Part shown: piece after piece, positions 1 to 64,000 of the stretch
Layout: each line of letters starts with the position of its first letter
How positions within the stretch are numbered: position 1 is the first letter of the stretch
NCBI GenBank assembly: GCA_902511425.1
Contig: CABXFE010000001.1
Coordinates: 18,476 to 82,475, forward strand
Direction: 5' to 3'
Length of the DNA stretch: 64,000 nucleotides
Origin: an uncultured SAR86 cluster bacterium
GTDB lineage: Bacteria; Pseudomonadota; Gammaproteobacteria; Magnimaribacterales; D2472
Program-made: the position numbers and the translations under genes
Notes under the pieces: generated by a model
Told to the model about the DNA's origin: nothing
Database searches by the model: none
What the model saw: the letters and a program-made list of their open reading frames with translations, nothing else

Positions 1-92
1 GTTCCATCCGAATAACGCATGACCAAACTAAATACCACAAAAGCGGCAATCAAACCAAAAACACCCAATGCTGGGGCAATTAATATATTCAT
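1..92 (-). CDS. membrane protein, N-terminal fragment (gene runs off the window start); resembles the N-terminus of an H+-translocating pyrophosphatase
   Basis: ATG at 90-92 (minus) directly preceded by GGAGAGAAAGG (93-103, minus sense). Translation MNILIAPALGVFGLIAAFVVFSLVMRYSDG is a TM helix. Product guess is from memory of HppA N-termini only. Confidence 0.35.
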   Translation of the reverse strand, partial: MNILIAPALGVFGLIAAFVVFSLVMRYSDG

Positions 93-152
93 CCTTTCTC
101 TCCTATAAACAAGCGTTAGATTTTATCAAATAAAATTGAATTTAATTAGTAA

Positions 153-1415
153 TTAAGCCTTTGAATTGAAAATATTTTCATCCAATTGATTCTCTGTTTT
201 CGCAACTATACATGCAATTGCAGCATCACCGGTAACATTAACTGATGTTCTGATCATATCCAGCACTCTATCGACCGCAAGAATGATGCCAATTGCCTCA
301 AGTGGCAAATTGAATTGTTGCAAAATTATTATCAAAGTAATGGTTCCTGCGGATGGAACAGCTGCAGTTCCAATGGAAGTTGCGACCGCCAATAGCACAA
401 CTTGAATATATTGAAACAATGTTAGGTCAATACCAGACATTTGAGCAATAAATACTGTTGCTAAACCCTGCATAATTGCAGTTCCATCCATATTTATCGT
501 AGCACCAACAGGCACCACAAAAGAGGCAACATTTTGATTTACGCCTAAGTCTTGATTTACCGTTCTAAGAGTTACAGGAATTGTTGCTGCGCTTGATGAA
601 GTAGAAAATGCAAATAAAGCAACATCTTTCATCTTTCTATAAAAAGTTGATGGATTTAATCCTCCGATAAACTTTAAAAATATTGAGTATGTAAAAGCTG
701 CATGAAATAAAAGAAGGGCTATTAAGAGAACAACATATGCCAAAACGTCTTGGAAAATATCAAGACCATCAGCAATAACAAACTTTCCAATTAAACAAAA
801 AACTCCTAATGGAGCAAAGCTCATGATCATGACTATCAGCTGAAGAAATACTGTATTTAATTTTGCAAATGAGTCGCTGAAATTTCCTGTTAAATGATTT
901 GTTTTATTGAGAGCTAAACCAAAAATAATACTGAAGAATACAATTGCCAGCATCTGATTTTCAGCCATTGCCTGAATAATGTTTGAAGGAAAGATTCCAA
1001 CAATGGTTGAGTAAATTCCTTGCCCTTGAGGCAATGAACTTGGCGCAGCCATAGCCATATCAGATGAATAATTAGAGCCTGGTTGAAAGAAAGAACCAGC
1101 TATAAGTGCCAAAGAAACAGCAATGCCTGTAGTTAACAAATAAAAACCTACGGTTTTAAATGTAAGTTTCCCTAAAGACTGTGAGCTTCCAAGAGAGGAA
1201 ATGCCTGTTACCAAAGAAAAGAAAACCAAAGGCACAACCAATAACTTTAGTAGATTCATGAAAATATCTCCGCCCATCTTAAAGATATATTTTTCTACAA
1301 AAGCATCTACTGAACTTGGAAAGAAGTTTGTGTAAAACAGGAAAGCGCCAACAACAAAACCAAGAATCAGACCAACAAGTATGTTTCTGGTTAAGTTTTT
1401 CGGCGTATCAATCAT
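153..1415 (-). CDS. dicarboxylate/amino acid:cation symporter (DAACS, GltP/DctA-like)
   Basis: 420-aa polytopic ORF with family motifs SSSAATIPVT and NMDGTA. Confidence 0.85.
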   Translation of the reverse strand: MIDTPKNLTRNILVGLILGFVVGAFLFYTNFFPSSVDAFVEKYIFKMGGDIFMNLLKLLVVPLVFFSLVTGISSLGSSQSLGKLTFKTVGFYLLTTGIAVSLALIAGSFFQPGSNYSSDMAMAAPSSLPQGQGIYSTIVGIFPSNIIQAMAENQMLAIVFFSIIFGLALNKTNHLTGNFSDSFAKLNTVFLQLIVMIMSFAPLGVFCLIGKFVIADGLDIFQDVLAYVVLLIALLLFHAAFTYSIFLKFIGGLNPSTFYRKMKDVALFAFSTSSSAATIPVTLRTVNQDLGVNQNVASFVVPVGATINMDGTAIMQGLATVFIAQMSGIDLTLFQYIQVVLLAVATSIGTAAVPSAGTITLIIILQQFNLPLEAIGIILAVDRVLDMIRTSVNVTGDAAIACIVAKTENQLDENIFNSKA

Positions 1416-1585
1416 TAAATTTCTGTCATTTCAAAATCTTCTTTACCCACACCACAGTCAGGGCATAACCAATCGTCCGGAACATCATCCCAAGCAGTTC
1501 CTGGAGCAATACCATCATCAGGCCAACCCAGTTCTTCGTCATATATTAGTCCGCATACAATGCATTCCCATTTTTTATATTCCAT
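1415..1585 (-). CDS. rubredoxin (56 aa)
   Basis: Hand translation of the minus strand: [56 protein letters not shown]. It has the two canonical CxxCG knuckles. Absent from the ORF track because it is under 60 aa. Its TAA stop overlaps the transporter ATG (TAATG). Confidence 0.9.
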
Positions 1586-1672
1586 TTTATCTCTCTTAGT
1601 TTTTCTGACTTAAAAAGTCTCATTTAATGAAAATTAAGCAGGCTATAATATCAGATTTTAGAGATCTAATTC

Positions 1673-2164
1673 ATGCAAGCAAAAAGAATTAATAATTGGC
1701 TAAATGCCACAGAGTTAAAAAGCTCTTTAAAAGATCAAAATATTTTAGATTGGTTGAATGAAGATGGTTCAATTACTGCAAGGATTTCATCTAAGGCTAA
1801 ATTCAAACTTGAGGTCTTAAATGATGATATAGGCATGGCTGAGGATGAGGAGTATGTTGCACTGAACATAACCTCAGAAGACGTTCGTATTAGAGAGGTA
1901 ATTTTATATGGAGATCTAGTGCCCCTTGTTTATGCTAGAAGCATTATCCCAAACCTAACTGCGTCGAGAGGCTATCCAGGGTTGGGATCAATTGGATCAA
2001 AACCGCTTGGTGATTTGCTCTTTCAAAGCAACCTATTTATTAAAACACATCGAGAGTTTGCTCAATTTAAAGTTGATTCTGAAGACTTAATTTGGGGAAG
2101 AAGGACTCGATACCTTGTCAAAGGATATCCATTAAGTGTTATGGAGATATTTTTGTTGCCATGA
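1673..2164 (+). CDS. ubiC: chorismate pyruvate-lyase
   Basis: 163 aa. C-terminal similarity to E. coli UbiC (PLG..LF, WGRRTR, EIFLLP). Directly followed by ubiA. Confidence 0.8.
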   Translation: MQAKRINNWLNATELKSSLKDQNILDWLNEDGSITARISSKAKFKLEVLNDDIGMAEDEEYVALNITSEDVRIREVILYGDLVPLVYARSIIPNLTASRGYPGLGSIGSKPLGDLLFQSNLFIKTHREFAQFKVDSEDLIWGRRTRYLVKGYPLSVMEIFLLP

Positions 2165-3003
2165 ATAAGACACTTGCCATTTTCGAATTGATGCGATTTG
2201 ACAAGCCAATAGGTATATACCTTTTGCTTTGGCCAGCATTATTAGCGCTAGTGATCAGCACAAATGGCGATTTTAAATACTCTCACATATTAATTGTTAT
2301 TATTGGAAGTATCTTAGTGCGATCAGCAGGCTGTGTAATCAATGACATTTGGGATAAAGACCTTGATGGAGATGTAGAGAGAACAAAAACTAGGCCGATA
2401 CCCAGCAAGAAGCTCTCAATATTTGAAAGTTGGGCTGTTTTTGGGGCGCTTGGCTTGTTTAGCCTAATGTTACTTAGCTTAACAAATACAAATACAATTT
2501 TGATAAGTCTCTGCTTTGGATTCATGATAGTTTTATACCCTCTGACAAAGAGATTCTTTATTGGTCCTCAAATTTTTCTCGGCCTTACTTTTAACCCAAC
2601 AATTATTGTTTACGCTATGACAAATGAGTTGAATAACCCAACGATGATTTTTCTCTATCTTGCAGTCGCTGCAAAAACTATCGCCTTCGACTCCTTCTAT
2701 GGATTGTGTGACATAGAAGATGACAAAAAATTAGGCATCAATTCGACTCCATTATGGTGGGGATCAAAAACTTTATTGATAATTGCAATCATACAATTTA
2801 CTGTCATTAGCTTTTTAATGGTCGTAGGATTTAAAGCAGAACTTTCATCTGCTTGGTACATAGGAATAATTTTATTAAGTGGTTTTTATTTTTATCAGCA
2901 TCGGCTTGCTTCGCAAAAAGATTTTTTGCTTGCTTTTAAAAATAATCATTGGGCATCTTTATATTTACTCTTCCTCTCAATATTTTGTTTTCTGATAATC
3001 TAG
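2161..3003 (+). CDS. ubiA: 4-hydroxybenzoate polyprenyltransferase
   Basis: UbiA-family membrane protein with NDxxDxxxD motif (INDIWDKDLDGDVERT). Start moved to ATG 2161, which forms an ATGA overlap with the ubiC stop. The track start at 2092 lies inside ubiC. Confidence 0.85.
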   Translation: MNKTLAIFELMRFDKPIGIYLLLWPALLALVISTNGDFKYSHILIVIIGSILVRSAGCVINDIWDKDLDGDVERTKTRPIPSKKLSIFESWAVFGALGLFSLMLLSLTNTNTILISLCFGFMIVLYPLTKRFFIGPQIFLGLTFNPTIIVYAMTNELNNPTMIFLYLAVAAKTIAFDSFYGLCDIEDDKKLGINSTPLWWGSKTLLIIAIIQFTVISFLMVVGFKAELSSAWYIGIILLSGFYFYQHRLASQKDFLLAFKNNHWASLYLLFLSIFCFLII

Positions 3004-3007
3004 TTTC

Positions 3008-4132
3008 ATGTCATCTGAAATCAAAAAAATTGATTTGCAAGAAAAGCTTTATTCAATAAAAGCAAATAATCCCTTTGAGGATTTTTTATATTTGCGAGCA
3101 ATGGAGCAAAGTAATTCTGCATCAGAAAAATCTGGCTGGATTCCAGATCATCTAGGTGAGATAAAAAATAAAAAATTAATAAGCTTTCTACCTTTATATA
3201 AAAAATTTAATAGCTATGGGGAATTCATTTTTGATCATCAGTGGGCGAATGCATTGAATAGAGCTGGCAGAAATTATTATCCAAAATTACTAACAGCAAT
3301 TCCTTTCACCCCTTGTGAAGGAGACAGAATTTTAGGCAAAGATAAAAAATCAAAATTTAATCTTATTGATGCAGCTATTAAAAAAATGGAAACAGAGGAA
3401 ATAGAATCCTGGCATATTCTTTTTCCTAATGAATCAGGCAAGAGTGTCCTAAAAGAGAGAAATTTTATTGAAAGATATAACTATAGGTTTACTTGGAAAA
3501 ATGAAAATTTTTCTGATTTTGATAGTTTTCTATCTATATTTACTTCTCGACAAAGAGCAACTATTAGGAAAGAACGAAAAAGTATTTCCAAGTTAGGCAT
3601 TGAATTTAAATGCAAAAAACACAATGAAATTAATGCAGAAGATTGGGATTTATTTTATGTATTTTATCAGAAAACCTATTATGAAAGAGCTCAAAACCCT
3701 TACCTTAATAAAGAATTTTTTAAGTTAATTAATACCGCAAATCAATTAGTTAAACCAGTTTTATTCTTTGCTGAAATTGAAGGAGAGCCGATTGGTGCAT
3801 CATTGTGTTTCGAGGGTGAAGATACCTTATATGGAAGACATTGGGGGGCAACATCAAAAGTAAAAAACCTACACTTCGAATGCTGTTACTATCAAGGTAT
3901 AGAATATTGCATTAAGAATAATCTCAAATTTTTTGATCCAGGGGTTCAGGGAGAGCATAAAATCAGGAGAGGCTTTCAACCACACTTAAGCTCATCATTT
4001 CATTATTTTTTAAAAGAGGATTTTGGGCAAGCGGTAAGTGATTTTTGCAAATCAGAAAGGGTTCAAATTAAAAATTATATTGAGGCATGCAAATCCTATA
4101 CACCGTTTAATAATGATTATAAGATCAAATAA
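3008..4132 (+). CDS. GNAT/FemAB-like acyltransferase-fold protein (COG3146/DUF482-like)
   Basis: 374-aa ORF. The C-terminal YYQGIEYCI...FDPGVQGEHKIRRGF resembles this family from memory. Confidence 0.5.
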   Translation: MSSEIKKIDLQEKLYSIKANNPFEDFLYLRAMEQSNSASEKSGWIPDHLGEIKNKKLISFLPLYKKFNSYGEFIFDHQWANALNRAGRNYYPKLLTAIPFTPCEGDRILGKDKKSKFNLIDAAIKKMETEEIESWHILFPNESGKSVLKERNFIERYNYRFTWKNENFSDFDSFLSIFTSRQRATIRKERKSISKLGIEFKCKKHNEINAEDWDLFYVFYQKTYYERAQNPYLNKEFFKLINTANQLVKPVLFFAEIEGEPIGASLCFEGEDTLYGRHWGATSKVKNLHFECCYYQGIEYCIKNNLKFFDPGVQGEHKIRRGFQPHLSSSFHYFLKEDFGQAVSDFCKSERVQIKNYIEACKSYTPFNNDYKIK

Positions 4133-4564
4133 ATGTATAAAAGTTTAAAAACAAAAAATCATTTAACGACTTGCAGTGCAAATTTTTCAAGGCTGAGAAA
4201 AATTTTATGTAATTTTGAAAATGATACTTATACATTTGAAATTTTAAACAACGAACAAAAAAATAGGGCTGAATTTTTGGTAATCTCCAGAACTCCACAT
4301 ACTCTTATGATCGAAGCAAAATTTAAAAATAAAGATGTAACCTTGGTAAATTTTTTGCTTAGAATAAATATTTATATTGATGCAAAGTTAGCAGAGGTAA
4401 TTTCTTACCAACAAGAAAAACCTGTTCCATTTTTTATCCCCTCTCCATTCTCACAATCACAAGATGAAAAATATCAACAAAATAGAATCCTAACCGAGTG
4501 GCTTGAAAATATTTTTTTAAATGGAGCGGTTGAAGCAAAAGAAATAAATTTTTTAAATGATTAA
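4133..4564 (+). CDS. DUF1249 family protein (YqiB-like)
   Basis: 143 aa. Aligns by eye to E. coli YqiB (C..NF..LR..L; AKLAEVISYQQ; EK.Q.N..L..WL). Followed by yqiA as in enterobacteria. Confidence 0.65.
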   Translation: MYKSLKTKNHLTTCSANFSRLRKILCNFENDTYTFEILNNEQKNRAEFLVISRTPHTLMIEAKFKNKDVTLVNFLLRINIYIDAKLAEVISYQQEKPVPFFIPSPFSQSQDEKYQQNRILTEWLENIFLNGAVEAKEINFLND

Positions 4565-4660
4565 ACTTTAAATAGAATTCTAACTAAGTAATTTAAAAAC
4601 ATATTTTTTAATTTAAAATTTGAAGCAAAAGAAATAAATTATTTATATGACTAAAATTTT
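4481..4660 (+). repeat. two tandem 90-bp units (4481-4570 and 4571-4660), about 77% identical
   Basis: Ungapped hand alignment gives 69/90 matches. Unit 1 carries the last 28 codons of the DUF1249 gene. Unit 2 is the intergenic spacer plus the yqiA start. Confidence 0.85.
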
Positions 4661-5219
4661 ATATCTTCATGGATTTGCATCCTCTGCTGATTCAACAAAG
4701 GCAAAAGTAATTGAGTCTTTTGTTAAAAAAAATACTAGTTCAACTAAAATCTTAATTCCTAATTTGGATAATAATATTAAACGTGCTTATCAGCAGATTG
4801 AAGAAATAATAAAAACAGAATCTCCCTCCTCAATTATTGGGAGTTCCTTGGGTGGTTTTTTTGGAATATATTTCGCAGAAAAATATGATCTTTTATGTGT
4901 GAATATAAATCCTGCGATTCCCCCAATTGATATGTCTGAATATCTTGGTGAAAATCAAAACTACTCAACTGGAGAAAAGTTTGTTATTGATCAAGATCAG
5001 CTCGACTGGTTAGGCTTAATGAATAAAAAAATTAAGAACTTAAAAAAACACAAAAATTTCATGACTTTGGTTCAGTCAGGAGATGAAGTTCTTGATTATA
5101 AGCTCGCTATTGAGTACTTTTCCGGTAGTCAGATTGACATTACATTTGGAGGAGATCATTCATTTGAAGATTTCGAGTCTCATATTCAAAAAATACAAAA
5201 TTTTCTAAATATGCACTAG
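4647..5219 (+). CDS. yqiA: YqiA-family esterase (alpha/beta hydrolase)
   Basis: N-terminus MTKILYLHGFASS and nucleophile elbow GSSLGG; 190 aa. Confidence 0.75.
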   Translation: MTKILYLHGFASSADSTKAKVIESFVKKNTSSTKILIPNLDNNIKRAYQQIEEIIKTESPSSIIGSSLGGFFGIYFAEKYDLLCVNINPAIPPIDMSEYLGENQNYSTGEKFVIDQDQLDWLGLMNKKIKNLKKHKNFMTLVQSGDEVLDYKLAIEYFSGSQIDITFGGDHSFEDFESHIQKIQNFLNMH

Positions 5220-5228
5220 AAAAGTGCA
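5212..5228. promoter_or_regulatory. NtrC-type enhancer site 1 (TGCACTA-GAA-AAGTGCA)
   Basis: TGCAC-N7-GTGCA dyad matching the NtrC consensus TGCACCA-N3-TGGTGCA. It overlaps the yqiA stop codon. Confidence 0.6.
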
Positions 5229-5263
5229 TATTTTTATTACTTGCCCTATAATTAACCACAAAT

Positions 5264-5280
5264 TGCACATATTATGTGCA
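5264..5280. promoter_or_regulatory. NtrC-type enhancer site 2 (TGCACAT-ATT-ATGTGCA, perfect 7-3-7 palindrome)
   Basis: Perfect dyad of the NtrC type. Its centre is 52 bp from site 1 and only about 17 bp upstream of the -24 GG. Confidence 0.65.
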
Positions 5281-5287
5281 AATATAT

Positions 5288-5303
5288 TGGCATAGATGTT
5301 GCA
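5288..5303 (+). promoter_or_regulatory. sigma54 (-24/-12) promoter of glnII: TGGCAT-AGATG-TTGCA
   Basis: GG (5289-5290) and GC (5301-5302) are separated by exactly 10 nt. An AGGAG SD and ATG 5344 lie downstream. Confidence 0.75.
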
Positions 5304-5343
5304 TCTTTAATAATAAGTATTTTAAATTTTTAGGAGAAATAGA

Positions 5344-6324
5344 ATGTCAAAATATACAACTTATGAATACATATGGCTTGATGGATATCAGCCAGAACCT
5401 TCAATGAGAAGCAAGGTTAAAGCAACTGATGCAAGCACGCCTCCAGATTGGTCATTTGATGGATCATCAACTCAACAAGCTGAAGGTGGGAGTTCAGACT
5501 GTTTGCTCCTACCAGTTCAAACATACGAAAACCCTCATGGTCATGATTTGGTTATGACGCAAGTTCAATCGGCTGATCACACCACTCATCCAACTAACTT
5601 TCGCGCTGCAGCTGAAGAAGTTGTAACGGATGAATGGTGGTTTGGATTTGAACAAGAGTTTTTCTTTACAGACCCAGAAACTGGAGAACCTCTTGGTTGG
5701 GAAAATGGTGAGCCGAGAGCACAAGGAGATTTTTATTGTGGTGTAGGTGCTGGAAATGTAGTTGGCAGAGAGATATCAGATCATCATCTTCAAGCTTGTT
5801 TAGACCTAGGAATTACACTCACAGGAACTAATGCTGAAGTTGCATTAGGGCAATGGGAATATCAATGTCTTGGCAAAGGCATTAAAGCAGCAGACGATCT
5901 ATGGGTAAGCAGATACATGCTTTATAAGATTGCTGAAGAGTATGGTGTGGGAGTAAATATTCATCCAAAACCTAAAACTGGAGATTGGAACGGATCTGGT
6001 ATGCATACCAATTTCTCAAATGAAGAGATGAGATCTCGAGGGTCAGAGGAATTATTTTCGTCTATGTGTGACAAGCTTGGTGAAGTTCATCAAGAAGGGA
6101 TTGCAGCTTATGGCTCTGATAATGACATGAGATTGACTGGTCTTCATGAAACACAAAGCATTGATCAATTCTCTTATGGAGTAAGTGACCGTGGAGCAAG
6201 TATAAGAATCCCGGTGTATACAGTCGAGCATAACTGGAATGGCTATCTAGAGGACAGAAGACCAGCCTCTAATGCAGACCCATATAAAATCCTAGCTCAT
6301 ATTGTTGGAACTTTAACTAAATAA
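5344..6324 (+). CDS. glnII: glutamine synthetase, type II (eukaryote-like GlnII)
   Basis: 326 aa. Aligns along its length with rhizobial GlnII as remembered (EYIWLDG, FDGSSTQQAEG.SSDC, WFGFEQE.FF, NAEVA.GQWE.Q, DWNGSGMH.NFS, RLTG.HET, DRGASIR.P, YLEDRRP). Confidence 0.9.
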   Translation: MSKYTTYEYIWLDGYQPEPSMRSKVKATDASTPPDWSFDGSSTQQAEGGSSDCLLLPVQTYENPHGHDLVMTQVQSADHTTHPTNFRAAAEEVVTDEWWFGFEQEFFFTDPETGEPLGWENGEPRAQGDFYCGVGAGNVVGREISDHHLQACLDLGITLTGTNAEVALGQWEYQCLGKGIKAADDLWVSRYMLYKIAEEYGVGVNIHPKPKTGDWNGSGMHTNFSNEEMRSRGSEELFSSMCDKLGEVHQEGIAAYGSDNDMRLTGLHETQSIDQFSYGVSDRGASIRIPVYTVEHNWNGYLEDRRPASNADPYKILAHIVGTLTK

Positions 6325-6362
6325 ACTAGAGATTGAATAACTCTTATACCGAGCAATTTAAA

Positions 6363-6393
6363 AAGCCCTCCTTAAAAGAGGGCTTCATTCTTT
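6363..6393 (+). terminator. rho-independent terminator/attenuator after glnII
   Basis: Perfect 8-bp stem AAGCCCTC/GAGGGCTT with a 7-nt loop, followed by a T-rich tract. Confidence 0.7.
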
Positions 6394-6405
6394 AAAGTTT
6401 GTTTT

Positions 6406-7494
6406 ATGGATTACTCACAATTTAAAGCATTTGATAACCTAAATACTGAAATCATTATTTTGGATGGAGATGATTTCAAGCTACTCTGGATTAATGACGC
6501 CGCAAAAGCCGCAAACTGGATTGGCGATTCTTCAAAATTTGAAGACAAATCAATTTCATCATTACTAAATGAAGAAACAGGATCTCAGATCAATGAAATT
6601 CTACAAAAAACTAGAGAGAATTCTGGATCTGTAACTAGAAGGGATTTTGAGATTGTTCATCAATCCGGCACTGTGAGAACGATTGATCTAACCATCACTT
6701 TTGCGGAGAAAAAGAATCTTATTTTTATAGAAGCGGTAAACATTGATAATCTAAATAAAATCATTGATTCCACAAGAAGTTTCTCAACGCAAAAAATTGC
6801 AGCTGGTTTAGCCAGAACCTTAGCTCACGAAGTTAAAAATCCCCTATCAGGTATTAAAGGTAGTGCGCAAATTTTAAAGTCAAAATATGTTGATGATTTT
6901 TCAAAAAAATTCTTAAAAATAATTGAAGAAGAAACAGATAGATTAAACGAGATTGTTACCAGAATATTAACTCCAGCCAAAAAACCAACCTTTGAATATT
7001 TTAACCTTCATGAATCTTTGCAAAGAGTATTAGCATTAAGTAATGCAGAATCTCAAGAAAACTTAACAATAGATAGAGATTATGATCCAAGCATTCCGGA
7101 AATTTACGGAGATAAAAATTTGTTTATCCAGGCTTTGATTAACATTACTCAGAATGCAGTTCATGCGTGCACAAATTTTGCTGAAAAACCCTGTCTTGGC
7201 ATTCAAACTAAAATCTCTTATCGGCAACCCATTAATGGAACAGTTCATAGCACTTTAGCTGAAATCATTGTTAAAGATAATGGTCCTGGTATTAGTCCAG
7301 AAATTAAAGATCAAATTTTCTTTCCAATGATATCGGGCAAAGAAAATGGTTCAGGCATCGGTCTATCTATTTCACAAGATATCGTCCGAATCCACGGGGG
7401 TGCAATATCATTTGATCGAAAAGATGATCAAACAATGTTTTCGATTTTAATACCTATTTCAAGCAGCAATATTAATGGAGTTAAGAGTGCCTAA
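6406..7494 (+). CDS. ntrB: nitrogen regulation sensor histidine kinase NtrB
   Basis: H-box LAHEVKNPL, then N and G boxes (NAVHA, DNGPGI, GSGIGL). Sits between a GS gene and ntrC. Confidence 0.85.
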   Translation: MDYSQFKAFDNLNTEIIILDGDDFKLLWINDAAKAANWIGDSSKFEDKSISSLLNEETGSQINEILQKTRENSGSVTRRDFEIVHQSGTVRTIDLTITFAEKKNLIFIEAVNIDNLNKIIDSTRSFSTQKIAAGLARTLAHEVKNPLSGIKGSAQILKSKYVDDFSKKFLKIIEEETDRLNEIVTRILTPAKKPTFEYFNLHESLQRVLALSNAESQENLTIDRDYDPSIPEIYGDKNLFIQALINITQNAVHACTNFAEKPCLGIQTKISYRQPINGTVHSTLAEIIVKDNGPGISPEIKDQIFFPMISGKENGSGIGLSISQDIVRIHGGAISFDRKDDQTMFSILIPISSSNINGVKSA

Positions 7495-8863
7495 AATATG
7501 GATCGCTGATGATGATGAGGCTATTCGCATGGTTCTTGAGGAGGGCCTAAAGAGTGCTGGCCTTGAAATCGTTACTTTTGCTGATGGGGAGTCATTAATT
7601 GATTCATTAAATGACGATAAACCAGACCTTATAATTTCAGATATAAAAATGCCAGGCATGCATGGCTATGATCTTCTAAAACATATCAAGAATAATTATG
7701 ACAAATTACCAGTAATAATTATGACTGCTTTTACAGATATGCAAGCTGCAATTGATTCTTATGGGGGCGGTGCTTTTGAATATATTCCCAAACCTTTTGA
7801 TTTAGAAGAAGCTATTATTACGGTAAAAAAAGCTCTAGAGGAACACAAAGAAGCTAAACCAAAAAAAGTCTCTAAATCAGAAATCATTGGATCAGCACCT
7901 TCAATGCAAATTGTCTTTAGATCAATTGGGAAGCTGGCTAATACAAATGCCACTGTTCTTATCCAAGGAGAATCTGGAACTGGTAAAGAACTCGTATCCA
8001 AGTCATTGCATAAAAATAGCCCAAGGCATGATATGCCATTTATAGCCTTAAATATGGCTGATATTCCCAAAGAACTTATTGAATCAGAACTTTTTGGACA
8101 TGAAAAAGGAGCCTTCACTGGTGCTGTTGAGCAAAGAATTGGTAGGTTCGAGCAAGCAAATGGCGGTACATTATTTCTTGATGAGATTGGAGATATGCCT
8201 CTTGAGACTCAAACACGTTTGTTGCGAGTGTTATCAAATAAAGAATTTTTTCGAGTTGGTGGCGATAAACCAATCAAAGTGGATGTTCGAATTTTAGCTG
8301 CCACTCACCAAAGCTTAGAATCATTGGTTGCTGCTGGTAACTTTAGAGAGGATCTATACTACAGGCTGAATGTGATTAGGGTCGATGTGCCGCCTCTTAG
8401 GCAAAGAAAAGAAGATATTGGCGACTTATCCTCTGCTTTTTTGAAAAGACATGCAGATTCCTTATTGGATGAGCCAAAAACGCTTTCTCCAGAGGCCCTC
8501 TTAGCTTTAACTCAATATGATTGGCCTGGAAATGTTAGACAATTAGAAAATACGTGTTATTGGATCGCTCTCATGGCGCCAACGCAGAATGTAGAATTAG
8601 CAGATTTGCCTAGCGAAATTATTAATAATGATCAATCACCGCTCACACAAGGAGATGACTGGCAAACAGGATTTTCTCAATGGCTTGGTGAGGTTTATCA
8701 AAGCAATTCTCAGAATATGCTTGAAATTATTGAACCTGCATTAGACAAAGTTTTGATTGATTTTGCTTTGGAAAAAACTGGCGGAAAAAAACAGGAAGCG
8801 GCAAAAGTTTTAGGCCTTGGTAGAAATACTCTGACAAAAAAAATAAAAGCGCAACAAACTTAG
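7475..8863 (+). CDS. ntrC: sigma54-dependent response regulator NtrC
   Basis: Receiver domain (DDDEAIR...D...K), AAA+ GESGTGKE and GAFTGA loop, C-terminal HTH. The start could instead be GTG 7487. Confidence 0.9.
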   Translation: MELRVPKIWIADDDEAIRMVLEEGLKSAGLEIVTFADGESLIDSLNDDKPDLIISDIKMPGMHGYDLLKHIKNNYDKLPVIIMTAFTDMQAAIDSYGGGAFEYIPKPFDLEEAIITVKKALEEHKEAKPKKVSKSEIIGSAPSMQIVFRSIGKLANTNATVLIQGESGTGKELVSKSLHKNSPRHDMPFIALNMADIPKELIESELFGHEKGAFTGAVEQRIGRFEQANGGTLFLDEIGDMPLETQTRLLRVLSNKEFFRVGGDKPIKVDVRILAATHQSLESLVAAGNFREDLYYRLNVIRVDVPPLRQRKEDIGDLSSAFLKRHADSLLDEPKTLSPEALLALTQYDWPGNVRQLENTCYWIALMAPTQNVELADLPSEIINNDQSPLTQGDDWQTGFSQWLGEVYQSNSQNMLEIIEPALDKVLIDFALEKTGGKKQEAAKVLGLGRNTLTKKIKAQQT

Positions 8864-9111
8864 TTTAAAGCCTCGAACAAATTACCAGTCCTGTGTAACT
8901 CATGTAAGTCGTCACATCCTCCAATATGATCTATGCCAAACCATATTTGGGGAACAGATGTTTTTCCAGCCTTTGATGCCATCTCGGCTCTTAGCTCAGA
9001 ATTAAAATCAACAGAGACTTCTTGATAAGAAATTTCCAAACTTTTCAATAAATTTTTTGCTTTGTAACAGTATGGGCAGGTTTTTGTTGTATATATGATT
9101 ACGTCTTTCAT
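8860..9111 (-). CDS. grxC: glutaredoxin 3
   Basis: 83 aa with CPYC active site and TSVPQIW..G.HIGGCDD. Confidence 0.9.
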   Translation of the reverse strand: MKDVIIYTTKTCPYCYKAKNLLKSLEISYQEVSVDFNSELRAEMASKAGKTSVPQIWFGIDHIGGCDDLHELHRTGNLFEALN

Positions 9112-9126
9112 GATTGTGATTTCAAA

Positions 9127-9564
9127 TTATTTCAATTTTATATTTTGTACAGTATTTCCCTCAACCCTAAATTTTGCTTGCTCAAAAGAAGGTGCTGATA
9201 ATTTTCCCATAGCATTATTGGAAAAACCAAACTGCTCCTTAGGAATGCCAAGAAAATTTTTATCAATTTTTAAATTCTTATTAGCATCAACAAAAAGCGC
9301 AATAGCATAAACTCCTTCTGGTAAATCAATAGCAAACTCATGGCTTTCTTTAAGTTCAATAAAAGTCTCTATCCCTGAATATATACCTTCTTCTGATCGC
9401 TTTTCTCCCTTAACAGAATAATTGAATGCCTCAGCATTATTATAAATAGCCAAAGACAATACTCCCTCTTTTGTTTGCCCTGATAAGTTGATAGTTAATT
9501 CATGGGCTGAAATATTGAAAGAAAAAAGTAAAAGAAGTGTAAAAAATTTGCTGTAATAACTCAT
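9127..9564 (-). CDS. secreted DUF2141-like protein
   Basis: Signal peptide. The motif FLGIPKEQFGFSNNA...PSFEQAKF resembles DUF2141 from memory. Confidence 0.5.
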   Translation of the reverse strand: MSYYSKFFTLLLLFSFNISAHELTINLSGQTKEGVLSLAIYNNAEAFNYSVKGEKRSEEGIYSGIETFIELKESHEFAIDLPEGVYAIALFVDANKNLKIDKNFLGIPKEQFGFSNNAMGKLSAPSFEQAKFRVEGNTVQNIKLK

Positions 9565-9567
9565 GAA

Positions 9568-9993
9568 TTATTTTACTTTAACAAGCGGAAGTCCCTCTTG
9601 CTGCCATGTTGAAATTCCACCTTGCAGCACATGAGTATTTTGGTAGCCATGCTTTTGTAGCTTCTCACCAGCCAGAGCTGCATTCCTTCCCATTTTACAA
9701 ATTAATACCAACGGATTTTCTTGTTGTTTCAATAATTCATCATTTCTATTATCTAGCTCTTCGAAAGGAATATTTACAGATCCAGCTATAGCCCCAAGGT
9801 CAAACTCACTTTTGGGTCTCACATCGACCAAGCAGGCAGACTCTTTATTAACTAAATTAGTCAACTGATTGCAGTCCACTCGATTGCCGCCTCGTCTTGT
9901 TTCTGAACGAAACCATAGAATAATAGAAAGAAATAATGGAACAGAAAAGTACCAATAATCGATTAAAAATAAATTGAATTCTAGCATTTGCAT
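9568..9993 (-). CDS. membrane-anchored rhodanese-domain protein (YibN-like)
   Basis: N-terminal TM helix plus a single rhodanese domain with active-site Cys (LICKMGRNA). Start trimmed to ATG 9993 (or 9987). The track start at 10044 would overlap gpmA head to head. Confidence 0.7.
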   Translation of the reverse strand: MQMLEFNLFLIDYWYFSVPLFLSIILWFRSETRRGGNRVDCNQLTNLVNKESACLVDVRPKSEFDLGAIAGSVNIPFEELDNRNDELLKQQENPLVLICKMGRNAALAGEKLQKHGYQNTHVLQGGISTWQQEGLPLVKVK

Positions 9994-10032
9994 ATTATCG
10001 CTTAAAATATATTTATTGGTGAGGTTTATATT

Positions 10033-10659
10033 ATGAAAGATCAAAATTTTTTAGTGCTTGTCCGTCATGGGCAAAGTGAGTGGAATGCCAAAAATTTATT
10101 CACTGGGTGGAAGGATCCAGGATTGACTCCAGTTGGCGAAAAAGAGGCCTCCAATGCTGGCATCCTCATCAAAGAGAAAAATATTAAATTCTCCATGATG
10201 TTTACCTCTGCTTTGAAGCGAGCGCAAATTACAGGTCAAATGATTTTAGAGGGCATAGCTCAAACAGATATTGAGGTTACAAAAAACCAAGCTTTAAATG
10301 AAAGGGATTATGGAGATCTAGCTGGTTTAAATAAGGATGATGCCAGAAAAGAATGGGGAGAAGAGCAGGTTCATATTTGGAGAAGATCTTATGACATACC
10401 TCCTCCAGGTGGCGAGAGTCTAAAGAATACTGCAGAGAGGGTTCTTCCTTATTTTAATTCCTCAATCTTGCCAAAACTTTTAAAGGGAGAAAATATTTTA
10501 GTAGCGGCACATGGAAATTCACTCAGATCTTTGGTAATGCAGCTTGATAATTTATCAAAGGAAGAAGTAATAGCACTTGAGATCCCAACAGGCGCACCAA
10601 TAATTTACACTTTCTATGGCAGCAAAGAACCAATTTCAAAAGAAAACCTCTTTGAATAA
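10033..10659 (+). CDS. gpmA: 2,3-bisphosphoglycerate-dependent phosphoglycerate mutase (short form)
   Basis: RHGQSEWN catalytic motif and a second His in AAHGNSLR; 208 aa. Confidence 0.85.
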
Positions 10660-11653
10660 GCGATATCAACTTTTCTCTCAGCAAGTTGTTCAATGGTATT
10701 TAGATCATGGTAGGCATGATTTACCATGGCGAAAAAAAGTTACTCCCTACAGAGTTTGGATCTCAGAAATCATGCTGCAGCAAACCCAAGTAAAAACAGT
10801 CATACCTTATTTTAAAAAGTTTATTAAGAAGTTCCCCTCCCAAAAAAAATTGTCTGAAGCAAGCGAAGATCAAGTTTTAGCTATGTGGTCAGGATTGGGA
10901 TTCTATCGTAGAGCTAGAAATATATTTGCTACTAAAGAAATTATAAAAAATAATTATGGGAACAAGTTTCCAAATGAATTTCAACAAATCATAGAATTGC
11001 CTGGAATTGGCAAATCAACAGCTGGGGCAATTATGTCATTAGCATATCTTGTCCCTCATCCAATACTTGATGGAAATGTTAAAAGAGTTATATCAAGATT
11101 CTTAAAAAAAGAATTGAATTTATTGAAAGAAGCTGAACTTTGGCAACTGTCAAAGGAAATGGTGAATAAAGATGATTGCTTTTCTTATACACAAGGAATT
11201 ATGGATTTGGGAGCAACGATTTGCACACCATCAAACCCATCTTGCGTTAAATGTCCGGTCAATTCTCAATGCTTATCTGCATTCAAAGTTAAATCAGTCA
11301 AAAAAAATAAAACCGTATCGATAAAAAAAGTAATTATTATGAATTTGTCATTAGTACAGACTGAAAAATCTTTATTACTTTTAAAGAATGAAACTGATTC
11401 AATATGGAAGAATCTTTGGTTACCTTTTGATTCAGGGTCTATAAAAAATAACATCAAAAATTTTAAACTCACAACTAAGCAAAAAATTAAGCATGAGCTT
11501 ACACATAGAAGACTAGAAATAAATTTGAAAACCTATTCCTCATTAAAAGAACAAGAAATAGAAACCAATCAAACATATAAATGGATAAAAAAGGATAGAA
11601 TAGAGGAATATGGTATACCAAAGCCAATTAGCAATGTTATTAAAGAATTATGA
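10616..11653 (+). CDS. mutY: A/G-specific adenine DNA glycosylase
   Basis: HhH-GPD region ([12 protein letters not shown]) and 4Fe-4S cluster loop C..C..C.....C. Followed by yggX. The start is uncertain: ATG 10616 overlaps gpmA by 44 nt, and TTG 10652 is an alternative. Confidence 0.85.
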
Positions 11654-11919
11654 GTACAACTGTTTTCTGTAAAAAATTTCAAAAAGATTTACCCGCCATG
11701 ACAGTGCCGCCAATGCCCGGGCCTAAAGGTAAGGAATTAATGGAAACTGTATCTCAAGAGGCATGGGAATCTTGGAAATCACATCAAACAACTCTTATAA
11801 ATGAAAAACACCTAGACTTGTCTCAAGCAGATGCCCGTTCTTGGTTGCTAGAACAGATGGAAAAATTTTTTAATAATGAAGAAGTCGAACAAGCTTCTGG
11901 TTTTAAAGCAATAGACTAA
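11650..11919 (+). CDS. yggX: Fe(2+)-trafficking / oxidative damage protection protein YggX
   Basis: 89 aa. The beginning [15 protein letters not shown] and the conserved mutY-yggX pairing support the call. Confidence 0.85.
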   Translation: MSTTVFCKKFQKDLPAMTVPPMPGPKGKELMETVSQEAWESWKSHQTTLINEKHLDLSQADARSWLLEQMEKFFNNEEVEQASGFKAID

Positions 11920-12680
11920 CTATTCCACCAAGCTGTATCTGAGAAAGCTCTAATATCTATTTCGTGACTCCAAGCAGATCGATGCTGTTGAGACAAGTAA
12001 TAATATGTTTCCGCAACTCGCTCAGGCAGAATCAACCCATCGTGCTCCATGCCTTTCGTTTCTCTGAGTTGTTGAAATAATTCTTCTCCGAGCATCTTAC
12101 CCAAAGTGTCTGGAGCATCAACCATTCCATCCACTACAATATGAGCCACATGAATTCCCTTTGATGCAAACTCAGCATTGAGAGTTTGGCATAACATCCT
12201 CCTTCCACCCATGGCTGCAGCATGAGAGTGCTGATTTTTATTTCCACGCATAGCAGCTGTTGCAGAAGTAACTAGAAATGTGCCAGCACCTCTTTCTTCC
12301 ATGATTGGCATTAATACTTTTGCTACTCTAAACAATCCCAAATCTGCCATCCTCCAGCCCCACTCAAACTCTTTTAAAGTCGTTTCATTAAGTAACTTCA
12401 TTCCAGTTTGAGCACCAAGGTTATAAACAAGGACCTCAATTGGCCCTACATCTTTTTCTATATTTAAGATTAAATCCTCGAGAATATTTTCTTCAATTGC
12501 ATTAATGAGATAACCGCTTGCAGAGCCACCTTTTTCTTCAATATTTGATACCAGTCTATCTAATCCATTCTGATCAGACCTTCTGCATAAACATGAGTGA
12601 TAACCTTCTTGAGCAAATTTTGTTGCAACAGTTCCACCAATGCCGGCACCGGCACCCAAAACTAAGCAAACTGGCTTCAT
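11916..12680 (-). CDS. SDR family oxidoreductase
   Basis: Rossmann GAGAGIGG motif; 254 aa. Lies 6 nt downstream of the amidohydrolase gene. Confidence 0.75.
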   Translation of the reverse strand: MKPVCLVLGAGAGIGGTVATKFAQEGYHSCLCRRSDQNGLDRLVSNIEEKGGSASGYLINAIEENILEDLILNIEKDVGPIEVLVYNLGAQTGMKLLNETTLKEFEWGWRMADLGLFRVAKVLMPIMEERGAGTFLVTSATAAMRGNKNQHSHAAAMGGRRMLCQTLNAEFASKGIHVAHIVVDGMVDAPDTLGKMLGEELFQQLRETKGMEHDGLILPERVAETYYYLSQQHRSAWSHEIDIRAFSDTAWWNS

Positions 12681-12686
12681 AACTAT

Positions 12687-14597
12687 TTAACTCTCAGAAA
12701 CAATTGTAGTTTTCATAGACTTTCCGCTGAATCTCCAAAAGAAACTTAAGGCTTTCACTGCCATTAATCGAATGGTCTTATCAAAAAATGAAACCTTTGA
12801 TATGCCTGTTTTTACTTCACAAACCTGCTTTCCTCTGATTAATTTCCCTGGCAACACTCCATTAGCTTTACCATTTTCAGAAACTACTTGGCCATTCTTT
12901 ATGGTGGCAATATAACCCGTAGCGTCTTGAACCAGGCGTCTTCCACCCAGTGGAAGATCGTGAATCATTGTTGGGTGACTTACATTCAACTTATCAAAAT
13001 CAATAATATTAATATCAGCTAACATGCCAGATTTTATTTCACCTCTATCAAATAAACCAAAAGTCTCAGCTGTGTCTTTAGTTTGTTTCTTGATCAACAT
13101 CTCTAGTGGAAACTTTCTACCTGCCTCTCTATCTCTTCCCCAATGTGAAATATTGGTTGTTGGCATGCTCGCATCACAAATTAATCCGCAATGGGCGCCG
13201 CCATCACTTCCTCCAGCAACAGATGACTTTAATCGATAGGCCTGTTCAACAAAATCTAGCTTATATTTTTCATAAGGTGTGAAGGCAGCATAAATTAAAT
13301 TGGTACCTTGATTTTGAAGCATCTCATCATACATAACCTCAAGCTCAGATATGTTTTTTCTTGAAGCTATCGCGGCAATACTATCTTCTTCTTTGGGTTC
13401 ATAATTTGGAGGTGTCCCAAGGATGAATTGGGTTTTGTAGTTTGAGGTGATGGTTGTTGGGAGTGCGACATCTTGCGCAATTTCTTCTCTAGTTTTATTG
13501 GAAGGATTATCTGTAAGTCTTGCCGTTATTTCTGATTCAAAGTCTGGTTCTTGACTAAGTAATTTCTCTTTAAAAAGAGGATCTTTTAAAATTTCATATT
13601 TTTGATCCATAGGTAGATTAATAATTTCTTTATAGGCAGGAAATTGCATAAATGGATTGACTGAAGTTTCCCAGCCAAACATTAAACCAACATTTCTCCC
13701 TGGAAATTGAGGTCGAATATTCTTACCTTTGAGAAAGTGCTCCTCAGAAAATAAAATTGTTTTTACTGCGTCGCCTTTGGTTTGCAGAAAGGTCAATCCA
13801 CAATCACTTTTTTTAACATATTCCTTCATCCAAGACATTTCCATCTCTTCATCCAGCCAGTCAGATGTTATTTCTAGAGTTCCTTCTCCAGCTTTATCAA
13901 CTCCAAAAGCAAGAGCTCGCATCTCTTCCGAACTTGCTTCCGTGCCAGGCACATATTTCCCATATATATCTCTATGCAGAACAGTTCTAGAGGTGCTAAA
14001 TCCAAGCGCTCCGGCTTCTATGGCTTCAGTGACAAGTCCTGACATTTTGCTAATCTCTTCATCAGATGCGTCTACTTGATTCTGACATCTTTCATAACCC
14101 ATTACATAGCTTCTTAAAGGGCCATGACCCATCATAAACCCAACATCCATAACGAATTCTTTTTTGTCGATGGCATCTAAAAATTCTGGAAAAGTTTCCC
14201 AATCCCAGTCAATTCCCTCATGTAACGCTGAACCTGGAATATCTTCAACACCCTCCATTAATTGAATAAGGAAGTTTTCATCTCCGGGGCGCACTGGCGC
14301 AAATCCCACACCACAATTTCCCATAACTGCAGTTGTAACACCATGCCAGCTTGAAGGAGTGAGATATGGATCCCAGGACACTTGTCCGTCATAGTGAGTA
14401 TGAATATCAACCCAGCCAGGCGTTACCAAATTTCCTTTTGCATCAAACTCTTCTTTCCCTGAGTTTTCAATCTTCCCAACTGATGTAATTTTCCCACCAT
14501 CAATGGCAATATCACCAAAGAATGGTTTTTTCCCTGATCCATCTATAATTTTGCCATTACGAATGATCAGATCATGTGTGTTTTTATTTGTTTCCAT
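12687..14597 (-). CDS. N-acyl-D-amino-acid deacylase family amidohydrolase (D-aminoacylase-like)
   Basis: 636 aa. The DIHTHYDGQ metal motif and the N-terminal small beta-domain pattern (IIRNGKIIDGSG...DIAIDGGKI) are typical of D-aminoacylases. Confidence 0.75.
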   Translation of the reverse strand: METNKNTHDLIIRNGKIIDGSGKKPFFGDIAIDGGKITSVGKIENSGKEEFDAKGNLVTPGWVDIHTHYDGQVSWDPYLTPSSWHGVTTAVMGNCGVGFAPVRPGDENFLIQLMEGVEDIPGSALHEGIDWDWETFPEFLDAIDKKEFVMDVGFMMGHGPLRSYVMGYERCQNQVDASDEEISKMSGLVTEAIEAGALGFSTSRTVLHRDIYGKYVPGTEASSEEMRALAFGVDKAGEGTLEITSDWLDEEMEMSWMKEYVKKSDCGLTFLQTKGDAVKTILFSEEHFLKGKNIRPQFPGRNVGLMFGWETSVNPFMQFPAYKEIINLPMDQKYEILKDPLFKEKLLSQEPDFESEITARLTDNPSNKTREEIAQDVALPTTITSNYKTQFILGTPPNYEPKEEDSIAAIASRKNISELEVMYDEMLQNQGTNLIYAAFTPYEKYKLDFVEQAYRLKSSVAGGSDGGAHCGLICDASMPTTNISHWGRDREAGRKFPLEMLIKKQTKDTAETFGLFDRGEIKSGMLADINIIDFDKLNVSHPTMIHDLPLGGRRLVQDATGYIATIKNGQVVSENGKANGVLPGKLIRGKQVCEVKTGISKVSFFDKTIRLMAVKALSFFWRFSGKSMKTTIVSES

Positions 14598-14631
14598 ATA
14601 TTTAATTTAACGCTAAATCATTAGTTATGGA

Positions 14632-14660
14632 ATCATATTTATTGGCATAATATATGTCAA
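14632..14660 (-). promoter_or_regulatory. sigma70-type promoter for the D-aminoacylase/SDR operon (TTGACA-17 nt-TATGAT)
   Basis: Read on the minus strand: perfect -35 TTGACA (14655-14660), 17-nt spacer, and -10 TATGAT (14632-14637), about 35 nt upstream of the ATG at 14597. Confidence 0.5.
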
Positions 14661-14679
14661 TAGTTGAACATCGGCCAGC

Positions 14680-16104
14680 TTAATTGGCAACATGTCTATT
14701 TGAAAGAAATATCTCAACATCGCCACTGATATTCAGTTTGAGGGGGAACATAACCAGATCAAAGGTTCCGCTTGAATCAACATCGAATAAATAACCCTGC
14801 GAACCATCGTTGATGCTGTATGTAGGCCATGACGAGGTATCTATATTCATGTATCCATTTCCAGTATTTATATAAACTTCTGGAACACCCTCATTATCAT
14901 CTTGATCGTCCCAGGGTTGACTGAATACTTGTGCAACTATGTCGCTCATCTGATCTCCATTCACGTCCATGCAGTCAAAGAAGTTAAAGTTATGATTTAT
15001 TTCCTCTCCGATGACTTCTATTTGCTTTTCTACTAATTCTTTATTTTTAATTTCATAAAAAGTAAAAATAACCACAGGATCAGTATCTGTTTCTGAATAG
15101 AAGCCTCCTTCAATGATTTCTCCTGATTTAAGCTTGCTAGCATTAATGGTTGCGATTATTTGATCATCCTGGCGACACATTTCTGTGGTCATTCCATGGA
15201 AATAATTTTCGCCACGAATCTCGTAAACTCCTAACTGGTCATATTTTCCTGTTCCTTTATTATTCCAACCCTCAAAATTTACTTTAAAGCTCTCTTCAGT
15301 CATAAGAGAAGATATAACTTGGTTATTTTCTAATAACTCTAATCCCTGCATTCCGTCTCGCCTTACGCTGTTGATAATGAAGTCGTCATAAACTAGAAAA
15401 CTTGCAAAACTTAAGTCATTATATTGATCAGATATATCTACCCACTTAGAGTCAATCAGCTCAAAAGCTTGTGAGCTATGCCCGCCAAATAGAGCTTTAC
15501 TATCTTTTATTTGTACTGAATGCCCCCAATCAGCATTCCCTAATCGCTCTATCGTATAGCCTGATTCACCGCTCATTAATATTGAGGGGCGAGCATAATT
15601 AGCAATCATTGAATTATAATCATACGAAGCCCTGCCATCTTCCCAGTTCATAGCAAAGGCAAAATCATCTTTACCATCACCATTTAAATCACCTCTAGAA
15701 TATTTTCTACTGGCACCACCTAATTGAGCATTGATGGAGCCAAATGCCTTAATATTATCTATGGTATAGCCTCCAAATCCATCACTGATATATGCTACGA
15801 GAGCGTCTTTAACGGGCTGATCGTCAAACTCTGCAGGAGTGATCGAGTCACACCAAAAATGAGCAATAAAATCTATAAAACCATCTTCATTGATTTTGGT
15901 TGGTATCAAGAATTGAAAAGATGGGTTATTGCATGCCTGGGAATAGTAGCTAGCAGCATCAATTAGCCTAATGGGAGACTCCTTAAATAAGGGTTGAGGA
16001 GGAATATTTTGGGTAGGAGGAATAACTGCTTCAGGGGAAGACGCACCTCCGCCGCCACAACTTATAACAAGCAATAAGGAAAAAATTTTATAAAAATGTT
16101 TCAT
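14680..16104 (-). CDS. lipoprotein with FG-GAP/Ca-binding-like DxNxDG repeats, function unknown
   Basis: Lipobox LLVISC followed by GGGG. Repeats DLNGDGKDDF, MDVNGDQMSD and FDVDSSGTFD; 474 aa. Confidence 0.55.
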   Translation of the reverse strand: MKHFYKIFSLLLVISCGGGGASSPEAVIPPTQNIPPQPLFKESPIRLIDAASYYSQACNNPSFQFLIPTKINEDGFIDFIAHFWCDSITPAEFDDQPVKDALVAYISDGFGGYTIDNIKAFGSINAQLGGASRKYSRGDLNGDGKDDFAFAMNWEDGRASYDYNSMIANYARPSILMSGESGYTIERLGNADWGHSVQIKDSKALFGGHSSQAFELIDSKWVDISDQYNDLSFASFLVYDDFIINSVRRDGMQGLELLENNQVISSLMTEESFKVNFEGWNNKGTGKYDQLGVYEIRGENYFHGMTTEMCRQDDQIIATINASKLKSGEIIEGGFYSETDTDPVVIFTFYEIKNKELVEKQIEVIGEEINHNFNFFDCMDVNGDQMSDIVAQVFSQPWDDQDDNEGVPEVYINTGNGYMNIDTSSWPTYSINDGSQGYLFDVDSSGTFDLVMFPLKLNISGDVEIFLSNRHVAN

Positions 16105-16146
16105 TTTTTAAAGATCATTACTTAGAAGAATGAAGAATAGTAGAGC

Positions 16147-16192
16147 GGTTTTAAGAGACAGAATCGAGCTACCGAAACATAAATTTTCAGTC
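16147..16192 (-). repeat. decayed direct copy of tRNA-Phe positions 30-75 (anticodon loop to acceptor 3' strand); att-like relic
   Basis: Ungapped hand alignment to the tRNA at 17441-17486 gives 33/46 identities, including GACTGAAAAT and TCGATTC. Same orientation as the tRNA. Confidence 0.7.
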
Positions 16193-17356
16193 TGCACTTC
16201 CTTGTGTATCTAAATGTTTAGCTAAATGACTGTGAAAATTCACTATGGCTTTTTCAAAGTAACCAAAGGTTAAATGATCATTAGCTTTTGTGCTTAAAGT
16301 TTCTTGAATTGCCCTGGCCGCTTCTCGATCTTCATCCTGACCAGTGTCACCGACAAATTTTGCGTCTTTCATAGCATCTTCTTTGGAGAACTTCCCTTTC
16401 TTATTGCTCTTATTAATTAAGGTATAAATTACCCATTTTGATCGAGATGGACTGATAGGTTCTAAAATTACTAAATTAGTATGTTTAGATAAAACAGAAA
16501 TACTTGCATTGGGAAACAAGCTATATACCGATGTGATTGTTCCATCTATCACCCTGCTAGATGGCTCAACTTCTCTTAATTTCTCAATACGTCTAAAGGG
16601 GAAGATCACTCGGGAATTTTGACCATAGTTTTCTACAACATTGATATTATCTAATCCGTATGGAAAAAATGTGTCCTTATGAAGAGTTTTTATGTGATAA
16701 CCCTCGAGCAAAGTCTCATGCAGTATTTTCCAATTTGCCTCATCTTCAATCTCTGACTGATTAATTAAAGCTTGATCATCAGCAAAGTAATTCAGGGCTT
16801 CATCTAAAAAGTTTTTTGAAATCTCTCCATCCTGACAAACATAAACTATGCCTCCTATTTCAGCAGCATTAACTGGTTTGAGTCCGTGCTCTAATGGATC
16901 AATGCCTGGAAACCCATCAGATCCTGGAATATTTCTATTTTCACCTTTTAAACCATAGGTCCAACCGTGATAAGGGCAAACAAATGATTTTTTGCAACCA
17001 CTTCCCGAAGCGACTTGCATGCCTCTGTGCCTGCAAGCATTGATAAATGCATTAACCTTGCCTTCTTCATTTCTAGTTACAAGAATGGGTGTGCCGGCAG
17101 CAATTCTTGAAACATATGAGCCCTTTTCTGGAAGTGCGCTTGATGGACAAAATGGCACTGGCTGAGATCTGAGTAATTTTATTTCTTTATTAAATCTCTG
17201 CTGATCTACATAATTTTTTACAGGCTCTTTCCAGACTTCGCTGCCTAAGTCTGTTGTTTTATTATCTATATGAGATAAGACACGCTCAATAATTTGATTA
17301 TCATCGAGCAGCAATGAGGTGGGACTTGCGAGAGAGTAATGATTTGATTGGCTCAT
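16187..17356 (-). CDS. Rieske [2Fe-2S] ring-hydroxylating oxygenase, alpha subunit-like (orphan)
   Basis: Rieske motif CRHRG...CPYHGW and a catalytic-domain His pair (EGYHIKTLH). No reductase or ferredoxin gene is adjacent. Confidence 0.8.
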   Translation of the reverse strand: MSQSNHYSLASPTSLLLDDNQIIERVLSHIDNKTTDLGSEVWKEPVKNYVDQQRFNKEIKLLRSQPVPFCPSSALPEKGSYVSRIAAGTPILVTRNEEGKVNAFINACRHRGMQVASGSGCKKSFVCPYHGWTYGLKGENRNIPGSDGFPGIDPLEHGLKPVNAAEIGGIVYVCQDGEISKNFLDEALNYFADDQALINQSEIEDEANWKILHETLLEGYHIKTLHKDTFFPYGLDNINVVENYGQNSRVIFPFRRIEKLREVEPSSRVIDGTITSVYSLFPNASISVLSKHTNLVILEPISPSRSKWVIYTLINKSNKKGKFSKEDAMKDAKFVGDTGQDEDREAARAIQETLSTKANDHLTFGYFEKAIVNFHSHLAKHLDTQGSAD

Positions 17357-17439
17357 TTAAGATAATTATTGCATATTCGTTCAAAATTAGATTTCAAAGT
17401 AGTGAAATATTAATTGTTATAAGAATATTGAAAAAAGAA

Positions 17440-17515
17440 TGGTGCCCAGAGGTGGAATCGAACCACCGACACAAGGATTTTCAGTCCTTTGCTCTACCGA
17501 CTGAGCTATCTGGGC
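17440..17515 (-). tRNA. tRNA-Phe (GAA), 76 nt with encoded CCA
   Basis: Minus-strand sequence GCCCAGATAGCTCAGTCGGTAGAGCAAAGGACTGAAAATCCTTGTGTCGGTGGTTCGATTCCACCTCTGGGCACCA folds into a standard cloverleaf. Anticodon loop is CTGAAAA. Confidence 0.95.
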
Positions 17516-17628
17516 AAATAAGGAAAAAGAATTATAACTGAACTGTGCTTGGTGGAGAATAGTTACTAGGAATATAAATATTAATGGATGTATTTCACAG
17601 ATTTTTAAATTTACTCTAAACTAAAAGA

Positions 17629-18516
17629 ATGGCAATCCAACATGTTAGCCCGGACACAGATATAGGTGTAATTCTTGATATCATTGAGCGTGATGCAGCG
17701 GTCGTCATTGATGATGTGTTAACCAAAAAAGATCTTGATGATATTAAAAATGAACTGAGCCCATATCTTAAAAATGATATAGAGGGTGATAATGAGTTTA
17801 CTGGATTTCAAACCAAAAGAGTTGGAGCTCTTATGGCAAGATCGCCAAAGTGTCGTGAGTTAGCCCTTAATCCAACAATCAATGCTTTATCGGCAAAATT
17901 TTTAGAACCCCACTGTGATGGATATCAACTCCATTTCACATCTGCGATTTCTATCGGACCCAATGAAACACCTCAAATTCTTCATAGAGATCGAGGAGTA
18001 TGGGGAGGATATGTGCCGAGGAAAATAGAAACTCAATTTAGTACTGTTTGGGCAATAACAGATTTCACTAAAGAAAATGGGGCCACTCAAGTTGTGCCAG
18101 GTTCACACAAATGGGATAAAGATAGAATGCCACACGATGAAGAAATTGAAAATGCTGAAATGAGTGCAGGCTCAGTATTCATTTACACTGGATCTGTAAT
18201 GCATGGCGGTGGAGCCAATCAAACATCAGAAAATAGACTCGGTGTTTTTTTGCACTATGCTCCAAATTGGCTAAGACAGGAAGAAAATCAATACCTCTCT
18301 TGCCCTCCATCGATAGCGAAAGAGCTGGAGCCTGAACTTCGAGATCTAATGGGTTACTCCCAAGGCGGTTACGTTTTAGGATTCTTTACCGACCCAACAG
18401 ATACTGAGGGAAAATTTGAATCTGTATCACCCAAAAAACTCTTCGGAGAAGATATTGATCGGTTTAAAATTGCTTCATCTGAGGAGCTGGTTAAAAGCTC
18501 TACCAAAAAAAATTAA
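17629..18516 (+). CDS. phytanoyl-CoA dioxygenase (PhyH) family Fe(II)/2-oxoglutarate oxygenase
   Basis: 295 aa. HRD facial-triad start (ILHRDRG) and a distal His (SVMHGGGAN). Confidence 0.7.
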   Translation: MAIQHVSPDTDIGVILDIIERDAAVVIDDVLTKKDLDDIKNELSPYLKNDIEGDNEFTGFQTKRVGALMARSPKCRELALNPTINALSAKFLEPHCDGYQLHFTSAISIGPNETPQILHRDRGVWGGYVPRKIETQFSTVWAITDFTKENGATQVVPGSHKWDKDRMPHDEEIENAEMSAGSVFIYTGSVMHGGGANQTSENRLGVFLHYAPNWLRQEENQYLSCPPSIAKELEPELRDLMGYSQGGYVLGFFTDPTDTEGKFESVSPKKLFGEDIDRFKIASSEELVKSSTKKN

Positions 18517-18546
18517 CAGCATTTTAATTAAATAAGATATCTTTCC

Positions 18547-19506
18547 ATGACAGAATACCTAAAACTTTATCCTGCAATTAAGCCCTTTGATACTGGTTTC
18601 ATGATCACAGGTGAGCATGAAATTTATTATGAGCAATGCGGCAACCCAAATGGAAAACCTGCTGTCTTTTTACATGGTGGACCTGGGGGAGGTGGAAGCG
18701 AAGCTGTCAGAAGATTCTTTAATCCTGAGGCTTATAGAATTATTGTGTTTGATCAAAGAGGATGTGGCAGAAGCAAGCCTCATGCCTGTTTAACAAATAA
18801 TACTACTTGGGATCTGGTGGCAGATATTGAATCCTTGAAACAAAAATTAGATATTAATAAATGGTTAGTTTTTGGCGGTTCTTGGGGAAGTACTCTAGCG
18901 CTAGCTTACGCTCAAACTCATCCAGATTCAGTTAGTGAGATGGTCCTGCGTGGAATTTTTATGTTGAGGAAAAAAGAACTTGATTGGTTCTATCAAGATG
19001 GAGCCAGCCGTATTTTTCCAGAGGCATGGAAAAATTTCATCAATCAGATTGATGAATCCAAGAGAGATAATTTAATGCAGGCCTACCACGAAATTTTTGT
19101 AGGCTCAGATCAATCAAAAAGCTTAAATGCAGCTATTGCTTGGTCTAAGTGGGAAGCTGCTTGCAGCAGCATAAATTATTCTCCTGAAAGAGTTGAAGAA
19201 TTCTCAAATCCAGAATTTGCTTTGGCTTTTGCACTCATTGAAAATCATTACTTTATGAATGCAGGTTTTTTAAATGATGAAAACCAATTATTGGATGGTG
19301 TAGAAAAAATTAGATCGATCCCAACCATTATTGTTCAAGGAAGATATGACATTGTTTGTCCGGCCGGAACAGCCTATGAACTTTCAGAGCAATGGCCAGA
19401 GGCTTCATTGGTTATTGCGCCCTTTTCTGGGCACTCAGCTTTTGAAAAAGAAATTATCCACGAACTAATTTTGGCCACCAACCAATTTGGTGGCGTGGAT
19501 AGTTAA
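18547..19506 (+). CDS. pip: prolyl aminopeptidase (proline iminopeptidase)
   Basis: HGGPGGG oxyanion motif, GGSWGSTLA nucleophile elbow, and C-terminal GHSA. Confidence 0.9.
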   Translation: MTEYLKLYPAIKPFDTGFMITGEHEIYYEQCGNPNGKPAVFLHGGPGGGGSEAVRRFFNPEAYRIIVFDQRGCGRSKPHACLTNNTTWDLVADIESLKQKLDINKWLVFGGSWGSTLALAYAQTHPDSVSEMVLRGIFMLRKKELDWFYQDGASRIFPEAWKNFINQIDESKRDNLMQAYHEIFVGSDQSKSLNAAIAWSKWEAACSSINYSPERVEEFSNPEFALAFALIENHYFMNAGFLNDENQLLDGVEKIRSIPTIIVQGRYDIVCPAGTAYELSEQWPEASLVIAPFSGHSAFEKEIIHELILATNQFGGVDS

Positions 19507-20730
19507 ATGCAGTCATATGTTCTGCATCTTGAATGCTCTAAGACAGGGGCTGTATATTCAGCAAATCAAATTCATAATCTTTCAGAAGATGGAATGCCTT
19601 TGTTGGTGAGATATGATCTTGATAGAATCAAACAGGAGCTTTCCAAAGATAGTTGGTGCGTGAGATCAGCGCCAGGTTTTTGGCGCTATCAAGCATTACT
19701 CCCTGTCTCAAATCCTGCTTCAAAAATCTCTCTGGGAGAGGTTATAACTCCTTTAATTCCTCTAAAAGAAAGCTCAAAACTATTAGGCGGAAAACCTGAA
19801 AATATTATTGTAAAAGATGAAGGTAGACTTCCAACTGGGTCTTTCAAAGCTAGAGGTTTAGCCCTTGCTGTTTCTATGGCACATCAATTTGAGCTTAAAC
19901 ACTTGGCAATACCTACCAATGGAAATGCTGGGGCTGCATTGGCGGCTTATGCAAGACAAGCAAATATCAAAGCAACGGTTTTTTGCCCCGATGATACACC
20001 CAAGGTAAATGTTCAAGAAATTCAGCTTCAGGGAGCCGATACATATCTTGTCAATGGGTTAATCAATGATTGTGGAAAGATAGTCTTTGAGGGAAGAGAG
20101 AAAGCAGGATGGTTTGACGTCTCTACACTTAAAGAACCATATAGAATTGAGGGCAAAAAAACTATGGGCTTTGAGCTTGCAGAACAAATGGATTGGACTT
20201 TACCAGACGCAATCTTTTACCCAACAGGTGGGGGCACAGGACTTATCGGAATGTGGAAAGCATTTGCAGAGCTAAAAGAGCTTGGATGGCTTAAAGGCAA
20301 GCTACCTAAAATGATTGCTATTCAATCTTCAGGTTGTGCACCAATTGTTAATGCTTTTGATAATGGTCTGGATCATGCTCCTTTATGGGATAACGCAAAA
20401 ACTGTTGCGTCAGGTATCAGGGTGCCAGCAGCCATTGGTGATTTTTTAATTCTTGATGCTATTCGCCAATCAGATGGTTGCGCTCTGGCTGTAGAAGATG
20501 GGCATATTATTAATACTAGAGATATGATCTCCAAAAAGGATGGATTGTTGCTCTGTCCTGAAGGTGCTGCAACTGCGGCCGGATATCAAATAGCTCTTGA
20601 AAGAAAAATTATCAATGAAGACGAAAAAGTTGTGCTATTTAATTGTGCTTCAGGATTAAAATACCCTATGCCTATCGCAAATCAGATGATTAATACAGAT
20701 TTCCAAATCAATTATAAAGACTTCTCTTAA
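19507..20730 (+). CDS. threonine synthase-like PLP enzyme (Trp-synthase beta fold)
   Basis: PLP-lysine motif GSFKARG and glycine loop PTGGGTG; 407 aa. The start abuts the pip stop (TAAATG). Confidence 0.65.
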   Translation: MQSYVLHLECSKTGAVYSANQIHNLSEDGMPLLVRYDLDRIKQELSKDSWCVRSAPGFWRYQALLPVSNPASKISLGEVITPLIPLKESSKLLGGKPENIIVKDEGRLPTGSFKARGLALAVSMAHQFELKHLAIPTNGNAGAALAAYARQANIKATVFCPDDTPKVNVQEIQLQGADTYLVNGLINDCGKIVFEGREKAGWFDVSTLKEPYRIEGKKTMGFELAEQMDWTLPDAIFYPTGGGTGLIGMWKAFAELKELGWLKGKLPKMIAIQSSGCAPIVNAFDNGLDHAPLWDNAKTVASGIRVPAAIGDFLILDAIRQSDGCALAVEDGHIINTRDMISKKDGLLLCPEGAATAAGYQIALERKIINEDEKVVLFNCASGLKYPMPIANQMINTDFQINYKDFS

Positions 20731-20782
20731 TAAGAAATTAAAAATTATTATTTTCAGTAATATGTTCTGTTAATATGAGTAC

Positions 20783-21478
20783 ATGAAATATTTTATTTCA
20801 ATTTTTTTAATATTTTGCTCTATTTATTCTTCTGCCAAGGATAATGCGGCAATTAGAGCATCAAATGATTATAAATACACCTCATTTGGAATTCATTTGA
20901 TTGAATCTGATAAGTCTGGATTTGCAATTAATTTTTCTATCGATTTGCCAGGGGTATTCTATGCCACACTAGAAAGAAAAGCAGATGGGATAGATTTCAA
21001 AAAAGAATCATATGACAAGGTCGTTGATACGGCAAGAATAGGGGCACATATAGGTATAGGAGATCTTATTGGCAATATATCTTCGGGCGAAATAAGCCTC
21101 AAAGTTAAGAATCTATTTGATGTTTTTGCAGAGGTGGGGATAAAAACCTCTGACTTTGATGGAGAAAGATTTAACTTTGAAGGCGATGATAGTCATGCTA
21201 GCTTTATTGCTGGAATTCGATTTGGCAATAGCAATCATTGGGAAGGGAAAGTATTTCTAGATACGTCAAAAGAAGCAGTAATCATAGATAGTGGCAATCC
21301 TGTTTGCAGAGCTTTGAGCTGCCCACCATATGATGCAAAATTAGCTGATGACTCTGATAAAAAATTCGGTGTTGGAATTTTGTACAACTTAAACAATAGA
21401 AGTGCTATTTTTATTGAAGCGACAACTAGCCAAATTATACAAAACTCATTTAAACTAGGTTATCAAATAAATTTTTAA
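20783..21478 (+). CDS. putative outer-membrane beta-barrel protein, function unknown
   Basis: Signal peptide, alternating amphipathic strands, and a C-terminal ...LGYQINF ending in Phe. Confidence 0.5.
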   Translation: MKYFISIFLIFCSIYSSAKDNAAIRASNDYKYTSFGIHLIESDKSGFAINFSIDLPGVFYATLERKADGIDFKKESYDKVVDTARIGAHIGIGDLIGNISSGEISLKVKNLFDVFAEVGIKTSDFDGERFNFEGDDSHASFIAGIRFGNSNHWEGKVFLDTSKEAVIIDSGNPVCRALSCPPYDAKLADDSDKKFGVGILYNLNNRSAIFIEATTSQIIQNSFKLGYQINF

Positions 21479-21487
21479 GAATTGAAT

Positions 21488-21973
21488 ATGAAAAAAATAC
21501 TTTCTATTACTTTGATACTTACTTTCTTTTCCAGTTGCGCACTTTTTGTAAACGAGTATCAAGTTAATCAAAGAAAAATTATTGCCTATCTTCTTTCAGA
21601 TTTTCCAATACCAAAAAATTCTGAAATTATAAAAGATCCAACGGTGGTCCTGGGAACTGGTAATGCTGTATCTGGACGAATTGTATTGGAGTCCGGTTAC
21701 AGTCCTGCAGAGAATTTAATATTTTATGGAAACGCAACGCCTGAAACTGGATGGGAACTACTAAGCTCGAAGGTTGCAGAGGAAATTTCATTAGTTTATG
21801 GAAAAGAGGGAAGATTCGCCACAATATATATCACTCCAACAACTGGATTGGGACAATTTTTTAGCGGCGATTATGGAAGTGATATCGTAATTTCCGTTGT
21901 CCATCCCGATGCAATTGCGGACCAACTACCTTATGCTGGCTTAAACTACGACGATCTTCCAAATATAGATTAG
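21488..21973 (+). CDS. lipoprotein, function unknown
   Basis: MKKILSITLILTFFSSC lipobox. ATG 21488 preferred over the TTG at 21482. Begins 10 nt after the barrel gene's stop codon (ends 21478). Confidence 0.5.
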   Translation: MKKILSITLILTFFSSCALFVNEYQVNQRKIIAYLLSDFPIPKNSEIIKDPTVVLGTGNAVSGRIVLESGYSPAENLIFYGNATPETGWELLSSKVAEEISLVYGKEGRFATIYITPTTGLGQFFSGDYGSDIVISVVHPDAIADQLPYAGLNYDDLPNID

Positions 21974-22034
21974 CAAGCTATATAAAATCTCACTAAGATA
22001 AATTTAGTTAAAAAACTATTCCTGAATTTGTATT

Positions 22035-23192
22035 TCAAAGGTTTCCAGACGCTAGATAAATCCGCATTACTTCATGAGCATTATAATTATGAATTCTCTT
22101 GAGGTCATTTCCTGGAATATTTGTATACCTCATGGCCGCATTTCTCGCGGCAACTAGTATTGGATTTTTCAGATGATAGACTTTTCCCTGCATCATTGAG
22201 AGTTGCTGGATTTTTTTAGTGCGCTTGCTACGCACATAATCATAAGCTACTTGAGCATTTACTAAGTTAGTCATACGCTCTTTGCAAGCCATAGCAAATG
22301 AATACGAATCTTCAATTGCCATACAGGCGCCTTGCCCCAAAAATGGAACCATGGGATGAGCAGCATCGCCAAGCAGAGTTATATTATTTGTAATCATAGA
22401 TTTTAAGGGAGGTCGGATATAGATTCCCCATTTATAAAGTGTTACTGAGTCTTCAAGTGCTGGAAATATCTTTGAGTCATAAGCGGAAAAATCATCAAAT
22501 AAATCTGAAATAGAACCCTCTTCTTTCCATGATTCTTTAAATTGATAATCTTCTTTTCTAACTGCAACAAAACTAACATCTCCCTCTTTATTAATTGGAT
22601 AACTAACAATATGACTGTCAGGACCAAGTGCAAAATGGATTTTCTGAAGGCTGGATTTGCCTATGCCCCTCCAGGCACTATAGCCACTATATTTAGGATA
22701 TTGATTGGCAGCAAAAAAAATATCTCGAATTGATGATCTTATGCCATCGCATGCTGCTAAATGCTTAAGTGTAAATTTATTTTCATTAGTAAATGTGGCT
22801 TCGCATTTAACCGCATCAAAGCTTGCAAGATCATGGTGGTGAAAAATCTCTCCGCCTAGATTTTTGTATCTTGAATACAGCAGCGACATTAATGTTTGTC
22901 GACGTGTTGTTAAAACCTCCGGTGTTTGGAATGAGGATATCTCTCTGTGCGGTCCTTGAATTGAAGCCGCAGAATGAATGAAAGATTGGTCCTTTAGGTC
23001 AACATAAATATCTAGTCTATCTAACAAACGTAATGCATTCGAAGAAAGGCTAATAGCTGCACCATGAGAAGTTTCTTCTGGCATCTTTTCAAAAATTATT
23101 GCTGGAATACCCTGTTTCAAAAGAGCGCATCCAAGTGTGAGACCTGATATCCCTCCCCCTATAATTCCAATATAATTTCTATAATCGATCAT
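22035..23192 (-). CDS. FAD-dependent aromatic monooxygenase (salicylate hydroxylase/UbiH-like)
   Basis: GGGISGL dinucleotide fold, DG.RS motif (ACDGIRSSIR), and GDAAHPM..F.GQGA. Confidence 0.8.
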   Translation of the reverse strand: MIDYRNYIGIIGGGISGLTLGCALLKQGIPAIIFEKMPEETSHGAAISLSSNALRLLDRLDIYVDLKDQSFIHSAASIQGPHREISSFQTPEVLTTRRQTLMSLLYSRYKNLGGEIFHHHDLASFDAVKCEATFTNENKFTLKHLAACDGIRSSIRDIFFAANQYPKYSGYSAWRGIGKSSLQKIHFALGPDSHIVSYPINKEGDVSFVAVRKEDYQFKESWKEEGSISDLFDDFSAYDSKIFPALEDSVTLYKWGIYIRPPLKSMITNNITLLGDAAHPMVPFLGQGACMAIEDSYSFAMACKERMTNLVNAQVAYDYVRSKRTKKIQQLSMMQGKVYHLKNPILVAARNAAMRYTNIPGNDLKRIHNYNAHEVMRIYLASGNL

Positions 23193-23205
23193 TTAATGAT
23201 TTTCC

Positions 23206-23236
23206 TTGACTTAAAGCATGCTCTAAGTTGTATAGT
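23206..23236 (+). promoter_or_regulatory. candidate MerR-type promoter/operator: TTGACT-19 nt-TATAGT with an 18-bp dyad in the spacer
   Basis: -35 at 23206-23211 and -10 at 23231-23236. The dyad CTTAAAGCATGCTCTAAG (23210-23227) pairs at 8 of 9 positions. A GAGGGG SD and ATG 23279 lie downstream. Confidence 0.4.
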
Positions 23237-23278
23237 GCTTTATAAATATTACTATTGAAATGACTTGAGGGGATAAAA

Positions 23279-24391
23279 ATGGGTACAAATAAACAAATTA
23301 CTTCTACTGTAACTGATGCTGGAAAACTAGAAATAGCTATTACTGAGTATGAGCGCCCTGTTCCGGGTGATAATGAGGTACTAATTCAAGTAGAAGCGAC
23401 ACCCATTAACCCCTCTGATTTGGGTTTATTGATTGGGCCGGGTGATATCAATACACTCAAGGCTGAAGACTCAAAAATCATAATGGATGTTCCTGAAGCA
23501 ATTATGGGCGCTATGAAACCAAGGCTTAACAAACCGATGCCAGTGGGTAATGAAGGCTCTGGAGTTGTTATCGAGGCTGGAGCAAATGCACAAGAATTAC
23601 TAGGCAAAGTCGTAAGCGTTGTTGGGGGTGGAATGTATTCTCAATATAGATGTCTACCCGCAGCTAGTTGCATGGTCATGAATGAAGGAACCGAACCTCG
23701 AGATTGTGCATCAAGCTTTGTAAATCCTCTCACTGCTCTTGGCATGGTTGAAACAATGAAAATGGAAGGACATACAGCTCTTGTCCACACAGCTGCGGCC
23801 TCTAATTTGGGTCAAATGCTTGTAAAAATATGCGTAGATGATGGAGTTCAGCTCGTAAATATTGTTCGCAAGCAGGAACATGTTGATTTATTGAAATCTC
23901 TTGGTGCAGAGTTTGTTTGTAACTCATCTGATGATGTCTTTATGGAACAATTGACATCAGCAATCACTAAAACAAAAGCTACTCTTGCCTTTGATGCAAC
24001 TGGCGGTGGAGAATTGGCTGGAAAAATTCTTACTTGTATGGAAGTTGCAGCAAGAAAAAATGCAACTGAATATAGCCCGTATGGGTCTACAGAACATAAA
24101 CAGGTTTATATCTACGGAGCTCTGAATCAGTCGGGGATTACTCTACCAAATAACAGGTCCTTTGGAATGTATTGGGGAATTGGCGGATTTTTATTAACAC
24201 CATTTTTAGGAAAGGTTGGCTTTGAGAAAGTGGGTGAACTACAAGCTCGAGTTGCCAATGAGATTAAAACAACTTTTGCAAGTACTTATACTCAGGAAGT
24301 ATCTCTAGCAGAGGCCTTAACTCTTGAATCCTTAATGATATACGCAAAACAAGCCACTGGAGAAAAGTTCTTAATCAATCCAAATAGTTAA
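23279..24391 (+). CDS. medium-chain (zinc-type) dehydrogenase/quinone reductase family oxidoreductase
   Basis: 370 aa. N-terminal GroES-like region (EVLIQVEATPINPSD) followed by a Rossmann domain. Confidence 0.7.
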   Translation: MGTNKQITSTVTDAGKLEIAITEYERPVPGDNEVLIQVEATPINPSDLGLLIGPGDINTLKAEDSKIIMDVPEAIMGAMKPRLNKPMPVGNEGSGVVIEAGANAQELLGKVVSVVGGGMYSQYRCLPAASCMVMNEGTEPRDCASSFVNPLTALGMVETMKMEGHTALVHTAAASNLGQMLVKICVDDGVQLVNIVRKQEHVDLLKSLGAEFVCNSSDDVFMEQLTSAITKTKATLAFDATGGGELAGKILTCMEVAARKNATEYSPYGSTEHKQVYIYGALNQSGITLPNNRSFGMYWGIGGFLLTPFLGKVGFEKVGELQARVANEIKTTFASTYTQEVSLAEALTLESLMIYAKQATGEKFLINPNS

Positions 24392-24401
24392 AATGATACT
24401 C

Positions 24402-24430
24402 AAAAAAAGGGGGCTTTAGCCCCCTTTTTT
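24402..24430. terminator. bidirectional rho-independent terminator
   Basis: AAAAAAA-GGGGGC-TTTA-GCCCCC-TTTTTT between convergent genes. Confidence 0.85.
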
Positions 24431-24446
24431 GTAAATTAAAATTGTT

Positions 24447-24818
24447 CTAAATTAATGCCAGTGCCATCATCACTAAGCAAACAATTGAGCCAAGCCATAA
24501 AAGTGTTCTAATTCTTGCAAAGCCAGCAATGTATGTAACAACATGCCCCACTCTAAATGCGAGCCACCAACATGCCAGCCCTGTAACATCAACAGACAGC
24601 TGCATTGATAAAAGAGCCAATGCTAAAAATATTGGCAAAGTTTCTTGAAGGTTTGTATTTGCTCTCATGGCTCTCCCGGCCATAAGAGTTAACTCATGAG
24701 GCATAGGCTCATCTCTATTGGAACCCAGCCAAGGAAAATTTTTCATATTGAAACTTGCTGGTATGAGCCAGGTTTGAAGTAAAGCAAGCAATAAGGCAGC
24801 AATAATGTAAATCGTCAT
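24447..24818 (-). CDS. MAPEG family membrane protein
   Basis: 123 aa with about 3-4 TM helices, and R..RA..N..E..P.F-type motif (GRAMRANTNLQETLPIF). Confidence 0.6.
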   Translation of the reverse strand: MTIYIIAALLLALLQTWLIPASFNMKNFPWLGSNRDEPMPHELTLMAGRAMRANTNLQETLPIFLALALLSMQLSVDVTGLACWWLAFRVGHVVTYIAGFARIRTLLWLGSIVCLVMMALALI

Positions 24819-24849
24819 AAATTCTCTCCGAAATTATTAAAGTTAGAGT

Positions 24850-25638
24850 TTAAACGATTGAAATGGTCCCTTCAAAATAAATTACGCTGTTGCCCGAAAT
24901 CAAGACTCTTTCATTAGCTAATCTACAATTTAGTTTACCGCCTCGTTTAGAGAGTTGATGCGCGTCAAGTTCGTTTTTGTTGAATTGAGTGGCCCAATAA
25001 GGAGTCAACATAGTATGTGCTGATCCTGTTACAGGATCCTCTTCAATCCCTGCTTCGGGGTAAAAACATCTGGAAACAAAATCCACATCATCTCCTGGAG
25101 CAGAGATCACAAGACCTCTAGCACCGACTTTTTTAAGAAGAGAAAACTTAGGCTGCATTTCTTCAATTTGCTTCTGACTTTTGAAGATTGCTAAAAAGTC
25201 ATCTTTACCTCTTAGTAGCTTAAGTGGCTTAATACCCAATATTTCAAAAAATAAGGGGTCTGATTCTACTTCGGCTGGATAATCAACAGGAAAGTTCAAG
25301 CATAGACCTCGATCAAATCTTGTAATTTTTAGGTTCCCACTTTTAGAATCGAAGTTAATTTCTTCACCAGCAAGATTAGGATAGAATTCAAAAAGTATGC
25401 GAGCGCTGGCCAAAGTTGCATGGCCACATAGATCTACCTCAATTGATGGGGTAAACCATCTTATTGAAACCGGATTTTCGTGAATGCTGACAAAAGCTGT
25501 TTCAGATAAATTATTTTCTGTAGCTATTGATTGCATGACATCATCTTTAAGTGGTGACTCTAGGATAACAACTGCAGCAGGATTGCCTGAAAATAATTTA
25601 TCAGCGAAAGCATCAACTTGATACATTTTCAATTCCAT
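24850..25638 (-). CDS. PhzF family isomerase (YddE-like)
   Basis: YQVDAFADKLFSGNPAAVV N-terminus, catalytic SETAF, and a second half with GSAH. ATG 25626 is an equally good start. Confidence 0.85.
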   Translation of the reverse strand: MELKMYQVDAFADKLFSGNPAAVVILESPLKDDVMQSIATENNLSETAFVSIHENPVSIRWFTPSIEVDLCGHATLASARILFEFYPNLAGEEINFDSKSGNLKITRFDRGLCLNFPVDYPAEVESDPLFFEILGIKPLKLLRGKDDFLAIFKSQKQIEEMQPKFSLLKKVGARGLVISAPGDDVDFVSRCFYPEAGIEEDPVTGSAHTMLTPYWATQFNKNELDAHQLSKRGGKLNCRLANERVLISGNSVIYFEGTISIV

Positions 25639-25693
25639 GAAGTTATTTTACCCAATGTAGCTTTCAAGGCTAGAATGAATAAAAAGGATCAAC

Positions 25694-27118
25694 TTGGGCT
25701 CAGATAAACTAACAATCAAAACAAAATTAGCTTTTGGAGTTGGTGCTACGGGTGAAGGTGCAACCAACTGGATTTTTGCTGGTCTAACCTTCTTTTTTTA
25801 CAATCAAGTTCTTGGTCTATCTGGCTCACTGACAGGCTTGGCAGTTTTAATTGCAATTATTTTTGATGCTGTTTCTGATCCTATTATGGGGTCTATTTCA
25901 GATCGATTTATCTCTAAGCTTGGACGCAGGCACCCCTTCATGTTTGCGGCGCCTTTTCCTACAGTTATAGCAATCTATCTAATGTTTTTTCCACCAGATG
26001 GGTTATCAGAGTATGGCCTCTTTGGCTGGCTGATTTTCGCAACCATCTTACTTCGGCTAAGTATTACGTTGTTTGCCGTACCCCATCTAGCGTTAGGAGC
26101 CGAGCTATCTGACGATTACTTTGAACGAAGTAGAGTGATGAGCTACAACAATCTATTTGGTTATATGGGTGTCATTATCATGCACATATTTGTATGGTTT
26201 TTAATTTTCCCTTACTTTGCAAATGAGAAAATTGGGCAACTTTATCAAGAATCTTATACGCCCATAGCAATTTTTAGCATGGTATTAATTTCACTGTGTA
26301 TTCTCTCTTCAGCCTATTTTACTAAAGATAGAATCCCCTATTTAAAGCAGCCCTCTAGCAACGAATCTCATATCAAAATAACAGATTTATTTAAGGATAT
26401 TCTCGGAGCTATTAGCAATAGAAACTATGCTCGATTGCTTGTCGGCATGTTTTTTCTATCAATGCTCATTGGAACCCATGAAACTCTTGGAATTTATATG
26501 GGAACCTTCTTTTGGGAGCTATCTCCAATCCAAATTGGATGGCTGATCATTAATAATATTATCGGTTATGCCTTTGGGTTCATCCTTACAGCAAAACTTC
26601 ATCAGAGATTTGATAAGCCTATTGTCATTGTGGCTACGGTTCTTGGTCTCACAGTTTTTTGGTCTGCATCTGCTAATATTGCCTTGCTTGGCTTTGCTCC
26701 AGAAAGAGGTTCATGGGAATTAGTGCTGATGATTATTTGTCTAGGATCTATTGCTTCTGCATGTGGCTCTATCTTGCACATTAGTGTCATGTCGGCATTA
26801 GCAGATATAGCAGATGAACATGAGCTTAATACAGGCATTCGACAAGAAGGTGTTTTTTATGCAGCTCGAGCATTTTTTAGCAAGACATCAAATGGTATTG
26901 GTCATGTTATAGCTGGAGTTGCACTTGATTTTATAGCCTTCCCTGAAAATGCTGTGCCTGGTGAAATACCTGAAGATATAATCTTTAATTTGGGGTTAAT
27001 TGACGGCCCATTTGCAATGATCTGGGGACTAACTGCTGTTTTCTTTTATGCTAGATATAAGATTACTAAAGAATCACACGCTAAAATTAAAGAGCAACTA
27101 GCTATAAAAAAAGCTTAA
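25694..27118 (+). CDS. MFS transporter, glycoside-pentoside-hexuronide (GPH)-like
   Basis: 474 aa with about 12 TM helices. D-P..G..SDR-type loop (DAVSDPIMGSISDRF). TTG start. Confidence 0.7.
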   Translation: MGSDKLTIKTKLAFGVGATGEGATNWIFAGLTFFFYNQVLGLSGSLTGLAVLIAIIFDAVSDPIMGSISDRFISKLGRRHPFMFAAPFPTVIAIYLMFFPPDGLSEYGLFGWLIFATILLRLSITLFAVPHLALGAELSDDYFERSRVMSYNNLFGYMGVIIMHIFVWFLIFPYFANEKIGQLYQESYTPIAIFSMVLISLCILSSAYFTKDRIPYLKQPSSNESHIKITDLFKDILGAISNRNYARLLVGMFFLSMLIGTHETLGIYMGTFFWELSPIQIGWLIINNIIGYAFGFILTAKLHQRFDKPIVIVATVLGLTVFWSASANIALLGFAPERGSWELVLMIICLGSIASACGSILHISVMSALADIADEHELNTGIRQEGVFYAARAFFSKTSNGIGHVIAGVALDFIAFPENAVPGEIPEDIIFNLGLIDGPFAMIWGLTAVFFYARYKITKESHAKIKEQLAIKKA

Positions 27119-27339
27119 AACTTACCCCTCGTAAACCTCATTCTTATTGAATAAACCCTTATCAACGCCACAAGGGTAAGAACGGTCTGAGTGAAGATAG
27201 AAATTAATAGTGTATTAGTCCAACTCCAATTATCAATGGTGAGCCAAAGCAAAAAAGTTTGCAGGGGGAAATTAATAATCATTCCCATCATCACGACAAT
27301 GACACTTTCTCTAAAGGCAGTTTTTTCAGTTTTATTCAT
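27115..27339 (-). CDS. small two-TM membrane protein, function unknown
   Basis: 74-aa ORF with two hydrophobic helices. Begins 12 nt after the upstream gene on the same strand. Confidence 0.4.
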   Translation of the reverse strand: MNKTEKTAFRESVIVVMMGMIINFPLQTFLLWLTIDNWSWTNTLLISIFTQTVLTLVALIRVYSIRMRFTRGKF

Positions 27340-27351
27340 TTCTATCTCAAA

Positions 27352-27981
27352 TTAAGTAAGTAGTTTGTAATTACATTTTTTCATGGTTTCAGATGATAAA
27401 AAAGAGTTGATCAATTTAATTAGGCTCTTCTCTAACTCGGGAACCTGCAATGATGAATCAATATCCTTTTGTTCATGCCTTCCTCTGCCATTTACATAAT
27501 AATTCATTTTTACTAGGGGCACCTCTTGCCTTTTTAATATGTCTGCCATCCGTTCATGAAATTTTTGTTGATCTGCATGAAAATCTTCAACGTTAATAAT
27601 AATTGAGTTGGGCACTTCTTCTGACATCCTAAAGTAAGAATCATTCTTTTGATTCCACATGGCGATGCAATTTTCATAATCTTCAATAGAAAATTGAACA
27701 AAGTTCTCTAAAGATAAGTCTTTGATCTTTGGATAATGATCATAATATGGTTCTCTATGCATGGCTGAGATCCATGAATAAGGATTACGCATACAGAAAA
27801 TAAATAGGCAGTTCTGCACTTGGAATTTTGACCACTCATCTTTTGTAGGAGCGAGTCTATGCTTCCAACCTAAGAAATCATAATGCTGGAATTTCAAATT
27901 GAAATTTTTACCGGCAAAGTAACCTATGGCATTTGTGCCACAATGTCGTTCGCCAAAAACTTTGATTGAATCAATCTTCAA
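27352..27981 (-). CDS. sulfotransferase-fold protein (putative PAPS-dependent)
   Basis: N-terminal P-loop-like GERHCGTN (5'-PSB-like) and RNPYSWISA (3'-PB-like R.P....S). This is a motif-level call only. Confidence 0.4.
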   Translation of the reverse strand: MKIDSIKVFGERHCGTNAIGYFAGKNFNLKFQHYDFLGWKHRLAPTKDEWSKFQVQNCLFIFCMRNPYSWISAMHREPYYDHYPKIKDLSLENFVQFSIEDYENCIAMWNQKNDSYFRMSEEVPNSIIINVEDFHADQQKFHERMADILKRQEVPLVKMNYYVNGRGRHEQKDIDSSLQVPELEKSLIKLINSFLSSETMKKCNYKLLT

Positions 27982-28288
27982 ACTTTACAGCCGTTCCATA
28001 CGCAATAACCTCAGAAGCAGCCGCTGCTATGGTAGAAGTCTCATATCGAAAATTGACGACTGCATCTGCACCCATTTCTTCAGCATTGGATAACATCCTG
28101 TCCATTGCTTCCGTTCTTGCTTGCATTAATAATATTGAATAGCTTTTAAGTTCACCGCCAACTAAATTTTTTAGCATTGCTAAAATATCTGTGCCTAAAT
28201 GCCTGGCTCTTACTGTGCTACCCATAACAATTCCAAGATAAGCATTAATTTTTTTACCCTCTATTGATGGGGTGCTGGTGACTATCAT
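27971..28288 (-). CDS. YbjQ family (UPF0145/DUF74) protein
   Basis: MIVTSTPSIEGKKI...VGGE...R..A...M...A...GA.AV...R family pattern. Start trimmed to ATG 28288, which has a GGAG SD. The track start at 28360 would overlap hspQ. Confidence 0.75.
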   Translation of the reverse strand: MIVTSTPSIEGKKINAYLGIVMGSTVRARHLGTDILAMLKNLVGGELKSYSILLMQARTEAMDRMLSNAEEMGADAVVNFRYETSTIAAAASEVIAYGTAVKFED

Positions 28289-28326
28289 AGTTTGCTCCAA
28301 AAATTTGATATGATTAAGTGAATCAT

Positions 28327-28671
28327 ATGAGTAATATAAAACAAGAATTAGTTGAAACAAAATTTGCCATCGGAGCAGTGGTAAAACATCGCTTTCTCGA
28401 TTTTCGCGGAGTTATATTTGATGTTGATCCAGAATTTAATAATACTGAAGAGTGGTATCAGTCTATCCCGACCTCAATGCGTCCCAGAAAAAATCAACCT
28501 TTTTACCACCTCTTTGCTGAAAATGGCCATATCTTTTATGTAGCCTATGTATCGGAGCAAAACTTACTTGATGACGCCTCAGAAGAATTGCCAAAACATC
28601 CAGAAATCAAAAATTTATTTTCTCATTTTGAAGAAGGCAGATTTGTGCCGCTCTCAACAGCTGTAAACTAA
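28327..28671 (+). CDS. hspQ: heat shock protein HspQ (YccV, hemimethylated-DNA-binding domain)
   Basis: KFAIGAVVKHRFLDFRGVIFDVDPEF and ...PFYHLFAENG...YV.E..L align with E. coli HspQ. GTG 28318 is an alternative start. Confidence 0.8.
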   Translation: MSNIKQELVETKFAIGAVVKHRFLDFRGVIFDVDPEFNNTEEWYQSIPTSMRPRKNQPFYHLFAENGHIFYVAYVSEQNLLDDASEELPKHPEIKNLFSHFEEGRFVPLSTAVN

Positions 28672-28672
28672 T

Positions 28673-29875
28673 CTATTCTTCAAAAGCCAATTGCAAGGAC
28701 GTTGTAAAAACCTCCATTGCTTCTTTTAGGTCTTCCAAACCCAAGAAAGTTGGAGCTAATCTAATATTGGAGTCATCTGGATCATGAAAGTGCGGATAGG
28801 TAGATCCAGCAGGAGTTATCAAAACCCCGGCCTCTTCACATAGCGCTATAACCCTTTTGGCAATGGGTTTTTTGGTATTGTACGAAATAAAGTATCCCCC
28901 AGTTGGTTTCTTATAACTGCCTATTTCAGAGTTTAAAGAGTCTAGTGCTTTAAAAGCTACTTCAAATTTTGGTTTGACCAAATCTGCATGCTTGCTCATA
29001 TGATTTAAAACATCAGCCTTATTTTGAAGAAATCCAAGATGGCGCATCTGATTCACCTTATCTGAGCAAACAATCATAGAGGCTCTTTGTCTCACCAGGA
29101 GATTGAAAAGCTTTGTGCCTGCGGCAGCGAATGATAATCCGCCTCCACCAAATGTGACCTTTGAAAAAGAGCAAAATATTGCGGTTTGATCCAGAACATC
29201 GCACTGCTTGGCTAGCTCCCACGAGGGCATTTGATCAATGGTTGGTGCAAAGTCATGCAATAGGTATGCATGATCTAAAATAAAAAGAAATTCACTTGAA
29301 TAAGCCTTCCCGGTCTCCATAATTTCTGACATATTTTCATCTGAGTAAATGTCACCGGTTGGATTAGAGTGCCGAGGGACACATATGATTCCTTTTATAT
29401 TATCGTGGCCTCCAAGCAGCTCTTTAAACTTATCAATATCAATTCCAGAGCCGCTCAAAGGAATGGGTAACATTTCTATGCCAAAATCATCCAGCAGCCT
29501 AAAATGCCTATCGAATCCTGGAACTGGACAAATAAACTTCAAATTTTTCTGCTCTCTCCATGGCATCTCTAAACCAAAAAGATGATTTGCAAGAATGAGC
29601 TGATAAATAAGAAGTAAGCTAGATTGCTCGCCAACCAGAGTATTGTCCACGGGTGCCGACAACAATTCGCTTCCAAGCATTCTTGCTTCTGGTATCCCAA
29701 GAGGATCACCGTAATTTCGAACATCCACCCCACTTTGGCTCTCTGCCGGAACTGTCATGCTCAAAAGATCATTTGAAAGATCTAGTTGGTCAGAGCCTGG
29801 TTTGCCGCGCGTTAAATCAATCTTCAGCTTTTTAGATTTTAAAGCAGCAAATTTAGATTCCAGAGTTTTATCCAT
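28673..29875 (-). CDS. PLP-dependent aminotransferase, class I/II fold
   Basis: 400 aa. N-terminal LTRGKPGSDQLDLS and PLP-lysine region SFSKVTFGGGG. Confidence 0.7.
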   Translation of the reverse strand: MDKTLESKFAALKSKKLKIDLTRGKPGSDQLDLSNDLLSMTVPAESQSGVDVRNYGDPLGIPEARMLGSELLSAPVDNTLVGEQSSLLLIYQLILANHLFGLEMPWREQKNLKFICPVPGFDRHFRLLDDFGIEMLPIPLSGSGIDIDKFKELLGGHDNIKGIICVPRHSNPTGDIYSDENMSEIMETGKAYSSEFLFILDHAYLLHDFAPTIDQMPSWELAKQCDVLDQTAIFCSFSKVTFGGGGLSFAAAGTKLFNLLVRQRASMIVCSDKVNQMRHLGFLQNKADVLNHMSKHADLVKPKFEVAFKALDSLNSEIGSYKKPTGGYFISYNTKKPIAKRVIALCEEAGVLITPAGSTYPHFHDPDDSNIRLAPTFLGLEDLKEAMEVFTTSLQLAFEE

Positions 29876-29924
29876 AGTATCATTGGGTATATAAGTAAAT
29901 GTATTTTATAGGATAAATTTATAA

Positions 29925-30815
29925 GTGACATATATCTGGATTCTTTTGGTAGTAATAATCCTACTTTTAGGCTTATTAATCTATCTTAATATTAAAGACA
30001 GCTCACAAAGCTCAGATTCTAAAGAATCACTAAGGGATCTCGATAAAGCTGTTGAAAGGCAAGAAGCGAAACTGTCTGACTTATCAAATGATATTCAATC
30101 CTTCCAAGATCCTTTGAGTAAACTTAATCGGTATTTGTCTGGTGGTGCGCTTGCGGGTACCTTCGGTGAATGGTCGCTAGATGCAATTGTAAAAGATATT
30201 TTTCACCAGAATCAATTTATTGCTAACGCAGAAGTGATACCAGGTTCAGGTAAACGAGTTGAATTTGCAATTAAATTACCAGAGGGTTTGCTGCTTCCAA
30301 TTGATGCAAAATTTCCATCAGGCCTTTTTGATACCTACTTATCTGCCGTTGATAATAGAAACCCTCAACTTATAAAGACTTCTTCAGATGCAATTAGAAG
30401 ACATGTTCAAAAAGATGCGAAAGATATAAAAGAAAAATATATTCAATCAGGTATAACTATTGAGCTAGGCATTATGTACATCCCAAGTGAGTCACTGATG
30501 CAGCTCATAGATTCAATGAGTAATATTAGAGAAGAAATATTTAGAGATAATCGAGTTCTTATCATGGGACCAAATTCTCTTGCTGCATATCTGATAAGCG
30601 TTCATATGGGATTTAGAACTCTTGCTCTTAATGAAAGAGCAAGTGAAATTATGAAAGAGTTTGGGAGGCTCAAAAAAGAATTTGAAAACTTCGGAAGCTC
30701 TACGGAAGAGCTGCAGAAAAAAACTGATGCAATACTAAAAGCTGTGAATGAGCATGCTACAAGAGAAAGACAAATGAGCAAGGCTATTAAAAATATGGAT
30801 CAGGTAGAAAGTTAA
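29925..30815 (+). CDS. rmuC: DNA recombination protein RmuC (short form)
   Basis: N-terminal TM helix, a short coiled coil, then the RmuC domain (VEFAIKLP...LPIDAKFP, MYIPSES). GTG start. Confidence 0.75.
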   Translation: MTYIWILLVVIILLLGLLIYLNIKDSSQSSDSKESLRDLDKAVERQEAKLSDLSNDIQSFQDPLSKLNRYLSGGALAGTFGEWSLDAIVKDIFHQNQFIANAEVIPGSGKRVEFAIKLPEGLLLPIDAKFPSGLFDTYLSAVDNRNPQLIKTSSDAIRRHVQKDAKDIKEKYIQSGITIELGIMYIPSESLMQLIDSMSNIREEIFRDNRVLIMGPNSLAAYLISVHMGFRTLALNERASEIMKEFGRLKKEFENFGSSTEELQKKTDAILKAVNEHATRERQMSKAIKNMDQVES

Positions 30816-30822
30816 AAAATAA

Positions 30823-31476
30823 TCAGCGAACAATAATCTTGCCTTCTAGAAATTCTATTATCCTATCTGAAAAATGCATAGCCTCTGCTTCATCATGAGT
30901 AACCAATAAGACAGACAAATCTTTATCTTTAAAAATTTTCTTGGTCTCATCATGCAACTCCTCTTTAAGATTTTTATCTAGCGCGCCAAACGGCTCATCA
31001 AGCAAAAGAATATCTGGATTAGTAATTAATGCTCTGGCAAATGCAACTCTTTGTTGCTGACCAGCAGAAATTTCATGAGGATATTTTTTGCTCAGCTCGG
31101 CTACCTTAAATAGACTAAGGTATTCTTGCACCAAAGATTCTCTCTCTTGAATATGGCCAATGCCGAACATTACATTCTTTTCAATATTAAGATGCGGAAA
31201 TAGAGCTCGGTCTTCAACCACCAATCCCAAATTTCTATTTTCTGGAGGTAAAAGAAAATTTTTCTTTGAAACAACTTTATTATTTATTTTTACCTCTCCA
31301 TCCATCACGCCCTCTAATCCAGCAACAATTCTTAATAGAGTTGTTTTACCAATGCCTGAAGGACCAAGGATTGAAACTATTTCACCCTTCTTTAATGAAA
31401 AACTGAAATCTTTAATTGTTGAAGTATCTTGATTATAGGCATGATATAAATTTCTAATTTCAAGTATATTATTCAT
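30823..31476 (-). CDS. fbpC: ABC transporter ATP-binding protein (Fe3+ importer; lacks the C-terminal regulatory domain)
   Basis: Walker A GPSGIGKT, signature ISAGQQQR, Walker B LLLDEP. At 217 aa it is the bare NBD only. Confidence 0.75.
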   Translation of the reverse strand: MNNILEIRNLYHAYNQDTSTIKDFSFSLKKGEIVSILGPSGIGKTTLLRIVAGLEGVMDGEVKINNKVVSKKNFLLPPENRNLGLVVEDRALFPHLNIEKNVMFGIGHIQERESLVQEYLSLFKVAELSKKYPHEISAGQQQRVAFARALITNPDILLLDEPFGALDKNLKEELHDETKKIFKDKDLSVLLVTHDEAEAMHFSDRIIEFLEGKIIVR

Positions 31477-33097
31477 CGTTGTTTTCCAATCCTGATGTCC
31501 TGATCATTTGAGAGATAAAGAAAATCGGAATTAATCCAATCAATATTATCGCAGTTGCTGGGGCTGCAGCCTCAACCATTCTTTCTTCAGAAGCATAAAT
31601 ATATGTTGAAACAGCCAAAGTTTCAAAATTAAAAGGTCTTAAAATTAGAGTGGCTGGCAATTCCTTTACAACCTCTGAGGTTACTAAAAGGATACTTGTG
31701 AAAAAACTTGTTTTTAATATAGGAAAATGCACTCTAAAAAGAAGGTTTAGTCCTTTTGATTTTAGAACTCGTGCGTTGTCATCAATGATTTGGCTAATTT
31801 TTTGATAGCCAGCCTCATAAGTTGAATTGGCCAAAGCATATGATTTAATAATGTAAGCAAAGATCAAACCAAATAAACTTCCAGTAAGGAAATACCCTTC
31901 TAATGAATTTAAAAAATTGTTATCTAAAAATACAAATAATTGGACAATTCCAACTGCAAGAATCAAACCTGGAACAGCATAACCAATGTTTAAAAAAGGA
32001 TTTATAGATTTAATTACAGGGCTGTTTGTATATCTGATTGAAAAATTAATAATCATTGCAATAAAAGTACAAAGCATTGCCGATAGAATTGATAGCAGAA
32101 CTGTATTCAATGATATTGAAAGAAATTGTTCATTAAAAAAGCTAGTGTTAAATCTTAATGACCAATTTAAAATTTCCAGTATAGGTAAGATAAAACCAAT
32201 AAATATTGGAACAAAACATATAAAAAAGCATATAGAAGATCCAAGAGAGCTTAATCTTTTCACTGGTGTTGGTTTAAAATTTGACCCAATAGTCGAATAG
32301 TTAGCATTTTTTCTAGATACCCGCTCTATAACTAAGCAAAAAGTGATGAATATTAGCAACATTGAAGCCAGCTGCATTGCTGTTGTTAAATCATACATTC
32401 CATACCAAGTTCTAAAAATACCAGTTGTAAATGTTGAGATAGCAAAGTGATCGACTGCGCCAAAATCAGACAAAGTTTCCATGGCTACAATCATTGTGCC
32501 TGCAATTAAGGCAGGTCTTACCAAAGGAAGAGCAAGTTTTAAAAAAATTGATACTTGAGACAGGCCTAATGTTCTTCCAACTTCAAACATAGATCTTGAT
32601 TGATTAAGAAAGGCGGTCCGACAAATCAAATATACATATGGATAAAGGGTAAATGAAAAAACAATAATTGCGCCATAGATATTTCTAATGTTAGGAAATA
32701 GCGTTGCATTTTGTTTTAAATTAAATACTGACTTCGCAATTTCATTCAATGTTCCATATGAATCAAATAATCCAGTAAAGGTGTACGCCAGAATGTAAGG
32801 AGGTATTGCCAATGGAAGTATAAGAGCCCATTCGAAAAACTGTTTTCCGAAAAATTGATAGTTGGTTACCAGCCATGCTGTAAGAGAGCCAATGGCCATG
32901 ACTAGCATCGAAACTCCTGATACTAAAATGAGCGAATTTAGAATGTAATCAGCTAATACATATTCGTATATGTGGCTCCAATTTTCTGAGTAATCACCAA
33001 ATACGCTTGATAGAATAATTAGAACTGGGGAAAGGAAAAATAATAGGATAAGAAGCGGTATGCCATGCCAAATAGAAAGAAATTTTGAGGACCACAC
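31469..33097 (-). CDS. fbpB: Fe(3+) ABC transporter permease (duplicated two-domain type)
   Basis: 542 aa with about 12 TM helices and two EAA-like loops. Sits between the SBP and ATPase genes. Confidence 0.75.
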   Translation of the reverse strand: MWSSKFLSIWHGIPLLILLFFLSPVLIILSSVFGDYSENWSHIYEYVLADYILNSLILVSGVSMLVMAIGSLTAWLVTNYQFFGKQFFEWALILPLAIPPYILAYTFTGLFDSYGTLNEIAKSVFNLKQNATLFPNIRNIYGAIIVFSFTLYPYVYLICRTAFLNQSRSMFEVGRTLGLSQVSIFLKLALPLVRPALIAGTMIVAMETLSDFGAVDHFAISTFTTGIFRTWYGMYDLTTAMQLASMLLIFITFCLVIERVSRKNANYSTIGSNFKPTPVKRLSSLGSSICFFICFVPIFIGFILPILEILNWSLRFNTSFFNEQFLSISLNTVLLSILSAMLCTFIAMIINFSIRYTNSPVIKSINPFLNIGYAVPGLILAVGIVQLFVFLDNNFLNSLEGYFLTGSLFGLIFAYIIKSYALANSTYEAGYQKISQIIDDNARVLKSKGLNLLFRVHFPILKTSFFTSILLVTSEVVKELPATLILRPFNFETLAVSTYIYASEERMVEAAAPATAIILIGLIPIFFISQMIRTSGLENNDE

Positions 33098-33143
33098 TTT
33101 ATAAAACTGAGTTTAGTTAATAAATGAGGTTATCATAGTATTG

Positions 33144-34163
33144 TTATTTCCAGCCAGCCCTGTCCATAAGTTTTATAGCTTCTGAATTGAACTTTCCATA
33201 TTCTGAAACCTGCATTTTGTCCTCTAGAAAATCTAAGCCTGAGCTTGCTATATCAGGATGAGGCAAAACACCTTTCAGAACAGGGTATTCAAATGAGTTA
33301 TTCACCATGCTTGATTGCATTTGTCTTGAAAGCAAAAACTCAATAAATCTATTAGCATTATCAATGTTTTTTGCATTCTTGAGCACTCCCAGCCCACTGA
33401 TGTTTATGTGGACTCCCCTATTGCTTTGATTAGGAAAAAACATTTTTACTTTTTTAGCTGCTTCAACTTGCTCATTTCCAGCTTTTCCAGAAAGCATGTA
33501 CCCGTAATAGTAGCTATTTGCAATTGCTAGATCGGCCATCTCATTAGCAACAGCCATAATCTGAGATCTGTCATTACCTTGAGGTTTTCTTGCTAAATTA
33601 GAGACAAAACCTTTAGCCCATTCTTCTGTTTTTTCAATGCCATGAGCTGATATTAACGATGCAACCAATGATTGATTATAGATATTATTGGAACTTCTTA
33701 TCACAACTCTTCCATTCCATTTTTTGCTTGAGAGGTCTTCATAACTAAGATCTGCTAGCTCTTCATCCGAAACAGTTTTAGGATTATAAAAAATCACCCT
33801 TGCTCTTTTGGCAATCGCGATCCATTGGTTGTTTGGGCCCCTCAAATTTATTGGAACTATTGAAAGAGCTTTTGCCGATGAAATGCTTTGCAAATACCCT
33901 TCTTTTTGAATCTTCCATAAATTACCAGCATCAACAGTAAAGAAAATATCAGCTGGGGAATTGTTGCCTTCAGATTTTAATCTTTCAAGCAAGGCGTTAC
34001 CATTTCCGGAAATAACATTAATTTTTATACCTGTTTCCTTTCGAAAATCTTCGTATAATTTATCATCAGAATCATAATGTCTTGAAGTGTATATGTTGAC
34101 CTCATTAGCAAATGATAAGGAGCTAAGGAGCATCAACATAATTGGAAACATAGATTTATACAT
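33144..34163 (-). CDS. fbpA: Fe(3+) ABC transporter substrate-binding protein
   Basis: Signal peptide. Similar to the FbpA/AfuA/IdiA family (VNIYTSRHY..., SPADIFFTVD, ANSYYYGY). Start set at ATG 34163, which has a GAGG SD 6 nt upstream. A Fur box lies upstream. Confidence 0.8.
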   Translation of the reverse strand: MYKSMFPIMLMLLSSLSFANEVNIYTSRHYDSDDKLYEDFRKETGIKINVISGNGNALLERLKSEGNNSPADIFFTVDAGNLWKIQKEGYLQSISSAKALSIVPINLRGPNNQWIAIAKRARVIFYNPKTVSDEELADLSYEDLSSKKWNGRVVIRSSNNIYNQSLVASLISAHGIEKTEEWAKGFVSNLARKPQGNDRSQIMAVANEMADLAIANSYYYGYMLSGKAGNEQVEAAKKVKMFFPNQSNRGVHINISGLGVLKNAKNIDNANRFIEFLLSRQMQSSMVNNSFEYPVLKGVLPHPDIASSGLDFLEDKMQVSEYGKFNSEAIKLMDRAGWK

Positions 34164-34184
34164 TGATAGCCTCATGAATATTTA

Positions 34185-34205
34185 TTGAGAATGATTCTCA
34201 TTTGG
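34185..34205. promoter_or_regulatory. Fur box (core palindrome GAGAAT-G-ATTCTC at 34187-34199)
   Basis: The 19-mer CCAAATGAGAATCATTCTC (minus strand) matches GATAATGATAATCATTATC at 14/19, and at 11/13 in the 3' part. It lies immediately downstream of the fbpA -10. Confidence 0.6.
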
Positions 34206-34233
34206 ATTATATACAAAGAAAAACTCTTTTCAA
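34206..34233 (-). promoter_or_regulatory. sigma70-type promoter of fbpABC (TTGAAA-16 nt-TATAAT)
   Basis: Minus strand: -35 TTGAAA (34228-34233) and -10 TATAAT (34206-34211). The Fur box begins right after the -10. Confidence 0.5.
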
Positions 34234-34286
34234 ATTCACCGCCTGAATTATGATGTTAGTATGCACTCATTTAATGAAAAATATTG

Positions 34287-35354
34287 ATGAATAAAACGCC
34301 ACTTCACGATATCCATGTTCAACTTGGCGCCAAAATGGTTAACTTTTCTAATTGGGAAATGCCAATTAGTTACTCATCGCTTATAGAAGAGCATAATGCA
34401 GTAAGAAGCTCGGTTGGAATTTTTGATGTATCTCACATGGCAGTTTTTGATTTTGATGGCGGAGATCAAATTGCTTTCTTTGAAAAAATTTTTGCTAATG
34501 ACATCAAAAAAATCTCTAAAGATAACAAGGCAATTTATGGCGCTTTGCTAAATGAACAGGGTGGTATTTTAGATGATTTGATTATCTACCACGCCAACGA
34601 TAAATTTAGACTGGTTTCAAATTGTTCTACTCGAGAACAAAATAAAAATTGGTATGAGAAGCATGCTGCTGAATTTGGCGTGAGGGTAATCGAAAGAGCT
34701 GATATGGGCATACTGGCTATTCAAGGGCCTGATGCGCTTAGTAAAGTTTCTGCCATTGAAGAAATGAACGATCAAGCAAGCAGTCTTCAAACATTTGGAT
34801 GTATGTTTGATGGCGAAAAACTGTATGCAAGAACTGGGTATACTGGCGAAGATGGCCTTGAATTGATTCTTCCTGCTAAAGATATTAAGCATCTATGGGA
34901 TCAAGCATTGGGGCTTGGATGCATGCCTATAGGTTTAGGAGCAAGAGACACACTCAGGCTTGAGGCTGGACTCAACTTATATGGCAATGATATGACAATA
35001 GACAATCATCCATATGAATCGAATCTTGGCTGGACAATTGACATGAGCGATGAAAATCGCCAATTCATTGGCAAAGAGGCTCTCCTTTCCATTGATCAAA
35101 GCAAGTCACAGAAAATAACAGGTGTCATCCTTCAAGATAAGGGAGTTCTAAGGCCTGGCTATGAGATCACTCATGAACAAGGTAATGGTGTGGTATTGAG
35201 CGGTTCATATTCTCCAACGCTTCAATCTAGCATTGGTCTTGTAAGGGTTGATCAGGGATTTAAAAAAAACGGGAAGGTTGTAATAAGAAACAAGGTGTTA
35301 AATATTGAATTTGTGTCGCCTAGATTCATTGGACAAGGTAAAATACATCCATGA
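34287..35354 (+). CDS. gcvT: glycine cleavage system aminomethyltransferase T
   Basis: N-terminus [19 protein letters not shown], in gcvT-H-P order. The track start TTG 34284 is one codon upstream. Confidence 0.9.
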
Positions 35355-35737
35355 AAAACATACCTGGTGACCTAAAGTTTCTTTCTTCACACGAATGGGC
35401 AAGAATAGAGTCAGACGGAAGCATTACTATAGGTATAAGTGATCATGCACAAGATCTCTTGGGAGATATAGTCTTCGTTGAATTGCCTGAAGTTGGGCAA
35501 ATACTAGATGCAGAAAGTGATGCAGCGATCGTAGAATCAGTAAAGGCTGCTTCAGATGTCTATTCTCCTATTTCCGGAGAAGTTAAGGCAGTAAATTCAT
35601 TGCTAGAAGACCAACCAGAAATAATAAATTCATCTCCATATGAGGATGGATGGTTTTATAAAATAAGCCCATCAGACTTAGGTGAGCTAGAGAATTTATT
35701 GTCTCCTGAAGATTATAGTGCAGTCTGTGAAGACTGA
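35351..35737 (+). CDS. gcvH: glycine cleavage system H protein
   Basis: Lipoyl-lysine motif ESVKAASD; 128 aa. Confidence 0.92.
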
Positions 35738-35794
35738 GTCTAAATAAAAAACTTTATTAGGGAGTTAAGTGCTCTTTAATATATATAAGTAATA

Positions 35795-38644
35795 ATGGAA
35801 AACATAAATAGTTTCGCACTTAGGCATATTGGCTTAAGCCAAACCGATATTGAAAATCTCCTTAAGCAACTTGGTTACAAAAACTTGGAAGATTTCTCAA
35901 AATCTGTGCTCCCTGAAAATATCTTTACCGATGATAAACTAGGGCTTGATGATGCATTATCTGAAGAGGAGGCGTTAAAAGCACTAAAGGAAATTTCAAA
36001 AAAAAATATTGTTTATCGCTCATTCATCGGCCAAGGCTACTATGGAACGGTTACACCTAAAGTCATTTTAAGGAATGTGTTTGAAAACCCAGGATGGTAT
36101 ACATCTTATACCCCCTACCAAGCAGAGATCTCTCAAGGCAGACTGGAAGCTCTTATTAATTTCCAAACCATGGTTGGTGACCTTACGGGATTTGAAATAG
36201 CCAATGCATCTCTTCTAGATGAAGCAACTGCTGCTGCAGAGTCCATGACACTTGCTCATAGGGTTGGCAAATCAAAATCACAAAAATTTTTTATAGATCA
36301 AAATTGCTTTCCTCAAACAATTTCAGTTGTCACATCTAGGGCAAAACCAATTGGGATTGAGGTGGTAATTGGAGACCCCCAAAAATTAATTGAATTAAAA
36401 GAAGAAAGATATTTCGGAGCTTTGCTTCAATATCCTGGTAATGATGGAGCGGTTATTGATTTCTCAAGAGTAATTGAGAGTATTCATAAGCAAAATGGTT
36501 TGGCGGTCATGGCAACTGATTTATTATCTCTGACTATGCTGAAGAGTCCTGGCGAGATGGGAGCTGATATCGCAATAGGTAGCTCTCAAAGATTTGGTGT
36601 GCCTCTTGGTTTTGGTGGTCCTCACGCAGCATTTATGGCTACCAAAGAAAAATACAAAAGGTCTTTGCCTGGAAGATTGGTTGGCGCATCAGTTGATGCA
36701 AGTGGAAAAACAGCATATCGACTAGCCTTGCAAACCAGAGAGCAGCATATTAGACGGGAGAAAGCTACAAGTAATATATGCACTGCTCAAGCGCTGCTAG
36801 CAATCATGGCAGGTTTTTATGCTGCATATCATGGTCCAGAGGGTTTAAAACAAATCGCCCAATCTGTTCGCTCAAAAGCAAATGCGTTAGCAACAAAAAT
36901 TAATGAGCTTGGTTATGATCTTCGTTCCTCTGTTTTCTTCGATACCATCAGCATTCATACAAAATCACAAACTCAGGAAATATTCTCAGCAGCTAATGAC
37001 CAGTTGATAAATATCAGAATGCTCGATAGAGATCATATAAGCATTTCATTGGACGAAACCACTACAAACCAAGAAGTTAATAAAATAGTAAAACTTTTTA
37101 AACCCATCGAAAGAAAAGAAAAAGTTATGATGAGCTTTGATCTGCCAGCAGATCTTAAAAGATCATCTAAATATCTTACTCATCCAGTCTTTCATATGTA
37201 TCGAACTGAAACAGAAATGCTGAGATATATAAGAAAGCTTTGCGATAAAGATATTGCTCTAGACAGAGCCATGATTCCTTTAGGCTCATGCACGATGAAG
37301 TTAAATGCTACGTCTGAGATGATTCCCGTCGGTTGGGAAGAATTTTCGAACATCCATCCTTATGCGCCTAATGACCAAACAGACGGATATAAAATTTTAA
37401 TAGGAGATCTTGAAACTCAACTTTCTGAAATCACAGGTTATTCCGCTATATCTTTACAACCAAATGCAGGCTCTCAAGGAGAATATGCTGGATTATTGGC
37501 AATCGATGCATTTCACAAAAAAAATGGCGATCATCAGAGAAAGATATGCTTAATTCCCGAGTCTGCTCATGGAACAAACCCAGCATCTGCGCAAATGGCT
37601 GGCATGAGAGTGGTTGCAATAAATTGTGATAAAAAGGGCAATATTGATCTTGAAGATTTAAAAGAAAAAGCTGAAAAATATTCAACCGAATTGGCTGCGA
37701 TAATGATCACCTATCCCTCAACGCATGGGGTATTTGAGACTACCGTGGCAGAAGTATGCTCAATCATTCATGGTCATGGTGGGAAAGTATACATAGATGG
37801 GGCTAACTTCAATGCTATGGTTGGTGTATGCAAACCTGGGAGCTTTGGAGGAGATGTATCACATCTGAATTTACATAAGACATTCTGCATTCCTCATGGC
37901 GGAGGTGGACCGGGGGTTGGCCCAATTGGGGTTGCAAAAGATTTAGTGCCTCATTTACCAACAGATCCTTTAGTATATGAACCTTCATCAAATAATGTTG
38001 GGCCAGTCTCAGCAACAAATTTCGGGAGTGCCTCAATTCTTCCTATCAGTTGGATGTATATTCAAATGATGGGTGCGTCAGGTCTTAGAAAAGCCACACA
38101 AGTGGCAATTCTAAGTGCGAATTATATAGCGCAGAAGCTTAGCCCTTACTACAAAATTTTATACGCTGGAAAAAATGGTCTAATTGCACACGAATGCATT
38201 TTAGATATAAGGCCTTTAAAAGAATTATGTGGAGTTGAGGTCGATGACATTGCAAAGCGCCTAATAGACTATGGATTTCATGCACCAACTATGTCATTTC
38301 CAGTTCCTGGAACTTTAATGATTGAGCCAACTGAAAGTGAATCATTGGCTGAGCTAGATAGGTTTATTGAGGCAATGATTTGTATTCGTGATGAAATTGG
38401 TAAGGTTGAAAATGGAACATATGCAATTGAAGAAAGCCCTTTAAGAAATGCCCCACATTGTGCTGAAAAGGTTGCCAGCGATGATTGGGAATATAAATAC
38501 ACTCGCTCTTTAGCTGCTTACCCTGTAGATCTAAGGGGAAGAAATAAATATTGGCCTCCGGTAGGAAGGGTGGATAATGTTTATGGGGATAAAAATCTAA
38601 TGTGCTCTTGCCCATCTATGTCTGACTTCAAAGAAGAAAGTTAA
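35795..38644 (+). CDS. gcvP: glycine dehydrogenase (decarboxylating), single-chain P protein
   Basis: 949 aa. [14 protein letters not shown] and the PLP-lysine region [19 protein letters not shown]. Confidence 0.95.
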
Positions 38645-39309
38645 ATTATCGGCAAATAGATTACTTCCCAGCCCCTTTCATTAGAGATTGCCTCAAGCTT
38701 TATATCTGGGTTTACAGCCTTTGGAAATTCAACCACTTCCATTAAAGGTAAGTCATTGATAGAGTCTGAATAAAATGTCACTCCAGAAAAATTGTCATAT
38801 TGATGGACTTGCATCCAACTTTCTACTAATTTTAATTTCCCCGCCCCTAATGCTGATGGTGGTATAAACTCACCTGTGCATTTCTGATCTTCAAATTCAA
38901 CTTTAGTGCCTATAACATTTTGAATGTCGAGTCTTTGAGCTATTGGTTTTACGATTAATTCATTTGTAGCACTCGCAAGCAATATTGTATGACCCTTATC
39001 ATGATGATCATGAATCAATTTAAGAGCAAAAATGTTAATCATAGGCTCAATAATTGTCTCTACAAAAGGCAGCATTATTTCGTTGATCTCATCGTGCGTC
39101 TTACCCACATAGGGCTTTAAGGCAAAATTCGTGTATTGATTAAAATCTAATTGGCCTTGTTGGTAATCTTTTATGAATTCATCATTTCTCAACTTAGCCA
39201 CTTCATCAAGAAGATTTATGTCTACCAAGTAATTAATCATCGAATAATCTGAATCACCGTTTAGAATGGTATTATCTAAATCGAAAATTGCTAAATCGGG
39301 CTTGCTCAT
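38641..39309 (-). CDS. HAD-IB family hydrolase (SerB-like phosphatase)
   Basis: DLDNT motif I, SAT motif II, and a distal DS.ND. Divergent from rppH. Confidence 0.7.
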
Positions 39310-39325
39310 AAGGAGTTAATCTAAC

Positions 39326-39808
39326 ATGAATGATAAATCTTACAGAAAAAATGTTGGCTTAATTGTCTTAGATCAAAATAATCAATTGTTAATCTGCAGA
39401 AGAAAAGGGAAAAAAACTTGGCAATTCCCTCAAGGTGGAATTGACTCTGGTGAATCTCAGATCCAAGCTGCATACCGAGAATTATTTGAAGAGGTAGGCA
39501 TCAAGAAAAAGCAAGTTAAGGTAGTACAAAAGAGCAATCATTGGTATTACTATGACTTACCTGAGAAATATCAACCAAGACCAAAAAGTTTAAAAAATTT
39601 TAAAGGCCAGATTCAAAAATGGTATATGTTTAAAGCGAGCGCAGCACTAGAAATAAACCTCCTAAATGAAATACCTCAAGAATTTGTGGAATACAAATGG
39701 TCCACCTATTGGCATTCTTTAGCCAGCGTTGTTCCATTTAAAAGAGATGTTTATAGAAGCGTTTTATCTGAGTTCCTGCCCAAATATATCCAACTGCACA
39801 ATGATTGA
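39326..39808 (+). CDS. rppH: RNA pyrophosphohydrolase
   Basis: YRKNVG N-terminus and Nudix box GG....GES...AA.REL.EE.G. Confidence 0.88.
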   Translation: MNDKSYRKNVGLIVLDQNNQLLICRRKGKKTWQFPQGGIDSGESQIQAAYRELFEEVGIKKKQVKVVQKSNHWYYYDLPEKYQPRPKSLKNFKGQIQKWYMFKASAALEINLLNEIPQEFVEYKWSTYWHSLASVVPFKRDVYRSVLSEFLPKYIQLHND

Positions 39809-40607
39809 AATTTTAATCTATCTTTTGCTTGGAGCATGCACGGGCTTACTTGCCGGTATGTTTGGAATTGGTGGGGGTAGCATATTGGTCCCATCACTTA
39901 TTTTTATTTTTTATGGTATGGATTTTGATAGTTCCATTGTCGTGCTCATGGCTATAGGTACATCATTGGCAAGTATACTTTTTTCTGCAATTTCTTCTGC
40001 CCTCTCTCATCATTATAAAAAAAGTGTAGAGTGGTCATTAGTTACACCCTTATCAATGGGTATGATTTTGGGCGCATTAGTTGGAGCTGGATATGCAGCA
40101 ACTCTTTCAAACAATAATTTGAAATGGATTATTACAATTTTTTTGATTGTTATTGGTATAGAAATGATTTCAGGTTTTACGCAAACTCTTGCGAAAAAAG
40201 ACAAAGGTATGATCTCGTTAGCTAAACCTTTTGTTCCATTGCATGGATCCTGGATAGGATTTTTATCTTCAATCATTGGTATAGGAGGCGGCTCATTTAC
40301 AACTCCGTTAATGATTGCTGGAGGCTATAATATTCGAAAAGGAATTGGAACTGCAGCAGCTTGTGGAGTTCCAATTGCTGCAGCTGGAGCAATTGGATAT
40401 ATGTATTATGGACAAACGGCTGATTCAAGACTGCCCATAGGAGCTGTTGGGTATGTTTTTTTGCCAGCTGTTATCTCTATTTCATTGGCCAGTATTTTTA
40501 CAGCCAAGCTTGGAGCTAATATCAGTCACTCTATTTCTGAAAAGGCTTTGAAAACCTCCTTTGGAGTATTTTTAATTTTGGTAGGAATTATGGTGGTAGT
40601 TAATTGA
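39801..40607 (+). CDS. TauE/SafE family sulfite/anion exporter-like membrane protein
   Basis: 268 aa with two GIGGG-containing repeats. Start at ATG 39801 overlaps the rppH stop (ATGATTGA). Confidence 0.7.
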   Translation: MIEILIYLLLGACTGLLAGMFGIGGGSILVPSLIFIFYGMDFDSSIVVLMAIGTSLASILFSAISSALSHHYKKSVEWSLVTPLSMGMILGALVGAGYAATLSNNNLKWIITIFLIVIGIEMISGFTQTLAKKDKGMISLAKPFVPLHGSWIGFLSSIIGIGGGSFTTPLMIAGGYNIRKGIGTAAACGVPIAAAGAIGYMYYGQTADSRLPIGAVGYVFLPAVISISLASIFTAKLGANISHSISEKALKTSFGVFLILVGIMVVVN

Positions 40608-41410
40608 TTATTGAGCTTTCAGATTTTTTTAATAATCCCAGCTTAATTGAAATTGGCTGGCTACGAATTCAATATTACGCTGTGACGTGGGTCCTGTCAG
40701 CTATTTTTATTTTTCAATATCTTAAAAGCCATCGCATCATTAGAGAATTACAACTAACTACTGAGCAGGTAAATGACATCGTATTTTTATATGGATTAAT
40801 ATTCGGTGCCATGCTTGGCGGTAGGTTTGGATACATGTTTTTTTATGGCTTAGATCAATTGGCATCCAATCCACTAAGTTTATTTTTTATTTGGGAAGGT
40901 GGTTTAAGTTTCCATGGTGGTTTAATTGGAGTCATTGTCAGTTTATATTTCTACTCCTATCAACATAAAATTTCTTTTCTCAGGCTTGCTGATTCTATTT
41001 GCGCAGCTATGCCTATTGGGCTTGGTTTGGTAAGAATAGGAAACTTTTTAAATGGAGAGCTCTATGGCAGACCCACTGATGGAAACTGGGGGTTTATTTT
41101 CCCAACAGATCCATACGGCTTTACTAGACACCCGTCTCAACTGTATGAGGCAGTTTTTGAAGGCTTAGTCCTCTTTATGTTGCTCATTTTTATTAGCGCT
41201 AAAAATAATAAACATGGTGTTATAAGCGGAAGTTTCTTATTGGCCTATGGGTTGATTAGATTTTTTATTGAGTACTTTAGACAGCCAGATTCTCACATGG
41301 GTTTTGTTGCATTACAATTAAGTATGGGTCAACTTCTTAGCATCCCCATGGTTATAATTGGACTCATATTACTAACAAAATCATTAAGACAAAATGAAAC
41401 AGTATCTTGA
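40604..41410 (+). CDS. lgt: prolipoprotein diacylglyceryl transferase
   Basis: Lgt motifs (IQYYAV, GGRFGY, GLSFHGGLIG, GR.GNF.NGEL.G, HPSQLYE). TTG start. Confidence 0.9.
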   Translation: MIIELSDFFNNPSLIEIGWLRIQYYAVTWVLSAIFIFQYLKSHRIIRELQLTTEQVNDIVFLYGLIFGAMLGGRFGYMFFYGLDQLASNPLSLFFIWEGGLSFHGGLIGVIVSLYFYSYQHKISFLRLADSICAAMPIGLGLVRIGNFLNGELYGRPTDGNWGFIFPTDPYGFTRHPSQLYEAVFEGLVLFMLLIFISAKNNKHGVISGSFLLAYGLIRFFIEYFRQPDSHMGFVALQLSMGQLLSIPMVIIGLILLTKSLRQNETVS

Positions 41411-42260
41411 GCTTTTAGACTATATTTTGCAACACGGCGAGGACCGTGGAGATAGGACTGGAACGGGTGTCATTTCCTCTTTTGGTCATCAGATTCGATT
41501 TAATCTTGAAGATGGCTTTCCCGCAGTTACAACTAAATCACTTGCATGGAAAGGAGTCGTATCAGAGCTACTGTGGTTTTTAGAGGGGTCTGATGATGAG
41601 CGCAGACTCGCCGAGATAAGATTTCAAAAAGACAGATCAGAGCTAACAGATTTAAGTAAATTCTCAACAATCTGGACAGATAATGCTGACAATCAGGGCA
41701 TTGAACTTGGCTATGAAAATACTGAAACTATTAAGAAACTAGGCCCAGTCTATGGAGTTCAATGGAGAGACTGGGGAGGCATTGATCAAATAAAAAAACT
41801 TATTAATGACCTGCAAGCTAACCCTAACGGACGAAGGCATATTTTAAGCGCATGGAATGTTGAAAAAATTCATTATATGGCTCTACCTCCCTGCCATGTT
41901 ATGTCTCAATTCTATGTTTCAAAAAGTGGCAGACTTTCATGTCAAATGTACCAAAGAAGCGCAGACATGTTTTTAGGCGTGCCCTTTAATATCGCAAGCT
42001 ATGCTTTGCTTCAGTCTATTTTAGCGAATATCTTAAACCTAATACCAGGTGAATTTGTGCATACATTTGGAGATGCTCACATATACAATAATAGTATCGA
42101 GCAGGTTAAAGAGCAGCTGAATAGAAAACCTAAAAAACTTCCAAAATTAATTATGCCGAATCTTGATTCAATAGAAGCGCTTAATGACTATTCTGTTGAC
42201 GACTTTGTACTAGAGGGATATGAGTCTCATCCTGCTTTAAAAGCTCCAATGGCTATATAG
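41394..42260 (+). CDS. thyA: thymidylate synthase
   Basis: MKQYLELL..IL..G..R.DRTGTG and the active-site LPPCH. Confidence 0.95.
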   Translation: MKQYLELLDYILQHGEDRGDRTGTGVISSFGHQIRFNLEDGFPAVTTKSLAWKGVVSELLWFLEGSDDERRLAEIRFQKDRSELTDLSKFSTIWTDNADNQGIELGYENTETIKKLGPVYGVQWRDWGGIDQIKKLINDLQANPNGRRHILSAWNVEKIHYMALPPCHVMSQFYVSKSGRLSCQMYQRSADMFLGVPFNIASYALLQSILANILNLIPGEFVHTFGDAHIYNNSIEQVKEQLNRKPKKLPKLIMPNLDSIEALNDYSVDDFVLEGYESHPALKAPMAI

Positions 42261-42264
42261 ATTA

Positions 42265-42768
42265 ATGATTATTTCTCATTTAGTTGCCCTCTCTAATAAT
42301 TTTGTTATAGGTGTAAACAATGATCTCCCTTGGAAATTAAAAAAAGATCTTCAGCATTTCAGTGCTTACACCCAAAATAAAGCAATTGTCATGGGAAGAA
42401 AGACTTTTGAATCAATTGGAAGACCACTGCCGAACAGGAAGAATATAGTTATCTCCACTACATTGAATGCTCAAGAAGGTATAGACATAGTATCCTCTCT
42501 AGATCAAGGAATTGAGGTTGCTGATCAGTGGAATAAACTTAATACAGAGTCCGAGGAAGTGGTACTAATTGGTGGCGGATATGTTTTTGAAGAAAGCAAA
42601 AATATAGTCAATAAACTAGTTTTGACAAGAGTCAATTGTGAAATTGATGGAGACGTATATTATCCTAAAATAGATTTAAGCAGCTGGGAAAAAGTCTCAA
42701 CAGAATCTTTCAAGCATGATGGTGAAAATGAATATGATTTCAGTGTTGAAATTTTTGTAAAAAATTAG
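42265..42768 (+). CDS. folA: dihydrofolate reductase
   Basis: LPW, VMGRKTFESIGRPLPNR.N and GGG motifs; 167 aa. Confidence 0.9.
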   Translation: MIISHLVALSNNFVIGVNNDLPWKLKKDLQHFSAYTQNKAIVMGRKTFESIGRPLPNRKNIVISTTLNAQEGIDIVSSLDQGIEVADQWNKLNTESEEVVLIGGGYVFEESKNIVNKLVLTRVNCEIDGDVYYPKIDLSSWEKVSTESFKHDGENEYDFSVEIFVKN

Positions 42769-44273
42769 GAGTTCTTAGCTTTTGATTTAGCCTTGGATTG
42801 CTGAATAAAATCTCTTCTCAAAGCTAAATTCTTTACTCGAATCTCTTCATTTTCTGCATATTTGATCCAAGAGTTTGCTGTCTTCTTAATTCTTTTGTTT
42901 TTATCTCTTGCAGCTGCTCTAAATTGTTTTTTGGCCTCTTCAAAATTTTGGAGCTCAAAATAAGCTTGTCCTAAAACCAATAATGCCTGTGAGCGACTTT
43001 TAACTTTAGGTTTTGCTAGTCCATTTTTGATAGCACGAATTGAATCTTCCATTCGATCTTCAAAGAGATATAGGTTACCTAATAGGACATATGTATCTCC
43101 GTCTTTAGACATCTTGGCTGCTTTTTCTAATACTGGGATGGCCATATCAATTTCTTGCGCCATTCTCCAAGCATCTGCTAGAAGCTTTAAAGTCTTCTCT
43201 TTATCTTTTAAGACTGCAACAGTCTCTTCCTCTCCCGTATCCTCATCTGTAATGGTCACTTTTTTCTGTTGGCCAGCAACTAAAACTTGGGCAGCCCAGT
43301 ATGGATTTTTTTTCAGCAATAACATTTGAGCAAGAGCGAGGTACTCACTCTCTTTGTCTAAGAAGTCTTTATCATAGGCTGCTTTGAGAGTAAGCATATA
43401 GTCTTCTTCTCTATCCATTTGTTGATATGTGTAGCCTAATTGAAGAAAGTACTGCTTCTTAGGATAATAATTGACTAGAATTTCATAGATACCCACTTGT
43501 TGCTCTAATGCATACTCCGGACCTATGACTTTCCTATCTTTTAGCTCACTAAAGCAGGCTGCCAGTAATACATACCAGTTTTCTTTGGGTCTATATCCCT
43601 CTTCTTCAGCCAGCCGAATGGCTTCTTCCATATTTGTTCTAGCTCTTACAAAATCTTCTTTTTGAAAATAGGCAGAAGAAAGTAAATAGTAAGATTGAGC
43701 AGTGATTTTTTCAACTTCATCCATCCATTGCAGGATTAAACTGATACCTTTATCCCATCTTTCTTTAACTAGATTTAATTGAGCTAACGTTAGCAATGAA
43801 GCTGTCCTTAGGGGAATGGTTGCTTCAGGCTCGTTCAATAATTGCTCGTATGCATACATAGCCTGATCATAATCTTCTTCACTGAAATAAATGTATCCCC
43901 AATAATTCCACATTACAGAACGATCATAACTTTTCATTTCAGCCCTATTATTTAAGAGCTCAGTTAATATTGATCTTGCAGTTGCCCAGTCTGGATCATC
44001 TTCTTCCTTTTCAATGAACATGCCCTCGTTTTCTGGATCGGGAACTCTAACGGTCTTCTGTCTCTCTAAGGCTTCAACCACTTTAACAACTTTCTTGGCA
44101 GTTGAAGACTGTAAAACTCTAGCTTTTTTATATGATCTGGAAGATTTACCAGCTTTTTGTTGCCTTTTGTCACTTCGATCTACTTCTTGTTGCGCAACTA
44201 GATCAACGGATACAGAGAAATTTATTGCAACGAATGACAAAGATAAGAAAGAATATAAAAAAAGCTTTTTCAT
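42765..44273 (-). CDS. ttpD: TPR-repeat protein of the TonB2 module (TtpD-like)
   Basis: Signal peptide plus multiple TPR-like helices. Last gene of the ttpB-ttpC-exbB-exbD-tonB cluster. Confidence 0.6.
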   Translation of the reverse strand: MKKLFLYSFLSLSFVAINFSVSVDLVAQQEVDRSDKRQQKAGKSSRSYKKARVLQSSTAKKVVKVVEALERQKTVRVPDPENEGMFIEKEEDDPDWATARSILTELLNNRAEMKSYDRSVMWNYWGYIYFSEEDYDQAMYAYEQLLNEPEATIPLRTASLLTLAQLNLVKERWDKGISLILQWMDEVEKITAQSYYLLSSAYFQKEDFVRARTNMEEAIRLAEEEGYRPKENWYVLLAACFSELKDRKVIGPEYALEQQVGIYEILVNYYPKKQYFLQLGYTYQQMDREEDYMLTLKAAYDKDFLDKESEYLALAQMLLLKKNPYWAAQVLVAGQQKKVTITDEDTGEEETVAVLKDKEKTLKLLADAWRMAQEIDMAIPVLEKAAKMSKDGDTYVLLGNLYLFEDRMEDSIRAIKNGLAKPKVKSRSQALLVLGQAYFELQNFEEAKKQFRAAARDKNKRIKKTANSWIKYAENEEIRVKNLALRRDFIQQSKAKSKAKNS

Positions 44274-44276
44274 TAA

Positions 44277-44993
44277 TTAACTCTCCTCGAGGATAAAAGT
44301 AAATTTATGAGGAACATCATCAACCCTTACAGCATTTCCATCAACAATTTTAGGTTTATATTTAAGCTTTAATGCTGCCCTAGAAGCTGCTGAATTGAAA
44401 ATAGAGCAAGTTCTGAAAACAGTTTCAGGATTAGTGGGATCACCGCACATGCCCTCTAGAGGCACAGCATTCTCAACAGTTCCAGTTTCTGTAATAGTAA
44501 ACGCTACAACTGCGTATCCCATGATCCCTCTTTCTTGAGCTCTTCTGGGATATATAGGTGTAACTTTAAATAATGGGATATATTCTCCATCTCGGAAAAA
44601 GGACCCTCCTCCAGCAAAATTTGCCTTTGGTTTTGGAACACTAACATCTACACCTGCTAAAGGAGCAAGATCTAGTTCTGGTTGAGCAATATCTTCTGGC
44701 TGTTCATCCGGTTCTTCCGGTTTTTCTACGTTATCAAAAAGAGTATCAATATCTCTATCAGGCATGATGACATCGCCTAATTTTCTTGAATTATCTTCAG
44801 GCAAACTATTATCTCCAAGGTTTATCAATGCGACCATTAAAAAGAATAAACCAAGAGTTATAAAAGCTGCAAAGCCTGAACCGGCTAGGTATTTATTGTA
44901 ATTAAAAGCTTTGTAATATAGAGCTGCTAATGGGCCAAATACCTTAGATATGGTTTGGTAAAAAGTATCTAAACTGTTATTAGCAGTATTCAA
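44277..44993 (-). CDS. tonB: energy transducer TonB
   Basis: N-terminal TM anchor, acidic/Pro-rich linker (EKPEEPDEQPEDIAQPE), and a TonB C-terminal domain (YP..A...G..G.V...F.I...G). Confidence 0.85.
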   Translation of the reverse strand: MNTANNSLDTFYQTISKVFGPLAALYYKAFNYNKYLAGSGFAAFITLGLFFLMVALINLGDNSLPEDNSRKLGDVIMPDRDIDTLFDNVEKPEEPDEQPEDIAQPELDLAPLAGVDVSVPKPKANFAGGGSFFRDGEYIPLFKVTPIYPRRAQERGIMGYAVVAFTITETGTVENAVPLEGMCGDPTNPETVFRTCSIFNSAASRAALKLKYKPKIVDGNAVRVDDVPHKFTFILEES

Positions 44994-45002
44994 TTTATCC
45001 CT

Positions 45003-45413
45003 CTATTTTGGCTCAGAGGCAAGAGAAATATTATAAACGCCTGCTTCTCTTGAACCATCCATAACTTTAATAATTGTATCAGCCATTGCTTTTTCATCAG
45101 CTTGTATCACCACGGATCCCTGGGGATTGTCAGCAAGAAGTTTTACAACGTTAGCTTTAACTTGTCTTGCATCAATCCTTCTGCCATCCATCCATATTTC
45201 TCCAGAAGCCCCAATTGCAATTAAAATTGCTGCATTTTCCTGTGTTTCGGATGTGTCAGATTCTGGTCTGTTAATTTCAAGACCAGGTTCTTTGATAAAG
45301 TTAGCTGTCACAATAAAGAAGATGAGCATGATGAAAACAACATCAAGCATCGGTGTCATATTAATCTCTGCTTCTTCTTCCTGCACTGCACTTGATATAG
45401 CGTTTCTTCTCAC
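45003..45413 (-). CDS. exbD: biopolymer transport protein ExbD
   Basis: 136 aa. The INMTPMLDVVFIMLIFF motif is typical of ExbD/TolR. Confidence 0.9.
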   Translation of the reverse strand: MRRNAISSAVQEEEAEINMTPMLDVVFIMLIFFIVTANFIKEPGLEINRPESDTSETQENAAILIAIGASGEIWMDGRRIDARQVKANVVKLLADNPQGSVVIQADEKAMADTIIKVMDGSREAGVYNISLASEPK

Positions 45414-45429
45414 AATATTCTCCTATTAC

Positions 45430-45954
45430 CTAATTTTTGATTGTCTCTTTAATTAATGTTTCTTCTCTGTTCCTTGCTGCATTTAAATATATAGTAGCAA
45501 ATACGCCTGAAAGAGCTGTAGTCATTCCAGCCATAGTTGGCAAGGTTGCTTTTGAAACTCCTCCAGCCATTGATCTGGCGTCTCCGCCTCCGGTGAAAGC
45601 CATTACTTGGAAAACCTCAATCATACCGGTCACCGTTCCTAAGAGTCCAAACAATGGTGCTAAAGCAACACAAGTATTTATTAATGATAAATGTCTATTA
45701 ACTTCAGTCCTTGCTTGAGAAATTAATTTTTCTTTAATTGCGCCACCTTTCCAAGACGTATGATCCACAACTGCGTCCCACTCGGATTTTAGCTCGCTCA
45801 TATATAGTTTATGACCAGCATTAAAATACCAAATTCTTTCTAGGATAATTGCCCACATAAAGGCAGCAAGAATTGCAATCAACCAAAGAACACTACCCCC
45901 AGCAGACATAAAGTCTCTGAGAGTATTGAAAGCTTCAGTGATTGCGTAAAACAT
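45430..45954 (-). CDS. exbB: MotA/TolQ/ExbB proton channel protein (short ExbB)
   Basis: 174 aa with 3 TM helices. Contains LGLLGTVTGMI and a C-terminal helix. Confidence 0.88.
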   Translation of the reverse strand: MFYAITEAFNTLRDFMSAGGSVLWLIAILAAFMWAIILERIWYFNAGHKLYMSELKSEWDAVVDHTSWKGGAIKEKLISQARTEVNRHLSLINTCVALAPLFGLLGTVTGMIEVFQVMAFTGGGDARSMAGGVSKATLPTMAGMTTALSGVFATIYLNAARNREETLIKETIKN

Positions 45955-45961
45955 TAACTAA

Positions 45962-47344
45962 TTACTTTGAGTCTGAATGTTCTGCTACTATTCCTGTGCT
46001 TTGTTCTTCTAGAACATTAATAATTCCTCTTGCAGATGAATTAGCAAAAGAGTGTAAAAGCGTTGTTGGAATAGCTACTACTAGCCCTAGAACAGTAGTC
46101 ACAAGAGCTTGAGAAATACCTCCAGCCATAATCTTAGGATCCCCAGTTCCAAATAGTGTTATCTGCTGGAAAGTAACGATCATACCTGTGACCGTTCCTA
46201 ATAAACCAGCCAGAGGAGCAACAACTGAAATAATTTTTACGACTGGAATACCTCTTTCAATAGCAGGTCTTTCAGCCATAATTGCTTCAGCAAGTCTTAG
46301 CTCTAATGTTTCAATGTCTTTATTCATGTGCTCTTCACCAACGGCGAGAACTCTTCCTAATGGATTAGATTTGTCATGAGTTTTTGATTTGGCTTGTTTA
46401 GCAACGGCAACACCCATTGTATATAAGGTGAATAACTTCCAAAAAGCAATCGCTATACCAATCAAACCTACAAATATAATAATGTAGCCAACTTCTCTAC
46501 CCTGGTTAACTCTTTCCATCAAACTAGGATTTTGAATTAGGTTAGCAAGCAAGCTGCCGCCAACTGGACCAGTTGGATCCACGCCAAACTTAATTACTTC
46601 TCCAACATCTGCATTAGAAAGTTTTTTAGCTGAGCTGACATAACGGCCTTCTGGTTGCTTTCCTAAAAAAGCATATTGACCCTTACTGCCAATATATTCT
46701 AAGTATTTACCATCACAGATAGCGTTATAAAGACCGACTCTTGTTACTACACAATTTTCTGACTCACCATCAAGGTTAATAACGTTCGCATTAAAAGAAA
46801 CAACTTCAGACCCTGCAACCATCTCTCTTTGAAGTTCATACCAAAGACCTTCAAGCTCTCTGATAGTTGGAAGCTCTGTAGCGCTGGACATCTTTGCAGA
46901 AAGATCGTTTAAAAATGTCTCTCTTTCTCTTCCATATTGTGCAGAAGTCAAAGAATCAGCAAATAAAGCGCTTGCTTCTCCTGCAGAACTTTGAAGATGA
47001 CCAAAAAGTTCGACTAATGAACCTAGCTCTTTCTTGTATGCGGCTTCTTTAACAACCAAAATTGCATCGTTTTTCTTATATTCTGCTTCTAATTGGTCGG
47101 CAATTTTTTCTTGCCTAGCTAGCTCTCTTTTTTCAGCAGCTAGTTTGGCTGCTTGCTTATTTTTGTCTGCAAGAAAATCTGCTTCCCTTTTAGCGTTAAC
47201 ACCTTGCTCAGTTGTTCTGCCTTGCTCAACAAGCTGCAGCAAACCCTGAATAGTAGTAGGCTCTCCTTCTGCTGCATCCTGTGCAAAAGTTGAAACAGAT
47301 AGAATTAAAGCAAAAGATAAAATGTATTTGTTTAAAATTTTCAT
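45962..47344 (-). CDS. ttpC: large MotA/TolQ/ExbB family protein with a long periplasmic N-domain (TtpC-like)
   Basis: 460 aa. Signal peptide, coiled-coil N-half, and a C-terminal ExbB core (AGLLGTVTGMI). Confidence 0.75.
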   Translation of the reverse strand: MKILNKYILSFALILSVSTFAQDAAEGEPTTIQGLLQLVEQGRTTEQGVNAKREADFLADKNKQAAKLAAEKRELARQEKIADQLEAEYKKNDAILVVKEAAYKKELGSLVELFGHLQSSAGEASALFADSLTSAQYGRERETFLNDLSAKMSSATELPTIRELEGLWYELQREMVAGSEVVSFNANVINLDGESENCVVTRVGLYNAICDGKYLEYIGSKGQYAFLGKQPEGRYVSSAKKLSNADVGEVIKFGVDPTGPVGGSLLANLIQNPSLMERVNQGREVGYIIIFVGLIGIAIAFWKLFTLYTMGVAVAKQAKSKTHDKSNPLGRVLAVGEEHMNKDIETLELRLAEAIMAERPAIERGIPVVKIISVVAPLAGLLGTVTGMIVTFQQITLFGTGDPKIMAGGISQALVTTVLGLVVAIPTTLLHSFANSSARGIINVLEEQSTGIVAEHSDSK

Positions 47345-48093
47345 GATGCATCTCCTCTGTAGACAACCGGTAGCATCATAATATCCATTGGTGCTAGTTT
47401 TTGGGCCATTCTAATTCCATCTCTAACAGTCACCCTATAACTTCCAGGTAACTCTTCCCAGGTACCAGTTTCATTATCATAATATCCAGTTTTTCTTTCA
47501 TCCTTGGATTGAAAGAACATACCAAGCCTTCCAACTCTTAGGATATTTACAACAACCTCTTGTCCTTCCAAAACAATAGTCTCATCATAAGCATCGAGTT
47601 TTCTGCCGTACTCAGCTTCAATATTGTAAGCTTCTAAAATTTGTCGAACTTGCTCAGATGCAGTTACTTTTGGATTTGAAAGTGAGGCCCTCACAAGGTC
47701 TAATCTTTGTTTTCTTTCTTCTATGTGAAATGGCGTATCAAGATTGACGTACTTCTCTAGACCCTCAAGCATTCTTTGGGCTAAAGGCGGGATCTGTCTT
47801 TGCATGACAACAACCTGGACAAGCTGTTCATCATACTGATCCATAAGATCAAGCTGAGCTTGGATTTGAATTCGTTTTTGAGCATTGTAAAGCTTTAGGC
47901 CTTCAACTTGTTTAGAAACAACTTTGAATTCATTCACCAACTTATCAGTTGCTGATTCAGTTGCATCAATTTTTGATTGAGATTGAGCAGAAAGCTCGGT
48001 GTTATCCCTTCCAACTTCTAATACTAGTTCCATTTCTGAAGCCGCTACAAACGTAGTCAGCATAGTAAGAACTACTAGGCTTTTCTTATACAT
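47341..48093 (-). CDS. ttpB: DUF3450 family periplasmic coiled-coil protein (TtpB-like)
   Basis: Signal peptide and coiled coil. First gene of the module, with an ATGA overlap onto ttpC. Confidence 0.6.
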   Translation of the reverse strand: MYKKSLVVLTMLTTFVAASEMELVLEVGRDNTELSAQSQSKIDATESATDKLVNEFKVVSKQVEGLKLYNAQKRIQIQAQLDLMDQYDEQLVQVVVMQRQIPPLAQRMLEGLEKYVNLDTPFHIEERKQRLDLVRASLSNPKVTASEQVRQILEAYNIEAEYGRKLDAYDETIVLEGQEVVVNILRVGRLGMFFQSKDERKTGYYDNETGTWEELPGSYRVTVRDGIRMAQKLAPMDIMMLPVVYRGDAS

Positions 48094-48238
48094 TTTTTTC
48101 TCCCTAGGAAAAATGGTTCACTAGTCTAACAGCGTAGTGAAATTATTCAAACTTTTTCAATGGTGAAATTGTACCTAATTTTGTGCAAAATCACCTCACA
48201 ATGTAGCAAATAAAATTTAACTATATTATTAATAATTG

Positions 48239-49114
48239 TTAAGAAAATATTTTTGGTATGAGCCTTGGAGTGTTCTTTTTATAACTATTGTATTCATCAA
48301 GATGTCCCCACTTCTTATGACCCCTAAATTCGAGCATTCTTACCCCACTTACGTAGACAAGAAGAAGGTATGAAAAAATAGGTGAGAAAATTGCTAAATA
48401 GTTCATGCCCTCAAATGTGGATATTCCCATAACGGTAATACCGGTCCATAAGGTGATTTCGCCAAAATAATTTGGGTGTCTTGATCTGGCCCACAGCCCT
48501 TCGTTTATAAATTGATCTTTATTCTCTGGAATTGATCTAAATTTAGTTTTTTGATTATCAGCTATTACTTCGACCGCAAAGCCTAGAACAAACAATGCAA
48601 GTCCCAGAAAAAATACACTATTTATGACAACACCCGTTGGGCTAGCAATCGCAACCAGGGCTGCCGATGAACATATAAATACCCACATGCCTTGCAATGT
48701 CCATGTCATGAAAAATTGAGAAAAGGAAGTTTTAATGGAATCAAACCTTCCGTCTTTTTTATCTTTATAAATTCTTATAAACAGAAATGAGCCAAGCCTT
48801 ACTGCCCATATAATAATAGCTGCTCCGATGATTAGACTACCAAGGTCAAGGTTTTGAGAAGTATTAGTTGTATATAAGGCAAACGAAATAGCAGTTATAT
48901 AAGTAAGGCTGCCGGTTAAATCATAAAATTTTTCGGTCTTAAATATAAAAGCTGGTATATATGCAATCCATTGGATAACGAAGACCATAACCAAGAGGTG
49001 GCCCACCAAATTCACTCCAGACATCTCAATGCTATTAAATGAGATTGCATCTGCATAAAGCTTTGTGAAGATAAAAACTCCAGCGGCGATAGCTAAATTA
49101 GTTAAATGTTTCAT
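48239..49114 (-). CDS. DUF1295 / steroid 5-alpha-reductase-ICMT-like membrane protein
   Basis: Polytopic, with C-terminal GLWARSRHPNYFGEITLWTG. ATG 49114 forms an ATGA overlap with the upstream peptidase stop. Confidence 0.6.
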   Translation of the reverse strand: MKHLTNLAIAAGVFIFTKLYADAISFNSIEMSGVNLVGHLLVMVFVIQWIAYIPAFIFKTEKFYDLTGSLTYITAISFALYTTNTSQNLDLGSLIIGAAIIIWAVRLGSFLFIRIYKDKKDGRFDSIKTSFSQFFMTWTLQGMWVFICSSAALVAIASPTGVVINSVFFLGLALFVLGFAVEVIADNQKTKFRSIPENKDQFINEGLWARSRHPNYFGEITLWTGITVMGISTFEGMNYLAIFSPIFSYLLLVYVSGVRMLEFRGHKKWGHLDEYNSYKKNTPRLIPKIFS

Positions 49115-50943
49115 CTTCCCTCCCATCCACACGTGCGTTCAGCATTTTGAATATCCAACCAATCTTTCAAAGGTTGATAATAGTTAAGCATTGATTTTCC
49201 ACTTAATTCCCTAGTCCCAGTTAGCGCCTCCAATGCAGTTTGCCACTCTTGACTTTGCCCTAATGCAAGCATGGCTCTTAATTTTTCTCCAGCAAGCTCA
49301 TTATCATATATCGAGCACTCATGCAGTGGTCCTTCAAACCCCATTTGATTACATAAAGATTCATGAAATTGATATTGAAGAATTTTTGCGAGGTAATATC
49401 TGGTGTAGGGAGTATTGCCAGGAATATGATATTTTGCACCAGGATCAAATGCATCGGAATCACGATCACGTGGCGCTCCAATGCCTTGATAAAACTCTCG
49501 TAATTCCCACCAAGAATTATTTAGTTCTTCTGGACTAGTCTCGCCTGTAAATACTTTTGCTCTCCATTTATCTAACATTAAAGTCCAGGGCACAGACACA
49601 ACCCCATCAAGCGCTTGCTGCATCAATAAAGAAATTGGATCTGAGTTTGCTTGCTTTGCTTGCTCCTCAGATACCATTTCTATTTTTTGCAGGTAGTTTG
49701 GAGTAATGGATAATGTTAATAAATCTCCAACAGCCTCATGAAAGCCATCATTTGCTCCGCTTTGAAATATGTCAGGTAGGTCGCTATAGGCTTGATAATA
49801 GAAAATGTGGCCTAGCTCATGATGGATTACAGAAAAGTCTTCCGCATTTCTTTCAATGCACATTTTAATTCTTAAATCATTTACATCTGAATTAAGATCC
49901 CATGCTGATGCGTGGCAGACAACATTTCGGTCTTGTGGTTTTATAAATAATGACCTTTCCCAAAAAGTATCTGATAAAGGCTCAAACCCGAGCGAAATAA
50001 AAAAGTTTTCTGCGATTTTAACCATTTCAATTTCATCGATGTCTTTTTCAATGAGTATGTTGGTTAAATTGATATCTGAGGAAGGCAAGCTACTTTCTGG
50101 TGTATAAACAAGGTCATATATATTTGACCAAGATTGTCCCCACATATTTCCAAGAACATGTGCAGGCAGGCTGCCAGTTTTAGCAACTATTTCTTCACCA
50201 TAATAATTTGAAAGTTCATCACGAACATGACAATGCAAAGCGTCATAGAGAGGCTTAAGTTCGTCCCAAACTCTGTCTGTTTCATCTAAAAATTCCTCTG
50301 CAGGCATATCGTATTGACTGAACCACAAATCAGTCAGTCCGTTATAACCCAGATCATTGGCTCCTTGATTCCCGATTTCAACCATTCTTAGATACATTTC
50401 TTTCATTGGCTTGCCAATATTTCTCCAGCCTTCCCAAGCTTTTAGCAACTCAGCTGGATCCCTAGAATTATCAATAATGGTCTCAAATGCCTCCAAGTCA
50501 TAACAATCATCATCTGCAAAGCAATGTTCTCCAGTTCCATACATAGCATCTAATTCAGCGCTTATTGCAGAGATTTCTCCAGCCAATTCATCATTTAATG
50601 GTGATGGCATGACAAACGAACTCTTAATAAGATTAAGTTTCCTTCGATTCTCTGCTGAAACCTCTACCCCATCAAAGGAAGATGCTTGTCGCGCGCGCTC
50701 CAGAGCAAGCAATTGGTATCTTTTGCCATAGTCTGCAACTACTTTCTGAGAATCATAAGTGATAAAATTAGCTCCTATCCAATAGGCAGAGCTTACAATG
50801 GGGCCAAGGGTTTTATCTTCAAGCTCAACCATTTGTAGAAATTCTTCTACATCGGATTCAGTTAGGGCATTCGGTTGCTCGCTTGAGCATGAGGAAAGCA
50901 CTAGGATAGAAAGAAAAATAGTAGATAATAAAAATTTATACAT
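49111..50943 (-). CDS. M2 family metallopeptidase (angiotensin-converting-enzyme-like peptidyl-dipeptidase), lipoprotein
   Basis: HHELGH zinc motif plus a downstream HEAVGD glutamate. Lipobox LVLSSC; 610 aa. Confidence 0.8.
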   Translation of the reverse strand: MYKFLLSTIFLSILVLSSCSSEQPNALTESDVEEFLQMVELEDKTLGPIVSSAYWIGANFITYDSQKVVADYGKRYQLLALERARQASSFDGVEVSAENRRKLNLIKSSFVMPSPLNDELAGEISAISAELDAMYGTGEHCFADDDCYDLEAFETIIDNSRDPAELLKAWEGWRNIGKPMKEMYLRMVEIGNQGANDLGYNGLTDLWFSQYDMPAEEFLDETDRVWDELKPLYDALHCHVRDELSNYYGEEIVAKTGSLPAHVLGNMWGQSWSNIYDLVYTPESSLPSSDINLTNILIEKDIDEIEMVKIAENFFISLGFEPLSDTFWERSLFIKPQDRNVVCHASAWDLNSDVNDLRIKMCIERNAEDFSVIHHELGHIFYYQAYSDLPDIFQSGANDGFHEAVGDLLTLSITPNYLQKIEMVSEEQAKQANSDPISLLMQQALDGVVSVPWTLMLDKWRAKVFTGETSPEELNNSWWELREFYQGIGAPRDRDSDAFDPGAKYHIPGNTPYTRYYLAKILQYQFHESLCNQMGFEGPLHECSIYDNELAGEKLRAMLALGQSQEWQTALEALTGTRELSGKSMLNYYQPLKDWLDIQNAERTCGWEGR

Positions 50944-50986
50944 TGTAAAGACCCCTTTTAATTACAATAAGAGAGTAAATCACACT

Positions 50987-51547
50987 ATGAAAATATCAAC
51001 AAGCCAATTTAAAAACGGTCTCAAGATTATTATCAATGGCCAACCTTGTTCAATTCTCGAGCATGAGTTTCATAAGCCTGGCAAGGGACAGGCAGTAATG
51101 AGAGTAAAATTTAGAAACTTAATCACTGGCAAAGTCATAGATAAAACATATAAATCAGGAGAATCTGTAGAAGAAGCAGATGTAATGACCGTTGAGATGA
51201 GCTATCTTTATTCAGATGGAGAACAATGGCATTTTATGAATTCTTCAACCTATGAGCAGATTGGAATTAATCGAGATGTCGTGGGCGATGCAAAGAAATG
51301 GATTATTGGTCAGGAAAATTGCGAGGTTGTCATTTGGAATGATGAGCCCATTTCAGTTGAAGCGCCTCCATTTGTTGAATTAAATATTGCAAAATCAGAT
51401 CCTGGTATTAAGGGAGACACTGTTTCTGGAGCAACAAAGCCCGCTGAACTAGAAACAGGGGTCACTATACAAGTTCCTCTATTTGTTGAAGAAGGAGAAA
51501 AAATTAAAGTGGATACAAGATCTGGCGAATATTCGGGGCGCGTATAA
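50987..51547 (+). CDS. efp: elongation factor P
   Basis: MKISTSQFKNGLKI...HKPGKGQA loop (Lys type); 186 aa. The track ORF start at 50798 is an antisense run-in over the peptidase gene. Confidence 0.92.
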   Translation: MKISTSQFKNGLKIIINGQPCSILEHEFHKPGKGQAVMRVKFRNLITGKVIDKTYKSGESVEEADVMTVEMSYLYSDGEQWHFMNSSTYEQIGINRDVVGDAKKWIIGQENCEVVIWNDEPISVEAPPFVELNIAKSDPGIKGDTVSGATKPAELETGVTIQVPLFVEEGEKIKVDTRSGEYSGRV

Positions 51548-51550
51548 ACT

Positions 51551-53281
51551 TTGTATAATCAAATTTTATCTACGTTGAATGATTTTATTGATAATGAGCT
51601 ATCTCTTCACGCCGATCAAAGAAAGGCGCTATTCAATAAGCATAAACTCAACCTAACAGATTCTCTGCAAAAGGGTCACTGGACAACCAATCTATGCTTG
51701 GTTGCATCTAATCTTGCAAAAAAAAATCCCCGTGACATAGCTTCAGCATTGATACCTAAGCTAGAAGGTCAGCCTGAAATTTCAAAAGTGGAATTAGCAG
51801 GTCCTGGTTTTATAAATATATTTTTAAATCGAGAAGCTTTTTTAAATCAACTAGATGGCGCCCACAACAACCCAAATTTTTTTGTTGATTCTACCCATGC
51901 GCCCAAAGAAAAAATACAGATAGAATTTGTTTCAGCAAATCCAACTGGTCCATTGCATGTTGGTCATGGTCGGGGCGCTGCATATGGGGACGCCATCGGT
52001 CGAATCTTGCAACGATTGGGTCATGATGTCTCCAGAGAATATTATGTTAATGATGCTGGAAGGCAGATTGATATTCTGGCATGCAGCATCTTTTTAAGAA
52101 GATTTGAGTGCTTTGATAATGATAATTTCCCTGGCTCTGCTTATAAAGGTTCATACATTATAGAAATTGCTCAAGGCATAGAAATTGATTCAACTTTTTC
52201 ACAAGCTGAAAAGGAGGCTTTAACGGCTGATCTTCCGTCTGACGATGAAGAAAAGATAGATGTGTTGATTGAGCGCATCAAAATGAATTATTCAAATAAT
52301 TGGTTATTAATAAGAGAGCACGGCTTGGACTATGTGATTAAATCTATTAAGGAGGACTTAACTGAATTTAAGGTTATTTTTGATAACTGGTTTTTTGAAT
52401 CCTCTCTTGGAAAACTTACAGACAAAGAATCAGAAATTTCTATGGCGCTCGATCAAGTTAAAAAAGATCACGCCTATGATAAAAATGGTGCTGTTTGGCT
52501 TGAGTCCACTAAATTTGGTGACGATAAAGATCGCGTTATCATCCGAGAGGATGGAAGGGGAACATATTTATCAGCTGATTTGGCGTATCACAGAAACAAA
52601 TTAGATAGAGGTTTTGATACCATTATTAATGTTTGGGGCTCAGATCATCATGGCTATATTAAAAGAATCGAAGCAACCATTGAAGCCATGGGCTATAGCA
52701 AAAAACAAATGCAAGTTCAGCTTGTTCAATTCGCCAACCTTTTTGACAATGGCTCAAAAGTTAAAATGTCTACCCGCAGTGGAAATTTTTATACACTCAA
52801 ACAATTAATTGATGATATTGGTCCAGATGCATCAAGATTCTATTACTTGTCAAAACAGGCAGATCAGCATCTTGATTTTGATATTGGAATTGCTAGATCT
52901 AATTCAAAAGATAATCTTTATTACTACGTCCAATATGCACACGCAAGAATCTGCTCTGTAGAGAAAAAATATTTTGAATCAGGTGGGTCATTACCAGATA
53001 AATTTAACGAAGATAATTTTGATGGTTGCGATGAGCTGCTTCAAATGGCTTTGAGTGCACAATTTGTTATTAAGGGCGCAGGGGAAAACCTACAGCCACA
53101 TCTTATTGTTTACTATCTTAGGGATATTTCACAAAGCTTCCATCAGTTTTATAACAGCGTAAATATCCTTAATGCTAAAGAATCAGAGCAAAATAACATT
53201 ATTCGATCGCTAATCATTGTGAAATCTGTTATTGCTTCCTCTTTAGAATTGTTGGGTATTGAGCCTTTAGACAGAATGTAA
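51551..53281 (+). CDS. argS: arginine--tRNA ligase
   Basis: Class I HIGH (PTGPLHVGHGRG), a KMSTRSG loop, and a C-terminal DALR domain. TTG start. Confidence 0.93.
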   Translation: MYNQILSTLNDFIDNELSLHADQRKALFNKHKLNLTDSLQKGHWTTNLCLVASNLAKKNPRDIASALIPKLEGQPEISKVELAGPGFINIFLNREAFLNQLDGAHNNPNFFVDSTHAPKEKIQIEFVSANPTGPLHVGHGRGAAYGDAIGRILQRLGHDVSREYYVNDAGRQIDILACSIFLRRFECFDNDNFPGSAYKGSYIIEIAQGIEIDSTFSQAEKEALTADLPSDDEEKIDVLIERIKMNYSNNWLLIREHGLDYVIKSIKEDLTEFKVIFDNWFFESSLGKLTDKESEISMALDQVKKDHAYDKNGAVWLESTKFGDDKDRVIIREDGRGTYLSADLAYHRNKLDRGFDTIINVWGSDHHGYIKRIEATIEAMGYSKKQMQVQLVQFANLFDNGSKVKMSTRSGNFYTLKQLIDDIGPDASRFYYLSKQADQHLDFDIGIARSNSKDNLYYYVQYAHARICSVEKKYFESGGSLPDKFNEDNFDGCDELLQMALSAQFVIKGAGENLQPHLIVYYLRDISQSFHQFYNSVNILNAKESEQNNIIRSLIIVKSVIASSLELLGIEPLDRM

Positions 53282-53286
53282 TTAAT

Positions 53287-53823
53287 GTGAAAGATTTTGC
53301 TAAAAAACATCCTATCAACAAATCAAAGGCAAAAAGAGTTAAAACTTCTTTACGGGCAAAGAGAGAGCTTAATCAACCGCTTAAAATAAAACACCTGCTT
53401 TTAATTGCTGCTATGAGTGCCCTTCTGTTATTTGCATCAAATATAATTTTGCAAACCGATGTTGTCAGTATTAGAGGCAATGTCAGCAATCCAAAGGTAG
53501 AATTCTTGTATCCAATAGAGTTAGCAAGGGATACGGTGCTGATTGAGCTAGAAGGAATAGTTGTTGAAGAAGATTGTGAGTATCTTGTCCAAATTGAATC
53601 CTATGGAAAAAGAGTATACGCACAGGAGCAGCTTAGCTCTCTGCTAGCTTTGGGCTTAGAATCTTACGTTGAAAAAACATTTAGCTCCAAGCAGCCAGAT
53701 AGACCATTATTTAGAGTTATGTCAGGACCATATTTTAATAAATCCGAAGTAAATAATGCTAGAGAGCTGCTCATGAAAAATGGTAGGCAGCCTCTTATAT
53801 ACAAAAAATGCACCAAGACATAG
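53287..53823 (+). CDS. SPOR domain-containing membrane protein (FtsN-like)
   Basis: Basic N-terminus, one TM helix, and a C-terminal SPOR-like domain (YLVQIESYG...FRVMSGPYFNKSEV). GTG start. Confidence 0.65.
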   Translation: MKDFAKKHPINKSKAKRVKTSLRAKRELNQPLKIKHLLLIAAMSALLLFASNIILQTDVVSIRGNVSNPKVEFLYPIELARDTVLIELEGIVVEEDCEYLVQIESYGKRVYAQEQLSSLLALGLESYVEKTFSSKQPDRPLFRVMSGPYFNKSEVNNARELLMKNGRQPLIYKKCTKT

Positions 53824-54494
53824 CAAAAAGACTAATAGATATTTCTAGCAAAATTCAAAAAGCTTGCCATCAAGCTAAGAGAGCTGAGGGTGAGATAAGG
53901 CTGGTTGCTGTTTCCAAATTGCAATCTGTTGATGTCATCAAAGAGGCTTATGCGCTTGGTATAAGTAATTTTGGAGAAAATTATGCACAAGAGCTAGCTG
54001 AAAAATCATCATCATGCCCCAATGATATTATTTGGCATTTTATTGGCCCCATCCAATCTAATAAGGTGAGCTTAATTGCAAAACATGCCCATTGGGTCCA
54101 CTCCATAGACAGAGAAAAAGTTGCAATGAAGTTAAATAAAGTCCTTGAATCTGAGGGCAAAAAAATTCATGCATTGATCCAAGTCAACATTGATCATGAG
54201 GAGTCTAAGTCAGGAATTTTGCCGGAGGAAACAATTGGTTTTGCGAATAAAATAATAACTCATTATCCAAACTTAATACTCGAAGGCTTAATGTTTATGC
54301 CAAAGATTAATGCCCCTAAAAAAGATAAAATAGAAACCATGAATAAAATAGTTCACTTACAAAAGTCTTTATTATCCGAACTCCCTAGTTGTACTCACAT
54401 GTCTCTAGGAACATCCGGTGACTTTGAAGAATCTATTCTCAAAGGGTCAACAATGTTAAGAATTGGTGAGAGCTTACTAGGCAAAAGATCATGA
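53808..54494 (+). CDS. yggS: YggS family PLP homeostasis protein
   Basis: LVAVSK PLP-lysine, FGENY, HFIG..Q.NK and LSMG-type (MSLGTSGD) motifs. Confidence 0.88.
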   Translation: MHQDIAKRLIDISSKIQKACHQAKRAEGEIRLVAVSKLQSVDVIKEAYALGISNFGENYAQELAEKSSSCPNDIIWHFIGPIQSNKVSLIAKHAHWVHSIDREKVAMKLNKVLESEGKKIHALIQVNIDHEESKSGILPEETIGFANKIITHYPNLILEGLMFMPKINAPKKDKIETMNKIVHLQKSLLSELPSCTHMSLGTSGDFEESILKGSTMLRIGESLLGKRS

Positions 54495-55276
54495 AAGTTT
54501 GTTTTCTAGGGTGCGGCAATATTGCACAAGCAATCATTGATGGTTTGTTAAAAAGTGGTATGCAGCCATCTCATATTTCATGCATCGAAAGAAATGAACA
54601 AAGAGTGAATTCTTTGAAGACTCAGGGTTTACAAATAATTGAATTGGAAAATATAGCCTCACTGGATTTTGATTTAATTGTGCTGGCTGTTAAACCTAAA
54701 GATGCTCTGGGTGCTGCAAAAAGTATTTTTAAGCATCTGCCAACGGCAATTATATTAAGTGTGGTTGCAGGGATTGGTATAGAAAAGTATTCTCAGCCTA
54801 AATCAATAATACGCGCAATGCCAAACACAGCATGTGCTTTTGAGAAGGGTGTTACAGCTATCTATGCTCTTGATCAGAATTCAAAGGCATTTCTTACAGC
54901 AAACAACCTATTTAGAAAAATTGGGCATGTTTTAACACTAAAAAAAGAAGATGAGATGCATAGATTTACTAGCATCATTGGAAGTGGCCAAGCTTTTCTA
55001 TTTCAAGTGCTCAATACTTATCTTGAAGAATTAAATAAAATATCTTCGGCCGATCATGTAGCCACTAAATTAATGTTTCAGGATTTTATTAGCAGCCTGA
55101 GTGACTCATTCTCTCAAGACTCAAATTTTGAAAGCTTGATAAATAAGATAAAATCTCCAGGAGGAACTACTCAGGCCGGTTTAGAATCTCTTCAAGATAA
55201 TAATCTTGATAAAATTTTGCAAGATGCTTTTCAGGCTGCCGAAGATAGATCTATTGAGATTAGTAATGAGCAATAA
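54491..55276 (+). CDS. proC: pyrroline-5-carboxylate reductase
   Basis: N-terminal GCGNIAQAI Rossmann motif, RAMPNT, and C-terminal SPGGTT. Confidence 0.9.
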   Translation: MKVCFLGCGNIAQAIIDGLLKSGMQPSHISCIERNEQRVNSLKTQGLQIIELENIASLDFDLIVLAVKPKDALGAAKSIFKHLPTAIILSVVAGIGIEKYSQPKSIIRAMPNTACAFEKGVTAIYALDQNSKAFLTANNLFRKIGHVLTLKKEDEMHRFTSIIGSGQAFLFQVLNTYLEELNKISSADHVATKLMFQDFISSLSDSFSQDSNFESLINKIKSPGGTTQAGLESLQDNNLDKILQDAFQAAEDRSIEISNEQ

Positions 55277-55296
55277 CAAACAAAACCTTAGAAAAC

Positions 55297-55812
55297 ATGA
55301 TTAGTGTTATAGCAATAGTTTTGGGCTTTGCAAGCTATGCATTTGTAATCCTCTCAGTGTTCCGGCTGCTTCGAGTTAACTATTTCAATCCAATAGTTAA
55401 AATATTTGCGACTTATCTTGAGCCAGTCTCAAAAAGCCTTTTCTTCTTTTTACCGCCTCTCTTTGCCGCAATTGCAGTTGCCCTGGTGCTCAAGTTTAGT
55501 TCTTTTTATCTGGCATACTCCTCTGGCTATGAAACTCTAACTCTCTTCTACATTTCTGTAATAGATGTTTTAAATTCAGGATTTAGGATTTTGTTTTATT
55601 GTGTTATCGGCTCAGTGGTACTTAGTTGGGTGGCTCCTGGAAATAATCATCCTTTGTTGCAAATTATTGAAGAAATTTCTGCAGGCATTTTGAGCCCTGT
55701 TAGAAAGTTTATGCCTCCCATGGGTGGCTTAGACTTTACTCCTATCATTGGATTGCTTGTATTAAATCTTATTAATTCCTCATTGGTACAAATCATTAGC
55801 TCTATGGTATGA
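55297..55812 (+). CDS. yggT: YggT family membrane protein
   Basis: 171 aa, 4 TM helices, in the position between proC and metX. Confidence 0.75.
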   Translation: MISVIAIVLGFASYAFVILSVFRLLRVNYFNPIVKIFATYLEPVSKSLFFFLPPLFAAIAVALVLKFSSFYLAYSSGYETLTLFYISVIDVLNSGFRILFYCVIGSVVLSWVAPGNNHPLLQIIEEISAGILSPVRKFMPPMGGLDFTPIIGLLVLNLINSSLVQIISSMV

Positions 55813-56909
55813 AAATAGTATCTGAGAAAATATCTTTTAAAGACTCTTTGGCGCTGCAATCTGGAGATGTTCTGTCTGGTTTTGAGCTTATGACAGAAAC
55901 ATATGGAGAGCTTAATTCAGACAAGACTAATGCTGTCTTAGTCTGCCATGCCTTCTCTGGCAATCATCATGCTGCCGGCATTAAAGATGGAGAAAAAAAG
56001 CCAGGTTGGTGGGATGAAATTATTGGAGATGGCAAAACAATTGATACAAAAAAATTTTTTGTTGTCTCTCTAAATAATCTTGGCGGCTGTCATGGCTCTT
56101 CTGGACCTACTTCTGTGGCTGTCCATTCTGGTCAGCCTTATGGTGCAAGTTTTCCTGAAGTGTCGGTAAGAGATTGGGTTGAAACCCAAAAACTACTGGC
56201 TGATCATTTTGGGATTGATTGCTGGGAAATGGTTGCTGGGGGAAGCTTAGGTGGAATGCAAGCGCTTCAATGGGCAGTCTCGTACCCTTCAAGAATTAAA
56301 AAAGCTGCAATTATTGCTGCCTCTTCAAAAATAAGCACACAAAATATTGCATTAAATGAAGTGGCCAGAGAAATAATTAAAAAGGATGAAAGTTTTCATA
56401 ACGGTGATTACCTCGCTAAAGGTGAATCGCCTAAGAAGGGGTTGAAGGCTGCAAGGATGCTTGGTCATATAACTTATTTGTCTGAATCTAATATGAGCAA
56501 AAGGTTTGGCAGGAAACTGCAAGACCCAGAAAATAAAATGGATGCAGACGTAAACTATGAAGTAGAAAACTATCTTCAATACAAAGGTGAGCAATTTGCT
56601 AAAACCTTCGATGCGAACAGCTATATTCTAATGACCAAAGCCATGGATAGCTTTGATCCAGCAAAAGGTTTTGATAATGATTTAGTAGCATGCCTTCAAA
56701 ATGCCCAAGCTAAATTACTGATTGCATCTTTTGATTCAGATTGGCTGTTCCCAAAAGAATATGGATTAGACATTCAAATGTCTGCCATTAAGGCGGGCAT
56801 CAATAGTACCTATATAGAGCTAGAGGGTGATTATGGTCATGACAGCTTTCTCTTTCATTCTGACAGATATTCTGCTGCGCTAAAAAACTTTTTAAATTCA
56901 AATGAATAA
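55809..56909 (+). CDS. metX: homoserine O-acyltransferase (MetX)
   Basis: CHAFSGNHH, GGSLGGMQ nucleophile, and a C-terminal GHDSFL. Confidence 0.9.
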   Translation: MKIVSEKISFKDSLALQSGDVLSGFELMTETYGELNSDKTNAVLVCHAFSGNHHAAGIKDGEKKPGWWDEIIGDGKTIDTKKFFVVSLNNLGGCHGSSGPTSVAVHSGQPYGASFPEVSVRDWVETQKLLADHFGIDCWEMVAGGSLGGMQALQWAVSYPSRIKKAAIIAASSKISTQNIALNEVAREIIKKDESFHNGDYLAKGESPKKGLKAARMLGHITYLSESNMSKRFGRKLQDPENKMDADVNYEVENYLQYKGEQFAKTFDANSYILMTKAMDSFDPAKGFDNDLVACLQNAQAKLLIASFDSDWLFPKEYGLDIQMSAIKAGINSTYIELEGDYGHDSFLFHSDRYSAALKNFLNSNE

Positions 56910-57489
56910 TCAACTTCAATCAATTGTCCTAGATTGGATTCCGAATCAGTCAAAAGTGGTAGATTTTGGTTGTGGGGATGGAACTCTCCTTAAAATATTG
57001 GCCGAAAAAAAATCTGCAATCGGTTATGGGGTCGAGATTGACGGAGAAAAAATTAATGCGTGTATCACTAACGGTGTCTCAGTGATCCAACAAGATATTG
57101 ACGCTGGCATCCAAAATTATAAGGACATGGGTTTTGATGTTGCTATTATGGCTAGCTCCATCCAATGCCTAAGACGACCAAAAAATGCGATGAAAAATAT
57201 CTTAAAGGTTGCAAATGAGTGTGTAATTACTTTACCTAATTTTGGAAACTGGGAACTCAGACTGGGTTTGTTAAAAGGCAAAATGCCCTCCTCGGCTCAA
57301 CTTCCCGCTAAATGGTATGAAACAAAAAATCTTCATCTTTGTACAATTGCAGATTTTGAAGACTTGTGTGCAGAAGAATCTTTTAATATTAAAAAGAAGG
57401 TGTATTTAAATAGTCGAGGTAGTTCTTCATGGCTGGCTAACACTTTCCCTAACTTATTTGCTGCTGAGGCAGTTTATCTAATTGGCTGA
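56902..57489 (+). CDS. metW: methionine biosynthesis protein MetW
   Basis: DFGCGDG SAM-fold motif; 195 aa. Overlaps the metX stop. Confidence 0.88.
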   Translation: MNNQLQSIVLDWIPNQSKVVDFGCGDGTLLKILAEKKSAIGYGVEIDGEKINACITNGVSVIQQDIDAGIQNYKDMGFDVAIMASSIQCLRRPKNAMKNILKVANECVITLPNFGNWELRLGLLKGKMPSSAQLPAKWYETKNLHLCTIADFEDLCAEESFNIKKKVYLNSRGSSSWLANTFPNLFAAEAVYLIG

Positions 57490-58087
57490 TAAATCAACCA
57501 TTGTTGTTGCAACTAATAATCCAGGCAAATTAAAAGAATTTGCTCTGCTGCTGCCCAACTTTAAAATAATTCCACAAACCTCTTTAAACATTTCACCAGA
57601 AGAGGAGCTCGGTGAGACGTTCTTTGAAAACAGCCTCCAAAAAGCTCGAGTGGCAAATAACGCCTCTGGCATGATATCGCTGGGAGATGATTCAGGCTTG
57701 ATAGTACCAGCCTTAAATAATTTACCAGGATTACGCTCCGCCAGGTATGCACATGAAAACGCAACAGACGAGGAAAATAGGCAACATCTACGAAAAGAAC
57801 TTGAAGCATTAGATTTAAATGAAACCAAGGCATACTTTGTATGTGTTTTAGTTTTAGTTCAGGTTTCTGCAGACCCATACCCTTTGATCGCAACAGGGAT
57901 GTTAGAGGGCTCTGTAAAAACAACAATGCAAGGAGCCAATGGTTTTGGTTATGACCCCATGTTCTATCCCAAGGAAAGCAATTTATCTTTGGGAGAAATG
58001 AATGCAGATGACAAAGCCTTGCTTAGCCATAGAGGAAAAGCTATCCAAGTGTTAAAAAGAAAAATTGAAGGGTTTGCTTCTGAATAA
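57482..58087 (+). CDS. rdgB: dITP/XTP pyrophosphatase (RdgB/HAM1)
   Basis: ATNNPGKL.EF, DDSGL and GFGYDP.F motifs. TTG start overlapping the metW stop. Confidence 0.88.
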   Translation: MADKSTIVVATNNPGKLKEFALLLPNFKIIPQTSLNISPEEELGETFFENSLQKARVANNASGMISLGDDSGLIVPALNNLPGLRSARYAHENATDEENRQHLRKELEALDLNETKAYFVCVLVLVQVSADPYPLIATGMLEGSVKTTMQGANGFGYDPMFYPKESNLSLGEMNADDKALLSHRGKAIQVLKRKIEGFASE

Positions 58088-59177
58088 CACACCTCTCAGT
58101 CTTTATGTTCATCTGCCTTGGTGTGAAACACAATGCCCCTATTGCGATTTTTCTATAACCACTGATCCTGTAGATGGCAATGATGCAAGGCTAGCAGAAG
58201 CAATCATCAAAGACATTAAACATTCCAGTGATTTAATAGCTGATAGAAAATTTAGAAGTATTTATTTTGGTGGTGGAACTCCCTCACTTGCTTCTACCCA
58301 ATCAATCAAACAGATATTAGACTCTGTGAGAGATAGACTGACGCCCTCTGAAACTGAAATAACTATAGAGATGAATCCAAACGATGTGTCTGAAAAAAAA
58401 GTTGAGGAGTTATTGAGAGCGGGTATCAATCGAGTATCGCTGGGTATCCAAAGTTATATTGATCAAGAGTTGCAAGCTTTGGGACGCAACCATGATCGTA
58501 AGTCTGCGATTCAAGCCACCAATATACTTAAAGACATCAATTCAACCATTGATTTAATCTATGGCATTGAAAAGCAAACGCCTGAATCGTTTAATGAAAA
58601 CTTAGAAACAATTATCGATTCAAATGTAAATCACTTGTCTTTGTATCAATTAACAATTGAGCCAAATACTATTTTTTATAAAAAAGAGCTTTTACTGCCT
58701 CATGAAGAGGCAATTGAGGAAATGGAAGTCATTGCAAAAGATCTTCTTGAAAAAAATGGTTTTGAGCAATATGAGGTTTCCTCATGGTCTAAACCAGGAT
58801 TTGAAAGCAACCATAATTTAAATTATTGGCAGTTTGGTGATTTTTTAGGTGTGGGACCAGGGTCACATAGCAAAATATCAAATCAGCAAGAAATTATCAG
58901 ATATAGGAAAATAAAACCCCTAGAGGGTTACATTCAAAATCAAAAGTCGGCTGACTTAAAAACGATTGCAGGCAATGAACTTGATATAGATCTTGCAATG
59001 AATCTACTAAGAATTAAAAATGGTTTGCAACAACAAGACTTAACAATCGATCTACCAGAAAGTTTTTTAAAAAAATATCAAAGAGGCGTTGATGAAGGCT
59101 TGCTGTTAAAAGATAAGATTGGGGCCAGTCAAAAGGGATATCAATTCCTCAATGAGACTATTCAACTATTTTTTTAG
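58065..59177 (+). CDS. hemW: radical SAM heme chaperone HemW
   Basis: YVHLPWCETQCPYCDF CxxxCxxC motif. The start is uncertain (TTG 58065 or TTG 58074). Confidence 0.88.
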   Translation: MKGLLLNNTPLSLYVHLPWCETQCPYCDFSITTDPVDGNDARLAEAIIKDIKHSSDLIADRKFRSIYFGGGTPSLASTQSIKQILDSVRDRLTPSETEITIEMNPNDVSEKKVEELLRAGINRVSLGIQSYIDQELQALGRNHDRKSAIQATNILKDINSTIDLIYGIEKQTPESFNENLETIIDSNVNHLSLYQLTIEPNTIFYKKELLLPHEEAIEEMEVIAKDLLEKNGFEQYEVSSWSKPGFESNHNLNYWQFGDFLGVGPGSHSKISNQQEIIRYRKIKPLEGYIQNQKSADLKTIAGNELDIDLAMNLLRIKNGLQQQDLTIDLPESFLKKYQRGVDEGLLLKDKIGASQKGYQFLNETIQLFF

Positions 59178-59738
59178 AACAGTTAATAAAAAAGTATGTA
59201 TCGATCTGCCTTCATTTATTGCCCGCTGTTGGAAGCGAGTGATAGGCATACCCTCATTAGAAATTTTCTTGAACAAAAAATCTTCCTTAGATTTTTCTAC
59301 TTCTTCCTCAATGGACTCAGCATAATTTTCCCAATCCGTTGAAATATATACCGTCCCCTCCTCCCTTAAAACGTTTGCTAAAACTTTTAAAAAGCCATGT
59401 TTGATTAGTCTGCGTTTATGATGTCTAGCTTTTGGCCATGGATCGGGGCAAATGATATAAATTTCATCAAAAATTCCATTTGGAAGTTTTAAAAGCAGCT
59501 CGCGCACATCATCATCATAAATTTTTATATTCTTCAGAGAATTCTGAGCGATACTATTAAGAAGACTGCCTATCCCCGACAGGTATACTTCTGATGCAAT
59601 GATCAGCGCATTGGGATTTTTAGCTGCTAAGAAAGCTGTATTTTCTCCATTACCAAAACCTATTTCTAAAATACTTTTTTCATAGCCTTGTGCTAATTCT
59701 GAGAGCTCATTGGCTCCTGATAGATGATGGTGTTCCAA
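59166..59738 (-). CDS. trmB: tRNA (guanine46-N7)-methyltransferase; coordinates begin at the first canonical start, but the true start is probably upstream
   Basis: LEIGFGNG SAM motif and DPWPKARHHKRR. The in-frame region 59739-59837 encodes the conserved SFVKRLGRITASQKSALE N-terminal motif but has no ATG, GTG or TTG. Confidence 0.8.
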   Translation of the reverse strand: MEHHHLSGANELSELAQGYEKSILEIGFGNGENTAFLAAKNPNALIIASEVYLSGIGSLLNSIAQNSLKNIKIYDDDVRELLLKLPNGIFDEIYIICPDPWPKARHHKRRLIKHGFLKVLANVLREEGTVYISTDWENYAESIEEEVEKSKEDFLFKKISNEGMPITRFQQRAINEGRSIHTFLLTVLKK

Positions 59739-59837
59739 AGATTCTAATGCGCTTTTTTGGGATGCGGTGATGCGACCAAGTCTTTTTACAAAGCTCGCTA
59801 GGTAAGGCTTATTTTGATTAATAAGAAAGTGCCTTGC

Positions 59838-60698
59838 TTAGGCTGCGTTAGACATGGCGGCTTTGAGTTTTTTCAATGCTCCATTTTCAATCTGTCTGAT
59901 TCTTTCTGCAGAAACATTGTACTCATCAGCTAAGTCATGAAGGGTTTCTTTCTCATCTGCTAAATACCTTCTTGCAATAATATCCTTGCTTCGATCATCG
60001 AGGCTAGATAAGGCCATGGAAAGCTCTTGTGAATTATGATCAGAGACCTCTTGGGCCTCAACAAGAATTTCTGGGCTGGATGATTTGTCCTCAAGATATT
60101 GAGATGGAGAGAGAATGTCACCCTCATCATCACTGCCAACCGGCGCATCAAATGCGGAGTCATGCGAGGTTAATCGGTTTTCCATGTGCAAGACGTCTTT
60201 CACTTCTACGTTCAAATCTTCGGCTATTTTTTCAGCTTCTTCTTGTGTTAACCAATCTAAAGTTTTTTTCTTGCTTCTTAGGTTAAAGAAAAGTTTTCTT
60301 TGAGCTTTGGTTGTTGCAATTTTTACCATTCTCCAATTTTTAAGAATATATTCATGAATTTCTGCTTTGATCCAATGCACAGCAAAAGACACAACCTTTA
60401 CTCCTCTGTTAGGATCAAAACGATCAACAGCTTTCATCAACCCAACATTACCTTCTTGGATAATGTCTGCTAAAGGCAAACCATAGCCCTGATAGGATCT
60501 TGCAATATGCACAACGAATCTTAAATGTGATAAAACAAGTTGACGTGCAGCTTCAAGATCATTGTTCTCATAAAGCTTTTGGGCTAACTCTTGCTCCTGT
60601 TCAGCAGTCAGAATGGGAATAGCATGCACACAGGACAAATAGGATTCTATGTCCTTGCCTGGAGTTGATAGCGTAATTGTTTGTAAGTCTGTACTCAT
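59838..60698 (-). CDS. rpoH: RNA polymerase sigma-32 (heat shock sigma factor)
   Basis: RpoH box (QRKLFFNLRS), region 2 (DIIQEGNVGLMKAVDRFD) and region 4 (VSAERIRQIE). Confidence 0.92.
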   Translation of the reverse strand: MSTDLQTITLSTPGKDIESYLSCVHAIPILTAEQEQELAQKLYENNDLEAARQLVLSHLRFVVHIARSYQGYGLPLADIIQEGNVGLMKAVDRFDPNRGVKVVSFAVHWIKAEIHEYILKNWRMVKIATTKAQRKLFFNLRSKKKTLDWLTQEEAEKIAEDLNVEVKDVLHMENRLTSHDSAFDAPVGSDDEGDILSPSQYLEDKSSSPEILVEAQEVSDHNSQELSMALSSLDDRSKDIIARRYLADEKETLHDLADEYNVSAERIRQIENGALKKLKAAMSNAA

Positions 60699-60751
60699 AT
60701 ATATGTTTTACTAATAACTAATTATAACTCATAGTTATTCAGAACAGGTAA

Positions 60752-61567
60752 TTATAGCAAATTTTTACTAAAACCACCTATTAGAGACAAAATTGCCTTT
60801 TTTTCGTTCAAATTACTTATTGCAATGAACATAGGATTTAATATGCTATCTTTTTTCCCATATTCAAGGGGTTTGTGGTTATCTATTTGAAAAATCCCTC
60901 CCCCTCTAGATCGAAGCACAGCATCAGCTGCAGCAATATCCCATTCAGAAGTTGGTCCAAATCGTGGATAAATATCAGCTTTTTTGTCTGCCAAAGCACA
61001 GATTTTAAGAGAACTGCCTTTAGATATAATTTTCAATCTTTTTCCTTTTTTATCTAAAAAATTTAAAAAAGCTGTATCTATAACTGTTCTATGGCTTCTG
61101 CTGGAAACTATGCGAAGAATTGTTCGTTTTTTAGCATCGGCCTTCTTTTTCTGAGTTGTCTGATTTGCTGCGCCTGACCAAACTCTATCAAAAGCAGGGG
61201 CGCCAACCACGCCCAGAATAGGTTTGCCATTTTGAATAAGTGCAATGTTGGTTGTGAACTCATCGGATTTATTGACAAACTCTTTAGTTCCATCGATGGG
61301 ATCGATTATCCAGAACTCTTTAGCAGGCTTATAATTTTTTTGCTTGAAACTCTCTTCTGAAACAACTGGAATATCAGGAAAGTGTTTCTTCAAAAACTTA
61401 ACTATGACTTTATGGGCATACATATCTGCAGCTGTCACTGGAGACCCATCTTTCTTTTCTTGCGCGTTTGACCTTGGATTCTGGTAAATTTTTAGAATCT
61501 CGGGAAATAAACTACGCGTTAATTCCTCTAATTGAGGGATAATAAGTTCTAAATTTTTAGATAACAT
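60752..61567 (-). CDS. cysQ: 3'(2'),5'-bisphosphate nucleotidase
   Basis: SPVTAAD, EES, WIIDPIDGT and a C-terminal WD.AA motif. ATG 61567 aligns best with the E. coli CysQ N-terminus. The track start at 61597 would overlap the divergent HAD gene. Confidence 0.85.
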   Translation of the reverse strand: MLSKNLELIIPQLEELTRSLFPEILKIYQNPRSNAQEKKDGSPVTAADMYAHKVIVKFLKKHFPDIPVVSEESFKQKNYKPAKEFWIIDPIDGTKEFVNKSDEFTTNIALIQNGKPILGVVGAPAFDRVWSGAANQTTQKKKADAKKRTILRIVSSRSHRTVIDTAFLNFLDKKGKRLKIISKGSSLKICALADKKADIYPRFGPTSEWDIAAADAVLRSRGGGIFQIDNHKPLEYGKKDSILNPMFIAISNLNEKKAILSLIGGFSKNLL

Positions 61568-61574
61568 TTCATTA

Positions 61575-62225
61575 ATGGTAAAACTTAATTCTACCACTGC
61601 AATTCTCTCAGATCTTGATGGGGTGATCTTAAATCTTGAGTACGATATAAAGTTTTGGGAATTATGGTTACCTGAGCATGTGGCTAGCCAATCAAATGAA
61701 AACCTAGAAGAAATTAAAACAAAGATACAGGCAGAAATTGATGCCCAAAGAGGAACTCTAAATTTTTATAACCTAAATTATTGGGATGATTTGTTGAATG
61801 TTGACTGCATGGAAATAATTAGAGAACAAGAAGAGAAGTGCTCTTACTTACAAGGTTCTTATGAAGCTTTACAAAGATTATCAACCTTGAAAAACCCTAA
61901 GCATATTTTGACCAATGGAGATCCAAGAGCTCAGGAATACAAGGCTGAGACTCAAAACTTCCTAGAATTTTTTGATTCCATTTTTTATAGCATGCAAGCA
62001 GGCTATTCTAAAGAGCAAAAAGAATTCTGGGCTTTGGCAAGGCATAATTTAAATCTGGATTTTGAGGATGCAATATTTATTGATGATGATTTTAAAGTGG
62101 TCACAGCTGCAATTAAAGCAGGGATCAAACAAGTGGCCTGGATTACCCCAGGCAAAAATAGAATTCTCCAAAATGGAGTTGAGACATTTCCAAGCCTTGC
62201 TGATTTAGTTAACGCAATTAGCTGA
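61575..62225 (+). CDS. HAD family hydrolase
   Basis: Motif I (LSDLDGV) at residues 11-17 and a distal DD motif (FIDDD); 216 aa. Confidence 0.65.
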   Translation: MVKLNSTTAILSDLDGVILNLEYDIKFWELWLPEHVASQSNENLEEIKTKIQAEIDAQRGTLNFYNLNYWDDLLNVDCMEIIREQEEKCSYLQGSYEALQRLSTLKNPKHILTNGDPRAQEYKAETQNFLEFFDSIFYSMQAGYSKEQKEFWALARHNLNLDFEDAIFIDDDFKVVTAAIKAGIKQVAWITPGKNRILQNGVETFPSLADLVNAIS

Positions 62226-63341
62226 ATCTAGGTTCTCATAATCGAGAGCCTGCAAAATACGCTCGAAGATTTCTGTGTTATCCATTACCCCACTAAAAAG
62301 TTCTGCGCCTGGACCATACGCATAAATATTTATCGGTGACAGGTCATGACTGCCAGTGGTCCATTGCGCTCTTAAATTTGAACCCCTTGGGCGCTGCAAT
62401 ACCAAGCCTCCGGTAGCATGATCCGCTGTAACAAGAATGAGGGTATCTTGATTTTCAATAGCAAAATCTGTCGCAGCCTGAACAGTTGCATCAAAATCAG
62501 CAAATTCAATCAGCATGTACTGAACATTATTATCGTGTCCTGCCCAATCGATTTGACTGCCTTCAGACATTAAAAAAAAACCATTGCAATTTTGAGATTT
62601 ATTTTCAAGAAAGTTCAGTGCAACCTGAGTCATCTCAAGCTGCGTTGGAGTTCCTAGCCTTCTATCAAAACCATCTTCAGCGAAGAGTCCAATCACCCGC
62701 TCTTTTGAATTGAGCAATGAGGAATCTAATAGCGTCTTCTCATAGATCATAAAAGGGCTGACTTCAGATGAAACATCAAAAAATTCTTGGCCTCCACCTA
62801 ACGCAATATCTATATCGGAATCAACGAGCATTTTTGCAATTTCTTTCTCTTTGTAACGGCTATCAATGTGTGCATAAAAAGCCGCAGGCGTTGCATGAGT
62901 AATGGATGAAGTTGCCACCAAGCCAGACTTATAACCTTTCGTGCTTAATAGCTCTGGAATGGTTGGAAGAAACTTCTTCTCAGCATCAACTGCCAAGTAC
63001 CTATTTTTTGTTTTGACTCCTGTTGCCCAGGTTGTGGCTGAAGCTGCTGAATCAGTATAAAGACTGTCTGAAGAGTGATTGTAGACAATCCCCGTGATGG
63101 GAAAATTTTCAAAAGATAATCTATGATCAGCTCCGCCAGTTGCAAATTTTGCTAATGCAACTTGATTGGGTCCCATGCCATCCCCAATCAATAAAATAAT
63201 ATTTTTTGCTGTGGGCGCTGTTGAGCGTTCAAGTGTTACAGGTGGTTTTGTATCAGAGCCAATAGCAACCAACTCAATATTATCCCCATACCCGCAGGCA
63301 TAAAGCACAAAGGTGCTAAGGATAAGCAAAGATTTTTTCAT
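62205..63341 (-). CDS. phoA: alkaline phosphatase (PhoA family), lipoprotein
   Basis: GDGMG, the active-site D-S-A-A-S-A-T, and a C-terminal DH..G. Start at ATG 63341 gives MKKSLLILSTFVLYAC with a lipobox. The track N-terminal extension overlaps the upstream gene. Confidence 0.85.
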   Translation of the reverse strand: MKKSLLILSTFVLYACGYGDNIELVAIGSDTKPPVTLERSTAPTAKNIILLIGDGMGPNQVALAKFATGGADHRLSFENFPITGIVYNHSSDSLYTDSAASATTWATGVKTKNRYLAVDAEKKFLPTIPELLSTKGYKSGLVATSSITHATPAAFYAHIDSRYKEKEIAKMLVDSDIDIALGGGQEFFDVSSEVSPFMIYEKTLLDSSLLNSKERVIGLFAEDGFDRRLGTPTQLEMTQVALNFLENKSQNCNGFFLMSEGSQIDWAGHDNNVQYMLIEFADFDATVQAATDFAIENQDTLILVTADHATGGLVLQRPRGSNLRAQWTTGSHDLSPINIYAYGPGAELFSGVMDNTEIFERILQALDYENLDSANCVN

Positions 63342-63345
63342 TGAA

Positions 63346-64000
63346 TTACCTGCTGGGTTCCAGTGATTCAAGACGAGTTTTATGCACTTCATCAGGAGAT
63401 AGCGAATAATCAAAATTATATAGTGCTCCCTCCCAATCGCCGTAAGCAATGTTTTGAAGCATGAACCACTTTACTCCCCAATAATCAGCATAATCTTTAA
63501 CAATGTTCGCTCGATTGTTTGGACTTAAATTATTGTCTTTAGCATCTACAAAATCTCCCAAGTTGTCTCCGACCATCAAGAGAACTCTGTATTCATTGCC
63601 GATCAGTGTCCTTCTTGGGCCCTTATCAGAGTTCCAATTATTCTCTCCTCGCATTAAAACAGTGTCCATGGTCTGATCCCAGTGAATGTTAAGCTTGGTG
63701 AGATTTTTTTTGGTTGCTTCTTTTAACTCCACCACTCGATTTGTAACATAAAAAATTGTTACACCCTTAGAAGCAGCGTAATTCAAAAAATTTTTTGCTC
63801 CAGGAACCTCAGTAGCAGCTGCTTCTTTGCCCCAACTAACCCACCCCTCTGGATACTTGGTACCATCAAGGATCATGCGGGCTTCATAAGCAGTATTATC
63901 TAGAACTGTCTCGTCAACATCGACAATGATAGCTGGCTTTTTGCCCTGAATATTTTGTCCTGGTAAAGCACTCCAAGTGGGATCTGCTAATGCATTGTCT
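63346..64000 (-). CDS. class C acid phosphatase / 5'-nucleotidase lipoprotein e(P4) family (5' end outside window)
   Basis: The ORF stays open to the window edge. DVDETVLDN, FYVTNR and VGDNLGDF are the DDDD-phosphatase motifs. Confidence 0.8.
   Translation of the reverse strand, partial: DNALADPTWSALPGQNIQGKKPAIIVDVDETVLDNTAYEARMILDGTKYPEGWVSWGKEAAATEVPGAKNFLNYAASKGVTIFYVTNRVVELKEATKKNLTKLNIHWDQTMDTVLMRGENNWNSDKGPRRTLIGNEYRVLLMVGDNLGDFVDAKDNNLSPNNRANIVKDYADYWGVKWFMLQNIAYGDWEGALYNFDYSLSPDEVHKTRLESLEPSR

Follow-up and report, generated by a model that had tools for sequence, protein, structure and literature searches.

A probable attachment-site scar in a tRNA-Phe-anchored cassette island of a SAR86 bacterium

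In the tDNA islands catalogued by Islander, the incoming island restores the tRNA gene that a tyrosine integrase has split, and a displaced piece of that gene is the mark of the insertion's far end (PMC4383910). The tycheposon islands of Prochlorococcus involve tRNA-targeting tyrosine recombinases, with successive integrations pushing older elements deeper into the island (bioRxiv 10.1101/2020.12.28.424599). Among the CIMEs of streptococci, att-flanked units that carry no recombination genes lie in tandem with integrase-bearing relatives sharing the same att arms, and the arrays grow by accretion, through integration beside an existing unit (PMC5704250). The tandem islands of Dehalococcoides reuse a single small-RNA gene, ssrA, and are separated by direct repeats of its 3' end (PMC3146451). 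Integron arrays consist of mostly single-gene units split by a recurring recombination site.

The locus considered here comprises the tRNA-Phe(GAA) gene and the DNA downstream of it in a 64,000-nucleotide stretch (the window, meaning the whole of the DNA analysed). The host is a SAR86 bacterium near SAR86E. The locus resembles the Islander islands in its arrangement of an intact tRNA, cargo and a displaced 3' fragment in direct orientation (PMC4383910), in a boundary at the anticodon loop, which is a known crossover sublocation, and in the tyrosine integrases of related elements at tRNA-Phe. It differs in that the unit spans only 1.25 kb, holds a single gene and lacks an integrase, in that the fragment has decayed to 72% identity, and in that the cargo is a clade-wide conserved gene of native composition. 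Like the tycheposon islands, it belongs to a streamlined marine host with scattered partial tRNAs, defence or niche cargo and many integrase-less remnants, and SAR86 arrays likewise show successive integrations at one tRNA that leave partial tRNAs behind. SAR86 is, however, unmentioned in bioRxiv 10.1101/2020.12.28.424599, many of its units are single genes of 0.6-1.5 kb, and no replication module was seen by eye in the ORF listing of two complete elements. The likeness to CIMEs lies in the oxygenase unit, which sits between the tRNA and the displaced fragment and carries no integrase, and in the integrase-bearing relatives that have att arms in common with such units; the SAR86 units hold no conjugation or mobilisation genes. 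The Dehalococcoides islands share the repeated use of one small-RNA gene and the direct repeats of its 3' end, but are larger, occur in another organism and target tmRNA rather than tRNA-Phe (PMC3146451). Integrons are alike in function only, as the SAR86 locus has neither an intI/attI platform nor attC imperfect palindromes, its site being a tRNA 3' fragment together with element arms. Identity as an integron was considered and rejected: no integrase flanks tRNA-Phe in the window, and the repeats are tRNA fragments, not attC.

The tRNA-Phe(GAA) gene is intact (17440-17515, minus strand; ARAGORN, with 75 bits against the Rfam tRNA model), is the only tRNA that ARAGORN reports in the window, and does not differ in sequence among all SAR86 relatives. 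On the same strand, a 46-nt relic at 16147-16192, whose reverse complement is GACTGAAAATTTATGTTTCGGTAGCTCGATTCTGTCTCTTAAAACC, forms a decayed direct copy of tRNA positions 30-75. The ungapped match to these is 33/46 and takes in the runs GACTGAAAAT and TCGATTC. Both the gene and the copy had been reported in a first-pass annotation of this DNA, and were reproduced by ARAGORN and by ungapped matching. Over all 128,000 positions on both strands of the window, the runner-up match reaches 25/46, and the probability of a 33/46 match is 1e-11 per position and 1.3e-6 for the whole window. The shuffled-sequence control suggested earlier for this identity supports the match, none of 100,000 shuffles of 16140-16200 attaining 33 (maximum 26), and gapped local alignment gives a score of 34 against a null of 13.5 ± 2.0. 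Because relic-less relatives conserve the last codon and stop of the adjoining oxygenase gene, the initial 6 matches cannot count as independent evidence; with these positions set aside, 27/40 remain (P 6.6e-9 per position, 8e-4 per window). The similarity begins at position 30/31, and tRNA positions 1-29 have no counterpart upstream of the relic (5/29, read from the alignment). A search of 15500-18000 with the Rfam tRNA model at E ≤ 10 returned the real tRNA only, leaving the relic unreported. The tRNA-Phe(GAA) gene is the integration target (attB/attL), with the anticodon loop CTGAAAA as crossover region, and the relic is what a tyrosine integrase displaced, namely the 3' part of tRNA-Phe starting at its anticodon loop. 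The 46-nt stretch is very probably an attachment-site scar within a tRNA-anchored cassette island, in which it is the boundary between the oxygenase unit and a lipoprotein cassette. Scars of this type are well known, whereas the SAR86 tRNA-Phe hotspot itself is undescribed; a literature search found no paper on it.

In SAR86 relatives, tRNA-Phe is an intense integration hotspot. These genomes hold about 150 perfect partial copies of tRNA-Phe, every one starting at CTGAAAAT of the anticodon loop, that is, at tRNA position 31 or 32, and none reaching 5' of that loop; their boundary is that of the relic, to the base. The islets bracketed by perfect copies measure 0.6-13 kb, arrays contain 2-3 att sites per contig, and at least five conserved arm families, with tandem repeats of 8-9 nt, lie beside the copies. 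Some islets encode a divergent tyrosine integrase, whose gene always starts 100-165 nt past an att site. Its identity is based on a PHROGs match (phrog_1 integrase, E 6.5e-30, 5/6 members); Pfam gave only a SAM-like N-terminal domain, at threshold, NCBIfam one weak XerA match only, and a PDB sequence search with the integrase profile nothing. Complete elements of 12.7 kb and 7.1 kb have att at both ends, and the ORFs of L078 and L080, read by eye, comprise an integrase, type I restriction-modification, a resolvase and small unknown proteins. Integrase-less islets are common, the median distance from one att site to the next being 1.6 kb, and three present-day islets with a single ORF share the architecture of the oxygenase unit, ending with the TGA in the loop of a perfect copy. 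The exchanged units include restriction-modification systems, desaturases, adhesin-like proteins, lipoproteins and an oxygenase. The integrase-type footprint with its anticodon-loop boundary, initially read from the window, is thus matched by same-boundary perfect copies and by integrase-bearing elements at tRNA-Phe. The window insert had also been said to lack an integrase, and a tblastn search of the whole window with the integrases of the hotspot returned no homologue. A scan of viral contigs for the tRNA 3' part gave 0 matches, so no phage-borne attP was found.

Downstream of the relic, a short spacer (16105-16146, minus strand), delimited by alignment and sharing the block TCTAAGTAAT[G/A]ATC, leads to the start codon of a lipoprotein-like gene of 474 aa (14680-16104, minus strand; no family match), which forms the next island cassette and is followed by a further island unit, an amidohydrolase gene of 636 aa (12687-14597, minus strand; Pfam Amidohydro_3). 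This spacer is homologous to the one that, in other lineages, separates perfect copies or the tRNA from the lipoprotein gene. Aligned with the perfect copies or tRNA preceding that gene in other SAR86 lineages, the relic is in register. An empty site of the kind predicted beforehand is probably represented here: the lipoprotein gene directly follows tRNA-Phe itself in L018, and a perfect tRNA copy in L073, L069, L053, L044 and L143, these lineages being other SAR86 species (lipoprotein 63-80% identical) and not near-identical strains. Type C relatives (L079, L086, L121, L132) have a perfect tRNA-Phe copy and then the amidohydrolase gene directly. The resulting orders are nested, namely copy-amidohydrolase (type C), copy-lipoprotein-amidohydrolase (L073) and tRNA-oxygenase-relic-lipoprotein-amidohydrolase (type A), a series that stepwise accretion at the tRNA predicts. 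The relic heads the lipoprotein cassette as much as it closes the oxygenase unit.

Between the tRNA and the relic there is just one long ORF, a Rieske/Ring_hydroxyl_A gene, predicted from its Pfam matches (Rieske and Ring_hydroxyl_A) to encode an alpha-only Rieske non-haem iron oxygenase of 389 aa (16187-17356, minus strand). In line with the initial description, the ORF listing has it as the sole gene between the two copies, with a stop codon (TGA, 16187-16189) that is the TGA within CTGAAAA of the relic. The last codon and stop read GA[C/T/A] T[G/A]A in relic-less relatives, the stop being TAA in type B; the position of the stop codon is ancestral and was not created by the relic. The nearest solved structures are 3n0q, Stc2, 4qup and CntA, and the score against NCBIfam GbcA (102 bits) falls far under the 670-bit cut-off. 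The gene had been described as an inserted orphan, but it does not look foreign: its composition is native in GC (0.374), GC3 (0.282) and codon-usage distance (0.119), the window means being 0.370, 0.288 and 0.129, and its synonymous-site divergence is like that of flanking core genes. Recent horizontal transfer was likewise not supported, synonymous-site identity being saturated to the same extent as in the flanking genes. Throughout SAR86, tRNA-Phe is followed by the oxygenase across a homologous spacer, and this includes type B genomes with no detectable downstream repeat. The spacer (17357-17439, minus strand, from the tRNA 3' end to the oxygenase start codon, defined from flank listings of relatives) is 83 nt in type A and 41 nt in type B with ends in common, and in relatives it comes after the tRNA or after a displaced perfect copy. 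In SAR86 the oxygenase has long stood next to tRNA-Phe and is strongly conserved there; it is not a recent import. Conservation of the gene at this locus in genomes without a repeat had been named as evidence against insertion, and type B provides it in part, a search 3' of the oxygenase in these genomes yielding nothing significant (P > 0.3). In L008 the same search produced a piece resembling the T-loop at 13/16 (P = 0.015, uncorrected for multiple tests), for which no claim is made. Oxygenase homologues beyond this SAR86 clade (63-65% and 43% identity) do not adjoin a tRNA in any case, a location that is uninformative on the direction of the event.

Orthologous relics in related genomes retain 33-38/46 matches and have decayed at different positions, which implies an ancestral copy of at least 43/46; the relic was still intact to that degree at the base of the window's sub-clade. 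It is younger than the tRNA-oxygenase adjacency. Of the reading of the oxygenase as inserted cargo, the scar left by an integrase stands, but the gene is not foreign-looking and its adjacency to the tRNA predates the relic. Three transitions are shared by the relic of the window and, in L021/L025, a decayed copy that lies upstream of the oxygenase; they could reflect convergence. The divergence of the relic (3/46, versus 13/389 at third codon positions) is consistent with neutral decay, and its sole present role is to supply the TGA stop codon. A functional tRNA-like element that ends the oxygenase mRNA, kept under selection as a processing signal or terminator, is very improbable: the T-arm, as read from the sequence, can still pair with G-U wobbles and in L004-type relics a perfect stem, GCAGA/TCTGC, encloses the loop, but the relic diverges no slower than third codon positions, has no terminator-like site, no Rfam match and no RNA fold more stable than shuffles (z = +1.0), and lineages have lost different parts of it, several having deleted it outright. 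Hardly any credence attaches to a decayed second tRNA-Phe gene, a tandem duplicate with its 5' third overwritten by the oxygenase C-terminus. Direct orientation and proximity alone would suggest it; against this, all partial copies begin at position 31 or 32, and relic-less genomes have homologues of the C-terminal oxygenase codons that lie upstream of the relic. A second bona fide tRNA had been proposed at the outset as the sign of such an origin, and tandem decay is rejected because no relative has a second full tRNA gene, ARAGORN finding one tRNA per locus in all of them.

The route by which the locus reached its present form can be proposed with slightly less than even confidence. At the stem of the window's sub-clade (type A), the lipoprotein cassette would have stood directly after tRNA-Phe. 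A small circle bearing the oxygenase, in which the last oxygenase codons abutted the att core, would then have recombined with the tRNA at the anticodon loop, bringing a new tRNA 3' part and pushing the resident one 1.25 kb downstream. The resident part, freed from selection, would for that reason have decayed to 33/46. The oxygenase unit would on this account be the moving piece. As the gene is as diverged as its core neighbours and native in composition, a simple arrival does not fit, and the route has to invoke re-insertion; the constant neighbour of the tRNA was probably excised aberrantly to give the circle. Several observations count against this route: most islets have a recognisable non-coding P arm, but the junction of oxygenase and relic shows none; neither a circle nor any other excised form was seen; the adjacency of tRNA and oxygenase is SAR86-wide, repeat-less type B included; and an integrase is absent from the window. 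A more general picture, considered doubtful, is that the tRNA-Phe locus may be an integron-like array of mostly single-gene, integrase-less cassettes with 45-bp att sites, served in trans by the integrases of sister elements and including a conserved oxygenase that acquired its stop in the att core by aberrant excision.

The oxygenase may instead have stayed in place, an alternative judged rather unlikely, though not negligible. An element carrying the lipoprotein gene (with or without the amidohydrolase gene) would have integrated at a secondary site, the oxygenase-terminal GA(x) TAA AA; the relic would be the element's own tRNA-like arm, and the lineages with copy and lipoprotein gene would later have lost the oxygenase by att x att excision. 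Integration at secondary sites is an established behaviour of lambda-type integrases, with which this account fits. It also accommodates the vertical inheritance of the oxygenase and its position next to the tRNA in both major synteny types, a 389-aa end (S-[AT]-[DE]-stop) that is ancestral and resembles the core GAC TGA AAA, a left side of the junction made of coding DNA without a P-arm motif, and the occurrence in several lineages of tRNA 3' part, spacer and lipoprotein gene as a unit on its own. However, the oxygenase must on this account have been lost precisely, and independently, on two occasions (L073-type and type C). The type B stop region fits only about 4/7 overlap positions, and islets that are plainly cargo repeatedly contain ORFs whose end is the TGA in the loop of a perfect copy. 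No second relic, moreover, stands at the far end of the lipoprotein/amidohydrolase unit in the window (none of at least 26/46), in L151 (none of at least 25/46), or in L062 and L036. An improbable third course is that no integrase reaction took place at exactly this junction, and that the scar was moved by secondary rearrangement, when a microhomology deletion or the inversion of the island joined the oxygenase stop to a distal copy that was already present. Microhomology deletions are frequent here, as in L014, where the lipoprotein gene is cleanly deleted between TCGGTGGC and TCAGTGGC, in L034 and L114, where the oxygenase is lost at CATT, and in 383-aa oxygenase alleles, which have lost 18 nt at AGA; the tRNA-plus-island segment as a whole is, in addition, inverted between synteny types. 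Yet the junction is, to the base, the boundary of the roughly 150 integrase-made copies, and a direct-orientation copy 3' of the oxygenase still needs either the oxygenase within the inserted DNA or a secondary-site event. Insertion of the oxygenase circle at tRNA-Phe remains the favoured route.

SAR86 is among the most abundant bacterial clades of the surface ocean, and the origin of its gene-content variation is poorly documented. The relic is an ordinary integration scar, yet it pointed to a busy exchange locus, at which dozens of different units of one to few genes are swapped at a single 45-bp site, with at least five att-arm families and an integrase family barely recognised by Pfam. Since so many small units are exchanged at one site, the locus is a practical marker with which to follow SAR86 strain structure and flexible genes through metagenomes, and it is a candidate system for the trans-mobilisation of tiny integrase-less units.

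The only tRNA detected in the window by ARAGORN, tRNA-Phe(GAA) (17440-17515, minus strand; Rfam, 75 bits), is separated from a decayed partial copy of itself, the relic, by one long ORF, which encodes a 389-aa Rieske/Ring_hydroxyl_A protein (16187-17356, minus strand). The relic, read on the minus strand from 16192 to 16147 as GACTGAAAATTTATGTTTCGGTAGCTCGATTCTGTCTCTTAAAACC, aligns without gaps to tRNA positions 30-75, with 33 of 46 bases identical; the runner-up among all 46-mers on both strands of the entire window scores 25. At the base frequencies of the window, a match of at least 33/46 has a probability of 1e-11 per position and 1.3e-6 per window. The first-pass annotation had proposed this copy and named a shuffle control; none of 100,000 shuffles of 16140-16200 reached 33 or exceeded 26, and a chance origin is thereby excluded. 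The ORF scan and the sequence also agree with its statements that the oxygenase is the sole gene between the two copies and that the TGA stop of this gene is the TGA in the relic's anticodon loop. No counterpart of tRNA positions 1-29 was found upstream of the relic. Because the terminal codon and stop, GA[C/T/A] T[G/A]A, are conserved in relatives without the relic as well, the first six matches belong partly to the gene; without them a 27/40 match is left, still significant at 8e-4 per window.

In SAR86, tRNA-Phe is a hotspot of very active integration, as seen in the SAR86 genomes L013-L022 and the metagenome contigs L031-L150. A 46-mer scan of relatives, each with a single tRNA-Phe by ARAGORN, revealed extra partial copies, perfect or near-perfect, all on the tRNA strand and starting at the anticodon loop, and a metagenome scan yielded at least 138 partial copies and at least 47 full tRNAs on at least 120 contigs. 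The DNA between tRNA and copy is cargo, including a desaturase with TetR, a 709-aa coiled-coil protein, a restriction-modification pair and small membrane proteins; among the matches listed, cargo spans restriction-modification systems to adhesin-like proteins. The left flanks of the copies form at least five conserved arm families, and tandem 8-9 nt repeats (TGAACACT, TCGCATACT) occur in left arms and to the right of the tRNA, in the layout of the arm-type sites of lambda-like integrases. Among the metagenome matches listed, units between consecutive att sites (the 3' part of tRNA-Phe from the anticodon loop onward) have a median size of 1.6 kb, biased by contig extent, with 30 of 65 below 1.5 kb and most lacking an integrase; the six islets of the genome-derived loci likewise measure 0.9-2.7 kb.

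A protein of 384-411 aa is encoded on seven contigs, beginning 100-165 nt past an att site on the same strand (L078 178-1413; L080 165-1346; L122 192-1352; L045, L071, L089 and L109). Pfam recognizes at threshold a SAM-like N-terminal domain alone, and a PDB sequence search gave no match; five of six members were assigned by PHROGs to phrog_1 'integrase' (best E 6.5e-30), and the alignment retains the box I arginine (MLRPTVSE), YSLRH and a C-terminal tyrosine. This family may represent a poorly charted clade of tyrosine recombinases. Two elements are complete with att sites at both ends, one of 12.7 kb carrying the integrase and a type I restriction-modification system (L078) and one of 7.1 kb carrying the integrase and a resolvase (L080). 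The earlier description of the window's insert as tiny and devoid of an integrase stands, no homologue of this integrase having been found in the window or the genome loci, with the addition that integrases reside on related elements at tRNA-Phe. Islets of 0.7-1.5 kb without integrase (L031, L060, L065, L081, L127 and L134) share both att arms with the 12.7 kb element and resemble non-autonomous miniatures that might be mobilised in trans. A ferredoxin and membrane desaturase/hydroxylase-like pair is inserted about 95 nt past the oxygenase in L022 (11264-13091) and lies beyond the lipoprotein gene in L025 (1293-2728), where its ends carry no att copies; part of the island exchange is not att-mediated.

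Oxygenase homologues 85-100% identical occur on many marine contigs, and matches in a scan of species-representative genomes (SAR86E, 97%; several single-cell genomes, 86-91%; complete genome HIMB1674, 81%) place the gene in the SAR86 cluster. Mapping of neighbour genes by tblastn gave two main layouts, and a third, type C, occurs in other relatives. Type A, to which the window belongs together with SAR86E, AG-447-M16, AG-447-I15 and L004-7, reads PALP(-) abhydrolase(-) PhyH(-) tRNA-Phe(+) oxygenase(+) [relic] [lipoprotein] amidohydrolase(+) adh_short(+) YggX(-) MutY(-). Type B (L008-10, L016-19, L022 and the outgroup HIMB1674, in which adh_short was not detected by tblastn) reads MutY(+) YggX(+) adh_short(-) tRNA-Phe(+) oxygenase(+), a TonB-receptor-like 756-aa gene(-) ... 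PhyH(+) abhydrolase(+). Type C (L132, L079, L086 and L121) lacks the oxygenase and reads adh_short(-) tRNA ... copy-amidohydrolase ... PhyH(+). From these gene orders, the tRNA and island segment is inverted between types A and B; across SAR86 sub-clades the entire segment (window about 11900-17650; L008, L016, L020, L132) is flipped with respect to the adh_short-YggX-MutY and PhyH-abhydrolase blocks that flank it. The cumulative GC-skew minimum of the window (about 16.7-17.3 kb) coincides with the switch in gene orientation at the tRNA/PhyH boundary.

What the relic is becomes clear, decisively, once the stretch from it to the start codon of the lipoprotein-like gene (14680-16104, minus strand) is aligned with other lineages. 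A perfect copy occupies the relic's exact place before this gene in L073, L053, L044, L143 and L069, tRNA-Phe itself lies directly before it in L018, and the spacer from relic, copy or tRNA to the lipoprotein start codon is homologous in the same alignment. Register and spacer homology thus define a conserved unit of tRNA 3' part, spacer and lipoprotein gene. The predicted empty site, tRNA-Phe followed by the lipoprotein gene, exists, but in other SAR86 species (lipoprotein 63-80% identical).

The oxygenase itself does not look imported. Its GC, GC3 and codon usage equal the window average, and between types A and B its synonymous codon identity is saturated (51-53%; neighbours 36-55%) while its protein identity is 86-88% (neighbours 50-74%), a pattern pointing to vertical inheritance under strong constraint, or at any rate to no recent transfer; a foreign or recent import is accordingly not supported. 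The gene always starts 40-85 nt past the tRNA or a displaced copy, with a homologous spacer. Type B genomes have tRNA and oxygenase with no significant repeat downstream, the very arrangement that the first-pass annotation had set against its own reading, of which the att-scar core still holds. The 389-aa C-terminus, S-[AT]-[DE]-stop, is common to types A and B, so the stop position predates the relic. This shared stop, the repeat-less type B and the vertical signal together indicate that the tRNA-oxygenase adjacency is older than the relic, which records an event in the type A stem; no tRNA lies beside distant homologues (63-65% and 43% identity). The protein is an alpha-only Rieske oxygenase, closest among solved structures to 3n0q, the stachydrine demethylase Stc2, the monooxygenase/demethylase 4qup and the carnitine oxygenase CntA (E 1e-18 to 1e-24), and scores 102 bits against the GbcA equivalog (cut-off 670). 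As noted earlier, the window's gene set contains no adjoining reductase or ferredoxin gene; the marked conservation of the oxygenase throughout SAR86 speaks for a genuine function under selection, served by a partner gene at some other locus. In L021 (2396-2457) and L025 (5200-5258) a decayed T-arm-like piece, CTCGATTCAGTCTC, follows a SAT-PALP pair and precedes the oxygenase; it has three derived bases in common with the window relic, CTCGATTCTGTCTC; these could reflect common origin or convergent transitions.

Taking all routes together, the relic is very probably an att scar made by an integrase, and the proposed reading, an integrase footprint whose crossover fell in the anticodon loop, is upheld in its core. 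It is tentatively suggested, at a little under an even chance, that tRNA-Phe was then followed directly by the lipoprotein cassette and that a circle with the oxygenase, its gene end abutting the att core, would have integrated into that tRNA. In support of this, about 150 copies at tRNA-Phe, starting in the anticodon loop, show the normal integration reaction, and stepwise accretion at the tRNA would give the nested gene orders from type C through L073 to type A. An ORF ends exactly at the loop TGA of a perfect copy in L057 (230-1303, 357 aa), L144 (263 aa, copy at 881) and L142 (161 aa, copy at 854), the architecture of oxygenase and relic in the window, so one-ORF units without a non-coding arm exist today. 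By a second route, considered rather unlikely, a lipoprotein element would instead have integrated at a secondary site formed by the oxygenase stop region. Secondary-site integration is well known, the resident appearance of the oxygenase and the absence of a P-arm motif at the oxygenase-relic junction are in keeping with it, and pseudo-site insertions would be viable only at stop codons, which could mimic the pattern of the three islets. Against it, no second relic was found at the far end of the lipoprotein or amidohydrolase unit. Other rearrangement routes to the junction are improbable.

Throughout type A, relics are located at the oxygenase stop codon, with scores of 34-35/46 among the relatives closest to the window, 37-38/46 for the group of L153 and L158, 33/46 for L159 and 22-23/46 for L004-7. 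Decayed positions differ among these orthologous relics, and since 43 of the 46 positions are still tRNA-like in at least one lineage, the copy was almost intact when type A began to diverge. A comparison of the window with L056 shows differences at 3/46 relic positions and at 13/389 third codon positions of the oxygenase (Fisher P = 0.23), which fits neutral decay. A functional tRNA-like RNA is unlikely given the lineage-specific decay and deletions, with no terminator-like site found at the relic and a fold no better than that of shuffled sequences. A decayed tandem tRNA, which the first-pass annotation had weighed, is contradicted by the presence of one tRNA at every relative locus (ARAGORN) and of no copy reaching 5' of the anticodon loop.

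Later losses in type A arose by microhomology deletion. In L014 the deletion of the lipoprotein gene runs from TCGGTGGC, inside the relic, to TCAGTGGC, close to the gene end; SAR86E, L003, L015 and others lack the final five oxygenase codons together with the relic and the lipoprotein gene; L004-7 keep only the first ten lipoprotein codons; the oxygenase is lost in L034 (copy at 2432) and L114 (copy at 1436); and an acyltransferase takes the place of oxygenase and relic in L152 and L098. In L034 and L114 a CATT microhomology links a perfect tRNA copy to what is left of the oxygenase, its final 22 nt, and to the relic. The oxygenase C-terminus (16187-16210; L003, L013, L015, L106, L153-L163) occurs in 389-, 384- and 383-aa forms, arising from small deletions at or beside the relic junction, including one of 18 nt between AGA repeats, and in some truncated forms the gene runs into the promoter region of the amidohydrolase. 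Ahead of the amidohydrolase gene (12687-14597, minus strand), the near-palindrome TTGACATATATTATGCCAA (14642-14660, minus strand) is kept in all lineages, even those with a perfect tRNA copy 37 nt further upstream (L132), and is probably an operator for a regulator. Amidohydrolase and adh_short are merely 6 nt apart in the window (12681-12686), whereas close relatives (L151 5231-6723, L062, L036) have two extra genes there, for a 133-aa and a GSDH-family protein, so a deletion occurred in the window.

Islands integrated into tRNA genes are delimited by the regenerated tRNA and by its displaced fragment (Islander, PMC4383910), and the SAR86 locus has the same anatomy. As a whole it resembles, by analogy, the tycheposon-built islands of Prochlorococcus, in which each new integration moves older elements deeper and partial tRNAs lie scattered through the island (bioRxiv 10.1101/2020.12.28.424599). 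Further parallels are the accretion of CIMEs in streptococci (PMC5704250) and, in Dehalococcoides, the tandem ssrA islands (PMC3146451); the locus is no integron. A literature search found no paper on a tRNA-Phe hotspot in SAR86. As a scar the relic is of an ordinary type, and the oxygenase is no recent import; of more interest is the by-product, a highly active island of cassette-like make-up at tRNA-Phe in a bacterium abundant in the ocean.
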